Positions 1 to 64,000 of a stretch of DNA of 64,000 bases are shown here, piece after piece; position 1 is the stretch's first letter; the number at the start of each line of letters is the position of its first letter. Both the position numbers and the translations under genes were made by a program. The DNA comes from Spizellomyces punctatus DAOM BR117 (lineage: Eukaryota): NCBI GenBank assembly GCA_000182565.2, contig KQ257455.1. One strand, given 5' to 3'. The notes under the pieces were generated by a model. The model saw nothing but the letters and a program-made list of their open reading frames with translations. It did not search any database and was not told the DNA's origin.

Positions 1-2063
1 CATTCTGGTAAATTTGAAGTTGGTTAAGCATGACTTGCCTCCGTTTTTAAGTTATCTATGCGAATCTACCAACCTTCTGTGCAATGCTGGAGAATTTTGG
101 ATCGTAGTTTTCCATAACAACTTGTGCCATCCTTTCTGGAGGAATATCATCCACGTAGGTGTACTTTCCTGGATATATTCCATCCGTGTTCAAGTTGTCA
201 GCATCGCAAAATATGAATTCGCCTTTCAGTGACCCTGGGAAGCCTGAGACAACGTCTGCAGAAGATGATGCCGAGGAACCTGTATCGGCATTTTTCAATT
301 CACTGTAGGAAATCACGGGCGGTTGAACGGTCTGTGGCGCGGACGAAATCTTGAGAGCGGAAGAAAGAGGGGGAAGGGAAGCTGGGCCACAAATGCGTCC
401 AGCAACAGCCGAAGCAGCGACCACAGCTAAGGATTCCGTTAGCAGCTGGCTGGTAGTGACGTAACGCCTAGATCTTACCTGGTGATGACAGGTAGGCTTG
501 TGCATTGGGAGACCCCATCCTTCCTTTGTAGTTCCGGTTCGTTGCCGAAATTCCAACTTCATTATCCTTCAAAAGCCCTGCGCCCAAACCTACATGCAAA
601 GGTTGCGTTAGGAAATATCCGATCGTCAATTGGAGCGTATGTATCACGTACCAATACACGGTCCACAACCAGCAGGTAAAGGCTTGGCACCTGCACGAAG
701 CAGCTCTGCCCAGTCACCACTAGCTTCCACGTCACGCTGCACCTCGCTCGACGCTGCTGCAATGTAAAATTCCACGCCTTCTGCCACCGTTCTACCTTTC
801 AAAACGCGAGCCGCTGCTCTCAAGTCGCTTGCGCGCGAGTTTACACATGAGACAAGATAGGCTTTGTGGATGGCAATGTTCCTTTTCTCTAGTTCCGTTA
901 ATGGGGTAGCAAGCTTTACCGAGTTGGGCCCAGACACATATGGAGACACAGTAGCGAGATCCAGAGTCAAATGCTTTGCATACCGCGCGCCAGGGTCAGA
1001 GCGAATCGGGTTTTCAAGAAGCTTCTTGATGCGCTCTACATTGATACGTGGATGTTTGCCTTCACGAGACCGCTCAAGCTGGACGGCGCGCTTTAGGAGC
1101 CAATCGGCAGTAACTTCGTCAACGGGAAATACTCCAGCCAACGCTCCCCATTCCGTTGTCATGTTCGCAATTGTCAACCTGTCGTCCACAGTGAGTCCGG
1201 CCATACCTTTCTCACCGGTGAACTCGATCGCGGTGTTGAGGACCTCATCCTTGTTGAACAGCCCACAGAGAGTGACAATGATGTCCTTTCCGGTCACACC
1301 TTCCGGTAAGGAGTTTAGAAATTCCACTTTGGCAACGGGTGGAATTTGCCACCATGTGCGCCCTGTTGCCCAGATTGCTGCCGCATCAGTTCGTACGATT
1401 GGAGTACCCAGAGCGCCGATTCCACCGTACATGTTTGAGTGCGAATCCGAGGCAACAGTCATGGCGTACGGGAAGGCATAACCCTCTTCGATCAGGATCT
1501 GATGTCCAATTCCTCGCCCTGCTGGGTAAAAGTCTACGCCATGATTCTTTGCAAATTCCTGTATCGATCGGTACTTGAGCAAGTTCTGATACAATAACAT
1601 GTTGTGAGTCTCTAAATTTTGTGCCATCGACAGATTAACACGCGCCCGCTGACCTTTTCGGTCTTGTTCTGGACGTCATGATCAAGAGTAAAAACAGGCT
1701 GCTTGGGATTCTTGAATTTTCCTGCCCCAATGCTCTTGAATCTGAGACAGCCCATTTAATTTTCATTCTCCACAGACAAACTGAGAACCCAACGATCTCT
1801 GATCTCCTTACTCACTTGCTGATAACCGCGGCGGTATTATCATGTGTCATGACATGCTCTGGTGAAATGCTCACAAAGTCCCCTTGCAGAACCTTGTGCT
1901 CGGGATGTGGAAGGTCGACAGCATATCTTTGTACAATTTTCTCGATAACGTTTTGAGGCGAGACACGGGAGGAGGCAAAGGTCGCAAGATGCCGGGGACG
2001 ATGGATCCATGGCCCAACCGATACCCCGCCGCAGCGCGACGTTCTGATGCAAGCGGATAGCAT
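1..2063 (-). CDS. LYS4: Homoaconitase, mitochondrial (multi-exon; 3' end runs off the window)
   Basis: ATG at 2063 ([10 protein letters not shown] presequence). Motifs [43 protein letters not shown] and [15 protein letters not shown] are typical of homoaconitase. Confidence 0.95.
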
Positions 2064-2184
2064 AGTGAAATGTGGCAAACGAGATGTTCGTTCAACCAGC
2101 AGTAGCCCAAAGCCCAAACGATGGAAACCTCCCGATCCATAGCTGCTTAGATAATACTTGGAGATCATCGCCTGAATTGCGATC

Positions 2185-2194
2185 AGCCAATCAG
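2185..2194. promoter_or_regulatory. CCAAT box (AGCCAATCAG) in the divergent LYS4/GRP promoter
   Basis: Full match to the NF-Y/HAP consensus in a ~255 bp divergent intergenic region. Confidence 0.5.
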
Positions 2195-2317
2195 AAGCTA
2201 ATGCGCCACATAAGGCGCAAGGAGAAAAAAGAAATTTTGGGCGCCTTTAACGCTTCGTTTCCTTCTTTCCAACGGCCTTTTTCCCCATCTCTCCCTCGTC
2301 TCCATCTCATCATCACA

Positions 2318-3254
2318 ATGGCAACCAAAGTTTTTGTTGGAAACCTTTCCTGGTCGACTACCGACGACACTCTGCACTCTGCGTTCTCTACCTATGGTGA
2401 AATTACTGACGCTGTCGTTTTGAAGGATCGCGAGACTGGTTAGAGTTGATTCCATTTGTTTCTCTGTTTGTGATGTGTCTATGAGTGGTATTGGGGATAC
2501 CCAGTGTTCTTGGGTGCGCGCTCTTTCGTGGTCTGTGCTTGCTGTTGCTTGCTGGTTGATGTCCATTGTAGCGGCCCGAGAACTACTTTTTTAATAGAGA
2601 GCGTTGTGACCGAATCCGAGATTTGTCCAATTGGCTCGTGTGAACGTTGTGGTGAAATGTGTGCGCTGTGTCTGTCGTACCTCGTGCTCTTTCCTTTGCA
2701 TTCCTGCTTGGCTTGTTTGCATCCACATACTTCTTTTGGCTGGGCTCCCGACCGGATGTCGATTGAACACGTATCCTCCCTACTCCCTTGACCATCAAAT
2801 CCCGCATCACTGGTTCCCATGGACTATGGAGCTGTTGTCTGAACATGTCATCACTATAATAGGCCGTTCTCGTGGTTTCGGTTTCGTAACTTTTGCTGGT
2901 GAGGACCAAGCTCAAGCTGCTATCCAGGGCATGAACGACCAAGAGTTGGACGGTCGTACTGTCCGCGTCAACCTTGCCAACGAAAGGTATTTGTCAAATG
3001 CAGTGCCTCTGGCATCTACTAGATCGTAACAGTTGTGCATATTCTAGACCTCCCAACAGCGGTGGTGGTTTCCGTGGCGGACGTGGTGGTAGCTACGGTG
3101 GCCGTGGTGGTTACGGTGGTGGTGGTTACGGCGGCGGCTACGGTGGAAACGGTGGTGGCTACGGTGGTGGTTACAGGTAAGCAACGAACTTTGTGCATCT
3201 TGGTCTATTTATTGTATTGATGCCAATCTCTCCCTTTCCAGCGGCGGCTACTAA
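2318..3254 (+). CDS. Glycine-rich RRM RNA-binding protein (GRP7/CIRBP/RBM3-like)
   Basis: Exons 2318-2438, 2863-2986, 3048-3176, 3242-3254. RNP2 VFVGNL, RNP1 RGFGFVTF and an RGG/YGG tail. Confidence 0.95.
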
Positions 3255-3703
3255 GCGCTCCATGACCTGACTTTCAGCCTGTTCAGCGTGCACGACAAGA
3301 TTATTGGCCCGAGTATGACGTTACGAAACCATTTTTCTTATAGCTCGTTTTAAGCGAGTTTTTGTACATTGCATTGAGTGTCTGGTTGTCCTGTATAAGA
3401 ATGCTTTTTGCATTTTAAAAAGATTATTCAAACATGTGTGTGTGTGTTGTGATAAAGACTTGCGGCTGCTGCCGTCGTTGCTTTTCGTTGTCGTTTTCTT
3501 TGAGCTTTTGTCGTTGTGAAGCGGGTGTTTGTCAACCGCCAAAATTGCCCAACGGAGCGCCGGGACAAGTCGGCGGAACGCGCCGGCGTCTCAGGCTTTG
3601 ACAACTTTGTTGCCTTGCCACCAACGAAGCTGCGATTTTCAAATCTTTCTAGATTGCATCAGCCTCTTTACCTTTTCACTGTACAATAATACGACACGCA
3701 GCC

Positions 3704-5075
3704 ATGGCTTCTGAAGATGCAACCAAGCGCGAGGATCTTCGTACCGACTTTGTGACTCTCACAAACGACATTCTTCAACGGCAACAACACCAACCGCAAG
3801 CGAAGGGAGATCTCACCATTCTCCTCTCTGCCATCTCCTCCGCGTGCAAGTGGATTTCCAATGTTGTGCGAAAAGCAGAACTCTTGAAAGTGTGAGTTGC
3901 CATGTTGACCTCCAAGGACAATTGGACATGCGGGTAACACTTTAATCCTCTAGCATTGGCGTCACTGGTGGAACCAATGTCCAGAATGAAAACGTCCAAA
4001 AGCTTGATATCTTGTCTAACCAGATCATGTGCAACCTTCTCCGCGACTCTGGAAAGACTGCCATCCTTGTCTCTGAAGAGGATGACGACGCCATCTTCAT
4101 CGAGGATGGCAAGAAAGGATTCTACTGTGTTTGCTTTGACCCACTCGATGGTTCGTCCAACATCGACTGTGGTGTCTCTATTGGAACGATCTTTGGGATC
4201 TACCGTGTGGTGAGTGAAAGAAGGCTTTTGGTGCAAAGGAGTGGTCAGACATAATCATTGGTTATTGTCATTCATCAGAAGGATACCCACGGCAAACCGA
4301 GCCTTGCGGACGTTCTGCGACCGGGAACAGAGATGGTCGCTGCTGGTACGTTCCTGTGCTGGTGCAGGTTTCTGGCAAAAGATTGACTATTAAATTCGTC
4401 CAGGCTACTGTATGTACGGAAGTTCGACAGTGTTGGTGCTGACCTTCCAAGGATCAAATGAAGTCAATGGGTACACCCTTGACCCTCACATTGGAGAGTT
4501 TGTTCTCACACACCGTAACGTAAGGGCTTTGCCATAATGCATGTAATTTTGTCATCGAGAGAGCTGATGATGCATCTCTTCATGGAGCACAGATGAAGCT
4601 GGGCAAGAAGAAGATTTACTCTATCAACGAAGGAAACGAATCAACCTTTGATGACGCCATCAAGGGCTACTTGAAGTCCGTCAAGTACCCACCGCCAGGC
4701 CACACTGGCAAGTTCACTCCTTACTCTGCACGTTATGTTGGAAGTATGGTTGCTGATGTGAGTGTGGGGGTGGTCAATGCCGTTGAGTGTGCTAGTTGCA
4801 AATGTTAATCCTTTGGTTCATTATAGGTTCACCGGACAATTTTGTACGGAGGCATCTTTATGTACCCCGGAGGAAAGCTGCGTATTTTGTATGAATGCTT
4901 TCCAATGTCGCTTTTGGTTGAAGCTGCCGGTGGAAAGGCGTCTACTGGCCGCAAGAGAATGTTGGAAGTGACTCCAGAGTCTCTTCACGCACGATCAGGT
5001 ATCATTTTGGGAACGAAGGAAGAGGTGGACAAGGTTGAGGAATTGTATAAACAGCTCGATGCCGCCAAGCAGTAG
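3704..5075 (+). CDS. FBP1: Fructose-1,6-bisphosphatase class 1
   Basis: Motifs [37 protein letters not shown] and GKLRILYEC; multi-exon. Confidence 0.95.
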
Positions 5076-5440
5076 AATGTATTGCTATTCCGTTTGGTAC
5101 TAGAGTTTGCAAAATCGTAATATGGTTTTCTATACATTTGTTCAACAAGATGCAATCCAACATGCGCTGTTGCTTTTATCTTAAGAAATGCTCGCCGCCG
5201 TGGTAAAAGTCAAGCCCTTCCAAAGGGAAATCGCGCGGACGCTAATTTGTTCCAGTTACAACTCGCCACAATTTAATGGCCAGACGACACCCGCCGCGCG
5301 TTTTGGCAAGTTTAACCCGACAACGGTGTGCGAGGTGGTTACTTTTTCTTTCGAGGTTTGACCTGACTGTGGCAGACGTTTGACCAGATTAGGGCGTGTG
5401 AACGTTTTGCCCGTTTTCCTCTCCTCCTCATTTCACATTC

Positions 5441-8400
5441 ATGCTCCGTGCAAATCCTCCGTTGCGAGCAGGGCGAAGGGCAGCGACATGGTGTTCGCGC
5501 CAAACCTTTCCTGCTTCCTGCAGTGCCCGTTACGCAACGGCGACGTCGAGCAAGCCGATATTGTCGGTGGGCATTCGAAGGGAAGCCAAGAATAGGTGGG
5601 AACGCCGGGTGCCTCTCATGCCGGAACACGTCGAGAGGCTTGTGAAAGAGGTTGGGGCACAGGTGTATGTGCAGCCAAGCACGAAAAGGGTGGTTCCCGA
5701 CGAAAAGTATCAGCAGGTAATTGGCAGTATGAACATCATTGAGGCACTGATTTGCATCTATCACTTCTGACATCCGTTTCAAAATCCCAAGGCTGGTGCT
5801 ATCATCCAGGAAGATCTATCCGTTGCAGACATTATCGTTGGTGTCAAGGAAGTTCCCATTGAACAATTGATTGAAAACAAGACGTACCTTTTCTTCTCGC
5901 ATACGCATAAGGGCCAAAAATACAATATGCCGCTCCTCCAAGCAATCTTGGACAAGGTAAACCTTGATGGCATTTTGCATTCTGTACAGTGACTTACTAT
6001 AATATGTACAAAGCGGATTCGATTGATTGACTATGAGCTCATGACCAACGAGCATAAGCGGCGATTGGTGCAATTCAGTCGGTTTGCGGGTTACGCAGGC
6101 ATGATCGACGGGATGCACGGTTTGGGACACCGGTTACTTGCCCTAGGATATGGAAATCCGTTCTTGGTATGTATCGTGAATGCTTTGAATGGGATGCTGA
6201 GACTGATGGTTGACTACATTCTCCCTATTCAGGCTATTGGAATGTCGTACATGTATCGAACACTGGCAGACGCCAGGTTGGACGTAACACGTACCGGTCA
6301 AGTCATCATGGACGATGGATTGCCGAGACAGATGGGTCCCATGTCTTTTGTTTTCACAGGCGATGGCAATGTTGCTCGGGTTAGTAAAAATCTATTCCTT
6401 CTATCTCACACTCTTCCGTGGTGATTGAGCGTTGATCTTTACTCTTGTTGTTCGTTGATATTGCAGGGAGCAATGCACGTCTTCAAATGTTTACCTCATG
6501 AATGGGTTAGTCCGGATGAGCTGAAGGATCTGTACAATAGCAACAGTGCGTATTGGGCTGGCACATGGATAATGTAACACGTATGATTGCTCAAATGATT
6601 TGCCCTTCTAGGTTGGAGCAATCACCGGGTATATGGATGTCAAGTGAGAACACAAGATTATCTCGTGCGAAAGGATGGCTGGAAGTTTGATCGGGAACAC
6701 TATCGTGAGCATCCCGAGCAGTACATGTCCGTCTTCCACGAAAAGGTGTGGCCTATCTTTCGGTTATTTTCTCTGATCTCATCAATACCCCAACCGTTGC
6801 TAAGAGTTTGACCACTGCAGGTTGCACCTTACACCAATGTCCTTGTAAATGGTATATTCTGGGATCACCGCTATCCTCGTTTATTGACCAGCGAGCAAGC
6901 GCGACAGCTCGCTCACGAGGATCGCTTGCGTATGCTCACCGTTGCAGATGTTTCCTGCGATATAAATGTAGGTCATCGGAAGAACGTTGAACTCATTGGC
7001 GTTTGGGATCATTTGTTTATATGTTGCGTCCCGTTAGGGTTCACTGGAGTTTATGAGCCATTCGTCCACCATTGATAACCCATTTTTCATGTACGATCCA
7101 GCAACTGGAAAAACTCACCACAAGTGAGTAAGAAGGTGAAATATCTCTTCGGGCTGGTTTTTCTGATTCCCTTGGTAGTATGGAAGGGAAAGGGGTACAA
7201 ATCATGTCCATAGACAATCTGCCAACAGAATTGCCTCTTGAAGCCAGCGAATATTTTAGCAACGCGCTCTTTCCGTTTATCAACCAGCTGGTACGCTCAC
7301 TGGATGTCGATACGTATTTTCTGTTTCTTTGAAGTAACATGTGCGAAAAAAGGTTCAAGGCAACTATGATCACCCCGTTCTGAAACGAGCAACTGTCGCT
7401 ACCTCAGAGGGGAAACTGGCGCCGGCCCGTACGAAACTCTACGACGTCTTGGCAAAGCATGGGTATGTGCTGTGCTGCCAAAGCTTGACTGTAAGCATGC
7501 TAATGTCCCACTCGCATATGTAGTCAAGGGATCAAAGTGAAAGCAAACCAGCGGGTTCTCCTCCTGGGATCAGGTTTCGTGTCGGCACCCCTGGTGGACT
7601 ATCTGCTTCGTGCACCAAACCGATCGGTTACAATTGGTATGTTACCAAATGGACCTACTGACGATATGACGTGGAGACAGCGAGTGCTTAAATATGTGGT
7701 TTAGCTAGCAACATGCCAAAAGAAGCGAAAGAGCTCTCCAAAGATCGAAAGAACGCACCGATTACGGGTTTGAATGTCGCCGATAAGGACGCCCTCTCTG
7801 AGCTTGTGTCGCAGCATGACCTTGTTGTCAGGTGTGTACCTTTCAGCTTCACATGCCACGCATGTAATATACTCAGTATGCTTTCGCAGTTTCGTCCCCG
7901 CTTCTTTGCACCCGGCGGTCGCGGAAGCGTGCATCCAACGCAAGAAAAACATGGTCACTGCCAGCTACATTTCACCTGAGATAACTGCTCTCGATAAGCG
8001 GTATGCTTCATATATTATTCTTCATACAAATGCGTCAGCGCATAATCCATTATTATCCTGTTAGAGTAAAGAACGCTGGCATTACCATCCTAAACGAAGT
8101 TGGACTTGACCCCGGAATCGATCACTTGACAGCCATGAAAATGTTTGACGAGGTCCGGGAGCAAGGAGGGCGAATCACATCCTTTGTCTCCTGGTGCGGA
8201 GGATTGCCAGCTCCTGAAGCCTCAGATAATCCTCTTGGATACAAATTTAGCTGGAGCCCCAAAGGAGTCCTTCTTGCTGGATTGAATTCGGCTCGGTTCA
8301 AGATGAATGGAAAGGTCAGACTCCCTTTCGCTCTATCCTATTCAACGTTGCAAGTATCCTAATTCAAAGCAATTGCGGGTTCCAGCTGACTGAGATAAAC

Positions 8401-9399
8401 GGATCTGACCTACTAAAGTCTGCTGTTGATGTTCCCATGTACAAAGGTTTTGCCCTGGAAGGTCTACCCAACCGTGATTCCTTAAAGTACGTTGATATGT
8501 ACAATTTGGGCGACATTAAGAATATGGATACCATGTTTCGTGGCACGCTGAGGTACAAGGTATGCATACCCATTTGCGCGCGACTTTTGTATGGGATTTG
8601 GAAGATGACATCTGGATTCGGACAGGGATATTGTGCTTTGATGGCAGCGTTCAAGGACATTGGACTCTTGAACACTGAGCGACGAAACGATATTCAGGGA
8701 GGCTTGTCCTGGGTAAGCTGACAACCAGCGATCCTTCTCAATCAATTGCTCACTGTCATTGCTACAGAGTGAATTGATGGAGTCCATGTTGGGCAAGAAG
8801 GGCGACCGACGACAAGCCTTGGCGGCCAAGCTCTCGCTCAGCCCCCAAAACCCGGAACACGCCGCGCGGCTCGAGACGGTCGTGGGCGCTCTTGAGTGGT
8901 GATTATCATCATTGTTCTCACTTTCGTCCCCTGCTTTGCTCAACATTGATATTGTAGGCTCGGCATGCTCTCAGAAGATACACCTGTCGCTCCCTCTGAG
9001 ACCGTCCTAGACGCTTTCTGCGCTCTCCTCCAAAGTCGCCTGGTGTACGGACTCGGTGAACGTGATATGGTAGCAATGCACCACGAATTTGGCATTCAGT
9101 GGCGAAACGGTTCCAAGGAGAAACGGACGTCCACCCTTGTCGCGTACGGTGATCCCAATTCTTATTCGGCAATGGCTAAAACTGTTGGCCTTCCGGCTGC
9201 CATTGGGGCGGAGATGCTTTTGGATGGTGAGCTTCATCTTTTCCAAGCAGCGTGGGACACTTACACTAATAACGAGTCTACAGGCAACTTGACGAGAAAG
9301 GGTGTGATTGCACCAATGACAAAAGATATTTATGAGCCTATGCTCGTCAAATTAGAAGAGGAGGGTATTCGCTTCGTAGAGGCAGTTGCCAAGTTGTAG
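5441..9399 (+). CDS. AASS: Bifunctional lysine-ketoglutarate reductase / saccharopine dehydrogenase (alpha-aminoadipic semialdehyde synthase)
   Basis: Arg-rich presequence. LKR domain: GIRRE..NRWERRVPL, IDYE, SIDNLP. It splices in frame to an SDH domain: VLLLGSGFV, EVGLDPGIDH, WCGGLPAPE, FSWSP, AMAKTVG. Confidence 0.93.
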
Positions 9400-9712
9400 A
9401 TGTAGTCAATGGAATATCGCAAGTATGTAATATATAGATGACATTGAAAACAGTTGTTAGAAACAACCAGTTGCTGACCCGGCAATGTGGTTTTCCGTAC
9501 CAAGACGGATATGCTGGGATTCCATGTATGCTGATACACGAAGATGAGGGGATCTACGCTATTACTAACTACTTTTGCCCCATTGTCACCTAACGACTAA
9601 TGGAGGGTCTAAGAAACATTGATATCCTGTAACATGGCATTACGGTAAATTGTCCAAAAATAGTCCAAGTCACTAACAGAGTATCCATAGCGCGTCTCAT
9701 CCCACTCTATCT

Positions 9713-10356
9713 CTACGCAAGAGGTGCTAGAGGCTTCAACCCTCGGGCCGCCCGCTTCGCTTCCCAATCTTTAACCGCAGACTTTATGGCATCCTCTGCC
9801 AACACTGTCAATAGCGCCGACTATCAGCCAAACGAACCCAGATGAATGAATACAAAATATCACTTACTAGAACAATGCAACTTGACAGGCGGCAAAGACA
9901 GCTCTTTTGCAATATCCGTATTTGTAATCTTTTTTGCATCCCATACTTTCAACCCCTTGATCTTCTCCGTCGCCAATGAACTACTAGCAATCGCCGATCC
10001 ACATCCAAATGTTTTGAACTTGACTTCTTGTATTTCCCCCGTCGCTTCGTCCACCATTATTTGCAACTTCATAACATCGCCGCAAGCTGGTGCTCCGACG
10101 AGCCCCGTGCCAACATTTGGATCGTTTTTCGAAAGGGATCCGACATTTCGGGGGCGCTCATAATGATCTATCACCTAAAGCCTCGCCTCGTTAGACGTTT
10201 TCCAGTACATGACTCAAACAAGCAAACGGAACCGATAGAAACCTTTTCGTGATATTGTCGACATTGCGACAGCGTTGAAGTGGTGCTCAACACCGACCTT
10301 CGAGCTGTTCTTGTCGTCGATCGGCACAGCGAGCCTCTAGCTGCGTTCAGGAACAT
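9713..10356 (-). CDS. ISU1: Fe-S cluster scaffold IscU, mitochondrial
   Basis: YHEKVIDHYERPRNVG, GAPACGDVMKLQI, KTFGCGSAIASSS, LPPVKLHCS; 3 exons. Confidence 0.97.
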
Positions 10357-10577
10357 GGCAGCGGTACAAAGAGGAAGGGAAGAAGGGATAACGGGTGGCA
10401 GATGGACGACGGGGTTGGAAAGACAAACGCAAACAAGATTGATCGGCTTAGGAAATTTATCCGTAGAATAAGCACTAGAGCCGGTTCGAGGGAGTCAATT
10501 TATTCTAATAAAACGGAACTTTTCTTCCCCGTTCGACGGGCATGTGTTCGCCCGTGTTGTGCGGCAGATCAGTCAAA

Positions 10578-11129
10578 ATGGTACGTTGAAAGCTTACAGG
10601 ATTTGGAGGAATTTGAAGAGGGACGAAGGATGGAATAGCATCAATACCTTATCTACATTGCCTGAAAACCAATGTTGAAACAAACTATCATGCGCTGACG
10701 TTCATGTGGAGAGAGATGATGGCTACAGTTTTGTTTGTTCACTTCTCTAACCTCTCACTCTGTAGATCCGCCCAACAAGCGCACAAGCTGGATGTACTTG
10801 ACTACAGCAAGGTTCATCGGTTTGGTTATGACCAGAAACTTGTGTGCAACTTGACGATGATCTGGCTTTCCCGAAGACCGACGGCGGATGTATTCTCACC
10901 TCGTGCAGTACAGCGTCTTGCGGATAAGTCAAATCACCTCTCAATTGCACATGCTAGTCCATCTGGTGTTCCTGGTATTCAGCAGGTACGATATCGCATG
11001 ACCTATTTCAGTGACTGTTCTTTGCCCATGAGGCCGTGGACGTTACTTAGTTCTGGCGTGCAAGATAAAAAACAGCCCTCATATGCCATCGTTTTGTCGT
11101 CGGTCTCAGCGGTGGAAGTTGCGGCATGA
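10578..11129 (+). other. Spliced snoRNA host gene with small ORF(s); exons 10578-80, 10766-10811, 10877-10985, 11051-11129
   Basis: ATG|GTACGT donor, CTAAC branch point and TAG acceptor at 10765, plus two further 65-nt GT-AG introns. The spliced ORF is MIRPTSAQAGCT*. Confidence 0.6.
10621..10703 (+). ncRNA. Intronic box C/D snoRNA, snR62/U34-like (LSU rRNA 2'-O-methyl guide)
   Basis: Terminal stem GGACG/CGTTC, degenerate C box AGGATGG, D' box CTGA, C' box ATGTTGA and D box CTGA. The guide CCTTATCTACATTG before D' is complementary to the conserved LSU rRNA stretch (C)AAUGUAGAUAAGG; the +5 rule selects the U of AAUG. Confidence 0.8.
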
Positions 11130-11199
11130 CATTCCAGGATTCATCATCCATTGCTATTTATAAAAATCTCCCCAAAAAATATTTGAATAAATGAAAGTG

Positions 11200-12502
11200 C
11201 TAGTCTGAATCTTCTTCTGGTTGCTGTGCTTGTGCCTTTTTTCTTGCCAGATATCTCGCTCGAGCATCGGATACTGTCTCGTCCGTGGTCTTTCTTGCCA
11301 GCTTGCGAGCGAGTTCCTCTTGCTCCCTTTCCTTTCTTTTACGATCTTCTTCCTCCTTCTCCTGTTGCTGTCGTAGTACCAGCTCTCGTGCTCTCGCTTG
11401 CTGCTCTTTGGCTGCTCGTCTCTCCATCAACCGGGCCCTTTCCTCCTCCGCTTTCTTAGCTGCATACTGGCGTGCTTCCCGCTCCCGTTCCTCCCGCTCT
11501 TGCGCTTGTCGTTTGACAGTTCGTGATGTCAAATTGAGACCTCCTGACAAAAGTTGCCGCTTGTCGACCACTTCCTCTGAATCGTTCAGTTGAACAAGAC
11601 CTTTCCGTATTGCCTCCTTTTTTAGCGTATCATCTTGAATGTCCATCTCCTCTACCTCTTCCTGTGGCGTGTCATCCTTGTTCGTCTTTGGATTAATGAC
11701 CAGAGGATCCCGATCACTCTGATTCAAGATATCTCGATAAAACGCCGTCATATCTCCCCCCTTTGTGACATCCCTTTCCAATGCTTCTCGTCGCTTTTCT
11801 TCCTCCTCTATCCGCTTCAGCTCTGCTACTTGTTGTTTGTATGCTCCTGTAACAAATTTTTCCTTGTCTCCAAATTGCTCGCCTTCTTCTTCTCGTTCTC
11901 GTTGGACTTTACGCAACTCTGCTCGTTCCAATTCGATTTTGCGTTTAGCGGAGGCTTTGATGAGGGCGGCCATGTACCGTGGCTGTTGAACATGCAAACA
12001 AAGGTCATTGTTCATCCAGCTTAACAGAGATGTACGATCATCGCCTGACCTTCTTAACAATCCCGCCGTCGGGATTGTCTTTGCTTTTCTTCTTCTCCAA
12101 CTCTGCTCTTTTCAGGTCATCATACACAGCATCATAGTCAAACACACTAGGGTCTTCCTCTAACGCTTTCTTATGCTCCTCTTCTGCAAGCCGTGACCTT
12201 TGCGCCTGCACTGCCCTCAATTCCTTATTTACTCGCTTTTGCTCATCCGTTCTTCCACCAGCGCTTGCAGAGAAGCTAGTGATCGATTCGTCTTCCTGTT
12301 CTTGATCACTATCGGAATCTGGTGCCTCAAATACCTTTGCTCGCGAGAGCTTCTTGCCGAGAGTAAACTTTGTACCAGAAGCACCAGTGTTTGCAATTGT
12401 GTTCGCTGGAGGGTCCTTTTTGCCCTTGACAATTAGCCCGTACTTTGGCAATGCGGACCCGCTCTTGCTGGAGACATTCCGCAGGGACCCGTTAGAAGCC
12501 AT
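11200..12502 (-). CDS. NSRP1: Nuclear speckle splicing regulator NSRP1/CCDC55 (DUF2040)
   Basis: KYGL, ALEEDPSVFDYDAVYD, PRYMAAL, FGDKEKFVTGAYK, DARARYLARK; one intron near 11983-12049. Confidence 0.9.
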
Positions 12503-12798
12503 ATGTAAATCGCTTCAGTCCAGTTACTTAAAACAGTTCGAAAGGGGTGTGGATGTGACGAATGGCGCAAAGAATTTGAGGTTGGCCCGATCGTGAGATC
12601 TGTCGCAGAATGGAGTACGTGTATTTCAGCATACTGTGCCCCCTTCACACTCGGTCGTGACGTCCAATGCCCGATAACTACACAAACGTATATGTATATT
12701 TCTCATATGCATCGCTAATTGTATCACTGTAGGTACATGCAGGAATGCATTATAAACAATATAAATAAATGATCATTAAATACTGCTATTAACCTAAT

Positions 12799-14055
12799 CT
12801 AAGAGATAGTTATCACTCTTGAGGCCGCTTTTCGCAGGCGGTTCATGACGGCAAGCCCTTCTCTCTCTTCGGTGACTCCTTCCACAAGAATAAGTTGGGC
12901 CCCGCGCTCCTCCAACGTACGCAGGCCCTTGAAGAGCTCTCTCGCAACCTTGTCAGCAGTTTCACCCAAATAGAGTTCCATAACTACGCCGCTTGATATA
13001 GCTTCCCTTTTCTCGCTATTATCGCCTTGAGTACAAGGGCGCAAACCGGTCCGCATAATCCCAATTTTTGACTTATCCTCCGATGAGATGAGATGTGTCC
13101 TGGTAAATTCATTGACAGCATTTCGCAACTTTGCTGTGCCAGTGTCAAGCAAAGAAGCTTGTTCAGCAAGCTCAAATAGAATCACCTCAGCTTCGGGGGT
13201 GTAATGACGGTATTTCATTCCCGGAGTTGTTGGTGCTGCCTCCATATCCTTGTCCACAAAATCTCTTCTGTATACTCTGAGTTTCTCCAGTCCAGGCAAG
13301 CTTTTTAACTCCTCAACAGTGATACCACCTGGACGGAGAATTGCAGGAGGTGTAGCAAGTCCATCCAAGACGGTACTTTCGACACCATATCCACATGGCC
13401 CTCCATCCAAAATCAAAGGTACACGCCCTGCCAGATCTGCCAGTACGTGAGACGCTAGAGTAGGCGATGGGCGTCCGCTGGTATTGGCAGAAGGTGCAGC
13501 CAATGGAAATCCACAAGCTTCTATCAATGCACGTGCTATCGGGTGTGAAGGGAACCTTACGGCAACAGTATCGTGCCCTCCAGTCACTGCCAGCGGAACT
13601 TGAGGACCACGGGGGACAAGAATGGTGAGTGGACCTGGCCATGTCCTTGCAATTGCTGCGGTGTAAACCGATGGAATGTGTGGAGACGACAAAGGGAGTA
13701 GAGACTCGAGCATTTTTAAGGAAGAAACGTGAACTATGAGCGGATTATCGCTCGGTCGCCCTTTGGCGCGGAAAATCTTTGCGACAGCGTCTGCATTGAG
13801 GGCGTTGGCACCGAGGCCATAAACCGTCTCTGTTGGAAAAGCAACAACATTGTTTGAGCGCAAGATATCGGCAGCATGCTGGAGGGTGGTTAAGTCAGCT
13901 TGGTACGAGGGCGTTGGTGGGGGATTGAGGACAAGTGGGGAGGCAGGTTCGTAGAGATGGTCATGGGTCGTTGGTTCGGCAGGCTGAGCAGGCCATGGGA
14001 AGGATTGAGGATCTATGGAAAGGCATTCCGTGTCGATCGCAGGTGGCTCTTCCAT
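12799..14055 (-). CDS. SUA5: Threonylcarbamoyl-AMP synthase Sua5
   Basis: VAFPTETVYGLGA, KGRPSDNPLIVH, AAPSAN.SGRPSPT, PGMKYRHY and AVMNRLRKAA. An alternative start exon at 14125 is possible. Confidence 0.95.
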   Translation of the reverse strand: MEEPPAIDTECLSIDPQSFPWPAQPAEPTTHDHLYEPASPLVLNPPPTPSYQADLTTLQHAADILRSNNVVAFPTETVYGLGANALNADAVAKIFRAKGRPSDNPLIVHVSSLKMLESLLPLSSPHIPSVYTAAIARTWPGPLTILVPRGPQVPLAVTGGHDTVAVRFPSHPIARALIEACGFPLAAPSANTSGRPSPTLASHVLADLAGRVPLILDGGPCGYGVESTVLDGLATPPAILRPGGITVEELKSLPGLEKLRVYRRDFVDKDMEAAPTTPGMKYRHYTPEAEVILFELAEQASLLDTGTAKLRNAVNEFTRTHLISSEDKSKIGIMRTGLRPCTQGDNSEKREAISSGVVMELYLGETADKVARELFKGLRTLEERGAQLILVEGVTEEREGLAVMNRLRKAASRVITIS

Positions 14056-14211
14056 GACAATTGCAGGTGGAAAAGCGAGCCAAAGGCAAAGCGATTCCTT
14101 TGCTTACCTGACCTATGGTTGCCATGGAGCTTCAAGTGAGTCACCAGGCAGATGGAAAATCGCTTTGGAACTCGTCTTTGTTTTTGTCCATCTTTTTGGG
14201 AGGCCGTAGCG

Positions 14212-15031
14212 ATGCACAAGTTATACTTTTTCCGAAACCAAATAACATCAAGGGTGCTGGTGAGCCCTGTCTTTAGAATGGACGTGAGTAACAGCTAGAG
14301 TTGGGCGCGCGTTTTCCTTGGTCGGAAGCTCTCCCGCTAACAGTTTTTTCCACCAGTCCGCCATTCTGAGCCAGATTGGCGAACACCGGCCCGGTTTGCG
14401 TATACGTGGAGATCATTGGGTACCATTTGCTGTGTTAACGGGAGTGAAACGACCGGAAACTCTGCAAGCGATTCAGGCACATGTAGTTAAGAAGGTGTCC
14501 AAGGACCCAATCGCATACTACCGACTCCCTCTGCCCGAGACAAAGAGAAATCCGTTCGTTCCCCGCCCCCCACGATCAAAGAACCCTTTTGCACAAAAAG
14601 CACAGAAACCCTTCCAAAGAGTTGATCCGTTGGCGCCATGGACAGTTCCAGAGGATGTAAAAGCCAAAGTCATAGATCTGTGCAAGACGCTCACCTTTAA
14701 TCCAGTGGTAAAAGCAGAAGTTGAGAGCAGTTTGAGTGCGCCACTCATAGGAGAAGCCATAGTAGGAGAGGAGGCAAACACTGAGCACGGTGACTCTGTG
14801 ATCCCATCTGATTATGAGTTGGGACAATATACAATATGGTGGGAGCGGGAACAATACAGATATTTGGTGGAAGAAAGCGCTGAGGGGTTGGTATGGCCGG
14901 AATTTGTGGAACACAGAAAGTTGAAATTGATTAGAAACCGGTATCCGGCTGTGCCCGGGTTCGACGTGAAAGCCCTCGATGATGCGGCTTCCCTGGGAGC
15001 CTCCCAACCCACAAGCACTACTGTAGTATAG
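14212..15031 (+). CDS. MHR1: Mitoribosomal mL67 / Mhr1-like protein
   Basis: MHKLYFFRNQITSRVLVS spliced to ..LRIRGDHWVPFAV.. and YTIWWE, resembling the Mhr1 FRN..QVLYS / LRRD.W motifs. Confidence 0.7.
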
Positions 15032-15249
15032 ATAGAATGTATCCGCATGGCATATATACATGATATATTTCATTTCCCAACTGTCGTCATCCCTTGTGCC
15101 CGCATCAGTTCGGTAGTTCTTTGATGCACCACGGACAGTCGCTTGGGATTGGTAGCTGAGCCATGCATAGCGTCTGGTCTGGGAATCTCTGACCGACGAT
15201 GCACGGAAAAGCGCAGAAGCATGTATAATGGATGGAATCGAGTTCTGTT

Positions 15250-16603
15250 TCAGTGTGAATGCTAACGAAACCAGAATGGTTAGCAGCGATCTCAAGTCCA
15301 ACATCACGGACTGACTCGTACCTCCACTGCCAACAATAAGGGGGAAAATATTCCCCCAAGTAAGCATATTATCTGTGTCAACGACAGCTTTTTGTCGTGC
15401 CCTCCCCCGCCACCCGATCGTCCCTTGCCAGTTACATATATTTCGGGAAGAATGTGGACCGTTGCCACGTAAAGGAATGTCCCCTGTAATGACGTTTCAA
15501 ATGAACAGACGAACCATTGCACATTAAAACAGCACATCGAATACCCACTGCACTGAACAAAAGTAGAATTCCAGTCCACTTGTGCATGATTATAGGATCA
15601 TCTATTCCGTAATTGAAAAGCAGTGTATAGGTCGCGATCGCCGCCAGCGGGGCCGCTAGAGAGAACACCAGCAGATGCTGTCGGACTACTTTGCGAGTAT
15701 GCCCTTCTGCCAAAAGGAACGTGGCAAGACCAAATGCAGACGGCGCTTTATGGAGCATGATCGCCAGGAAGACAATTAGCTCCAGACTTGTCCGGTCTAC
15801 GTCGAGTGTTCAGTCAGGGTTCTATGACCTATGAACTAATAATGGAATGCAAAAGACGCACCTGATGCCGATGCCGCGCCCAAAGCAATACCGTCCGCGG
15901 CTGCATGGACAACCAAGCCGATAGTTGCTGCAGTTTTTGTATTTTTATACGGGGCAACATCCCGAAAGTCGTTGACCGTAACAATATGCGAGGAACTTTT
16001 ATGGCTATGACCGAAATGTCCTGCATTCTCTATCAAGAACATGAAGGCAAACCCAATGGCCAGCGCTGCGCCAATGTATCGATGTGCTTCGAATGCAGAG
16101 TGATCATGGTGATCGGTATGTGCGCTCTGCTCCTCTATGATCTCACCGTTCTCTGCTATTTTGCGAGGGTGCTCCACGTCTTGCTGAGCGCGTCGGGCTA
16201 ATTGCAGTGCACGTCTGCCAGTCGACGTGCGCGGTATTGTTGCATCCCACCAAGAAACAGAGCTTGGGGCCTGTCCGTCCCTTTTTGCCAGTCCTGTTTC
16301 CTGCTTTGAAGATATTATATCTGCCCCTAATTCAGAACTCCTTCTTTCATGTCGAGTTCCCGCTTCGACCGCCGCCGCTCGCTCCTCTGCCAATTGGTTC
16401 TTCAATTGTACCGAATACAGTGTTTCCACTCCCTCTGGCAGAATGACTATGAGTGCTGTTCCCACCAGCATGCCCGAACCAAAGGTCGACACAAGCCGTA
16501 GCCGCTCTTCCGAAAAATGGAACGCGAGCGGTATGTTTCCGGCTAAAAAGGACCCCGACAGCATGGAGAAGGAGAGGATCAATAGCCACAAAAACGAGTC
16601 CAT
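15250..16603 (-). CDS. ATX2: ZIP9/Atx2-type Zn/Mn transporter
   Basis: GLVVHAAADGIALG, IMLHKAPSAFGL, GTFLYVATVH; last exon encodes HSH*. Confidence 0.92.
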
Positions 16604-16946
16604 TGTCGCTTTCTGTACACAGGACCGATCAATGATATATGGAAATGGAAATGCTCGCTGCTCGCAAGGGCGGAGAGGGATCAGAAAATGGGCGAGACGA
16701 GTGACGTTTTACTTTAGGAAAGACCGCTGTTTGTCGTCGTCGTCGATCAGCCCCGCCCTGCAGCGCTTTCATTTGGCCTGAAACGGATTTAATTGTGGCT
16801 TAGACCCATTAGCAAGCAATCTGGACGCGTCCAAGCCAACTCCGCGCCGAAACGACTTTGAGCTTTTCGCTTGGTCTTTCTGCATTTTGGCATCTTGGTC
16901 GGTCATATGTGCTTGATTGGTATAGGATTGTAATGTATTAGTAGCT

Positions 16947-19900
16947 ATGAAGGTATGTATATATGTCATGTTTACCTGGCGAGACTTCCCCGTTCACGTT
17001 GACTAACATGTCCAACAGAACATTTTCACAATCACCGCTCAACAACTTGGGCGAGGGCCGGTACGCTTCGACTGGCAGAAACGCGTTTCCACATATCTGG
17101 CCGTTGTCGGGTGAGTCGATTGGTGAAGTGAGTACAAGTGGGCTTTTGGGTACTCGCTGCTGGGTCTCTGCGGAAAGGATGAATGGACAACTGTGCTCGA
17201 CAGCTGCGTGGAATTGCGTCTGACATTGAATTTATATCATGCTAGAGTGAACAACACTGCCAATATTTATGATCGACATGGGCAGTTTGTGGATAGTGTA
17301 CCGCTCACATCGTACGTAGTATCTACATTCATTGAATGCTTCTGCATCTGCAAGGGTTCTTTCCAATGTTTTATATCATTTTCATAGAGAGTGCACGGGG
17401 CTTGAATGGGCCCCCGATGGCGGTATCTTGGCTATTATTCAAGCCAAGTCAACAAAGGTCCTATTCTGGGACGCAGACAACCGACGGTCGACGGAATCAC
17501 TGGATACAAACATGAAAAACCTACAATTTCTCAAGTGGTCACCAAAAGGAGATCTGGTAAAGTGTCTTGTGAGCAGGTAGTAAAGTGCCTGCTTCTCATC
17601 TTTGTCTCAAACTGAATAGCTAGCTGTGGGAACATCTCGAGGAAACCTGTTGATTTACGATCGAAAGGAGCGAAAGGAAGTTCCCATTATGGGAAAACAT
17701 TCAAAGGCCATTGTCACCGGTTGCTGGAGTTGGGACAATATACTGGCGTGCGGATCTGATGACCGAACGGCAAGTTAATTACCTCAAATTTATAGTTCGC
17801 AGGGTGACTGACGTCGTCTTACAGTTCACACTTTCCAACGCTGATGGTGACACGGTATTTTCAATGGGGCTGACCGGAGAGCCGTCGCAAATGCAGGTTT
17901 GTGGCTCTCTTTGATCATACTTCACAGCAGTGAAAAGTGATACCTCGCATTTCATCTTAGTGGGCAAACATGAAGAATGCCCACGGGAGTCAGGATCCTG
18001 TACTGTCAACCATCATTGCGGACAAAACCCTCTTCATTCACAACGTCAATCACCCGGATTCCCCGGTCGAACTCGCCTTCCAACCTAAATATGGAAGTGT
18101 TGTTTCATACCAGTGGTTCGCTGAAGGCTACGTGCTGGTCGGGTTTTCGACCGGATATCTCATAGTGATATCCACCAGTGAGTATATTTACTTCAGATTT
18201 TGCTCGCTCGACTTTTGAATCGGCTCCTATAACTCGGGAATTTTGGAATAGATGACAATGATATGGGCCAGGAGATATTTTCTACAAGGAACCACAAGGG
18301 ATCACTCAGCCATGTCGCCATCTCAAGCGTATTGGGTAAAGCGGCGTCCTGCGGTGACAATACGATCAAGGTTCACGAGCTTTCAGATCTAAGAGTATGC
18401 AACAAATCGTGGTCGGAACCATCGTACTTCATCTGACGGCGAATAATAATTTCGCATAATTGCAGGATGTTTATGCGGTCGAGACGGTTGAGGATGAAAG
18501 CGCAGTGGATCGGCTACAATGGTCTGATGATGGGCAGTTCCTCACAGTCAGTACCAAGGAGTGGGTGTTTTCTGCCAAGCTGATTGACATGTGGATAGTA
18601 TCTGACATTCGGGCGCACCTAGGGGATCAATTTATACATATTTAGCTCGTATGCCCATGATCGGCGGAGTGTGGAGCACTCTCGTAGTAGGTGGCAGCTG
18701 GGTTTGTCATCCACTTGGCTAGCAAGTTCACGTTTCCTCCTTCCGGATAAGGCACACTTGACAGGCCTTCGAGAGATAACAATTCACGATCAAGCTAAAA
18801 CACAACGAAGCCAAGTACAACGGATGCTAAAGAAAGAACTAGAGATTGAGCCATCAGTTGTTGCATTAGGTGGATCATATGTAAGTGAGAACCCAGGCGT
18901 TTGTTTATCCCAGACGAAGATTGGCTAATCCACTTTACTGGATAGCTAGGTGTGGTGTCGCAAAATCGCGCGGGATTTTACAATGTTAAAAAGGCATTGG
19001 GTAATAGTGCACGAGAAGGAGATGCACTGGAAACCGAGAGTGACGAGCCGCCCGTCATGATAAAGGTACATCCCGGACCCCCTTATGATTCAACCAATGG
19101 TTTTTATGAATATTCAGTGGATCTTGTAGGAATATCAAGGCCCGTTAAAGTCATTCTCAATGAACCCATTTTATGCAGCTGCTCTCCTGTCAGACGGCAG
19201 ACTGGAAGTTCATGCAATTGCCGACGACACCTCAGACCAAGTGAAGGGAGACGAACAACGATTGGACTATCACAGCCTGACTCGGAAATGCAAGCCACCA
19301 TCAGTAGAGGTGCTCGAGAAGATCTTTCCTGAACGGATGGAAGAAAAAAAAGCGGGAGGGGCGGCTACGATTACTTGTACAGCATTGACGCAGGAATGCG
19401 TAATTTATGGGACGTCAATTGGAGACTTAAAATACTACTTGCTGGACGAGTGGGCACTTGTAGGGGAACTGAAACACAAGGTCAGTACTCTGCCTTCGAA
19501 AGTGCAAGATGGCGATATATTGACAGGCTGGTCAATATCTAGAAAGGAATACAAAGCGTATATCCGCAACCACGAGGAGGAACAAAAGTCATCTTCATTG
19601 ATGCGGTGAACGACGGATACCTGACTGACCCCGCTACAAACAGCGTGATGGCAATCCCAAGATGGTCTGGTACGTTTAAAGCTCACTCATTACCGTTTTC
19701 TCAACTGCGGAAAGATTGATATGCTACCGGCCTTTCTTGCAGCCAAGACTCAAGGGGTGCTATGGGAATCCGACTCGCCACCAAGTCGCTCTATATTCAT
19801 CAGCTGGGATGATGCCTACATCACCACGTATGCATATCAACCATTTACGATCAAAGGACCAGTATGCATTGCTTTGGGCGCAACCAAACTGCCTTTTGGA

Positions 19901-22900
19901 CTGAAACCAGTGTTGATGTTGAGCGGCGAGGTTACATGTCAGGTAACAGTTGGATATAGTACTTCCTTTCGTGCTACGAACACTGACATGCCCATATCCA
20001 GACGGTTGCCGGGCGAATTTCAACGGTCCAATTGGCTACACACGAAATAGTGCCAGCCGATCAGTTTATGAAAGATAAACAAAGCGAGCAGGACCAAGGG
20101 AAAGGGCTTCAACTTTATTATACTCTGGGAATGCTCAAAGGTAGCCCGCACTGCAGGTTGAGCTACTCCATTTGGACCGCCATGATAACATCTGTTTTTC
20201 TAGAAATCTGGCCTCTCATTGGGACCGTCAAAGCGCGGAAACCATGGATCATGCTAGCAGAAGCGGCATTGCGTGTTTTGGATTTGAAAACTGCCAAGCG
20301 CATCTACAGACAGGCGTTGGCAGATGCTGGGATGGTCTTTTCGTTGCAGAGACTCGATAATGTGGAGGAAAAGAACTTACTGGCAGGGCATGTGTCGGCT
20401 ATTTTCGGTGATGTGTCGGCTGCACAGGTGAGTACTCTTTTCGACTTCCCGCTGCAAGCATGGCTGAGATTCTCATGGAGACGGTCTGTTTTACGCACCC
20501 TAGGAATACTTTGTTCAAAGCACATATCCAAAGGCTGCTCTTGAACTCAGGCGGGATCTTATGCAATGGGAGCAGGCTCTCACTTTGGCAAACGGTCTCG
20601 CGCCTGAGGAAGTTACTATAATTGCCAAAGAGTACGCACAGCAGCTCGAATTAAACGGTAAGAATTATCTCGGACATGGAAGATAACGACTTGATATTAA
20701 TGCAGGTCCGCAACTAGGCAAGTATTCAGAGGCCTTCGCCATGTATGAGCGCGCACTATCCACATCAGAGCAACATCCGGGCCTCGACGCCGCAAGAGAT
20801 GAGCATCAGATTACCTGCAGTGCCGGTCTTACACGCATGACCTTGCGACTTGGTGATGTTTCGCGGGGAATGAAGATGCTTGCTGAAGCCACGGATAGAC
20901 AGCTTTTACGTGACTGTGGGGCCATATTAGACGTCCTCAAGCAATACGCCGAGGCCGCGAAATGCTACGAGCGTGGTGGCTACTGGGAGAAGGCTGCAGA
21001 GATTTGGATCAAAGGTATATTGGACTTTTGAAATCCATCGCTGTGACCGTGCTAACATGCGCAACGAATCACAGCCAAGAGCTGGAACAGATTGGCAGCC
21101 ATTCTGGATAAAATAACAGCACCGAAAATATTTGCCCAATACGCCAAAGCCAAAGAAGCTGAGAAGGACTACACTGAAGCCGCCCGCGCGTACGAGAAGG
21201 CCAAGGACTACGATAATGTCGTTCGAATTTTCATTGACCATCTTCAAAACATAGAAGGAGCAGTCTCCATAGTACGCAAAACACGGTCCCGCGAGTCTGC
21301 CAAACTTGTATCCAAGTTCTTCCAATCCATAAAAGACTACAAATCTGTCGTCGAGTTTTTTCTCATGGCCGGCATGCGCGAGGAGGCTTTTGAACTTGCT
21401 CAACAGCATGATGTTATGGAACATTTTGCGGAGCTGGTCAAGGATGAAGCTACTCCGGAGATTTTAATCAATATTGCGAGTTACCTCGAGAATAAGAGGC
21501 AATACCTGCTGGCAGGGAAATATCTTTTACAGGCTGGCGACTGTCCTCGAGCTCTGCGGATGTTCTTGCAATGCCCGCCCACGGATGAGGAAAGTATTGA
21601 TATGGCTATTGAGACTGTGGGATTGGCCAAAAGCGATGTACTTACACATCAGCTGATTGATTATCTGATGGGAGAAACGGATGGAATGCCCAAGGTATGC
21701 AGATTGCATCGCTGTTCATGTTTAGCGAGAATCTTATTCTCATTCACGAAACCAGGATGCAAAATACATCTTTAAGCTGTACATGTCGCTTGGACAATAC
21801 CGCGAGGCTGCACGAACTGCCATCATCATCGCGCGGGAAGAGCAAGCGCTCGGTAAGCAGCCCGTCGGCTATCACCTGGTCTTCTGCCATCATCTTCAAC
21901 CTCTCCCTCATCATATTTTCCGGCAGGCAATTATAGAACGGCGCACGATCTTCTCTTTGATAATTACAAACAGCTTAGGGGAACCAAAAACCATGTTCCT
22001 GCAGAGATTGAGCGCATGTTGATGCTCCTGCACAGCTATATTCTAGTAAAGGTAGATTCATTCGAAGTTACCTAGTCACATCCGTTCCCATCTAACCACT
22101 CGTGCGCCACAGACTCTCGTTCGCATCAGCGAACATGAACAAGCAGCTCGAATGCTCATCCGCGTATCAAATAACATTAGCAAATTCCCCGCTCACATGG
22201 TTCAAATCCTCACATCGACTGTTATTGAATGTCATCGTGCTGGATTGAAACGAGGGGCATTTGAGTACGCTGCGATGCTGATGCGCCCAGAGTACAGGAA
22301 TAAGGTGGATGCAAAATACAAGAGAAGAATTGAACAGATTGTTAGGTATGGCTTCTCATAATTTCAGGACGATCACTATCTATGTTACTTACCTACTTGC
22401 ATTAGACGTCCGGAAAAGGACGAGATTGAAGAGTCCTCATCTCCTTGCCCTTACTGCGGGAACAACGTCCCAGACACCGTTCTCGATTGTCTTGAATGCA
22501 AAAACCACATTCCATACTGCATTGTTACAGTACGTCTTGTTCACGGTGCCCATTTTTCTCTGAATTATTTCCTCATCTTGTTATCATATTATCAGGGCCG
22601 ACACATGATCCTTTCAGATTGGACAACCTGTCCATCTTGCAACTTTTCCGCTCTGCACTCCCATTTCACCAACCTCCTCTCAAAATCCCCTTCCTGTCCC
22701 ATGTGTTCCGCATCCATACAACCCAATCAATTGGTCCTTTTACCAGTAGCCGAAGCCAAAATCTCGCTCCAGGGAAAGAAACCGACAACCGACGAAGACA
22801 TTCAGGATGAAAAGGTCGAGAAAAGTACCGAGAGGGAAGCGGGGAGCGGGGAGGAAGCAGCGCTACAACAGGAACAGAACCCCAGTGCGGTTAGAGTGGG

Positions 22901-23030
22901 ACAAGAACAATCTAGGACTTTTCTGAGGCGAAGTAGGGATAGTGTGCGAGTCGTGAAGGGTGGATCTAGTGGACAGCTAGCGGCTGGTACAAACGACGGT
23001 GTGAAGGCGACTGCCGGAATAGTTGTATAG
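16947..23030 (+). CDS. WDR19: Intraflagellar transport protein 144 (WD40 + TPR + C-terminal Cys pairs)
   Basis: [73 protein letters not shown] and [13 protein letters not shown]; many exons. Confidence 0.95.
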
Positions 23031-23159
23031 CATGCATCAAGCACACACAAATAAAAACTGCAACTCCTGACTTGTAATTCAAGAAGGTGAAATCTCGACA
23101 CTAGCTTCTTAATTGTATACTATAAAAAAGTGGACCAGAACCGTCTCCACCAACCGGTC

Positions 23160-23759
23160 TCAATCAGCTTTATAGTCCCCACTCTTTCCACCCGTTTTTT
23201 CAACCACGCGTATATCATGTATCCTAATGCCTTTATCTACAGCCTTACACATATCATAAACCGTACAACATGCGACTGAAACCGCCACGATGGCCTCCAT
23301 TTCCACCCCAGTCTGTCCACGACAGGATACGGTTGCCGCAACATCGACACATTGATTATCATCGTCCAAATCTAGACGGACGTCAATGCGAGATAGAGGT
23401 AGTGGGTGACATAGGGGAATCAATACGCCAGTTTGTTTAGCGGCATGAATTCCTGCAATCTGAGCTACGGTTAAGACGTCTCCCTTCTTCATTGCATTGG
23501 TTTTGACGAGTGAAAAGGCTTCGGCACTCATAAGCACGCGGCCCTTTGCTGTGGCGGTTCGTAAAGTCGCTGTCTTGGAGCTCACGTCCACCATTGTGGC
23601 ACGTCCAGAAGCATCAGTGTGTGTCAACTTTGATGAAGTAGAATGATGGCGCATCGGGATCCTTAAACAGTTTTGCGCGGGCATGATGGGTCGATATGGG
23701 AGTGCTGGAAGCATAGCAGCTGGTCGACCAACTCTTGTACACGGAATGGCATAGGCCAT
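23160..23759 (-). CDS. MOCS1B: Cyclic pyranopterin monophosphate synthase MoaC/MOCS1B (second cistron)
   Basis: LTH.D..G.A.MVDV, KKGDVL, LIPLCH, TGVEMEA, YDMCKAVD and KTGGKSG; N-terminal presequence-like leader. Confidence 0.95.
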   Translation of the reverse strand: MAYAIPCTRVGRPAAMLPALPYRPIMPAQNCLRIPMRHHSTSSKLTHTDASGRATMVDVSSKTATLRTATAKGRVLMSAEAFSLVKTNAMKKGDVLTVAQIAGIHAAKQTGVLIPLCHPLPLSRIDVRLDLDDDNQCVDVAATVSCRGQTGVEMEAIVAVSVACCTVYDMCKAVDKGIRIHDIRVVEKTGGKSGDYKAD

Positions 23760-23863
23760 AGTGCTGCCAGCTGCGACGCGGAAGACGGTGCGTTAGTGAT
23801 CATTACACCGCCCGTTGCCACGAGCTATTTGGAGTGCGCAACTTACCTATGTATACAAGGTTT

Positions 23864-25535
23864 TCAACCTCCAATAAGCGTCATGGGACGATTGGGCATA
23901 TTCTTCAACTCGAACATACCTGCATGCTGCTTCTTCTTTCGTTTCACTGCAGATCGGGTGCAGAACATGAGCAACGATTACGCCAGATCTGAGAGACTGT
24001 GTCAACACTCACCTGCAGCACCAATGACATCCAACAATTTGTCATCTTGCGCACCGCTTCTCATTGCGTCACGCAGGTTGACTTCGGCATTACCAAATAG
24101 GCACACCTATGATAAAGAGAGCGCTAAGGACCCAGTTCAAACATAATGTAATGGACGTCTACACTGACCTTCAAGTTGCCATCAGCCAATAGCCGTAGTC
24201 GATTACAGGAACCGCAGAAATGCTCACTCATCGAGGTGATGAATCCGAATTTGCCGCTGAAACCAGGCACTGCATATGCCTACAAAAGTGCCTGAGCGGA
24301 AAGTTATGCAAAAAATAGTCAGTCGGAAGTCTCTTACTTTTGATGTATCGTTTGCGTCATCAGTAAGTTTGATGACATCTGGGTATGTTTCTTTGATGCG
24401 CGCCAGCATGTTTTTGTATGAGACAAACTTGGCCTCATTCCATTTGTTACCTGCCAAGGCAAAACAGGTAAGGATGCGATCGTCTCAACAAGCACTTCAC
24501 AATGCAGCATACCATCAAACGGCATATATTCGATAAAGCGAACGTTGATTGGCATGTCCTTGGTCAGCTCAACAAAGCGCACCACTTCATAATCGTTTAC
24601 ATTTTTGATAACAACTGCATTAAGTTTGACTGCGTCAAAGCCAGCCGACACAGCGCCCGTGATCGAATCCATAACGTTCTGAAAACCTTTCATCGTTGCA
24701 ACTTATGCGTTAATAAATAGCCAAAGCGGGCTTAAACCGCTTCTTGCTTACCACGCCGCCTAGTCATTAATTCAAACTTGAATACATCCAGCGTATCCAG
24801 GCTAATGTTGAGCTGATCCAAACCAGCCTCTCGGAGAGCAGGAAGCTTTCGCTTCAGTGCCAGGCCATTTGTGGTCATTCCAATGGTTTTCAGCCCGATG
24901 GACCGTAGATCGTTCAAGCCCGCTAGCGGAAATGCGGTTTTGTTAAGATGGTTCTCAGCTGACAAAATGAATGAGCTTACCAATGATGTCCATCAGATCC
25001 TTTCTGATAGTCGGTTCACCGCCTGTCAATCGGATTTTTGTTACACCCTCCGTCACAAAGAGTTTTGCAAGTCTGAGTACTTCTGGAGTGCTCAAGATAT
25101 GATCCTTTGGACTTAAGGGAACTCCTTCGGCCGGCATGCAGTATGTGCCTGGTAACGAGATACGTTAGCCATTGAAAACCAACTTTTGTGTATGCGTTCC
25201 CTACATCTTAAATTGCACTTTTCAGTCAGACTTATTCGTAGGTAACTGTGCTGACGCCCGAACGTGTCTGTCAACTGAGGAAAAGGGCGGGTTGCCTCAA
25301 TTGCGGCCAGTTTCTCTCTGACATGCAACTTGCGTCGTTCTTGGGTGGTCGGGACAGCTTGCTCGGGCAACGCCGCCGCGGCGGCTGCACTATATGAACG
25401 TTTGCTAGTACTCCGGCATTCGGCCGTCAGTAGCCGCTTGAAAGCCAATAATTATCAGCTCATGGCGCATAACCAAACACCAAGCCCAAGAATGGGGCCA
25501 TACTTTGGCCGACCTACCTTCAACGAAAATCTCAT
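23864..25535 (-). CDS. MOCS1A: GTP 3',8-cyclase MoaA/MOCS1A (radical SAM)
   Basis: MRFSLK|RLL presequence, [42 protein letters not shown] and C-terminal RPMTLIGG*. Confidence 0.95.
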
Positions 25536-25939
25536 GTTCGTTCTTGAAGAGCAAAGCTGGAGAAATGCTTGCCATTTCACGACCCAAAGTATGCCCCATC
25601 CGATCGCGTGGCGCAGTGCAGCGATAACTCGCAAGTGCAGAGATAGGAATCCTCCATGAAATACCCAATCAAAGCCAGAAAACTTCAAGAATTGGATATG
25701 CAAGACAGCCAACATTTGATAACTTTCATCATCTTCGTTAAAAACAAAACCAATAGCAAAGAGCATTGGAAAACGTTGGTGACAACAGAAATTTTAAGAA
25801 TCCATGTATTTGCAAGGGACTATTACAGAGACCAGGCCCCATTCTCCACGATCCCTCCAAAACCCCAACAGGTTTAGACCAGCATACTGAAACGCATGTG
25901 GAGCATAGGTACGGATGAGCTGCGATGGGTGAAAGGAGC

Positions 25940-26548
<609 letters not shown>

Positions 26549-26671
26549 CTTTCAATTGACGTAGGACGTGGAATCGGCAGAGGAAGGAAAGAAAAACCTC
26601 GTCGTCGTTGTCGCTCTGCTCCTCATCCCACCAGCCGTCGTGGCGAGGAGAGAAAATTGAAATGCCGCGCG

Positions 26672-26680
26672 CTGATTGGT
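26672..26680. promoter_or_regulatory. Reverse CCAAT box (CTGATTGGT) in the RPS30/SEC27 divergent promoter
   Basis: NF-Y consensus next to GCCGCGCG. Confidence 0.45.
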
Positions 26681-27008
26681 TGAAATCCCGTGACTTGAAA
26701 GAGCTCTGAGTGACTCATTTATGGTTCGAGTGTATGGCATGTTTGGTTTGGCCAACGGCTGGTTGCCTTCCTTCTCGAGTTTGTCGCGGGATCGTGTTTT
26801 CGATTTTGGTGTCGACGAGAACGGCGGCAATCGGGACTTTCTCCGTCGTGTGCTGTTCATAGCAAAGCTTTCCCGTCCGCCTTAGAGGTCCATTGAGGTC
26901 AGTATTCAGGTTGCAACGTGTTGGAGGCGCTTGGAACGGAGGAAACTGACATTTCGACTTTGTTAGTCCCATCGTTAGCCACTTTCAGTTTCCTTCCGTC
27001 ACATAGCT

Positions 27009-30000
27009 ATGGTATGTTTTCCCACTGTACACAAATATTCATTGGCTGCCATTGACAGCATCACTTGACTGATACGATTGGTTGTTTGGTTGTTTTCAAA
27101 TAGCCTCTCCGGTTGGATATAAAGGTAAGCATACGGCATTTACTTGGCGTAGGCCGACAAGCAATTGTGGGACATTATTTATCACCTCGTCTCAAACCCA
27201 TAGCGAAAGCTATCAAGTCGATCCGACCGAGTAAAGTCAGTCGACTTTCATCCAACGGAACCTTGGCTTCTTGCGGCCCTGTACAACGGTACAGTGTATA
27301 TATGGAACCATGAGAACCAGGTACGACCGGCGTCACAGCTTGCGTAGGTCGTATCTTGTCATTAGTGTGACATGCTTGCTCCCCAGAACCTCGTGAAAAC
27401 TTTTGAAATAACGGACCTTCCTGGTTAGTTGTCGTATCCTCAAATCGCCGGTGATTGCAATCGCTTATTAAAATTCATCATGGCTAGTCCGAGCGGCCAG
27501 ATTCATTGCGCGCAAATCATGGTTGATTGCTGGTTCCGATGATATGCAGGTTCGCGTCTTCAACTACAATACCCATGAAAAAGTGACGGCATTCGAGGCA
27601 CATCAAGATTACATCCGCAACATCGCCGTGCATCCAACGCAACCTTACGTGCTGACTTGCTCGGATGATATGCTGATCAAATTGTGGGATTGGGAGAAGG
27701 GATGGCGAAATATCATGGTATGGTGCGAATGCATGGAGTGTCTGCGTCGTATGAAGCTCCTGAACACATGCGCGCCTTAGGTGTTCGAAGGACACACACA
27801 CTATGTCATGCAAGTCAACTTCAACCCAAAGGACGGGAATACGTTTGCCAGTGCGTCGCTTGATCGCACAGTCAAGGTACCGTAGAATATACCATTGATG
27901 AAATCAAAAGGCGAGTCGTCGCGCTGATTTGCATTCTTACAGGTCTGGTCACTTGGATCAAGTGTACCAAATTATACATTAGAAGGCCACGAGAAGGGCG
28001 TCAACTGTGTGGATTATTACCATGGAGGAGACAAGCCTTATCTTATAACTGGTGCTGATGACAAGTATGAGCACATAACGACCGCGCTGCAGACGCGAGC
28101 AGTCTCTCATGTGACTTTCTGTCTTCTAGACTAGTCAAGGTTTGGGATTACCAAAACAAGACTTGTGTCCAGACCTTGGAGGGGCATACTCAGAATGTCA
28201 CCGTCGCTTGCTTCCATCCGGAACTTCCCATCATTATCACTGCCAGTGAAGATGGTAAACTTGTAATGTCGTGATATCATGCCGTGTTATCACGCTGACT
28301 GAGTTTATTAGGTACTGTACGTCTTTGGCATGCCAATACATACCGCCTGGAAAACACCCTCAACTATGGAATGGAACGGGCGTGGGCTGTGGCTTATTCC
28401 CGTGGCAGCAACGATGTCGCCTTTGGATATGACGAGGGAACCATTGCCATCAAGGTGCGTGTCACTACCATCGCTGATATGCTTGTGCGACGCCGATTCA
28501 TTGCTAAGGGTTCATCTATAATAGCTTGGGCGGGAAGAGCCAGCAGTGAGCATGGACAATGGAGGAAAGATCATTTGGGCACGTCACAGTGAAATTCTAA
28601 CGGCGAACGTTAAAGCGAGTGTGGACGAAAGCATAAAGGACGGCGAACGGATTAGCCTTGCAACCAAGGAACTGGGAAGCTGTGAGATCTACCCGCAGAT
28701 GCTGCAGCACAGTCCGAATGGCCGCTTCGTTGTGGTGTGCGGGGATGGCGAGTATATTATCTACACTGCACTGGCATGGCGAAACAAGAGCTTTGGAAGC
28801 GCCTTGGAGTTTGTTTGGGCATTGGATTCCAATGAGTGGGTATTGGCGAAATGATATTGCAGCTAGGCACATTCAATTAACCTAGTAGGGTATAGGTACG
28901 CTATCCGCGAATCCTCGTCAAAGGTCAAAGTCTTTAAGAACTTCAAGGAAAAGACCGATGTGGTTATCAGACCCACATATAGTGCGGAAGGAATTTACGG
29001 CGGAGCGCTCCTCGGTATTCGTGGTAGCAACTTCCTGAACTTCTATGACTGGGAGACTGGTGTGTGCGTGCGTAGGGTTGATGTGGTTGCACGGAATGTA
29101 GGTTTTCTTTTGAAGGAAATTGCCAAAATGACCCGCGCTCTTGCTGACAGCATTACAACCTTAGGTATATTGGTCCGAATCAGACTTGGTAGCGATTGTC
29201 TGTGATGACACGACCTACGTTCTCAAGTTCAACCGAATTGCATACCAGCAATACGTGGAAAGGCACGGAGCTAACACGGTTGGCGAGGAAGGAATTGAGG
29301 AGGCGGTGGAGTTTGTTACCGAGATCGCAGAAAGGTGAGTACCCCGCATCGCAATCTCTTGATCACATGTTGACGCACCTGCTTGTGTAGCGTGAAGACG
29401 GGATGTTGGGTTGGCGATAGCTTTATATACACGAACTCGGCCAACCGGCTGAACTACCTGGTTGGAGGACAAACGTCTACTCTTGCCCATTTTGACACGA
29501 CTATGTACGTCCTCGGTTACATCAACCGAGTGTACCTGTCGGATAAGGACCTCAACGTGTCGAGCTACGCCCTTCCCATCACGCTTATTCAATACCAAAC
29601 CGCTGTCCTACGAGGTGATTTGGCAACGGCGGATAGCTTACTGCCAAGTGTTCCAGCAGATCAAAGAAATCGGGTGGCCAAGTTTTTGGAGAGCCAGAAT
29701 ATGAAGGAGCAAGCTCTGGCTGTGACGGCGGATCCAGAGCACCGATTCGATCTTGCTATTCAGCTTCAAAAGCTGGATGTAGCTCATGAAGTTGCTCAGT
29801 CTCTCGATCAGGCGGACAAGTGGAAGACTGTCGGAGACAAGGCCTTGGAAATGTGGCAGTTTGGATTGGCAGAAGATTGTCTCAAGAACGCAAAGGACTT
29901 TGAGGGCTTGTTGCTAATGTACCAGGCAGCAGGAAACAGTCAAGGTCTAGCACAACTTGCCGAGCTCGCGGTAGAGCAGGGCAGGAACAATATCGCTTTC

Positions 30001-30866
30001 ATGTCATATTTGCTTCGCGGAGACATTGAGCAATGCATTGACCTCTTGACGTCCACGGATCGTATCCCTGAAGCTGCATTGTTGGCGCGTACCTACATGC
30101 CGAGTCAAGTACCCCGTGTTGTCAATCTTCTGCGCCAGTCTCTCATAAAGGACAACAAGGCCAAGGTTGCAGAAGCGATAGCAGGACCCACTGAAAATGA
30201 GGAACTGTTCCCAGACTTCAAGTATGGTCTGTTTGCTGAGGAGGGATTCAAACGGCGACGGGAGAAGGGACCAGTGCCTGCGACGGAATATTTAGAATGG
30301 AAGGACAGTTTGGAGTGGGACGTGGTCGGCCGTGAGTACGGTCTGGGGACGCCATTGTTTGACACATACTGATATTGCTGTAATGAGCAGAACTGAAGGA
30401 ACGATTCCCTGACGGTCCACCAGAGTTGCAACCTGAGGTGAATGGAGATAACCGTGGAGGACCACGTGTTCGATTGAACCTGGAGGAAGGCCATATTCCT
30501 GGTGATGAAGAGGTGTGCATGATCGTTCTGTGCTCGAAATTTTGGATGCAATCGCCTAATGCGTTGTGAATCACATGCTTCCAGACCAGATCGTTCACCT
30601 CTGACGAACGGTTCGACGCAATATCCGACAACATGAGCCATATGAGTCTGGAAGTAAACACTACAGGCACGGGGTCACTACGGGTAAGTGATGATGCACT
30701 CAAATCGGCCCACTCTCAACAAACGTGCTGACTTGACTTTGTCTCGCAGGGAGACTTGGATTTTGATGACCTGGCATCGTTCCCTGATGCCGGAAGTGTT
30801 GGAGACCTCAATCCAGAAGATGAAGATATTGACAAATTTCTAGCCTCTACATCAGGATCTGTCTAA
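27009..30866 (+). CDS. SEC27: Coatomer subunit beta' (COPB2)
   Basis: [73 protein letters not shown]; acidic tail. Confidence 0.96.
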
Positions 30867-30972
30867 AATTGTAATATGAAACATCTTATACATTTGTTGC
30901 TGCGATAACTGCGAACCTTGCTTCACGTGCGTGAAATAAATAAATAGATTGCAGGAAAGGCACCCCGATGTT

Positions 30973-31383
30973 CTACCATAACCACCATCGTTTATTCTTC
31001 CCCTGTGGCAGCTCCCCTTCCCCTTTTCCTGGTTGTCCCGCCTGCATTTTCAGTTTCTCGTCTCTCAACCTTTGCACCTGTTCGGTCAAGTCCTGCATTC
31101 CCGCGTCCTCCCGTAACCGCGTCTCTTCAAAAGTGAGTCGTGTCCAAAGGTATTGAAGAGATATTAGGGTTAGGGAGCTGTACAGAAGGAATGTGCTGAT
31201 GGGTGTTCCGAAGCGCTGGGCAAATGTTAAGGATTGCACTTGCTGTGTGGCATATCCTGTCAAATGTCGGAATGTTAACATCATTTCCGTAAACATCGAG
31301 GCTGGCAAAATAAAGGAGAACCTACCTCTTATTCCTATTTGGAGCCGTCCTTGTGTTATCCTAAAGCGATCCATCGGTGCCAT
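30973..31383 (-). CDS. Small mitochondrial inner-membrane protein, Ina17-like
   Basis: A 69-nt in-frame intron (31257-31325) gives the presequence ..GIRGYAT. It is followed by RFGTPISTFLLY TM, a coiled coil and C-terminal KRWWLW. Confidence 0.6.
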   Translation of the reverse strand: MAPMDRFRITQGRLQIGIRGRFSFILPASMFTEMMLTFRHLTGYATQQVQSLTFAQRFGTPISTFLLYSSLTLISLQYLWTRLTFEETRLREDAGMQDLTEQVQRLRDEKLKMQAGQPGKGEGELPQGKNKRWWLW

Positions 31384-31524
31384 TTGCGAGTGAATGTCCA
31401 ATTGAACATATGTTCTCCGTCCTGCTTGCAAGGTCAAGTGGCACAGTTCTTCAATGACTCACACTTGCGATCTTTCCAAGCACCACTTTGGACGGACATT
31501 TTGAACCGAATTCCAAAGCCAATC

Positions 31525-31737
31525 ATGTCGACGGCACCCCGATTAGTCCGCTACACATCCTTCATATCGCCCACAATTGACCCGTTCCTGTTCAGTTCCA
31601 TCGGGTTTGCGGGCTACCTTATTCATGAGCGGGAAGCGCATCCGGATCCTCAGGAGAAGCTAGGGGCGTTGATTAGGAGGAAGGTGGAGAGGATAAAAAA
31701 CGGAGTGAACGAGCGGACAGTAACGGATGGACAATGA
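31525..31737 (+). CDS. NCE101: Non-classical export protein 1-like
   Basis: FISPTIDPFLFSSIGFAGYLIHERE..L..LIRRK matches the NCE101 pattern. Confidence 0.7.
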   Translation: MSTAPRLVRYTSFISPTIDPFLFSSIGFAGYLIHEREAHPDPQEKLGALIRRKVERIKNGVNERTVTDGQ

Positions 31738-31927
31738 AGTGGCGATAGTATATGAGAGCGAGGCGAGCCATGTTGCGTTGTGGAGACGCATTGTAGAGCC
31801 TGCTTCATTCTCTGCTTCCCATACGATCGAGCCACAAACCGAGATACCTGAGCAACTGGAACCTCCAAGTAGCCTGAAGGACACTCTTTCGCTGTGGATT
31901 CGCCGCCCGGGTGCTATGGAAGAATGA
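31727..31927 (+). CDS. Putative 66-aa acidic protein overlapping the NCE101 stop
   Basis: ATG-initiated ORF MDNEVAIVYE.. starts inside the end of NCE101 and is followed by an AT-rich 3' region. No recognisable family. Confidence 0.35.
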   Translation: MDNEVAIVYESEASHVALWRRIVEPASFSASHTIEPQTEIPEQLEPPSSLKDTLSLWIRRPGAMEE

Positions 31928-32252
31928 CAATATAGGCGCAATGGGATAGTGATACTTATTTATTGAGAATATTTTGCATAAGCGCTTAGGTCTCACATTT
32001 CGCATGGGGGCCATAGTCTAAGAGAAGAGATTAAATACATAATGCGAACGTGCAAAATAAAGTGATTGGACGGGTATCCACGGGCAAAGTGGTGAAGAGT
32101 TGCGGGGCCCCTGAGCCTCAGAGGTATTTGACAGTTGACGACAACGACGCACGCCAATTCTGCGGGGAAAAGGTATGGCGGGGACGGCACGAACGGGTCA
32201 CTACCCATGGACAAATAAATCGGGTGAAGGAAGGCAGTTGAAAATCTGCGCA

Positions 32253-33784
32253 TCACCCATCCCAGGCCGCCGCAATTTCCTTTTCTCTTGCTTCTTTAGC
32301 TTTCCTCTGTTCCTCTCGTTTATCTGGTCAATCCATAGTTTGTCAGCACCAAATTAGTTCAACTTTGATTGCGTTGATTTTCATACCTTTTGCTTCCTGC
32401 AATTTCTGTCTATCCCTCGCCGCTTCTTCCTCTGTCTTTCGTTTTGAACGTACTCCAAGAGCACCGGCTACGAGACGCCTTGCGACCATATCTGTGTTAT
32501 AAGTTCAGCATCAATGGTTGGTGTGACAGACGGGCTAAGATGGCATCATCCAACCTGTCATGATGGGCCGAGGCGCCAATGGTCGGTCTGCGGAGATTAT
32601 AACAAAACAATCAAGACGTCAGCCGCACAACTAAATGGGTATAACGTATACGAAGGCAATTCCTAAAAACCCACCAGATGCCGTGTCCCTCGATACCTTT
32701 CCAGTGTAAGGTTTGACCTAAACCACGCGGGTTAGCACATCACCAAATATTGTGAGCCAAAGCTGCCCTTCACACCTTGATGAAGGGATTGCCCAATGCG
32801 GCAGCATAGGCTGCCTTTGCTGTGCGAGTGCCAAATCTAATGTCAACTACCCCATTCGTGGACAACCTTGAAATGCGCCTGGTGTTTGGTACCTGTATCA
32901 GGATGTTGAAAAATTATCAAGGCTTGGGTATCGCTAATCCACTTGATCCGATATCCTCCCCTCGAGTGGCTAAAGTCTTGAAAGATTTCTTCGATATCAT
33001 GTGTTTTGAAAGCTGCAGGAAAATCATACACATCGAGCACAGTCGTTGGGCCTACGAAAGACAATTAAGCAGACGTTCAAACATGATAATTTGCAAAACA
33101 TGTCCGAACCATCTAATGGTTCCAAGTCTTCAACTGTTCCGGCGACACGGGTGGTTGATCTAGTGTTATCGGTGTCGGGTTGTACCATTACTGGTATGAT
33201 TTGATCCTCTTCATCGAGTCGTTCCCAATCGTCTTCCTCCGAGTCACTATCGGGTTTAGCTGAACCTCCATCAACACTAGATGTTGAAGATTCGTCTTGG
33301 AGTGATAATTTGCCTAATTTCTCAGAAAGTCGTTTCGCGGATTGGGCTGCAGCTTGTCCGCCGCCATTTTCCTTGGCACTATCTATATCATGTTGCCATT
33401 GAGGATACACTCTAGTAGGTGCTGCCCGTTCGCGACGACCCATTTTCTCCTCGGCATTCTTGTCCCCATCATGACTTGATATGCGAGTAAATTGCCCACG
33501 TCCCTTGCGTACTGGCGTACCGGAAGGTGTAGAACGCTGTCGTACAGGACTTGACGAACGACTGGATGCTGGTGAATTCTGGACTTCAGTTTTAATCTCA
33601 GTGGCCTGGAGCGAGAAAGAACGGTATTCAGCAAGCACAGTTACATGCAAGTAACAGATGCACATTGGAATAGTACCTCGGCTGGTACCGTTTCCTGGTT
33701 GTTTGGTTCTTCCAGAGCACCTCGGCGGTGTCGGGGTACGTACAATGCAGCCGCTGCCTTATGCCCTTTCTTACTCGCCGACAT
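32253..33784 (-). CDS. R3HCC1/R3HCC1L-like protein with an RRM-like domain
   Basis: LYVPRHRR, DDWE, VLDVYDFPAAFKTHDI..YRIKWISDTQALIIF, VARRLVAGALGV and ..AAWDG*. Confidence 0.85.
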
Positions 33785-34091
33785 GACTGGCACAGCATAC
33801 AGCAAGATGACAGACAAAACCAAGTAAGGCTCTTGTCCGGAGACAGAGCTCACAGCCGCGGGGAAAACGGGATACGATCTTGCCCTCCTCCTCCTGCTGT
33901 TGGGGAAAGCCGCCCAGGCACAAGAAGAGTCGATTGTGGTCAGTTGATCACGTGGGTCCATGTGTCATCCAGTCGCCGGGCTAAGCTTCAAGGTGGATGA
34001 CCATACGACGAAATAAAAGCTTGCATGTACATTCCTCGCATTTGTTTCTAATATACATAAGGAAAACAAACTCGGACATTAATTACGACTC

Positions 34092-35093
34092 TCAACTTGC
34101 CCATGCACCGCCTTTTCCCCCACTGACGTTTTTAAGGCCACCAACGCCCCTTAGGAGTGGATTCGTCACTCCGAACAAGGAGGTACCCGGTGGATGAACA
34201 ACGGTTGCATGACATCCATACAAAACCCGAAAAGCTTTGATTAGTTCTGGATCTTTGACTGGTGGTTGCTCGCGAATTTTGACTTTAATTGTAGTCGACG
34301 CTGGTGAGGGCGATTCGTGTGTTTGTGCAGAAAAGGGTGTGTACTTGAATAAATCCACTGGTTCCTTCTTCACTCTTGAAGCTGATATTGACGAAGAACT
34401 TTCTGAGCGTCGTTTTGCTTTTGGTTCTCGAACGGGTGAGGCAGATCGTGATTGTCTTCGACTATTTGACAATGTCTCTAACATGCTCGTCGGGCTGTTC
34501 ACGCGCTTTCGTTTGAAGGCAGCATCATCTGGGTCACGCTGAGAAGACACCGGGGGAGTGGATTTGCTGGGTCGGTAATGATAGGCGTCCCCATCAACCG
34601 AGCGCCGATGGTCGTCGATATTGTTGATCCTAACTCCTTTTGATGAGACCTCACAGCAGTCCTCGTGTTTTCGCAGCACTCTCTGCAGCTCATGCAGCTC
34701 AGAACTGGTTGTCGAGTCAGGATATGGGTCCACGTGTTCCGATTGCCTCATTGCCCACATTTTTGCCAGCACCGCAATATCCATTCGCCGTGTATGCTCG
34801 ACAATGTCGTGCAAACCAGCATGTCCCAATCGTGTCAGCGAGCAGATCCATGCTTCTCGCCCATTCCCACTTTGATCCTTGATCTGAACGAAACGGAGTG
34901 TGCTGGACGGTTGTGAGCAGGCGGTCTGGACACAATCTGCCCAGCTCTTGAAGTACCGAGACCAACTTCCTTCCCCAGCAGTGCGTTCGTAGGACTGTTG
35001 CAAGTATGACAATCTCACAAACACCTTTCTAGGAGGGAACAAGGCCGCTAGCGTATGGGCGAACCGGGAAGAGTTTGGGGAGATGTCCTGCAT
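34092..35093 (-). CDS. Hypothetical protein (Ser/Arg-rich C-half; 5' end uncertain)
   Basis: 333-codon ORF with NLS-like KRKR; no family recognised. Confidence 0.55.
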   Translation of the reverse strand: MQDISPNSSRFAHTLAALFPPRKVFVRLSYLQQSYERTAGEGSWSRYFKSWADCVQTACSQPSSTLRFVQIKDQSGNGREAWICSLTRLGHAGLHDIVEHTRRMDIAVLAKMWAMRQSEHVDPYPDSTTSSELHELQRVLRKHEDCCEVSSKGVRINNIDDHRRSVDGDAYHYRPSKSTPPVSSQRDPDDAAFKRKRVNSPTSMLETLSNSRRQSRSASPVREPKAKRRSESSSSISASRVKKEPVDLFKYTPFSAQTHESPSPASTTIKVKIREQPPVKDPELIKAFRVLYGCHATVVHPPGTSLFGVTNPLLRGVGGLKNVSGGKGGAWAS

Positions 35094-35511
35094 TGTGCTC
35101 TGCCGAGATCACGCTGAATTTGCAAGTGCCAGATGTAGTGCCCGTCTGTCCAAACACATTAAAGCACATTCGAACCAGCTTACGCGAACATGCCAGTCGC
35201 AAACGCCGATCACCTCTGGCCTTCACCAACTCGACTACGTTAGCTGTCTTTCTTTCATACATTGTTTACATTGGGATATGGAAAACATTTCACTCCTTTT
35301 CCTTGGACTTCGAAGCACACTCACCATGCCTTGGATCTTCTCAACGGACGAAACATCGAGTCCGTCTGATAATGTCTCTGGAATGAATTACAAGGGATTC
35401 TGCAGTGACAGACAATCAACGCCCGCTCGTCTTATTATTTTGTTTGAATATTGATATAACTAACAGGCTACTTCAATTGTAACAATTATTACTGTTGATC
35501 CGCCGTCTCCT

Positions 35512-36480
35512 TCACGCCAGACAAACAAGTTCCTCGCCTGTAGCCAGTTTCTGAAAACGGCGGACCAAGCCTGATGCTACCCATCTTTTTCTACCATCGC
35601 TGCTCCGTTTTGCTATCAATTTCTCTATTCCTCCTTCAACCGCTCGCCTTGTTTTCTCTCGGATACCCCAAACCTTGTCTACGTCTTCCCAGTTTCCGTT
35701 TAACTTGTCACATCTAATTGGCCTGCCAAAGCGGAAATACTGCATTTCATAGCTTACTGGTAGGCAAATAGGAAGGCTCATGCCCTTTCGTTCGTCCCGA
35801 ATCACCTTGCTCATAAATCCATCCGGTATAGCTACATCCGTAAGTATGTGTAGCATGTCCTCGCATCCAATGCCAGATATGGGCACGATAGTATACTGAT
35901 GCTGGACAGCGAGACGGGCAAATCCAGCTCTTTTTCGCCACTGGAGGCTATACTTTCTGTCTGATTTTTTACGGTAAACCTCGTGGTGTCCTCCGGGGAG
36001 GACAAGGAGGTTGTGGCCCTTAGCCATTGCGTCAGCTACTGATGCGGGATCTCCGTTAATTGCACCAAGAGCTGTGAGCAAATCTGCCCACAGCGGTATT
36101 TTGAGGTGAACGCGATCCATAATACCACGTGGGAGACGTCCTGTCAGTAAATAAACGGTCGACAAAGTAGTGGCAAGCTCGAGCGCCAGCAGCTGATGAT
36201 TTTCCACATAAAGGATGCGGGAATTCTGCTCAGTGAGTTGAGCGACTATCGCCTCATTTTGAACTGTTACTGGGAATATGGTCAGAACGAGGCGGGCAAG
36301 AGGGCGCAAGATAAAGTCTGGTGGTTGCTGCCAGGTTTGGGCTCGCCGAGCAAGTGTCGCTCGACGGTGTTGCTCCAAGAATACGACGAGATAAAAGGGC
36401 CACAGGACAGCATATCGTAAAGCTGCATAAAGATCGCTAGGCTTCAGATTTCGAAATTTGGTTGAAAGACGATGAACCAT
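35512..36480 (-). CDS. PlsC/DAGAT-superfamily acyltransferase (TMEM68 / phytyl-ester-synthase type)
   Basis: Intronless. LYVENHQLLALE, LVLPGG..E, W.KRAGFARLA, IVP..G.ED and YFRFGRPI. Confidence 0.85.
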   Translation of the reverse strand: MVHRLSTKFRNLKPSDLYAALRYAVLWPFYLVVFLEQHRRATLARRAQTWQQPPDFILRPLARLVLTIFPVTVQNEAIVAQLTEQNSRILYVENHQLLALELATTLSTVYLLTGRLPRGIMDRVHLKIPLWADLLTALGAINGDPASVADAMAKGHNLLVLPGGHHEVYRKKSDRKYSLQWRKRAGFARLAVQHQYTIVPISGIGCEDMLHILTDVAIPDGFMSKVIRDERKGMSLPICLPVSYEMQYFRFGRPIRCDKLNGNWEDVDKVWGIREKTRRAVEGGIEKLIAKRSSDGRKRWVASGLVRRFQKLATGEELVCLA

Positions 36481-36716
36481 CGTTCGTTTTCGTCGTTTCT
36501 CCTTCGTTCGTGGAAAGTTTAAGTAAGGATCGGGGCGATCGGCGGGAACTGCAACTTTATAGCCAGCTGACCAACCTGGTTTGACATTCGAATGGAAGGC
36601 TTAGGCAGGAGATTTGGTTTGCCAACTCGTCAGCGATTCTCCGTTTTCGTCAAAGCCATCTGTACCTACGTAAAGGCGAGGCGCAAGACGTACGTTGCGG
36701 CATCTGTTTCCTCGAA

Positions 36717-38029
36717 ATGTCCTCCAAACATGTGCGTATTCGTTTCCTTCGGGGACAATATGTGAATGGGACACTGATGTAAACTTGTGTAGAGCAATCA
36801 CCGACAGCCACTATATCAGACGGAGATTCAGCAGGTGGGTGACTGGCCTTCCCGCCTTCAGAGCCACAGGAGAGACCGTCTCAATTTCTTGTACAGATGA
36901 TGTATGTTTTTGGAGAAGTCACCGAGCCGCTTGAGGAAACGACGTTGTTAATTGAGGAGATTGTGCGATCGCAAATGATTGAAATTGTCCGTCAATGCTT
37001 TGGCAAGGGTCCTTTTACGTGCACTCGGAAACTGATATCTGATGCATTCTAGATAGTACGAGCTGTGCAGCAAGCAGCAAAGCGCAATTCTCGGTTCCTC
37101 ATTGCTGAAGATTTGATATTCTTGATTCGCCACGATCGCCAAAAAGTCAATACCCTCCGAACATTTCTTACATACAAGGACGCCCAAAAGTCTGCCAAGA
37201 AGAACCCTGCTCCTGTGGAACAGATTGCGGATGATGAGGGGTTGGACGACTCTGGAGGAAGTAAGGGTCTCACAGTTTGTCGGAGTGCTGGTCGATAAGT
37301 TGTTCACTGGTGATGGTATTGCTTCCTTTAAGCCGGCATGGTGCGGAAGAAAATCAAGTTCTCCTGGGACATAATAAATCACTACAGCTCTGTGCTTGAA
37401 GATGACGATGACGACATTGTAGATGAAGATGAGCAGCAGGCGTACGAATACCAAATTGCGCGTTTAAAGGTAGGCGCAGACTCTTTCATTTGCTTATTGA
37501 AGATTTTGCTTTGATTAATGTTGCGTGTGTCTCTTCCAGACAGCTGACGAGGTCACCCGCACAATGACAAAGGAAGAATACATGTATTATTCAGAATGTC
37601 GGCAAGCATCTTTTACATATAAAAAATTGGCGCGGTTTCGAAAATGGTGTGAAATGGGAACGTGAGTAGCCAGTCCCTTGTAAACCAATGTGCATCAGCA
37701 CTAACAGTACTTTTAGATACTATGAAAACAAACCCATTGCAGAAGTCATAGACATTCTTGGCTTCCTCGCATATGAAATGGTATCAAAGCTAACGGAAAC
37801 TGGACTCAAAATCAAAAAAGAATGGGACGAACGAAAAATGGATGAAAAGGAAAAAGCGAAGCGAGTTCAGGAGAAGAAGAATGTAGGGTTGTTTGCAAAG
37901 CCTACACATGAGCAGAAGCCCTTGCATCCTGTACATATTCACGAGGCATTTCGACGACTCCAGAAAATGTCGCAACCGATGAGTAACTTTAGAGGTGGAT
38001 TAGTACGAACGAATTTGGCGCTTATATAG
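36717..38029 (+). CDS. SPT3: SAGA subunit Spt3
   Basis: [64 protein letters not shown] and FRGG. Confidence 0.95.
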
Positions 38030-38135
38030 ATAGAGTTGCATGCATGAAATTAATATTTTTGTATATACAAGCAGGCCGCATTGCAGGCAATACACTCGCT
38101 GCCACATGCGCCTAAAGTGTCTAACGTCTAGATCC

Positions 38136-41100
38136 TCAGGAGAGTTGAGGTTCGTGGTTCTTCTCCACGACCAGGACCGGTTCTCCACGATCGTTTGGCT
38201 GCACTCTGATCTTCACCGTTTCTCCGTCCCGTATCGAACCCTCTATGATAGTCCAATGGAAATGTGTTCATCAGTGTCAACCATAGAGTAGGAACGTGGG
38301 TACGTACCGATAAGTGCGTCCGCCAATGAATTCAGAAGATGCTTTTGGATGACTCTGTTCAGAGGACGTGCACCTAGACGGATATAGAAGTGAGCAAGCA
38401 GACCTGAAGAGACATGTAATAGATAGGTATCAGAATTGGCTTACCGTATATGGGATCATAGCCGGCATCAGCCAACCATTGCTAAAAGACGTTGAGAAGA
38501 ATTAGCCACACAAACACCTGCAACAAACACAGTAGGGGCCTCACCTTTGCCTCGTCATCCACATCCAGCTTAAGGTGATGATCCTGTACACGTTTCTGCA
38601 CATCGCGTAAACGGACATCAACGATTTGTCGGATCATTTCCCTCGAAAGACGGTTGAAAATGACTTGTTCATCGATTCTGGTTCACGTCCCGGCAGAATG
38701 AGAATGCGTGATGACGAAGAGACCAAAAACAAGTACACCTACCGGTTGACAAACTCTGGTGGGAAATATCCACGCACCTAGGCATTACAAGTTTTTAGCA
38801 AGAAGATTTCATATATATACGAGGAGAACGTGGCGTTACACACAGCATTCAACACCTCCTCTTTCGCGTAAGGTGTGAGTGGTCCTTCAGGTTGCATGGT
38901 TAAAATATCAGCACCTGTTCATTCTAATGGTTAACCGTGGCAAGATGGATTTTGCAGAGAGACAAAGAAAATACCCAAGTTGGAGGTCATGATTATGATA
39001 GTGTTACGGAAGTCCACTTTATGTCCGTGTGAGTCCGTAAGCACTCCGTCATCGAGAACTTTGGAATGCAGCAACACAGTTAGGGGGATCGGCGTGATGC
39101 TTCAAACATATTGGTATCGCACCTTGCAACAAGAGGTTGGTCACATCTCGATGGGCTTTTTCAATTTCGTCCAGCAGGACCACAGAGTATGGCTACAGAG
39201 TGGATTAACTGCTGCAAACATACATAAAATAATATCAAGCGAGGAACCGTGAAAATACCTTCCGTCGAACCGCTTCTGTGAGCTCACCACCTTCCTCAAA
39301 CCCAATATATCTTGATTGCTCAAAGTGAGACATTTGCATCAGTTGCTAAACTCATCCTCAAAGCATACCCTGGTGGTGCCCCAATCAGGCGGGAAACAGA
39401 GAACTACAGCCAACGATGAGTTTCATTTGCGCGGCCAGCAGAACTTTTTTTTGGTACCTTTTCCATGTACTCGCTCATATCGATGCGAACAATGGCGTGC
39501 TCCGTGTCAAATAAAAACTCGGCAAGTGCTTTACATAGCTCGGTCTGGAATACATGTCACGTCAAGCTCACATATTCGGCGCCCTATCCCATAAGCCAAT
39601 CTAACCTTGCCAACACCGGTGGGACCTAAATGAAATTCAAATTAGCATCTGATTAGGGCAAAAATCAACACAAATTCCTACCCAAAAACATGAAGGATGC
39701 GACGGGCCGAGTTTGTGACTGCAGGCCTGCGCGACTCAATCTGCACCGCGCATGTTAAAAAGAGCGCATTGTACACAATTATAAACGATATTTGTGGGGC
39801 CTACCTAACTGCTTCCGTGACAGCATGAATGGCCTCATCTTGTCCAATGACTCGCTTTCGCAGTACATCTGCCATCTGGAGAGATTGAAAACGGTTACAT
39901 CGTGGCTATACTTTGTGGAATGAAGCGGTAGCATACACGCAGAAGCTTCTCCCTCTCGCCACGTAGTAAATTCTGAAGGATCAAAAGTAAGTACGTTGGG
40001 ACCGTCCGTTTTATCTAACGACCCTTCCGTCAGACGCGCACCTGTACGGGAATACCCGTTCGTTTCGATACGACGCGTGCAATGTCATTCGCAGTTACGC
40101 GTTCATGGATGAGTCTTTCAGGTCCTTCCATCTCTTCACTATGAGCAAAAGTTTATGAGCAGGAGCATAATTCTGGCACGATGCTAAGGCTACATACGTG
40201 TCTTCTGGCAGCTCCCTTTCAAGCTTCGGAATGACTTCATACAAAAGCTGACTCGCTCGGCCAAGATCTCCGCGCCGCTGAGCCATTTCAAACTCCATGC
40301 GGGCTTGCTCCAATCGCTGTTTCAGTTGCTTGATATGCTCAATTCGCTGCCTGTGCATAGCGCAAATTATAGCCATTGTCCTGATAGGAGCCCATGGTGC
40401 GCACCAGATTACCTCTCCTGCTGCCAGATCTTCGTCAGCTCTTTTTCCTGATGTCTCTTTTCCTCGAGTTCCTTCTCCAGTTTTTGCCGCCGCTCTCTTG
40501 ACCCCGCATCCGTTTCCTTTACAATGTGATATCAACTTATTGTTATGCACCATCATCGCAAAGTGTCATCTACCTTCCGCAAAGACTCAAGCTCAATCTC
40601 AATTGTCAAAATCTGACGTTCCAACTTTTCGAGTGCTTCGGGTTTACTTTCTTGAGCCAACCGCAACGATGCACATGCTTCATCAACCAGATCGATAGCT
40701 GAATCTGGCAGGAAGCGATCTGTGATGTAGCGATGAGCGTGTTGCGCTGCTGCTACCAGGGCGCTATCCGCAATGCGGACACCGTGATGTACTTCATAAC
40801 GCTCCTTCACTGTAAAATAGACCATGAATAACAAGTATGTCATGGGAGATTCATATGATGCGAATTTGCTTACACCCGCGGAGAATCGAAATTGTGGCCT
40901 CAGGACTTGGCTCTTCCACGAGCACGGACTGAAATCGGCGGGCAAGAGCGGGATCCTGGCAAGAGTGTCAAGTTCAGCCGATGCTTCATGCGTATGTGCC
41001 AAACGATGTACCTTTTCGATGTACTTGCGGTACTCGTCAATGGTGGTTGCACCACAGCAGCGTAAGGTCCCTCTCGCCAAGGCAGGCTTTAACATATTGC

Positions 41101-42238
41101 TTGCATCCATTCCTCCTTCCGATTTGCCCAACCCAAATAATGTATGAAGTTCTGGTAGGGCTCATTAGATATGGGCTCGACCACTTAAAAATATATCATT
41201 GGGTACCATCGATGAATAAGATGAGCTTTCCCTCTTCTTCTTGTACGTCGCGAAGAACTGCCTTCAAGCGGTCTTCGAACTCGCCTCTATTCAATAGTCA
41301 GTTAGTAGACTTGGTCGTAATCATCTATCATAAGCAGTATCCCAAGAAACTTTACCGGAACTTTGTCCCAGCGACCAGAGCTCCTAAATCTAGCGCAATC
41401 ACTCGTTTATTTCTCATACTGTCCGGACTACTCTTTGAATCAGTATAATGCCTTGCTGTGATGCAAAGTGAAATACCGGGGACGCACACTTCTCCCTTTT
41501 CAATTCTTTGGGCCAGACCCTCAATGATGGCAGTCTTCCCAACGCCGGCCTCACCTATGAGGCATGGATTGTTTTTTGTTCGGCGGCAAAGTCTGAATTG
41601 AAGACATATCTCATGAGAGATGCAGTACTAGAGAATACCAGATTTTACCAATACCGACACTTGAATTGTGCGCCTAATTTCCTCATCTGGATAATTTAAG
41701 ACGCGAGGAATATATCAAAGTTCAGTAGTCTGTGTATTATGCTTTTGTGCTAGTTAAATGCATCATCAAACCTCGTCCGATGACAGGATCTAGCTTGCCG
41801 GCGGCAGCAAGTTCTGTCAAGTCGATACCAAATTGTTTGAGTGCTGCCCCTTTTTCAGGCGGAGGTGCATTTGCAGGGTTCATGCGCATTCCCGGAAAAC
41901 CACCGCCGCCTCATTAAGGGAAACATGAACAGACAGAGTATGCGTTAGCAATAGTGCCGCAAAAAAAAAAACGAGTTACAATGTCTTTATTTATCATTTT
42001 CAAAAAGTCTAACTGCTCTACTATTCTGATATGCCTTGATCTAGAACATCTAGTTTCTAACGTTATCAGTCTACCTACCTGGTCCATTGACATAGTGTCG
42101 TGCAATGGACGGCGAGACAATCTTGTGACATGGACCCAAGGCAGATCGCGCCGGAATGACCGGAACACGACAGACCGCCGCCCGGACACCCGACACTACC
42201 CGTGGAGAAACCTTTAGCGAGCGACAAACCTTTAGCAT
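38136..42238 (-). CDS. HSP78: Mitochondrial ClpB-type disaggregase Hsp78
   Basis: Presequence ending ARHYV with no N-domain. [37 protein letters not shown] and GPTGVGK; many short exons. Confidence 0.93.
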
Positions 42239-42350
42239 GTCGTAGCGAATGGGAGATGAAGCAAAAGCAAGAAGACAAAACGTTTTGCTTTGAACGGAAA
42301 CCGCGTGGAAGATGCGAGAAGAGCGACTGGGCAATGAGTCAGCCTTGGTC

Positions 42351-42417
42351 ACGTCATCAATTGCACGTACGTCATCAGTTCCGTTGTCGTCTTGAGCCAT
42401 AGCAAAGCCTGAAGGGG
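42351..42417. promoter_or_regulatory. Two ATF/CREB sites (ACGTCATCA x2) and an STRE-like AGGGG
   Basis: Direct repeat at 42351-59 and 42369-77 (ATGACGT on the minus strand); AGGGG at 42413-17. Confidence 0.45.
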
Positions 42418-42509
42418 CCATCTGGCCGCTGCGTTTGCTTTCGCTGCCTTTAAAAAGAATACGACGTTATAGACGATAGTCTACAGCCTTGCAATTCACA
42501 TACATGTAA

Positions 42510-45500
42510 ATGGCTACTGCTGACTCATTCCCGAGAGATCTCGCCGACCACCCTGCTCCGCCGCCGCCCGTGCCTAGGCGCCGAGCTCTGTCGATTAGCG
42601 GGACTTCTAGAACTCCAGGAAAAGCCGCCCCTCCACAAGGTGTCTATGTCGGAATAGAAATAGAGGCCCGCGGTCCCCGACCTGCCTTTTGTGTTTATGT
42701 ACATGATGGATTCTACGAAGTGGACTTTACAACCCAATTCATGGAGTCTGGGTCCGATGGTGCGTTTTCGGAAGCGCCAGAAAATGAGGTGGCTAAGATA
42801 GACGAAGACGATCAGAATGATCTCGACAAGCAAAACACAAAGGAAAGCGGACAAGCTGGCACTCAACAACGGCGCTCACCTCCGCCTTCCAGTGATTCGG
42901 AGGCTCCGCAAAGCATTGACGGTGACCACCTTCGTAATATGGAAGACGCTATCATCATATGGTTGCGTGAATATGCCAAGTCACACCGCTACAAAATTCA
43001 TGCGGCTGGTATTGGTGTGGCAGCTGGACAGGACGTCTGCGTTGGATATGGTGACATGTACCTCAGAAATCATGATGAAGACTCGGATTCTGGCAGCCTT
43101 AGGTTACCTGCACGTCTGTGGTTTGAGCTGGATATCCTTCCAATTGTTGTGGAAACCAAGGGATTCACTCTGGATGAGCGTGCATGTTCGGCTGCGCGCA
43201 AAGCTGAGCTCGCTCTTAACCCGCACATTGCTGGAAACATACCTCGCATCTGCTGCGGCTACAGACATGAGGTTAGTCGGCCCTTCACTGTTCGTTGATC
43301 CTTGATGGCAACTGAATCCTTGAACCTTTCTGTTATGCTAATAGGTGGAAGTTGACGCCAACGGAAGGTTGGCGTGCATAAAATCAATCTGCGTTGTATA
43401 TATTGAGATTTGTATTTATATCGTATCTCAGAATTCATCTTGCAGATAGCATTGATTATGAGAGGACTGTAACTCCCGAAACATGGGACATCTTCACCAA
43501 GTTGGTCGAGGTAGGCCTTACAAGATATTTTGGACACTATTGTACGCTCAAGCTTATCATTCTATTTTTTAACTGTTAGCTTACGCGAGATCGCTATATC
43601 CAGATATCTTTCTTCAACTCAACTCCCCAAGGCGGAGGAGGTGAGTCTACTACTGCTTATTTGGATTTAATCGACAACTAATGACATATGCATCAATCAT
43701 CTTAGTGGCTCTCATGAGGCATGCACTGCTGCGGCTCTTTCGTTTGATGGGGGTGAATGTCAAGTGGTTTGTTATGAAGCCAAAGCCTGAAATCTTTGAT
43801 ATCACAAAGCGCAAGTTCCACAATGTACTCCAGGGTGTCGCCCCGAAGGATGTTCATTTAACAGACGAGGATAAGAAAATGTTCGAAAGTGTACGTACCA
43901 TGGCTTCGCTATTAGTGACTCAAAGCTCATAAAATTGACTTGCAGTGGGCAAGGGACAACGTACAGCGTTACTGGGCTGACGGTCCGATTGTGCAATCCG
44001 ACGTTATCGTCATTGATGATCCTCAACGTTCGTAATTTATCATTTAAATTGATACGCTGTCTTGATTGACTAATTGCATAAGGCAGCATGCGGAATTATT
44101 CCCTACATTAAGCGGTTGAATCCCAGTTGCAAGATCATCTACCGGAGTCACATTGAAGGTAGAGACGAGCGTTTCCGTTTCTACGAAGCAGGAGCGCCTC
44201 GCTAATGGACTCTGTGATCTAGTAACTGCGGATCTTGCTGATAACCCGAGTACCGAACAGCACCACGTTTGGTCGTATCTTTGGAAATTTATCCGCCATG
44301 CGGACGTTTTTATTTCTCATCCTGTAGGTTTGAGAGATAATGCAGCTTATTGCTTGCATGACTCTGTGGACTAATGCTTCTTACACAGGTGGCAAACTTT
44401 GTTCCGTCGTGCGTGCCAAAAGATCGCCTCGTCATGATGCCAGCGTCAACTGATCCCATAGATGGGCTCAACAAGGAATTGGATTCGGAAGCGATGTATT
44501 ACTATCAAGCCATTTTTAACCGTATTAGCCTTGACACGACTGGGAAAATGGTTGACTTTGCAAATAGACCTTATGTTGCACAAATTTGCCGATTCGATCC
44601 TAGTAAAGGTATGCTTTTTTGCTGATCTTAAAAGACCGCTTGTTTATGATCATTACTGCTTTGAATTAGGCATTCCACACCTACTCAAAGCGTACAAACT
44701 GTTGCGACAGCGGTTGCGTGATAATAATGTTCCTATTGAGGACACGCCGCAGTTAGTCGTTGCCGGACACGGAAGTATCGATGATCCGGATGGAAATGTA
44801 GTGTTTGAGCAAGTTTTGGAGATTCTGGGGCAGGAAGAGTATGCGTGGATTGCGGACGACATTATTGCAGCGCGGTCGGTATTACATGGTCCGTGACGCG
44901 CATATCTGGAGACTTACCTGCCTTTTGTAGTTTGCCGCCCTCTGATCAGTTGTTGAATGCTTTACTCCGTGGCGCCCATGTGGCCCTCCAATTGTCTACT
45001 CGCGAAGGTGAAGTCGCGTATTTTCTTAGTAACGCAAATCATTTCTGACCCAAAGCTGAATGATGTGACAGGTTTTGAGATCAAGGTAACTGAAGCGCTC
45101 GCCAAAGGTGTGCCGGTCATTGCATATAAGGCTGGCGGTATCCCGCATCAAATACAGCACGGTCGTACGGGCTTCCTCGTGGAAGTTGGGGACATTGAAC
45201 AAGTGGTTCAACATCTCTACAATCTTATCACCGATGCCAAGCTCCATACCAGAATGTCAAGGGCTGCGGCAGACTTTGTTTCTGAAGAATACTTTACAGT
45301 ATGTAATCTACGAAAGGAATGCCCCATTTTGAGGTCCTGATTGACTGAGTCACTGTCTAGGTTTTTCAAGCAATAAACTGGCTCTGGCTTCTCAACGCGG
45401 TGCACTCGGGTCGCTTCAGTAACGAAAACCCTGCGCCAGATACAGCAACAATTGAGAAGGAAAAGGATCGAGCCCTGCATGAGGCAGCGACTGGTCGGAA

Positions 45501-45798
45501 CGGGAAGATGATGAAATCTTCTGATGGGGATGTTGACGGACTGCGGTGCACATCCTCACCTCCACCGACGGATGAGCAGGAAGAGGAAGATCGGCGTATC
45601 GAAGAAGCCTTTGAGCAACAGCGCCAGACATTGGCCGGTGGTGGCCGGTGGGTTAAGGTAAATGTCAGGGAACATTATTTATTTTTGAAGCAGGAAAATT
45701 TAATATCTTTTGTGTTAAAGGAACTGTGGCAAAGAGAATATCCCAGAGCAGGCAAGCCAAGGAAGAAGAAGAGCAAAAGGCAGGATACCGAACAGTAA
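42510..45798 (+). CDS. Trehalose phosphorylase / trehalose synthase (GT4, ccg-9-like)
   Basis: RLWFELDILP, FFNSTPQGGGVALMRHAL, FDITKRKFHNVLQG, IDDPQ, RFDPSKG and LQLSTREGFEIKVTEAL. Confidence 0.93.
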
Positions 45799-46057
45799 AC
45801 ATAAAGCCTCCATTTGTACAGTCTCCCATAGATATCACATCATCTTGTAAGAGTCAGCATAGTAAGAGTCAAGTTATAGTCATATCTAGAAACTTGGGCA
45901 ATATATGAGTATCGGCTCAAGGTCCGGAAGTATATATTTCAACAAAAATGCGGGTCGCGAGAACAATTATACAAGATTCGAAAATATGGGTGAAAAGGGG
46001 GCCAATCGATATACACTCTTACGATATAGGCGAATAAGGGGAGATCGCTCTGGGGTA

Positions 46058-46818
46058 TCAATATTCTTCAGCAGCACGGGCGGGAACGCGCATAGCGTTC
46101 ATGTACGTTTTCCAAATCATATAATCCGGTTCACCTGCCATGACAATGATTTTCGGTGCCTGGCGGGGCTTCTTATTCATGGAAGGATTCATTCCAAACC
46201 TGTATGAAACGATGAAATACTGAATCTTGTTCCGCATTTTCCGCGCCGATGAACGGATCAGACTGTTCTCGTACCTCTTGAACATGAGCTTCTTGTTTAC
46301 GGCATCTAGCTCCAATTTTTCGCCATCACCGTGAATACATCGAGGAATAAAGTTGTTGATCTCGCCATTCTCCACAGCGGTTTCTACTTCGATCGTATAG
46401 TCAACTCCATCTAGTCGACAAGAACAAACCAACTGTTGGTTTCCTTTAATCGGCTTTGGCTCCGAAGAATCCCGACTAAGATTGATACACACTGCAGCTG
46501 TATTCAAACTTTTCTCCTTCGTTCAAGGATAGGCAATCCATTTTGGTCATCTTTCCTTTTTTCGGCTTTGTCTCTCCTTGCTTGTATTCGTAAGTCTGAC
46601 GCAAAGGGTATTAGAGTGGCAGTACTAAGAAAAACGAATGGAAAACGCTTGAATCCCACCCTTTTCTCAATAGTAGCATCCTGAATGCCTGGCGCAAACG
46701 CAATTTGAATGACGCGGTGCAAATTCCAGAAACTGAAGGACTTTGGGATAACCACAGTGCGGCTTCCTTGCGGGGCATTAACGCGCAATTGGAGAATAGG
46801 ACCGCGAGGTTTGGCCAT
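46058..46818 (-). CDS. pRiA4b ORF3 / MM3350-like domain protein (2 introns)
   Basis: LQLRV..RTVVIP...SFWNLHRVIQIAF, L.EGEKFEY, YTIEVE, PRCIHGDG and LDAVNKKL resemble the family pattern. Confidence 0.6.
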
Positions 46819-47521
46819 TTTTCCAACGCAAGAATGCTGGGCTTGACGCCTGATACTGACGAATGCAATGAAAAACGCCTTGCTTTCTGGGTGTTCAAAT
46901 GGTTGATGCTGGGGATGATGTCGCTTCAACAAAAGGGGCTCCCAAAATGACGACGAGGCGCGACACGGCCTTGGAAAGATCATTTTATCCTTTTTAGGTT
47001 ATATTGCTTTGTCATCAGTGGACTCGGTTTGTTGCCATGGTTTTCCTGTTCATCCATCGTTAAATTGTTTACAATCCTGTATCTGTCGGTGACGATACCG
47101 CTCAAGACTATCACTTTTTTAACTGCCAAAGCAGGTTCATTTCGGCAGCTCAAACTCTTGGGTTTACAACCGACTGCCAAAAACGCTATTGCATAGCAGA
47201 ATCTGACCTAATGTGGTGCGAGGCATTGTTGCTCACCCACGTACCCTTGTTGGCAACTAGCCTTCTTTACAAATTGTGCACCCCTGTGCGTTCTAGAGGT
47301 TTTCGTAGCATTTGAATAATCATATTCGCAAGTCCCAACCAGTGTATCAAGAACTTTTGGACTTTAGCGTGCATCGTCTTGTCAATGAGTTTGTAGTTGC
47401 GGGCTCGCAATGTATCCTCTTTGGGTTAAATGGTTCTGTTATTGCATCAAGTTTTGTTGGCATAGCAACGGTTAGCACACATGATTGACGATTGCTAAGT
47501 TATTTGGACTGAGAATTGACG

Positions 47522-48979
47522 ATGCGGTATAATGTGCGATGGAGACTTTGCGGTCTCGTCCAGCAAAGACGAGCACGTCCGACGGGTTTTCCTGTCGCTG
47601 CGAGCAAGGTTCGACTCTTTTCAGGTCGACCACATGAACACATTGATACGTCGCACCCATCCTACAACCATAGCAATGCCGAGTGGACAGTCTTAGCCTT
47701 GGACCATCCTCTGACCCACGCACAGACGGGAGTCAAAATTCACCTTGTCGGCATCCACCACAATTCTCCTGCGTCTCTAGAGAGAGTGGAGTATGTTATG
47801 GACCAAGTAACGCCGGCCGCAGTGTGCTTGGAAATCGACGCTGACCGCTTGAAGAGCTATTCGGCAAAGGCCGAAGTCGTTCTAGGAAGATACAAGAGCC
47901 AACATAGCGGAGCATCGATCAGTCCACTATCCCCAGAGGATCTAGCTAACCGTGCTCCATTATCGTCGTCCCGGCTCAGCGGCGTGCGCACGGTCCTGTC
48001 CCCGACGTCTGGCGGCACAGGCAGCTCTCCCGCATTATCACTAACGGAACACGATCACGAAACCCTCACGCGCCTCGGGATTGATCCGGCGCTACACTTA
48101 TCCCCCACCCACCTCCACTACGGCCTTGAAATTGGTGTAGCGGTGCGGTCCGCTCACACTCACAACGCTGTCATCCGCTCGATAGATATTCATCCAGACA
48201 TTCTCCGTTCTGATCCATCACATTCAACCCTCATCAATGACCTCATAAGAAGGTTCCGTCTCCTGCCACCTCCAATACGTGGCACCTCCATGCTGGGCCG
48301 CGGTTTGTTTTGGCTCATAACACGACTATCTTTCGGAGTCAAACGGGACGTGGCAAAAGAAGCTCAGGCTGACGTTTGCAGCGTCAAAGATCATGCTACA
48401 TACCTACGATGCTGGAAAACTTTCCATCCGAATGCTTACTTTTGGTGGCTGGAGGTTCGAAATGCCGGAATGGTGAACGGAATTCGAACATGTGTGCGAG
48501 ATGTCGCTGAAAGTGCTGGTTTGCTTTCTGCCACTGACAAGAGCCATGCAAAGGAGCCACCGGCCATAGTGGTAGTGGTCGGAAAGAGTCACGTATTTGG
48601 AATTGCAGAGATGTGGGCAGATAAAGTTGAGCAAGAAAAGTTTCCATTGATAAAAGATGGCATGGAAAGGAAGCTTGTTGGGGAGGAGGTGATTTTCCTT
48701 GATGAAATGATTGCTGATGCAATGAAAGCCGAAGAAGAGGCTATAATGGCCGCAGAAGCGGTGCGGAATGGAAAGACGGATAGCGGAGCAGGAGCAGTGC
48801 GAATACTCGTACATGAGCGGGAGCAGACAGGCGGTAGTGAAGTGGCCGATACCCAGAAATCCGACGCGGATGAAGCCAGAACGGGCAAGAAACGACGATC
48901 AGGCCATGTTCCCGCTCCAGCTCCACCGCCTGTCCGACCTCCACCACGTCAACCGACAGGGATAAGATACGTGGATTAG
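47522..48979 (+). CDS. TraB/PrgY-domain protein, probably mitochondrial
   Basis: Intronless. Presequence, IHLVGIHH.S..S, PAAVCLE.D..R, RN..M and VVVVGKSHVFGI. Confidence 0.8.
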   Translation: MRYNVRWRLCGLVQQRRARPTGFPVAASKVRLFSGRPHEHIDTSHPSYNHSNAEWTVLALDHPLTHAQTGVKIHLVGIHHNSPASLERVEYVMDQVTPAAVCLEIDADRLKSYSAKAEVVLGRYKSQHSGASISPLSPEDLANRAPLSSSRLSGVRTVLSPTSGGTGSSPALSLTEHDHETLTRLGIDPALHLSPTHLHYGLEIGVAVRSAHTHNAVIRSIDIHPDILRSDPSHSTLINDLIRRFRLLPPPIRGTSMLGRGLFWLITRLSFGVKRDVAKEAQADVCSVKDHATYLRCWKTFHPNAYFWWLEVRNAGMVNGIRTCVRDVAESAGLLSATDKSHAKEPPAIVVVVGKSHVFGIAEMWADKVEQEKFPLIKDGMERKLVGEEVIFLDEMIADAMKAEEEAIMAAEAVRNGKTDSGAGAVRILVHEREQTGGSEVADTQKSDADEARTGKKRRSGHVPAPAPPPVRPPPRQPTGIRYVD

Positions 48980-49225
48980 CATCCTACCGTTATTCTTGTA
49001 TAATAGGTGTCAATGTAAACTAGAGCCGCGCGGATGCACGGTGCACGAAATAGACATTTTTAGACCAGATGAGCGAGCCCGGCTTTGGTTGATCGGGTTG
49101 ATTACTAAGCATTCCCAGCCACTTCCATATATTTATCACCCGATATTACAGAGAAATACGAGCCATTGGGCTGAGATGACTGTTGGTAAATTCCATCCTC
49201 CTTTAAGATCAACTGCGTTTGCGCT

Positions 49226-51377
49226 ATGAATGTAGACAGCATTTTCAAGGCATGTGTCACACATGTGAAAGGAGTGGATTTGTCTCTCTGAGATCTGGCG
49301 TTAACGATCTTGATTTGAAGCACAGGTCCCAGCCGCGCCGGTTGGCAAGAACAAGCGTAAATTGCCTCCTACACCCGATGACGCATATCTAAAGAAAGTA
49401 CGAACAGACGAGGACGATGACGACTTTCGTGCGGGATGGGGACCTGGTACTGTTGGAAGTAGTAGTGGGAATGGGGGAGGAGGCGAGTTGGATGGGCCTG
49501 TGAGAGATGACGACGAGGACGAAAGGTTTCATGAAAGTGGACTTAGTGATGATCAGAAGAAAATTTGGGAGATTGTAGACGCCGGGGAGGAGGTGAGTAT
49601 CATAATCAGTCGTCGGGCTAGACCTCGTAGGGTGCAATCCGGGAACTGAGATCTCCCTCCCTCAGGCACCAGCAACGATCGATTTGCCAACACTCAAGAA
49701 AATGGTTCTGAAATTTGAAAAAGTTATCAACAGGAACCAAGAGCTACGTGTAAAGTATAGCGATAATCCACTCAAGTGCGTCGCTGAAGCTTGTCTCGTA
49801 CGTATGGGTTCCAATGGCCTCACATAATGCCTTTAGATTCATCGAATCAGAAGCAGACTTGGATGAAGAGATCAAAAATATGCTTACTGCAAGTGACGCC
49901 CCCGAACTTTATCCCAACCTCGTTGAACTAGGGACCCACGTCAGTATCCTTTCCTTACTCTCCCACGAAAACACAGATATATCTATTGCTGCCGTGGAAC
50001 TTTTGAACGAGCTCACAGATGAAGAGTTGGTCACAGAAGCCTCAGAGGCCGCAGAAGAGGGAATGAAGGCACTGGTAAAAGCCCTAGTAGAAAGTGACGC
50101 GCTCGATCTCCTTGTGCAAAATATTTCCCGCCTTAATGAAGACCAAGGAGAGGATAAACAAGGCGTTTTTAACACCATGAGCGTAATAGAGAACTTGATA
50201 TCCATCGATCCTTCAATAGCGGAAGTTGTTGTTGAAAAAACGTCCTTCCTATCTTGGCTATTGCAACGAGTCCGGGTCAAGACATTCGACTCTAACCGAC
50301 AATATGCATCTGAGATGCTGGCAATTCTACTCCAAAACAGCCGACCGAACCGGATAAAGTTGGGCGAGCTCGGCGGTGTGGATACCCTTTTGCGGGTCAT
50401 AGCAGCATATAAGCGCAAAGATCCTAAAGATCCTGATGAAGTGGAGTTGATGGAGAATATCTTTGACGTGTTGTGTGCCGCGCTGATTGAACCGGAAATC
50501 AAAGAAAAGTTCCTTGAGGGTGAGGGACTTGAATTGATGATTCTTATGCTGAAAGAGAAGAAAATGTCGCGGATGCGAGCGTTAAAAGTTTTGGACCATG
50601 CCATGTTGGGAGCGGACGGCGCGTCGTGTTGCAATCATTTCGTAGACATACTGGGTCTCAAAACACTGTTCCCAGCCTTCATGCGGAAGGGAATGAAGAA
50701 GTACAAGAAAGAGTACAAGTCATTTTCGGAGGCTGAGGAGAATGAACATCTGGTCTCTATCATCTCTTCGTTATTCAAAAATGTGACGGAACCAGCGTCT
50801 CGTGCGCGGCTCATGCTTAAATTTGAGGAGGCGGACTACGAGAAGGTTGACCGATTAGTAGAGATGCATAAAACCTATGCAGGACGAGTCGCAGACGCAG
50901 ATAAGGAGATTGAAGACAGGAAGAAAGAACTCGAAGAAGAAGATTTGAGTGATGATGAGAGAGAAGCTGAAGAAGAAGAACTCTTTCTGAAACGGCTGAC
51001 TGCGGGATTGTTTACATTACAGCTGGTGGATTTCATTATGGCTTCTGTATGCGTAGAAGACAAGGAAGGCCGGGTTCGTACATCGCCCTTGGCGTAGTGC
51101 TCGTTCAGGAACTGCAGTCTTACAATTTCCCCTACCCTTAAAGATACGAGACAGAATAACCTTACTGCTAGAGAAAGACGGCCAGACTCTTGAAAGCATC
51201 AAAACAATTCTCAAAGGTGCGCCTTTTGCATGCTGTACCATCCAGAAATGAAAAATTTCCGACTTACGGCTATCTTTGTAACCTGTAGAATATGCCGAGA
51301 ATGTGGGTGATGGAAAGGGAGACAACAGAGAGAATGCAGAGCGAGACAGGATATTAGGCCTGGTAGAAGCCTTATAG
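49226..51377 (+). CDS. CTNNBL1: Beta-catenin-like protein 1 (Prp19 complex)
   Basis: MNVDSIFK|VP..NKRK, NQELRVKY, FIESEADLD, LLSHENTDI, NRQYASE.LAILLQ and AGLFTLQLVD. Confidence 0.95.
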
Positions 51378-51541
51378 GGCTTCAGCAATTAATATGAAAA
51401 GGACTAGCAGCAACGCTTCTTGTCGTGCTTCCCGAAATGATGGTCTCAATCGCTGTGCTGCTGCTGCATGGGAAAAATGCATTCCAAAACGCCCTGGATC
51501 GTGCACAGGAAAATCATCGTTGGTATCTCTAAAGCTAGCAA

Positions 51542-53270
51542 TTACACTTTTTCATCTGTTGCAATTGAAGGGAAAGAGGATCAGAATTCATCATGTATCA
51601 GTCACCGACAGTGATAGGGCCACTTACAGTCCAGCTTGGTCTCCAACTTTTTCATGTCCGCCACCTTTCGCACGGCTTTCATAAAGTCATCTTGAACTAC
51701 ATAGTCTCGCTCGTCGCGAATGGCAAACATTCCTACAGGAAATAATCAGCCAATGTGCATGCGCCTTTCCTGTAACATACCATCTACAAACCTGCTTCTG
51801 TGCAAACATTCCTCAAATCGGCTCCATTAAATCCATCAGAGAGCTTCACCACCGCTTCATAATCTACAAATCGCGAGCTTAACCTTGAAATTCGTCAAAA
51901 TCATGCAGCATCTGGCAGGTTCCTACCAATTTCACCATGCTTCGTAATTGGTGCAGCATGGATTCTGAGAATCTCCAATCGTCCTTGTTCATTTGGAAGT
52001 GGGATTTCGATCTTACGGTCCAGCCGACCAGGACGCATCAAGGCTGGGTCGAGTGTGTCCGGACGATTTGTGGCCATGATGAGTTTCGTTTGGCCGAGGT
52101 AATCAAATCCATCCATTTGGTTGAGGAGCTTTGAAAGTACCATGACAGTGACATTAATTATACTACGTCTCACGTGTTGCCATATCATGCGAATTAATAC
52201 CTCCATCAGCGTGCGTTGGATTTCACGATCGGCCGAAGTTCCCTCGGAAAAACGACGTCCACCAATCGCATCAATTTCGTCCATGAAAATGATACAGGGT
52301 TCATGCTCTTTTGCGTAGCCTGTAGCGTACTGTTTAGTTCACCACACTGGCAAATTTCGACAGAGATTGCCGGACGCATACCAAACATCTCTCGAATCAG
52401 TCTCGCACTCTCTCCAATGTACTTGTCGACGATAGCACTGGATACAACCTTCAAAAAGTTACATTCGAGGGTGCTCGCGACGGCACGAGCGAGCAACGTC
52501 TTTCCCGTTCCAGGTGGTCCATACAACAAGACACCCTTTGGTGGCTTTATTCCGACCCGCAAGAACAGCTCTGGATTCAATAATGGCAGTTCAATAACCT
52601 TTAGAATAAGATTTTCATTTAAATATCATTGACCGATTTACATAAAGCAGAGCTATAATTGGAAAGACATACCTCTCTCAGCTCTCTGATCTGATCGCCA
52701 AGCCCACCAATCCCAGCAAAAGAGATATTCCCTGGATCCTCTGTAGACATGTTATAAACCAAGGGATCTACTTCGCGGGGAAGAATTCGCATGATGGTCA
52801 AGGTTGTCATGTCGAGCGACACACGTGTGCCTTGCTTCAACTTTTCTTTGGGTACTCGCTCTCGACAGCCAACGACATATCGCGGTCCGCTGGAAGCTTT
52901 CACAATGACTTGAAATAAAAGAAAGCCACAAATAAGTTCGCAAACGCCGGGGCCATGAAGGGGCGAACGGAAACGTACATCGTTCCTCATCCAGTTGTTT
53001 CAGCACCTCCCCTATAATCTGTCCCACGCTCTGCAGCGCTTTGATGTCGTCCTCTGTTTTGTCAAAGTCCTTTTCTAAAGAGCGCAAACCAAGTCGCACT
53101 GAAAGATCCTGCAATTAGGCTAGTCGTAACGGCGGAACGAGGACACGTTGAATTGCTCCAGAGTACTCACGCTCTTTAACCTTTGCATCCAATTCGCGAT
53201 GTAGGAGGAGTTGCTTTCTGTAATCACCGAGAACCTTTGCTCTTCGATCGTCTGAGCTGGCCGTTGCCAT
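51542..53270 (-). CDS. RPT4: 26S proteasome AAA-ATPase Rpt4/PSMC6
   Basis: [53 protein letters not shown]; ends KLDYEKV*. Confidence 0.97.
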
Positions 53271-53628
53271 GTCTTGTGAATTGCTGGCGTGGAGCGAGTC
53301 GCGAAGGTTTCCAAACAGATTTCGCTGATGAGTTCAAGTGCTTGTTGAAGTTGCAGTTTGCAAAGTCCCAATTTTTGGACGCGTCATCAATTGGGACGCG
53401 CGGGTTGGGACGACGACAAACGAGTTTCCAACGTCATTAAAAGAAACCTTTCAAGAAAACTATTCAACGGAATTATTCAACAAAGAGGAGAATAGCTGCC
53501 ATTCGGGATTGTCATCACTTTTAGAAATGGTAATATGTATATGCCTGCAATAATGTACAAAGAATTGAAAGAATAAGAATATAATAGCTCCACAATCGAC
53601 CGCAAGATTTCGTCCAGTTTGCGAGATG

Positions 53629-54608
53629 TCATTCGAATACCTCCATCTTCACTTCACGTTTAGGGCTTTCGCCCGCAGAGGACCGCTCGTTATTTCGTTT
53701 TCTAGAGTCCCAAAACTCCTTTACCTTCAGAGGGGCAGATTCCAGGTTTTCTTCAGGCTCCCATGTATTTTCGCTTTCATCGGGATACCCTTTCCATGCA
53801 ACTAGATATCGAACTCGCCTGTTCCCCTCTCCTTCTCCACCGTCATAGGTAATTTGCACATCAAGAATACGCTCAACCTCGAAGATGTCGGCATCCTCTT
53901 CGGAGCGTTGTTTTTTGCGCTTCTGTTTCGGTGGCTTTTTGGAGGCTCGAGAAAGGGGTGACAGGGATTGTCGGCTACCTATCTTGTGAACTGCAGCTTT
54001 GCGCTTCTTGGTCTTTTCAACCAGTAAATTTAAGATCAGAGTATCAAAATGCATCAATGGATATATGTGACCTTAATGCGTTCGTGTAAAGGAATTCCAA
54101 AACCATTTGTGGCTGCTGCATCCGTGGCTTTCTCCAAGTTCGGAGCCGAAATGGCTGGGACCTCGGGCTGGTTCGGTATCACATTTGACGAGATTTGGGA
54201 TTCGCCAACGATTAGGGGTCTTGCCACCTTTTGTGCTTCCTCTACAGGTGAGACTTTGACTGGCAAAGTTGTTCCAGACTGCTCTTCCTGGGGAGAACGA
54301 GCTTCCTCGGTTTCAGCAATAGTTGTCTTTGCCTTCATTAGTGCTGCATGACGAAGGGAAGGGTGCTGGATAGTTGTCTTCTCAAAGTCGGCAGCTTCAG
54401 AGCCGTCCGTGCGTTCATTATCGCTGAAGCGAGGGAATGAAGTGACATGCGCTAGGAAGTTTACTTCCCCTTTAAGGTTGGACATGGAAACGTCGTACAT
54501 GTCCAGCTCTTCTTCCGTCGGAACAGTCAAGTCCCAGCCCCATATCTCCGCAAGCATTTCCGTCAAGGTGGGCTCGCCTTTCTGGAGCGGGTCCTTTCTC
54601 GTCTCCAT
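53629..54608 (-). CDS. Protein with a C-terminal chromodomain
   Basis: FEVERILD..YLVAWKGYPDESENTWEPEENL with an intact aromatic cage. One intron; start codon uncertain. Confidence 0.8.
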
Positions 54609-54798
54609 TTGTCCAATAATGTATCCATGCACATGGATGGGAAGGCCTGTCAAGACAATACCACCAAGAGCCAGCCATGATTCACACGGGGTGGCACAGT
54701 TGTCTGGATTTTGGACAATCGAGAAGGAACTTTGACAGCCGATCTGCGACGCCTAGCGGGCAATCGAACGAGCTTTGTGAGCTAAAGAATACCCCAAC

Positions 54799-56259
54799 AT
54801 GTCTGGCCGCAAAGGAAAGAAGGTTGCAGGACCTTCTGCGCCTGCCTCACTTACTGCCGAAGAGCAGACACTTCTCGCAACCCTCAGAAGCCATTCTAAG
54901 GCAAGGCGTGTAGAATTCTCCGCAATGTCACTTTACTGATCTCTAACAACACATCACCTTCATGTACCTCAACGTATGTTTAGGGAGCAGATATAGATAC
55001 CCTTAAGAGCGAGCTGGGTGACTGGGATGATAACTCGATCTTAACCTGTATGAACTCATTGAGTCAAAAGGTGAGGACAGTCTGGGTCATTCAAGTGTGG
55101 AAGCGGAGATTTGCTCAAACTTGCATACCTATTATACGATAGCAATATGTGGATTTCATATCATTGGGTAAAAGCGGGAAATTGGCCTTTAAAGCGAGAT
55201 CGGCAGAAGAGGCGACCAAGTAAGTGGTTGCTTGATCGGCGGGGCTCAACTGAGCAATGATTCTGATGTTGCGTTTGTCTTTCAGGACGGGAGGAATGAA
55301 AGACGAGGAACGAATAATATATCGCTTGGTAAAGGAAGCCAAGAACAATGGTTTGTTATACCGCTGAGTGCTCTCCACCGTTTGATCGATCTGTACTCGT
55401 GGACCAACGATTCTTGCAAATCTACAGGAATATGGCTCAAGCAGCTGAGAGACAGGTCTGGTCTTCACAGCCAGCTTGCCAATACAGTCATCAAGAATTT
55501 AGAAAAGAAGAACGTCATCAAATGGGTGAAACCAGTCAAGGTAGGGTATATTTGAACAATCGTTCCATCAAGGTCAAATCCTCACTTCCAACCTTCTCCG
55601 GCATCTAGAATCCGTACAAGAAAGTCTATCTCCTTTTTGAGCTAGAGCCTTCCACTGAGCTTACCGGCGGAGCGTGGTATACAGACAACGAGATGGACAT
55701 GGACTTTATCGAGCAACTCTCCGCACAAGTATATAAATATATTACAATGAAGGTGGGCCTTTGTTTGAGCGGTTATCATCATCTAGCGAGAAGAAAGTAA
55801 CGAGGCGTTATGCGATCTTGGCAGAGTTTTCCTCCAAAAAATAAAGACGCCATATATTCCGCTTCTTACTCCTCCTATCCAACCGCCAGCGCCATCCACA
55901 AATTTATCGGCAAAAGCGGTCTCACAACTGTTCCCCTCAGTCTCGAAGACGTGCAGAGCTTGCTAGACCGGTTATACTATGACGGAAAGGTCACGCGCAT
56001 AGTGAAATCAGGATACGCCGAGTCGGATTACGATCGAATGGATACTGATGACGAGGATTATCGAGATGGCGATGAGGAAGTCCGCGATTTAGATAGCGAT
56101 GTGTGGATGTATAAAGCTGTGAGAGGTTGGGCAACGGAGGAACGAAATGGGTGGACCGACATGCCGTGCGGCAGGTGTCCAGTCTTTGAGTTTTGTTCAG
56201 AGGGAGGCCCTGTCAACCCCAGCAATTGCAAATATTTCAAGGAATGGCTGCAAGGATGA
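54799..56259 (+). CDS. RPC34: RNA polymerase III subunit RPC34/POLR3F
   Basis: GIWLKQL..SGLH, KKVYLLFELEPS.ELTGGAWY, C-terminal PCGRCPV..FC...GPVNP.NC.YF.EWL. Confidence 0.95.
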
Positions 56260-56502
56260 GAAGACATAAGCATGCGGCCAAGAATACCTGCTCATTGCAA
56301 CCACTTCAAGTATTATTGTGAACTTTTCCGTATGGCATTGTCCGAATGGGTTGTCCGAATGCAATGATCGCGTAATACAATCCTGATTGGACGATTCATT
56401 ACCCCTGACGTTCGCTCGCGCGTATAAAGGTCGCTCGATTCTCCCACCCCATCGTCATCTTGGTTTCTTTCACATCTGCCTTCCACTGCATTGTCAGCTC
56501 AA

Positions 56503-57811
56503 TATGGATTTCAAGACCGAACCCAAAGGCAAATGCAAGATTGATGACAAGGTGCTCGATATGGACAATGTGCATGAATATTTCAGGAAGTTTGAGGCAA
56601 ACCGTTGGCATCCGCGCCATTTTATAAACCAAGTCGGCAAAAAGCATCCGCATCCCTATGTGCCGTGGCTCAGTTCGTTGAATTTGCTAAAGGAGGATGC
56701 TCTTTTCGGAGAACCTGCCAAGAAACTTTTGTCATTGTATCCGGTATGTACCATCCGTATGTCAGGTTCTGCATGCCAGTTGGTGGGGAACCAGGTGTCC
56801 ACTATATGATGTCGCACAGGCATGACATACCAGTCCTCCCTCTCGTGGGACGCCTCCGCCCATCGGACATCTACACTTCATACACCTCGTCGGCCGTGCA
56901 ATGGTATGGGGATGTCATACCCGTGGGGCTCATCGACTTGAGTCATCACTTAGGCCTATGATTCGTCGCTCACCCGCTCAGGTGGTCACCAACTGGCATG
57001 CTTTGGCCAGATGTTACTGATTTCTTTACAGTTTGCAGTATTCAACGCGATGTGGAATGAAGGGCATCGAACAAAAGTATTGCATCTAGGCGATCATAAT
57101 ATTGGCATCGGATGTGGCTCGAGCTCCGGACATCGTGTTGTGAGCGAAGTTCCCGTTTTTTAAACACCTACTCGACACAGTACTTTGCTTGATGGGCATC
57201 ATAGTCTATGTGATGACACTGAGTTTTCTATTAATGATGAGGTGGGTTTGACAGTAGCCATCTTCCTTCAGACAGTTGACTTACAATCACTTACTTGTAC
57301 CCACACCTGCAAATCTCAAACGAAAGAGGGACACGGCCGTGCTGACAATGTCAAGCAAAAAACGCAAACAGGTTGAAAATCCAACGAAACTTGACGGCGA
57401 ACCTGCCCAAGCCTACTATATTCGTCTTTTGACTCATCTCTATAATCATGGATTCGTGAACGATGCTCTTTATCGGTTCGGTCTAGTTACAATTGTTCGC
57501 AAAGGAGACGCCGCCTATTTTGAATTAGAGAAGTTTCTGCTCGCATATGCTGTCGATGGTCAATCGTTCCCGGTAGTATTTTGGCTTGAGGAGAGGATGC
57601 CGAAGGTATTTGTAGGCAATCATCACATTCGTTCAGATTCTCAACCTACTTTCGTTTGTAGAAGGAACATATTGGTCTCGTACTACAGTCTGAGCTGCAA
57701 AAGACCGCTCTCAAGGGTGTTTCCCAATATGCTATGAATGCTGCGGTTGCTGCTGGAAGTGGCTTACTTGCTATTATCATGCAACGCTTGGTTCAAAAGT
57801 TTTCGTCCTGA
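56503..57811 (+). CDS. Hypothetical multi-exon protein with a hydrophobic C-terminus
   Basis: Chain of ORF segments bounded by GT-AG introns (MDFKTEPKG.. to ..LLAIIMQRLVQKFSS*). Exon structure and ends are approximate. Confidence 0.45.
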
Positions 57812-58015
57812 TTGGTCATATGTTGGTTGTTGATCCTGTTGAGTAGAGGAACTAGTGTTTGTGATCCTTTTTGTGATTACCCTTGTTGTTTGCTGTGATG
57901 GAAATATTATTTGCTAGTTCTTCTGGTAGTTCCCTTTTCTGTATATACACGCATAAACTATCCTCAATAATGTGGCAATAATCTACATACATTATTTAAT
58001 CAGAACGCAGAGTTG

Positions 58016-59319
58016 TTATTTTCTCTTTATTGCTGCCAAGTGCATGATCCCTTTCGGTATGCGGGGACAGGTTCGGTGAATGGTTGCAGGTGGGGTCGAG
58101 GATTTAGTTCCAGCGACATTTGGGTAGTCTGCGATCCATTTCCGTTTACGAACTGCCAGGCCTCTTTCCTCTTTGTTCCCTTCTGCGATCGACGCAGGCA
58201 GTTGCCCCAGAGAATGCTTATTCCCTAGTTTCACGAGCCTCATCCCGCATTCCGTGTTCATGGCCTCCTTTTGTTGCATATAACAAGGTGGTAGGCTCCT
58301 ACCCAAGGGGATGCCCATGACGTAGTGCCACATTTCACTTCTCGCTGCTGCTGCGACAAGTTCTGGCACGATCCATGCACGCATAATGATATCGGGGTTA
58401 GCGAGAATATCTGGATCGGCGCCTTCAGCACGCAGCAGAAGTGTCAATTCTTCACGGCTCATCGGAACCTGAAAGTTGAAAATCGGGACTGCCTTGGGAA
58501 GACGGATCCAACCATATCGCAAAAACAAAGAAGATAACGAAATATATGACCCGGTTACGTCCAACGCATCCAGGGAAGGAGCTCGCACCAAATATGGAAT
58601 GCAGACATCGGATAAACCGGTATGTGAAATATTGAGGCATTGCAATGATCTCAGGCAAGGCTCGTCGGTGTGGGCATTGTACATTGTCGGTCTCAACAGA
58701 GCCATCAGACCGTTATCTCCCACGGCAGTCTTTGAAATGTCCAGAAAACGCAGGTTTGATAGATGTGCAATATGGCAAGTCATCTCATCGTTGAAAGAAG
58801 ATCCGCTGAGATTCAGGTGCACAAGATACCGTGAGACGGGGGAATTAGCGTTCGATAGCCGGCAGAGGGAATCCTGCTGGGGGCTGCCTCGTATAAACAG
58901 AATAGAGTTTTGTTCTCTGAGATGGGGATATTCTTCTAGAAAGGCAGATAGTAGGTCGCCTGTTGGAACCATGTGCCGTTCGTGTAAGAGCGCCCATATC
59001 AGTTTTCCACAAGGGTCCCAGGGAACGCCGGCTAAAGAAACAAATTGATGCTGGTGCCTCACTACTGCAATCTGGAGGAGGGAGCACGTCGCAAAAGAGC
59101 AGTTTCAGTCATTGACGCAACGAGTAACATCCTGTGACAAATAGACCTCACCGCCGAGAAGGCCGCCAAAGACGGGACTGTATCCTTGGCGAGGCGTCGT
59201 CGGCTAAAGTCCGGGGGCTTTGGAACATAGCGCTTGGCTGGTATACGGTGGTCCTGGAGGCCGTGGCTGGAAGATGAGATGCGTTCTCGGTCGTCAGATC
59301 GCGTTCGTGATTGCAACAT
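58016..59319 (-). CDS. RNI-like leucine-rich repeat protein
   Basis: Repeats LVHLNLSGS, LRFLDISKTAVGD, LQCLNISHTGLSD and LDALDVTGS; first exon ends VPSLAAFSA. Confidence 0.75.
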
Positions 59320-60006
59320 GGATGTCTACCAGTCCACAGAGTTCACTACGAGATATATTCGACTGAAGTATGCGGCTTGGAAGATGGTTGGATCAGCGGT
59401 TTTTCTATGGAATCTGTCGAGGTTTCCGTTTCGTTCCACTATGCGCAGTGTTTCATTGAATCCATGTTCAAAAGATGATGATATTTTGAGGGACGCTATA
59501 TCGCTTGATGTGAAGCCCTTGCGAAACGCAAGCATTGGCATTACGAGCGCATGGCCCAGACGTTGAGGAAAGCTGGTTCCGCCTTGGAGAAAGACAGTGG
59601 CAAAAAACGGCCGCTCCAAACACTTAAAAAAGAGTTTCAATATGTCAAACTTCTGGTGAATCGCTTCTGTTTTACAAATCATCGGAAGGAGTGCAGTAAT
59701 CTTGCAACCCTTCGATGGCGAGCATATGGGGAGTTACAGCCCGGCGATTTGAGAAGTTTGGCAGCACTTCTGGGGCCACAAGGAAGAACAGCTTTGAGAA
59801 CAGATTCACAGCGGTGGGCCAAATGCGCGAGGCAACCGGACTGAACAGCAGCCACGCACACTGACGGAGGAGGTTGTAGTTGCCTTCTTGTCAGTCGCAT
59901 CTTAAAGTACTATTAGGACGTTCTATTACAACTCAGGAGGGATTCTAAAAGACTACATTGCTTTCAACCTACAAATCTGTCAACAATACATATCCGAAGG
60001 AGATTT

Positions 60007-61113
60007 TCAGACCGTTGCGCCAGTGATTGTACTCGCTTGGCCAGCTACAGATGATGATGCAACCATCGTGTCTCCTGCGACCAAACCATGCTTTGCAGAA
60101 CCAGCCTTGTTACTTGCCGGGGTTTGCGATCGTTTATCGAATCCGTTGATGACGTGCACTAGTGTGTAAAGATACACAAGTCCGAGTGCATAGTATACAC
60201 GGATAGCATATTGGCCGGCAATCATTGTTTCTTCTATCCGCTTTGCGACGATCGTGATGAGGGAGGCGAGGGCGAGCACAAGTGCGACTGATAGGGCGCC
60301 AACGAGAAATCTTCGAGCTTTGATTTGCTCGGGAGTTTGTTCCCTGCGGAGGTCCTTTTGAAGCCTTCGTACGAGTACCAATGTCCCTCCGTAAAGGAGG
60401 AAATCTGAGAGGATGATCCACAGAACAAGTATGGAAGACCCGAATCTACGCAAAAGGACAAGTGAGCCAGGTGAGCTTTCATACACAGGCCTAAAGTACC
60501 TACATGACGGATGTTCCAAAAGGAAAAACCTTTGATATGGACATATTGTTGTACGTTTCTTCGGGTAGAAGGTCCACCACAATGTTCAATGCCCACGCCC
60601 ATGCTCCTAGCACGACCGTCAAACCCTGGAGGATTCGACACAATCGCACCGTGTACCATCTAGCAATATGCCGGAACGCTTTGAATCGTTCCAAGGAAAG
60701 TAAGGTGTACAGGGCACCAGCAAACATATTGAAACCGAGAGCAATGCCGCCACCGATATCACGTCCGCAACCTTTCGTCTCGCAAACCACATTCAGAATC
60801 CAGCTCAGGGTACTCATTGCATCTGATATGCTAAGGGATAGTAAATCAGTTTTTGTACGCACCGCAGCAAGCGGACAAACACTCACCACAACAGTATCCA
60901 ACAGAGCACGAGGAAAGCATTGAACGTCGTCCTCTTCTTCCACCATCTTTCAAAACATATGTGAGTGATGATATGTCAAGGTTTTCATCGACCGAGGCGT
61001 CCTGTCACCCGATGGACCTACTTTGTGGCGGTAAAGACCGTTACCGCGACGGTAAAAACACACAGGCACGCATTCGCAGCAAGTTTCCCTGGATAGGTGC
61101 TTCGATCGCTCAT
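60007..61113 (-). CDS. Seven-transmembrane GPCR-like protein (4 exons)
   Basis: Spliced model starting MSDRSTYPGK.. gives about 7 hydrophobic helices, an ERF motif at the end of TM3 and a Ser/Ala-rich tail. Confidence 0.7.
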
Positions 61114-61960
61114 TTCATAGTTTTGTAAAGCTTATTGCAAAAAAGAGCGCGAAAGAAGGGGTTTGGGTCGGGTGCATATATATTTATAAGGTTATGTTTG
61201 ATTTGATCCCTTTGTCTGCTCGGTCAACACATCCCCCCAAATAGAACTAAACAGACGCAGTGCCACGCCGTGTCGAGTAAAGCTTTGACCTTTACCTACG
61301 GTTCATTCCTTGTTGCCCAAATTAGCCTTGGAGCCTTTCTGTGCTTCATTTCGCTTTTGAACCACTCGATCGAAGGGTGTGCGATGCACCAACGAACCGC
61401 AAGCAACAAAAGCAACTTTATTTCAATGTCGGACAAAAAGCATAATCTGATTTCATAAGCACTGTGACCAAAAATGGAAACAGGGCTTTTCTCGCCGCGG
61501 ATTTAAAGTTACGGATGTTTACCTTTGAGCTGAGGGTTTTGGTCCCAAAATTAGGCCATAGATTTTGTATTGATGCAAAAGTTATTGTAAATGGATGACA
61601 CTCTGGAATAAGCAAATATCAGAAACTTTTATCATGCAGTCCCGTAGGTTAACGTAGTGGAGATGTAGTGACAATGGAGTCGAATGTTATATTCCAAAAA
61701 GCATGAAGGTGCGACACATTCCTTGAAGATGCGCTATCAACAATGGTTCTTCATATCCGCATCATCCATATCTTAGTGTAGTAGCTTTCCTTATTTTGCC
61801 AAGTACGAAACAATGATCCTTGGAGTTGCTTGGGGGATTCCACTAATGGTTCCGTAAGCGATTAGTAAGCCAATCACGTTGTCGCGTTCGACGTGTCGCG
61901 ATTCCGCGGGCAGGAGGTGTCCGTCTCCTTGAAATGCCCGTATATGCACATAGGAGTTAA

Positions 61961-62180
61961 GGGGGCCGAATAGTCCAGTTGGTTAAAGCGCAGACGTGCG
62001 ACTCGACTGACCGGCGTTCGACTCCCCGTGTGTGAATTGGTTGGCTGGGACTGTAGTGTGCGTGGTGCGAGCAGCTACCTCCGTCTTCGGATTGGAGCTC
62101 TATGATTGTTCCTAAGGCGGGGGGGAGGGCAGTCATAGGGAGGGCCCCGGCGGGTGAAAGGGGGCTTGCGTTATGTTTTG
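61961..62180 (+). ncRNA. tRNA-derived Pol III element with a structured 3' body (novel ncRNA or SINE)
   Basis: A box TAGTCCAGTTGG and B box GTTCGACTC in a T-arm-like hairpin at tRNA spacing. Four abutting hairpins follow, then TTTT at 62176-79. Confidence 0.6.
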
Positions 62181-63665
62181 ATATCTTGAAAGTTTTGTAA
62201 CTATCCATTACGCCTTTGGCCATCTCGTCGAGTGTTGTTGAAAATATCTAATGTCTTTTGGGGCTATGCAGATGTCCTAGGCACACCAGTCTGTTTGATG
62301 CACGTAGTGGAGCAGCACTTTTGAATCTAAGATACAATATCTCACTTGGTGTAGTTCCTGATTGGAACTGCCGACTTCTGAACGGTTAAAACTAACCGTG
62401 AGTAGCTGCACTCCGCGCTAACAGATCAAACATTATCATCATTAAAGTGAAGGCCAGAGAGCATCCAGGTGACGTTCGCTCATGCTGGAGGGTTGCCGCA
62501 CCTGGAGTGCATTTGACATGCCAGCGGGACAACCAAATGTGTGCGTGCCTTGTGAAAGTTCAAGAAACAGCCGCGATCTGTGGACGACGGCATCATATAT
62601 TGGATCTAGTTTGAAGCATATTGACATCCCTTTAATAAATCACCATCGAATAGAATGGTTGGCCAAACTACATTGCATTACCGCAAAGCAATTGAAGCTA
62701 CTCGAACTCTAGCGGGTTTGGAGTGAAACGAGGTGGTTCTAAACCCACAAAGAGCATTCCATGCTCATCAGTAAGCACATAAGGCTCTGACTGCTGAACG
62801 GAATGCTATCACGATGGTCCGTATGCAGGGTTGACAGCTGCACGTGGATCTATCAATTGCACAGCAAATATGTCATCATTATTGTAGAGCGGGACAGAGC
62901 GGGAAGAAGTGAATGTATCCGTGGAAATCGGTCGATGTTCACTTGAGACGAACCATCGGTTGATTTATTCGTATCTACTATGTACGACACGTACTAATAG
63001 CGGGAACCTGATCGATGGTGCCGGAAATGCAAGTGATTTCGGTTTGAGTGTTGCATGCACATGTTGGGGTCAAGGGATCTTTGTTGAAAGCCTTGGGGTC
63101 CCCTGGTTCTTGCTGAGCTAGACGCCGGAACCAATCGTTCCAGAGATATCTTTGTAGATCCCTGCCTGAACTTTGATGCGTTTTGCGTGTAATTACAAGT
63201 AGGACACTACCGACCATACAACAACCGATGAGTGTCTCTGATAGGCAGCGTGCGTTATGGGAGAGAGGCCATGCAGGCAAGGGGAAGACGACGACTTTAT
63301 ACATGTACGTATAATTATATAGTGACGCTCTCAAGTCGTCCAAGATCGGAGGGTAGCACTGAGTAGCTGGTAATCCACCATCTGATCTTTTTTTGTCGAC
63401 CGGAAGTCGTAGAATGGTAGGAGGACGAATCAGGATCCATTATATTGTGTAAGTATGGCTTTCCAGATGGGCTTGACGAAGTACGGATATCGTTCCCTGC
63501 TTGTGAGCTGGCGGTTTTCCCTAGCAGGTCCGTATACTCTTAGCATAGCAAATCACCCCTAACCGCCCACGTTGTCGAACGTGGGCTTTTATCCGCTGGC
63601 ATGTCTTCCCTCACATACCCAACAACCTTTGAGGTTAAAAAGGTGATGAGTATCAGAATGCCCTG

Positions 63666-63675
63666 TATATAAAAG
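63666..63675 (+). promoter_or_regulatory. TATA box
   Basis: TATATAAAAG, 63 nt upstream of the ATG at 63729. Confidence 0.6.
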
Positions 63676-63728
63676 CGTCCATCATCCCGAAGGCTATTGT
63701 GCACGCGACTTTGAAGACAATCAACGCA

Positions 63729-64000
63729 ATGAGATTCTTATCGACCTTGACCGTCTTGGCTCTTGTTGGTCTTGGGTTCACAAACGGTATGGAAATTGAC
63801 AAACAATGTTGTACCCAGACCTCTCACGTAACCCCACACTAGCCAATGAATATACACGTCTCGATAAGAAGAATGCAGTGCTCCTTGTAGTCGATCATCA
63901 AGTTGGACTTTTCCAGCTTGTGAGGGACTACCCGCCGGATCAATTCAAAAACAGCATCCTTGCCCATGCGGCCATTGGAAAAGCTTTTCAGCTGCCGACT
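63729..64000 (+). CDS. Secreted YcaC-like isochorismatase-family hydrolase (partial)
   Basis: Signal peptide MRFLSTLTVLALVGLGFTNA, then YTRLDKKNAVLLVVDHQVGLFQLVRD..FKNSILAHA. Not in the ORF track because it is truncated by the window edge. Confidence 0.88.

Follow-up and report, generated by a model that had tools for sequence, protein, structure and literature searches.

We identified, in an intergenic stretch of chytrid DNA, a GC-rich element of ~370 bases that can be classed as neither tRNA nor 7SL RNA and that probably represents either a small mobile element or a family of small-RNA genes not described before. It carries RNA polymerase III (Pol III)-type motifs at tRNA-like spacing, it occurs in several copies, and its homology to other copies stops at a T-run. 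From these features we infer transcription, the ends and fold of an RNA, and any function that RNA may have, for example as a ribonucleoprotein (RNP) scaffold of the vault, Y or 7SL class. The reading we put forward, at somewhat less than even confidence, is that the sequence may belong to a lineage-specific family of Pol III genes, low in copy number, whose hybrid promoter joins a TATA element to A/B boxes and whose RNA is ~215 nt long.

Genomic setting of the element

The window (the whole stretch of DNA that was analysed, 64,000 nucleotides) contained ORFs corresponding to pieces of a beta-catenin-like protein, coatomer, Sua5 and aconitase. A 427-aa ORF (49814–51097) was 99% identical to a Spizellomyces punctatus DAOM BR117 protein and 95% identical to that of a second Spizellomyces, which identifies the DNA as that of a chytrid fungus. 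GC content climbed from ~0.40 to 0.55–0.65 between ~61850 and 62179. None of the six ORFs neighbouring the element had a Pfam match.

A coding reading of the minus-strand ORF that crosses the element (61960–62247, 96 aa) was rejected. Word-indexed searching returned no relatives for it, and exhaustive searching returned only five low-complexity matches, all to long repetitive proteins. Coding is also disfavoured because one copy of the element carries a 5-nt indel. All three minus-strand frames are open across the element for 63–96 codons (61957–62247), which probably just follows from how rich in C that strand is.

A decayed tRNA-like head and Pol III-type signals

The 5′ part of the element, on the plus strand, is a decayed tRNA-like head (61964–62028). 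Around its start lies the G-run GGGGGCC (61961–67), followed by the A-box-like TAGTCCAGTTGG (61971–82), both read from the sequence, and by a canonical B box (62016–25). The B box lies within a T arm, CGGCG-TTCGACT-CCCCG (62012–28), in which four of the five stem pairs form. A first-pass annotation of this DNA had placed A and B boxes with a T arm at 61964–62027, and they are indeed there. Generic forms of the two boxes (TRGYNNARYNGG for the A box and GTTCRANNCC for the B box, with a permitted gap of 25–55 nt) occurred in this order once in the 64-kb window, and the combination appeared in only 1 of 150 first-order-Markov random windows (mean 0.0067 per 64 kb). The observed A-to-B gap was 33 nt, the same as the canonical class-I tRNA spacing, and the head is therefore most likely truly tRNA-derived.

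Upstream of the head, the plus strand reads TATATG at 61941–61946, a TATA-like site of putative function that sits 20 nt 5′ of the G-run (61961) and 30 nt 5′ of the A box. A TATAW motif 15–35 nt upstream was true of only 3.4% of window positions. The GC-rich and CpG-rich block that surrounds this site (61812–61960, plus strand) is common to other copies and contains CCAATCAC as well as palindromic TCGCGA/CCGCGG motifs; it may act as a promoter from upstream, or form the 5′ portion of a longer repeat.

At the other end of the element, the T4 run that had been reported downstream of a series of hairpins was present on the plus strand at 62176–62179. It is a candidate Pol III terminator and marks the right limit of homology with other copies, in one of which (record 4) it is apparently T6. 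Only 2.5% of window positions lie as near to the end of a run of at least four Ts as this homology limit does. For fungal Pol III, a run of four Ts terminates weakly, and the next T-runs along the window are likewise of four. The TATA-like site (61941), A box, B box and T-run stand in the correct order on the same (plus) strand, and in box order, spacing, T-run and TATA-like site the element has the sequence features of a type-2/hybrid Pol III unit.

Comparison with tRNA and other known RNA families

The head does not behave as a functional tRNA, as the first-pass annotation had maintained. Its acceptor, D and anticodon stems are unpaired; ARAGORN detected no tRNA genes in the window at default settings and gave implausible models only with relaxed thresholds; and the Rfam tRNA model did not match a 231-nt query (61955–62185) at E ≤ 10. 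A split or permuted tRNA, a tRNA with a long insertion and a tmRNA were each considered and rejected, the D and anticodon stems being unpaired and ARAGORN, relaxed or in tmRNA mode, returning nothing credible.

No Rfam family matched anywhere in the whole window at the gathering threshold. At E ≤ 10, queries covering 61800–62350, 61955–62185 and 60500–64000 returned only chance lncRNA/leader matches and a weak SNORD38-like match elsewhere, so a clean hit to an already known family was found at neither threshold. The Rfam Vault model did not match the element, and the SRP models gave no match at the gathering threshold or at E ≤ 10 (231–551-nt queries). Identification as a snoRNA, telomerase RNA, U-snRNA or RNase P/MRP RNA was rejected, with no Rfam matches and no box motifs or template seen by eye. 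The SNORD38-like match (60931–60997, minus strand) scored 17.7 bits (E 7.5) against a gathering score of 44; it has a terminal stem and a GAUGA C box, and may be an intronic C/D snoRNA in a minus-strand gene, or chance.

Short blocks in the element had been described in the first-pass annotation as 7SL-like, and to us too they look so; no Rfam SRP model supports the resemblance. An AGCA at 62070–73 adjoins a short stem-loop, and the matching 5′ AGG and GNAR loop are absent, so that the helix-8 motif of SRP RNA is incomplete, in line with its reported absence. The proposed tRNA/7SL chimera likewise found no backing: at E ≤ 10, queries of 231–551 nt matched neither the SRP and tRNA models nor those of other families. 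A link between the element and 7SL is unsupported.

Other copies and the limits of the repeat unit

Copies were sought in contigs over 61700–62500 from four of seven public runs (X2–X5 of X1–X7). A contig from organism B showed no differences from the window in 281 nt (62287–62567), and this organism is therefore nearly identical to that of the window. Its contigs carry at least three other copies of the element, ~3–15% diverged, which makes at least four versions when the window is counted. Contig depth was 2.1–2.8 for the copies versus 2.0 for a unique contig, which argues for a low-copy family and not a prolific repeat. Homologues therefore exist, and the copy-number check suggested earlier came out for a multi-copy sequence, the several diverged copies (at least four versions) disfavouring a single syntenic gene.

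The most complete comparison was with record 4, which was ~97% identical to 61902–62179 with seven substitutions and a 5-nt deletion at 62116. No difference is listed for it before 62047, an absence that is unreliable because repeat contigs can be chimeric. Past the T-run, more than 250 nt of record 4 are unlike the window. Record 1 had three differences across 62121–62181, with G at 62139 versus A in record 4, and was then also unlike the window. By eye, records 1 and 4 are alike past the T-run, yet unlike the window, so the repeat may extend further in these two copies. Record 5 had four differences in 37 nt (61972–62008); its loose ends appeared homologous on both sides by eye, and the B box in one of them was degenerate. 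Record 3 differed at one position in 40 (61848–61887), with flanks that by eye were similar, with indels, to ~61812.

The left limit of the shared unit lies between 61775 and 61848 and its right limit at 62179–62182, and the unit coincides with the GC-rich island. Homology reaches at least 110–140 nt upstream of the tRNA-like head, and that of the window copy with records 4 and 1 ends at the T-run (62179 and 62181). A candidate 7-bp target-site duplication, ATATCTT (61768–61774 and 62181–62187), would bound a 406-bp unit (61775–62180). It is the only 7-mer abutting the right boundary. When the left region was shuffled, 431 of 2000 versions had a 7-mer in common with 62176–62192, and the duplication therefore lacks significance. 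The 64-kb window held no second copy or repeats of the element, and no Helitron, LTR or TIR ends or inverted terminal repeats were seen at it, by eye or otherwise. On the plus strand the unit has no A-rich or simple-repeat tail and ends in the T-run.

Metagenome scans with a 23-mer (62093–62115) and a 21-mer (61971–61991) found no relatives of the element. The 23-mer had no matches and the 21-mer two, one of which (L001) was a chance match. The other, an AT-rich metagenome contig (L002), carries at 1040–1180 on its minus strand this A-box 21-mer (TAGTCCAGTTGGTTAAAGCGC), with a B box, TTCGACTCCC, 21 nt after it and the A-box motif partly duplicated. ARAGORN predicted no tRNA there and the contig aligns with the window nowhere else; the stretch reads as an independent decayed tRNA-like relic.

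Downstream of the element, the region 62241–62669 is covered by short contigs from organisms B and C at 99–100% identity (62287–62567, 62359–62544, 62241–62380 and 62520–62669), and one contig in this region has 11 unlike letters before 62241. No convincing ORF or Rfam match was found in 62241–62669, and the contig cover could reflect a transcript, another repeat or just sampling.

Predicted RNA fold

The four plus-strand hairpins described in the first-pass annotation are present in the places claimed for them, and the minimum free energy (MFE) structure of 61961–62180 contains them, closed by a stem between 61962–67 and 62143–48. Their strength varied. The GUAG.../...CUAC hairpin at 62053–62078 is weak (z −0.24; 77 of 200 shuffles fold equally well), and that with a C(UUCG)G loop at 62079–62097 scored z −1.49 (15/200). 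The 11–12 bp hairpin with a G-rich apical loop at 62098–62140 is the only locally significant structure among the four (z −3.49; 0/200). The segment 62143–62165 is predicted to form either the 3′ strand of the closing stem (62143–48) or an alternative GCCCC/GGGGC hairpin (62144–62165; z −0.65; 50/200). The closing stem itself, anticipated as a pairing of the 5′ GGGGCC with 62143–48, had a pair probability of 0.79–0.80.

As a whole, the element folds no better than its shuffles, a result that counts in part against the earlier proposal of a multi-hairpin Pol III RNA. The z-score of 61961–62180 was +0.28 on the plus strand, where 118 of 200 dinucleotide shuffles fold equally well, and −0.72 on the minus strand; those of 61820–62180 were −0.66 and −1.18. 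The T arm had a pair probability of 0.0 in the ensemble. The plus strand folds more stably than the minus strand because it is G-rich, its shuffles folding equally well, and the G–U pairs once taken to favour the plus strand are mostly an effect of composition. This strand also has six tracts of at least three Gs (G7, G3, G3, G3, G3 and G5) in the 46 nt of 62119–62164, which amounts to strong G-quadruplex potential; the G7 tract holds the 5-nt length difference between copies.

Differences between copies were placed on this structure. The substitutions listed for record 4 number six: four preserve a pair, one destroys a pair and one falls at an unpaired position of the MFE structure. The pair-keeping changes convert G–U to A–U at 62083 and 62139, and C–G to U–G at 62068 and 62147. 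G62083>A, G62139>A and the pair-breaking T62059>C are all among these six, and C62147>T, present in two other copies, leaves a G–U pair in the closing stem. The 5-nt deletion at 62116 falls in the apical loop of the 62098–62140 hairpin. There were no double compensatory changes among the six listed substitutions, which come from one other copy. The pattern is compatible with a plus-strand RNA, four pair-keeping transitions out of five being near the chance level.

Relation to known Pol III genes

Hybrid promoters and conserved 5′ flanks mark some Pol III genes, among them vertebrate vault RNA and 7SL genes and the U6 families. The element resembles such genes in having an upstream TATA-type site together with internal A/B boxes and a T-run terminator, in the predicted stem joining its 5′ end to a 3′-proximal segment, and in its few copies, among which promoter and body are conserved and flanks are not. 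Unlike them, it has no Rfam Vault, SRP, Y or U6 match, and its ~215 nt exceed the length of known vault RNAs. The vault-RNA reading is weakened because vaults appear lost from fungi, according to one report (PMC3762200). With 7SL RNA the element shares its size class, Pol III-type signals and the AGCA (62070–73) by a short stem-loop; it differs in lacking an SRP model match, in its incomplete helix-8 motif (5′ AGG, GNAR loop, 3′ AGCA) and in a predicted fold without the long helix 5 topology.

Yeast RPR1 and SNR52 and plant tRNA–snoRNA dicistronic genes have tRNA-like leader promoters. As in these genes, a tRNA-like 5′ module would give A and B boxes to a downstream non-tRNA RNA. The element differs from them in having no acceptor stem for RNase P/RNase Z cleavage, and in a downstream part without a match to the RNase P, MRP or snoRNA models, where no C/D or H/ACA boxes were seen.

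Gene family, mobile element or relic

The order of the TATA-like site, A box, B box and T-run on one strand, together with the end of homology at the T-run, makes a Pol III unit the most economical explanation. Whether such a unit is a gene depends on how the copies arose. They could be insertions, without selection, of a non-autonomous plus-strand mobile element of ~370–406 bp, SINE-like or other, driven by a tRNA-derived Pol III promoter, an explanation that we consider rather unlikely. As in tRNA-derived SINEs, a decayed tRNA-like head with A/B boxes at tRNA spacing is joined to an unrelated body, most SINEs having a tRNA-derived head with these boxes, and the several diverged copies lie in unlike flanks; one of them, ~85–89% identical, has a decayed B box. 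The unit is a compositional island with sharp limits, ATATCTT flanks 61775–62180 and abuts its right limit, and the fold as a whole does not stand out from shuffles. Against insertion stands the homology extending at least 110–140 nt upstream of the head, where a Pol III-transcribed SINE should start. There is also no A-rich, simple-repeat or LINE-derived tail, the end being a T-run. A short T stretch closes some plant SINEs, Au SINE among them. The flanking 7-mer is not a significant target-site duplication (431/2000 shuffles), no inverted terminal repeats were seen, copy number is low by contig depth, and the 64-kb window has no second copy. Upstream homology, the missing A-rich tail and low copy number together argue against a classical SINE and fit gene copies that carry their own promoter.

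A cloverleaf destroyed save for its boxes and T arm, a fold not better than shuffles, and upstream and body sequence common to copies, as in DNA-level duplicates, would also suit a dead tRNA gene in low-copy duplicated DNA (a segmental duplication or gene-converted block), its hairpins and T-run incidental and no stable RNA made. The similar decayed stretch in the unrelated contig L002 means that relics of this kind occur elsewhere. We regard this as improbable: homology ends where the T-run does (2.5% by chance), the repeat unit is small and sharply bounded, and a body ~97% identical between copies whose flanks are unalignable at 80% requires selection or mobility. Very improbable, in turn, is a 5′-truncated minus-strand retroelement copy, for example of a LINE 3′ UTR, with its 3′ end at ~61775, its truncation at 62180 and the plus-strand motifs antisense and irrelevant. 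Such a copy would need an A box, B box, TATA-like site and T-run aligned by chance on the opposite strand. AAGATAT does occur on both sides and the A-rich AAAATAAGGAAAG lies near the left end on the minus strand, but this A-rich stretch is 11 nt from the candidate duplication. Records 1 and 4 are alike beyond 62181 and the window is not (by eye), as expected of longer copies; against this, no reverse-transcriptase or endonuclease remnant was found in the six neighbouring ORFs, none of which has a Pfam match, and the minus-strand ORF lacks true relatives.

The Pol III gene family itself meets contrary evidence, namely no match to a known family, a fold like that of shuffles, a weak T4 and a degenerate B box in one copy, and with these in view we hold it only tentatively. 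The sharp unit of ~370–400 bp with a candidate 7-bp flanking repeat resembles a mobile element. Of the original suggestion, a ~215-nt Pol III RNA or a tRNA/7SL chimeric SINE, the Pol III part gains support from the order of the signals and the limit at the T-run; the 7SL component and the classical tRNA-SINE are not supported.

If the element belongs to a Pol III gene family, 61961–62180 would be the transcribed part of one member in a Spizellomyces-type chytrid. TFIIIC would bind the tRNA-derived A box (61971–82) and B box (62016–25), and TFIIIB would assemble on the TATA-like site at 61941, the conserved upstream block possibly helping. Pol III would start at ~61955–61970 and stop at the T-run at 62176–79 (T6 in another copy), giving an RNA of ~215 nt. 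The tRNA-like head would act as a promoter and not as a foldable tRNA, and the G-rich 3′ half would form two or three hairpins, with closure by pairing of the 5′ GGGGCC with 62143–48 possible. The family would spread or persist at the DNA level, each unit bringing its upstream promoter along, like U6, vault and 7SL gene copies. A more specific version, which we consider doubtful, is an undescribed chytrid-specific family of ~215-nt Pol III RNAs that took its promoter from a tRNA gene, whose G-rich hairpin body is kept near-identical among a handful of copies by selection or concerted evolution, and which would be a fungal counterpart of the vault, Y and 7SL RNP scaffolds.

Literature searches turned up nothing relevant on SINEs, vaults, 7SL or SRP RNA, RNase P or Pol III in Spizellomyces, nor on the major vault protein in chytrids or SINEs in Chytridiomycota. 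The Pol III transcripts and short mobile elements of early-diverging fungi are apparently little described. On either reading the finding is a modest, lineage-level one that introduces no new principle. Should the element be mobile, it would be unusual in being tRNA-headed and yet having sequence of its own upstream of that head. A gene family would represent a new Pol III RNA in a lineage that retains many ancestral opisthokont traits, and would offer a natural compact Pol III promoter (TATA, A/B boxes and terminator) for guide-RNA expression in chytrids.
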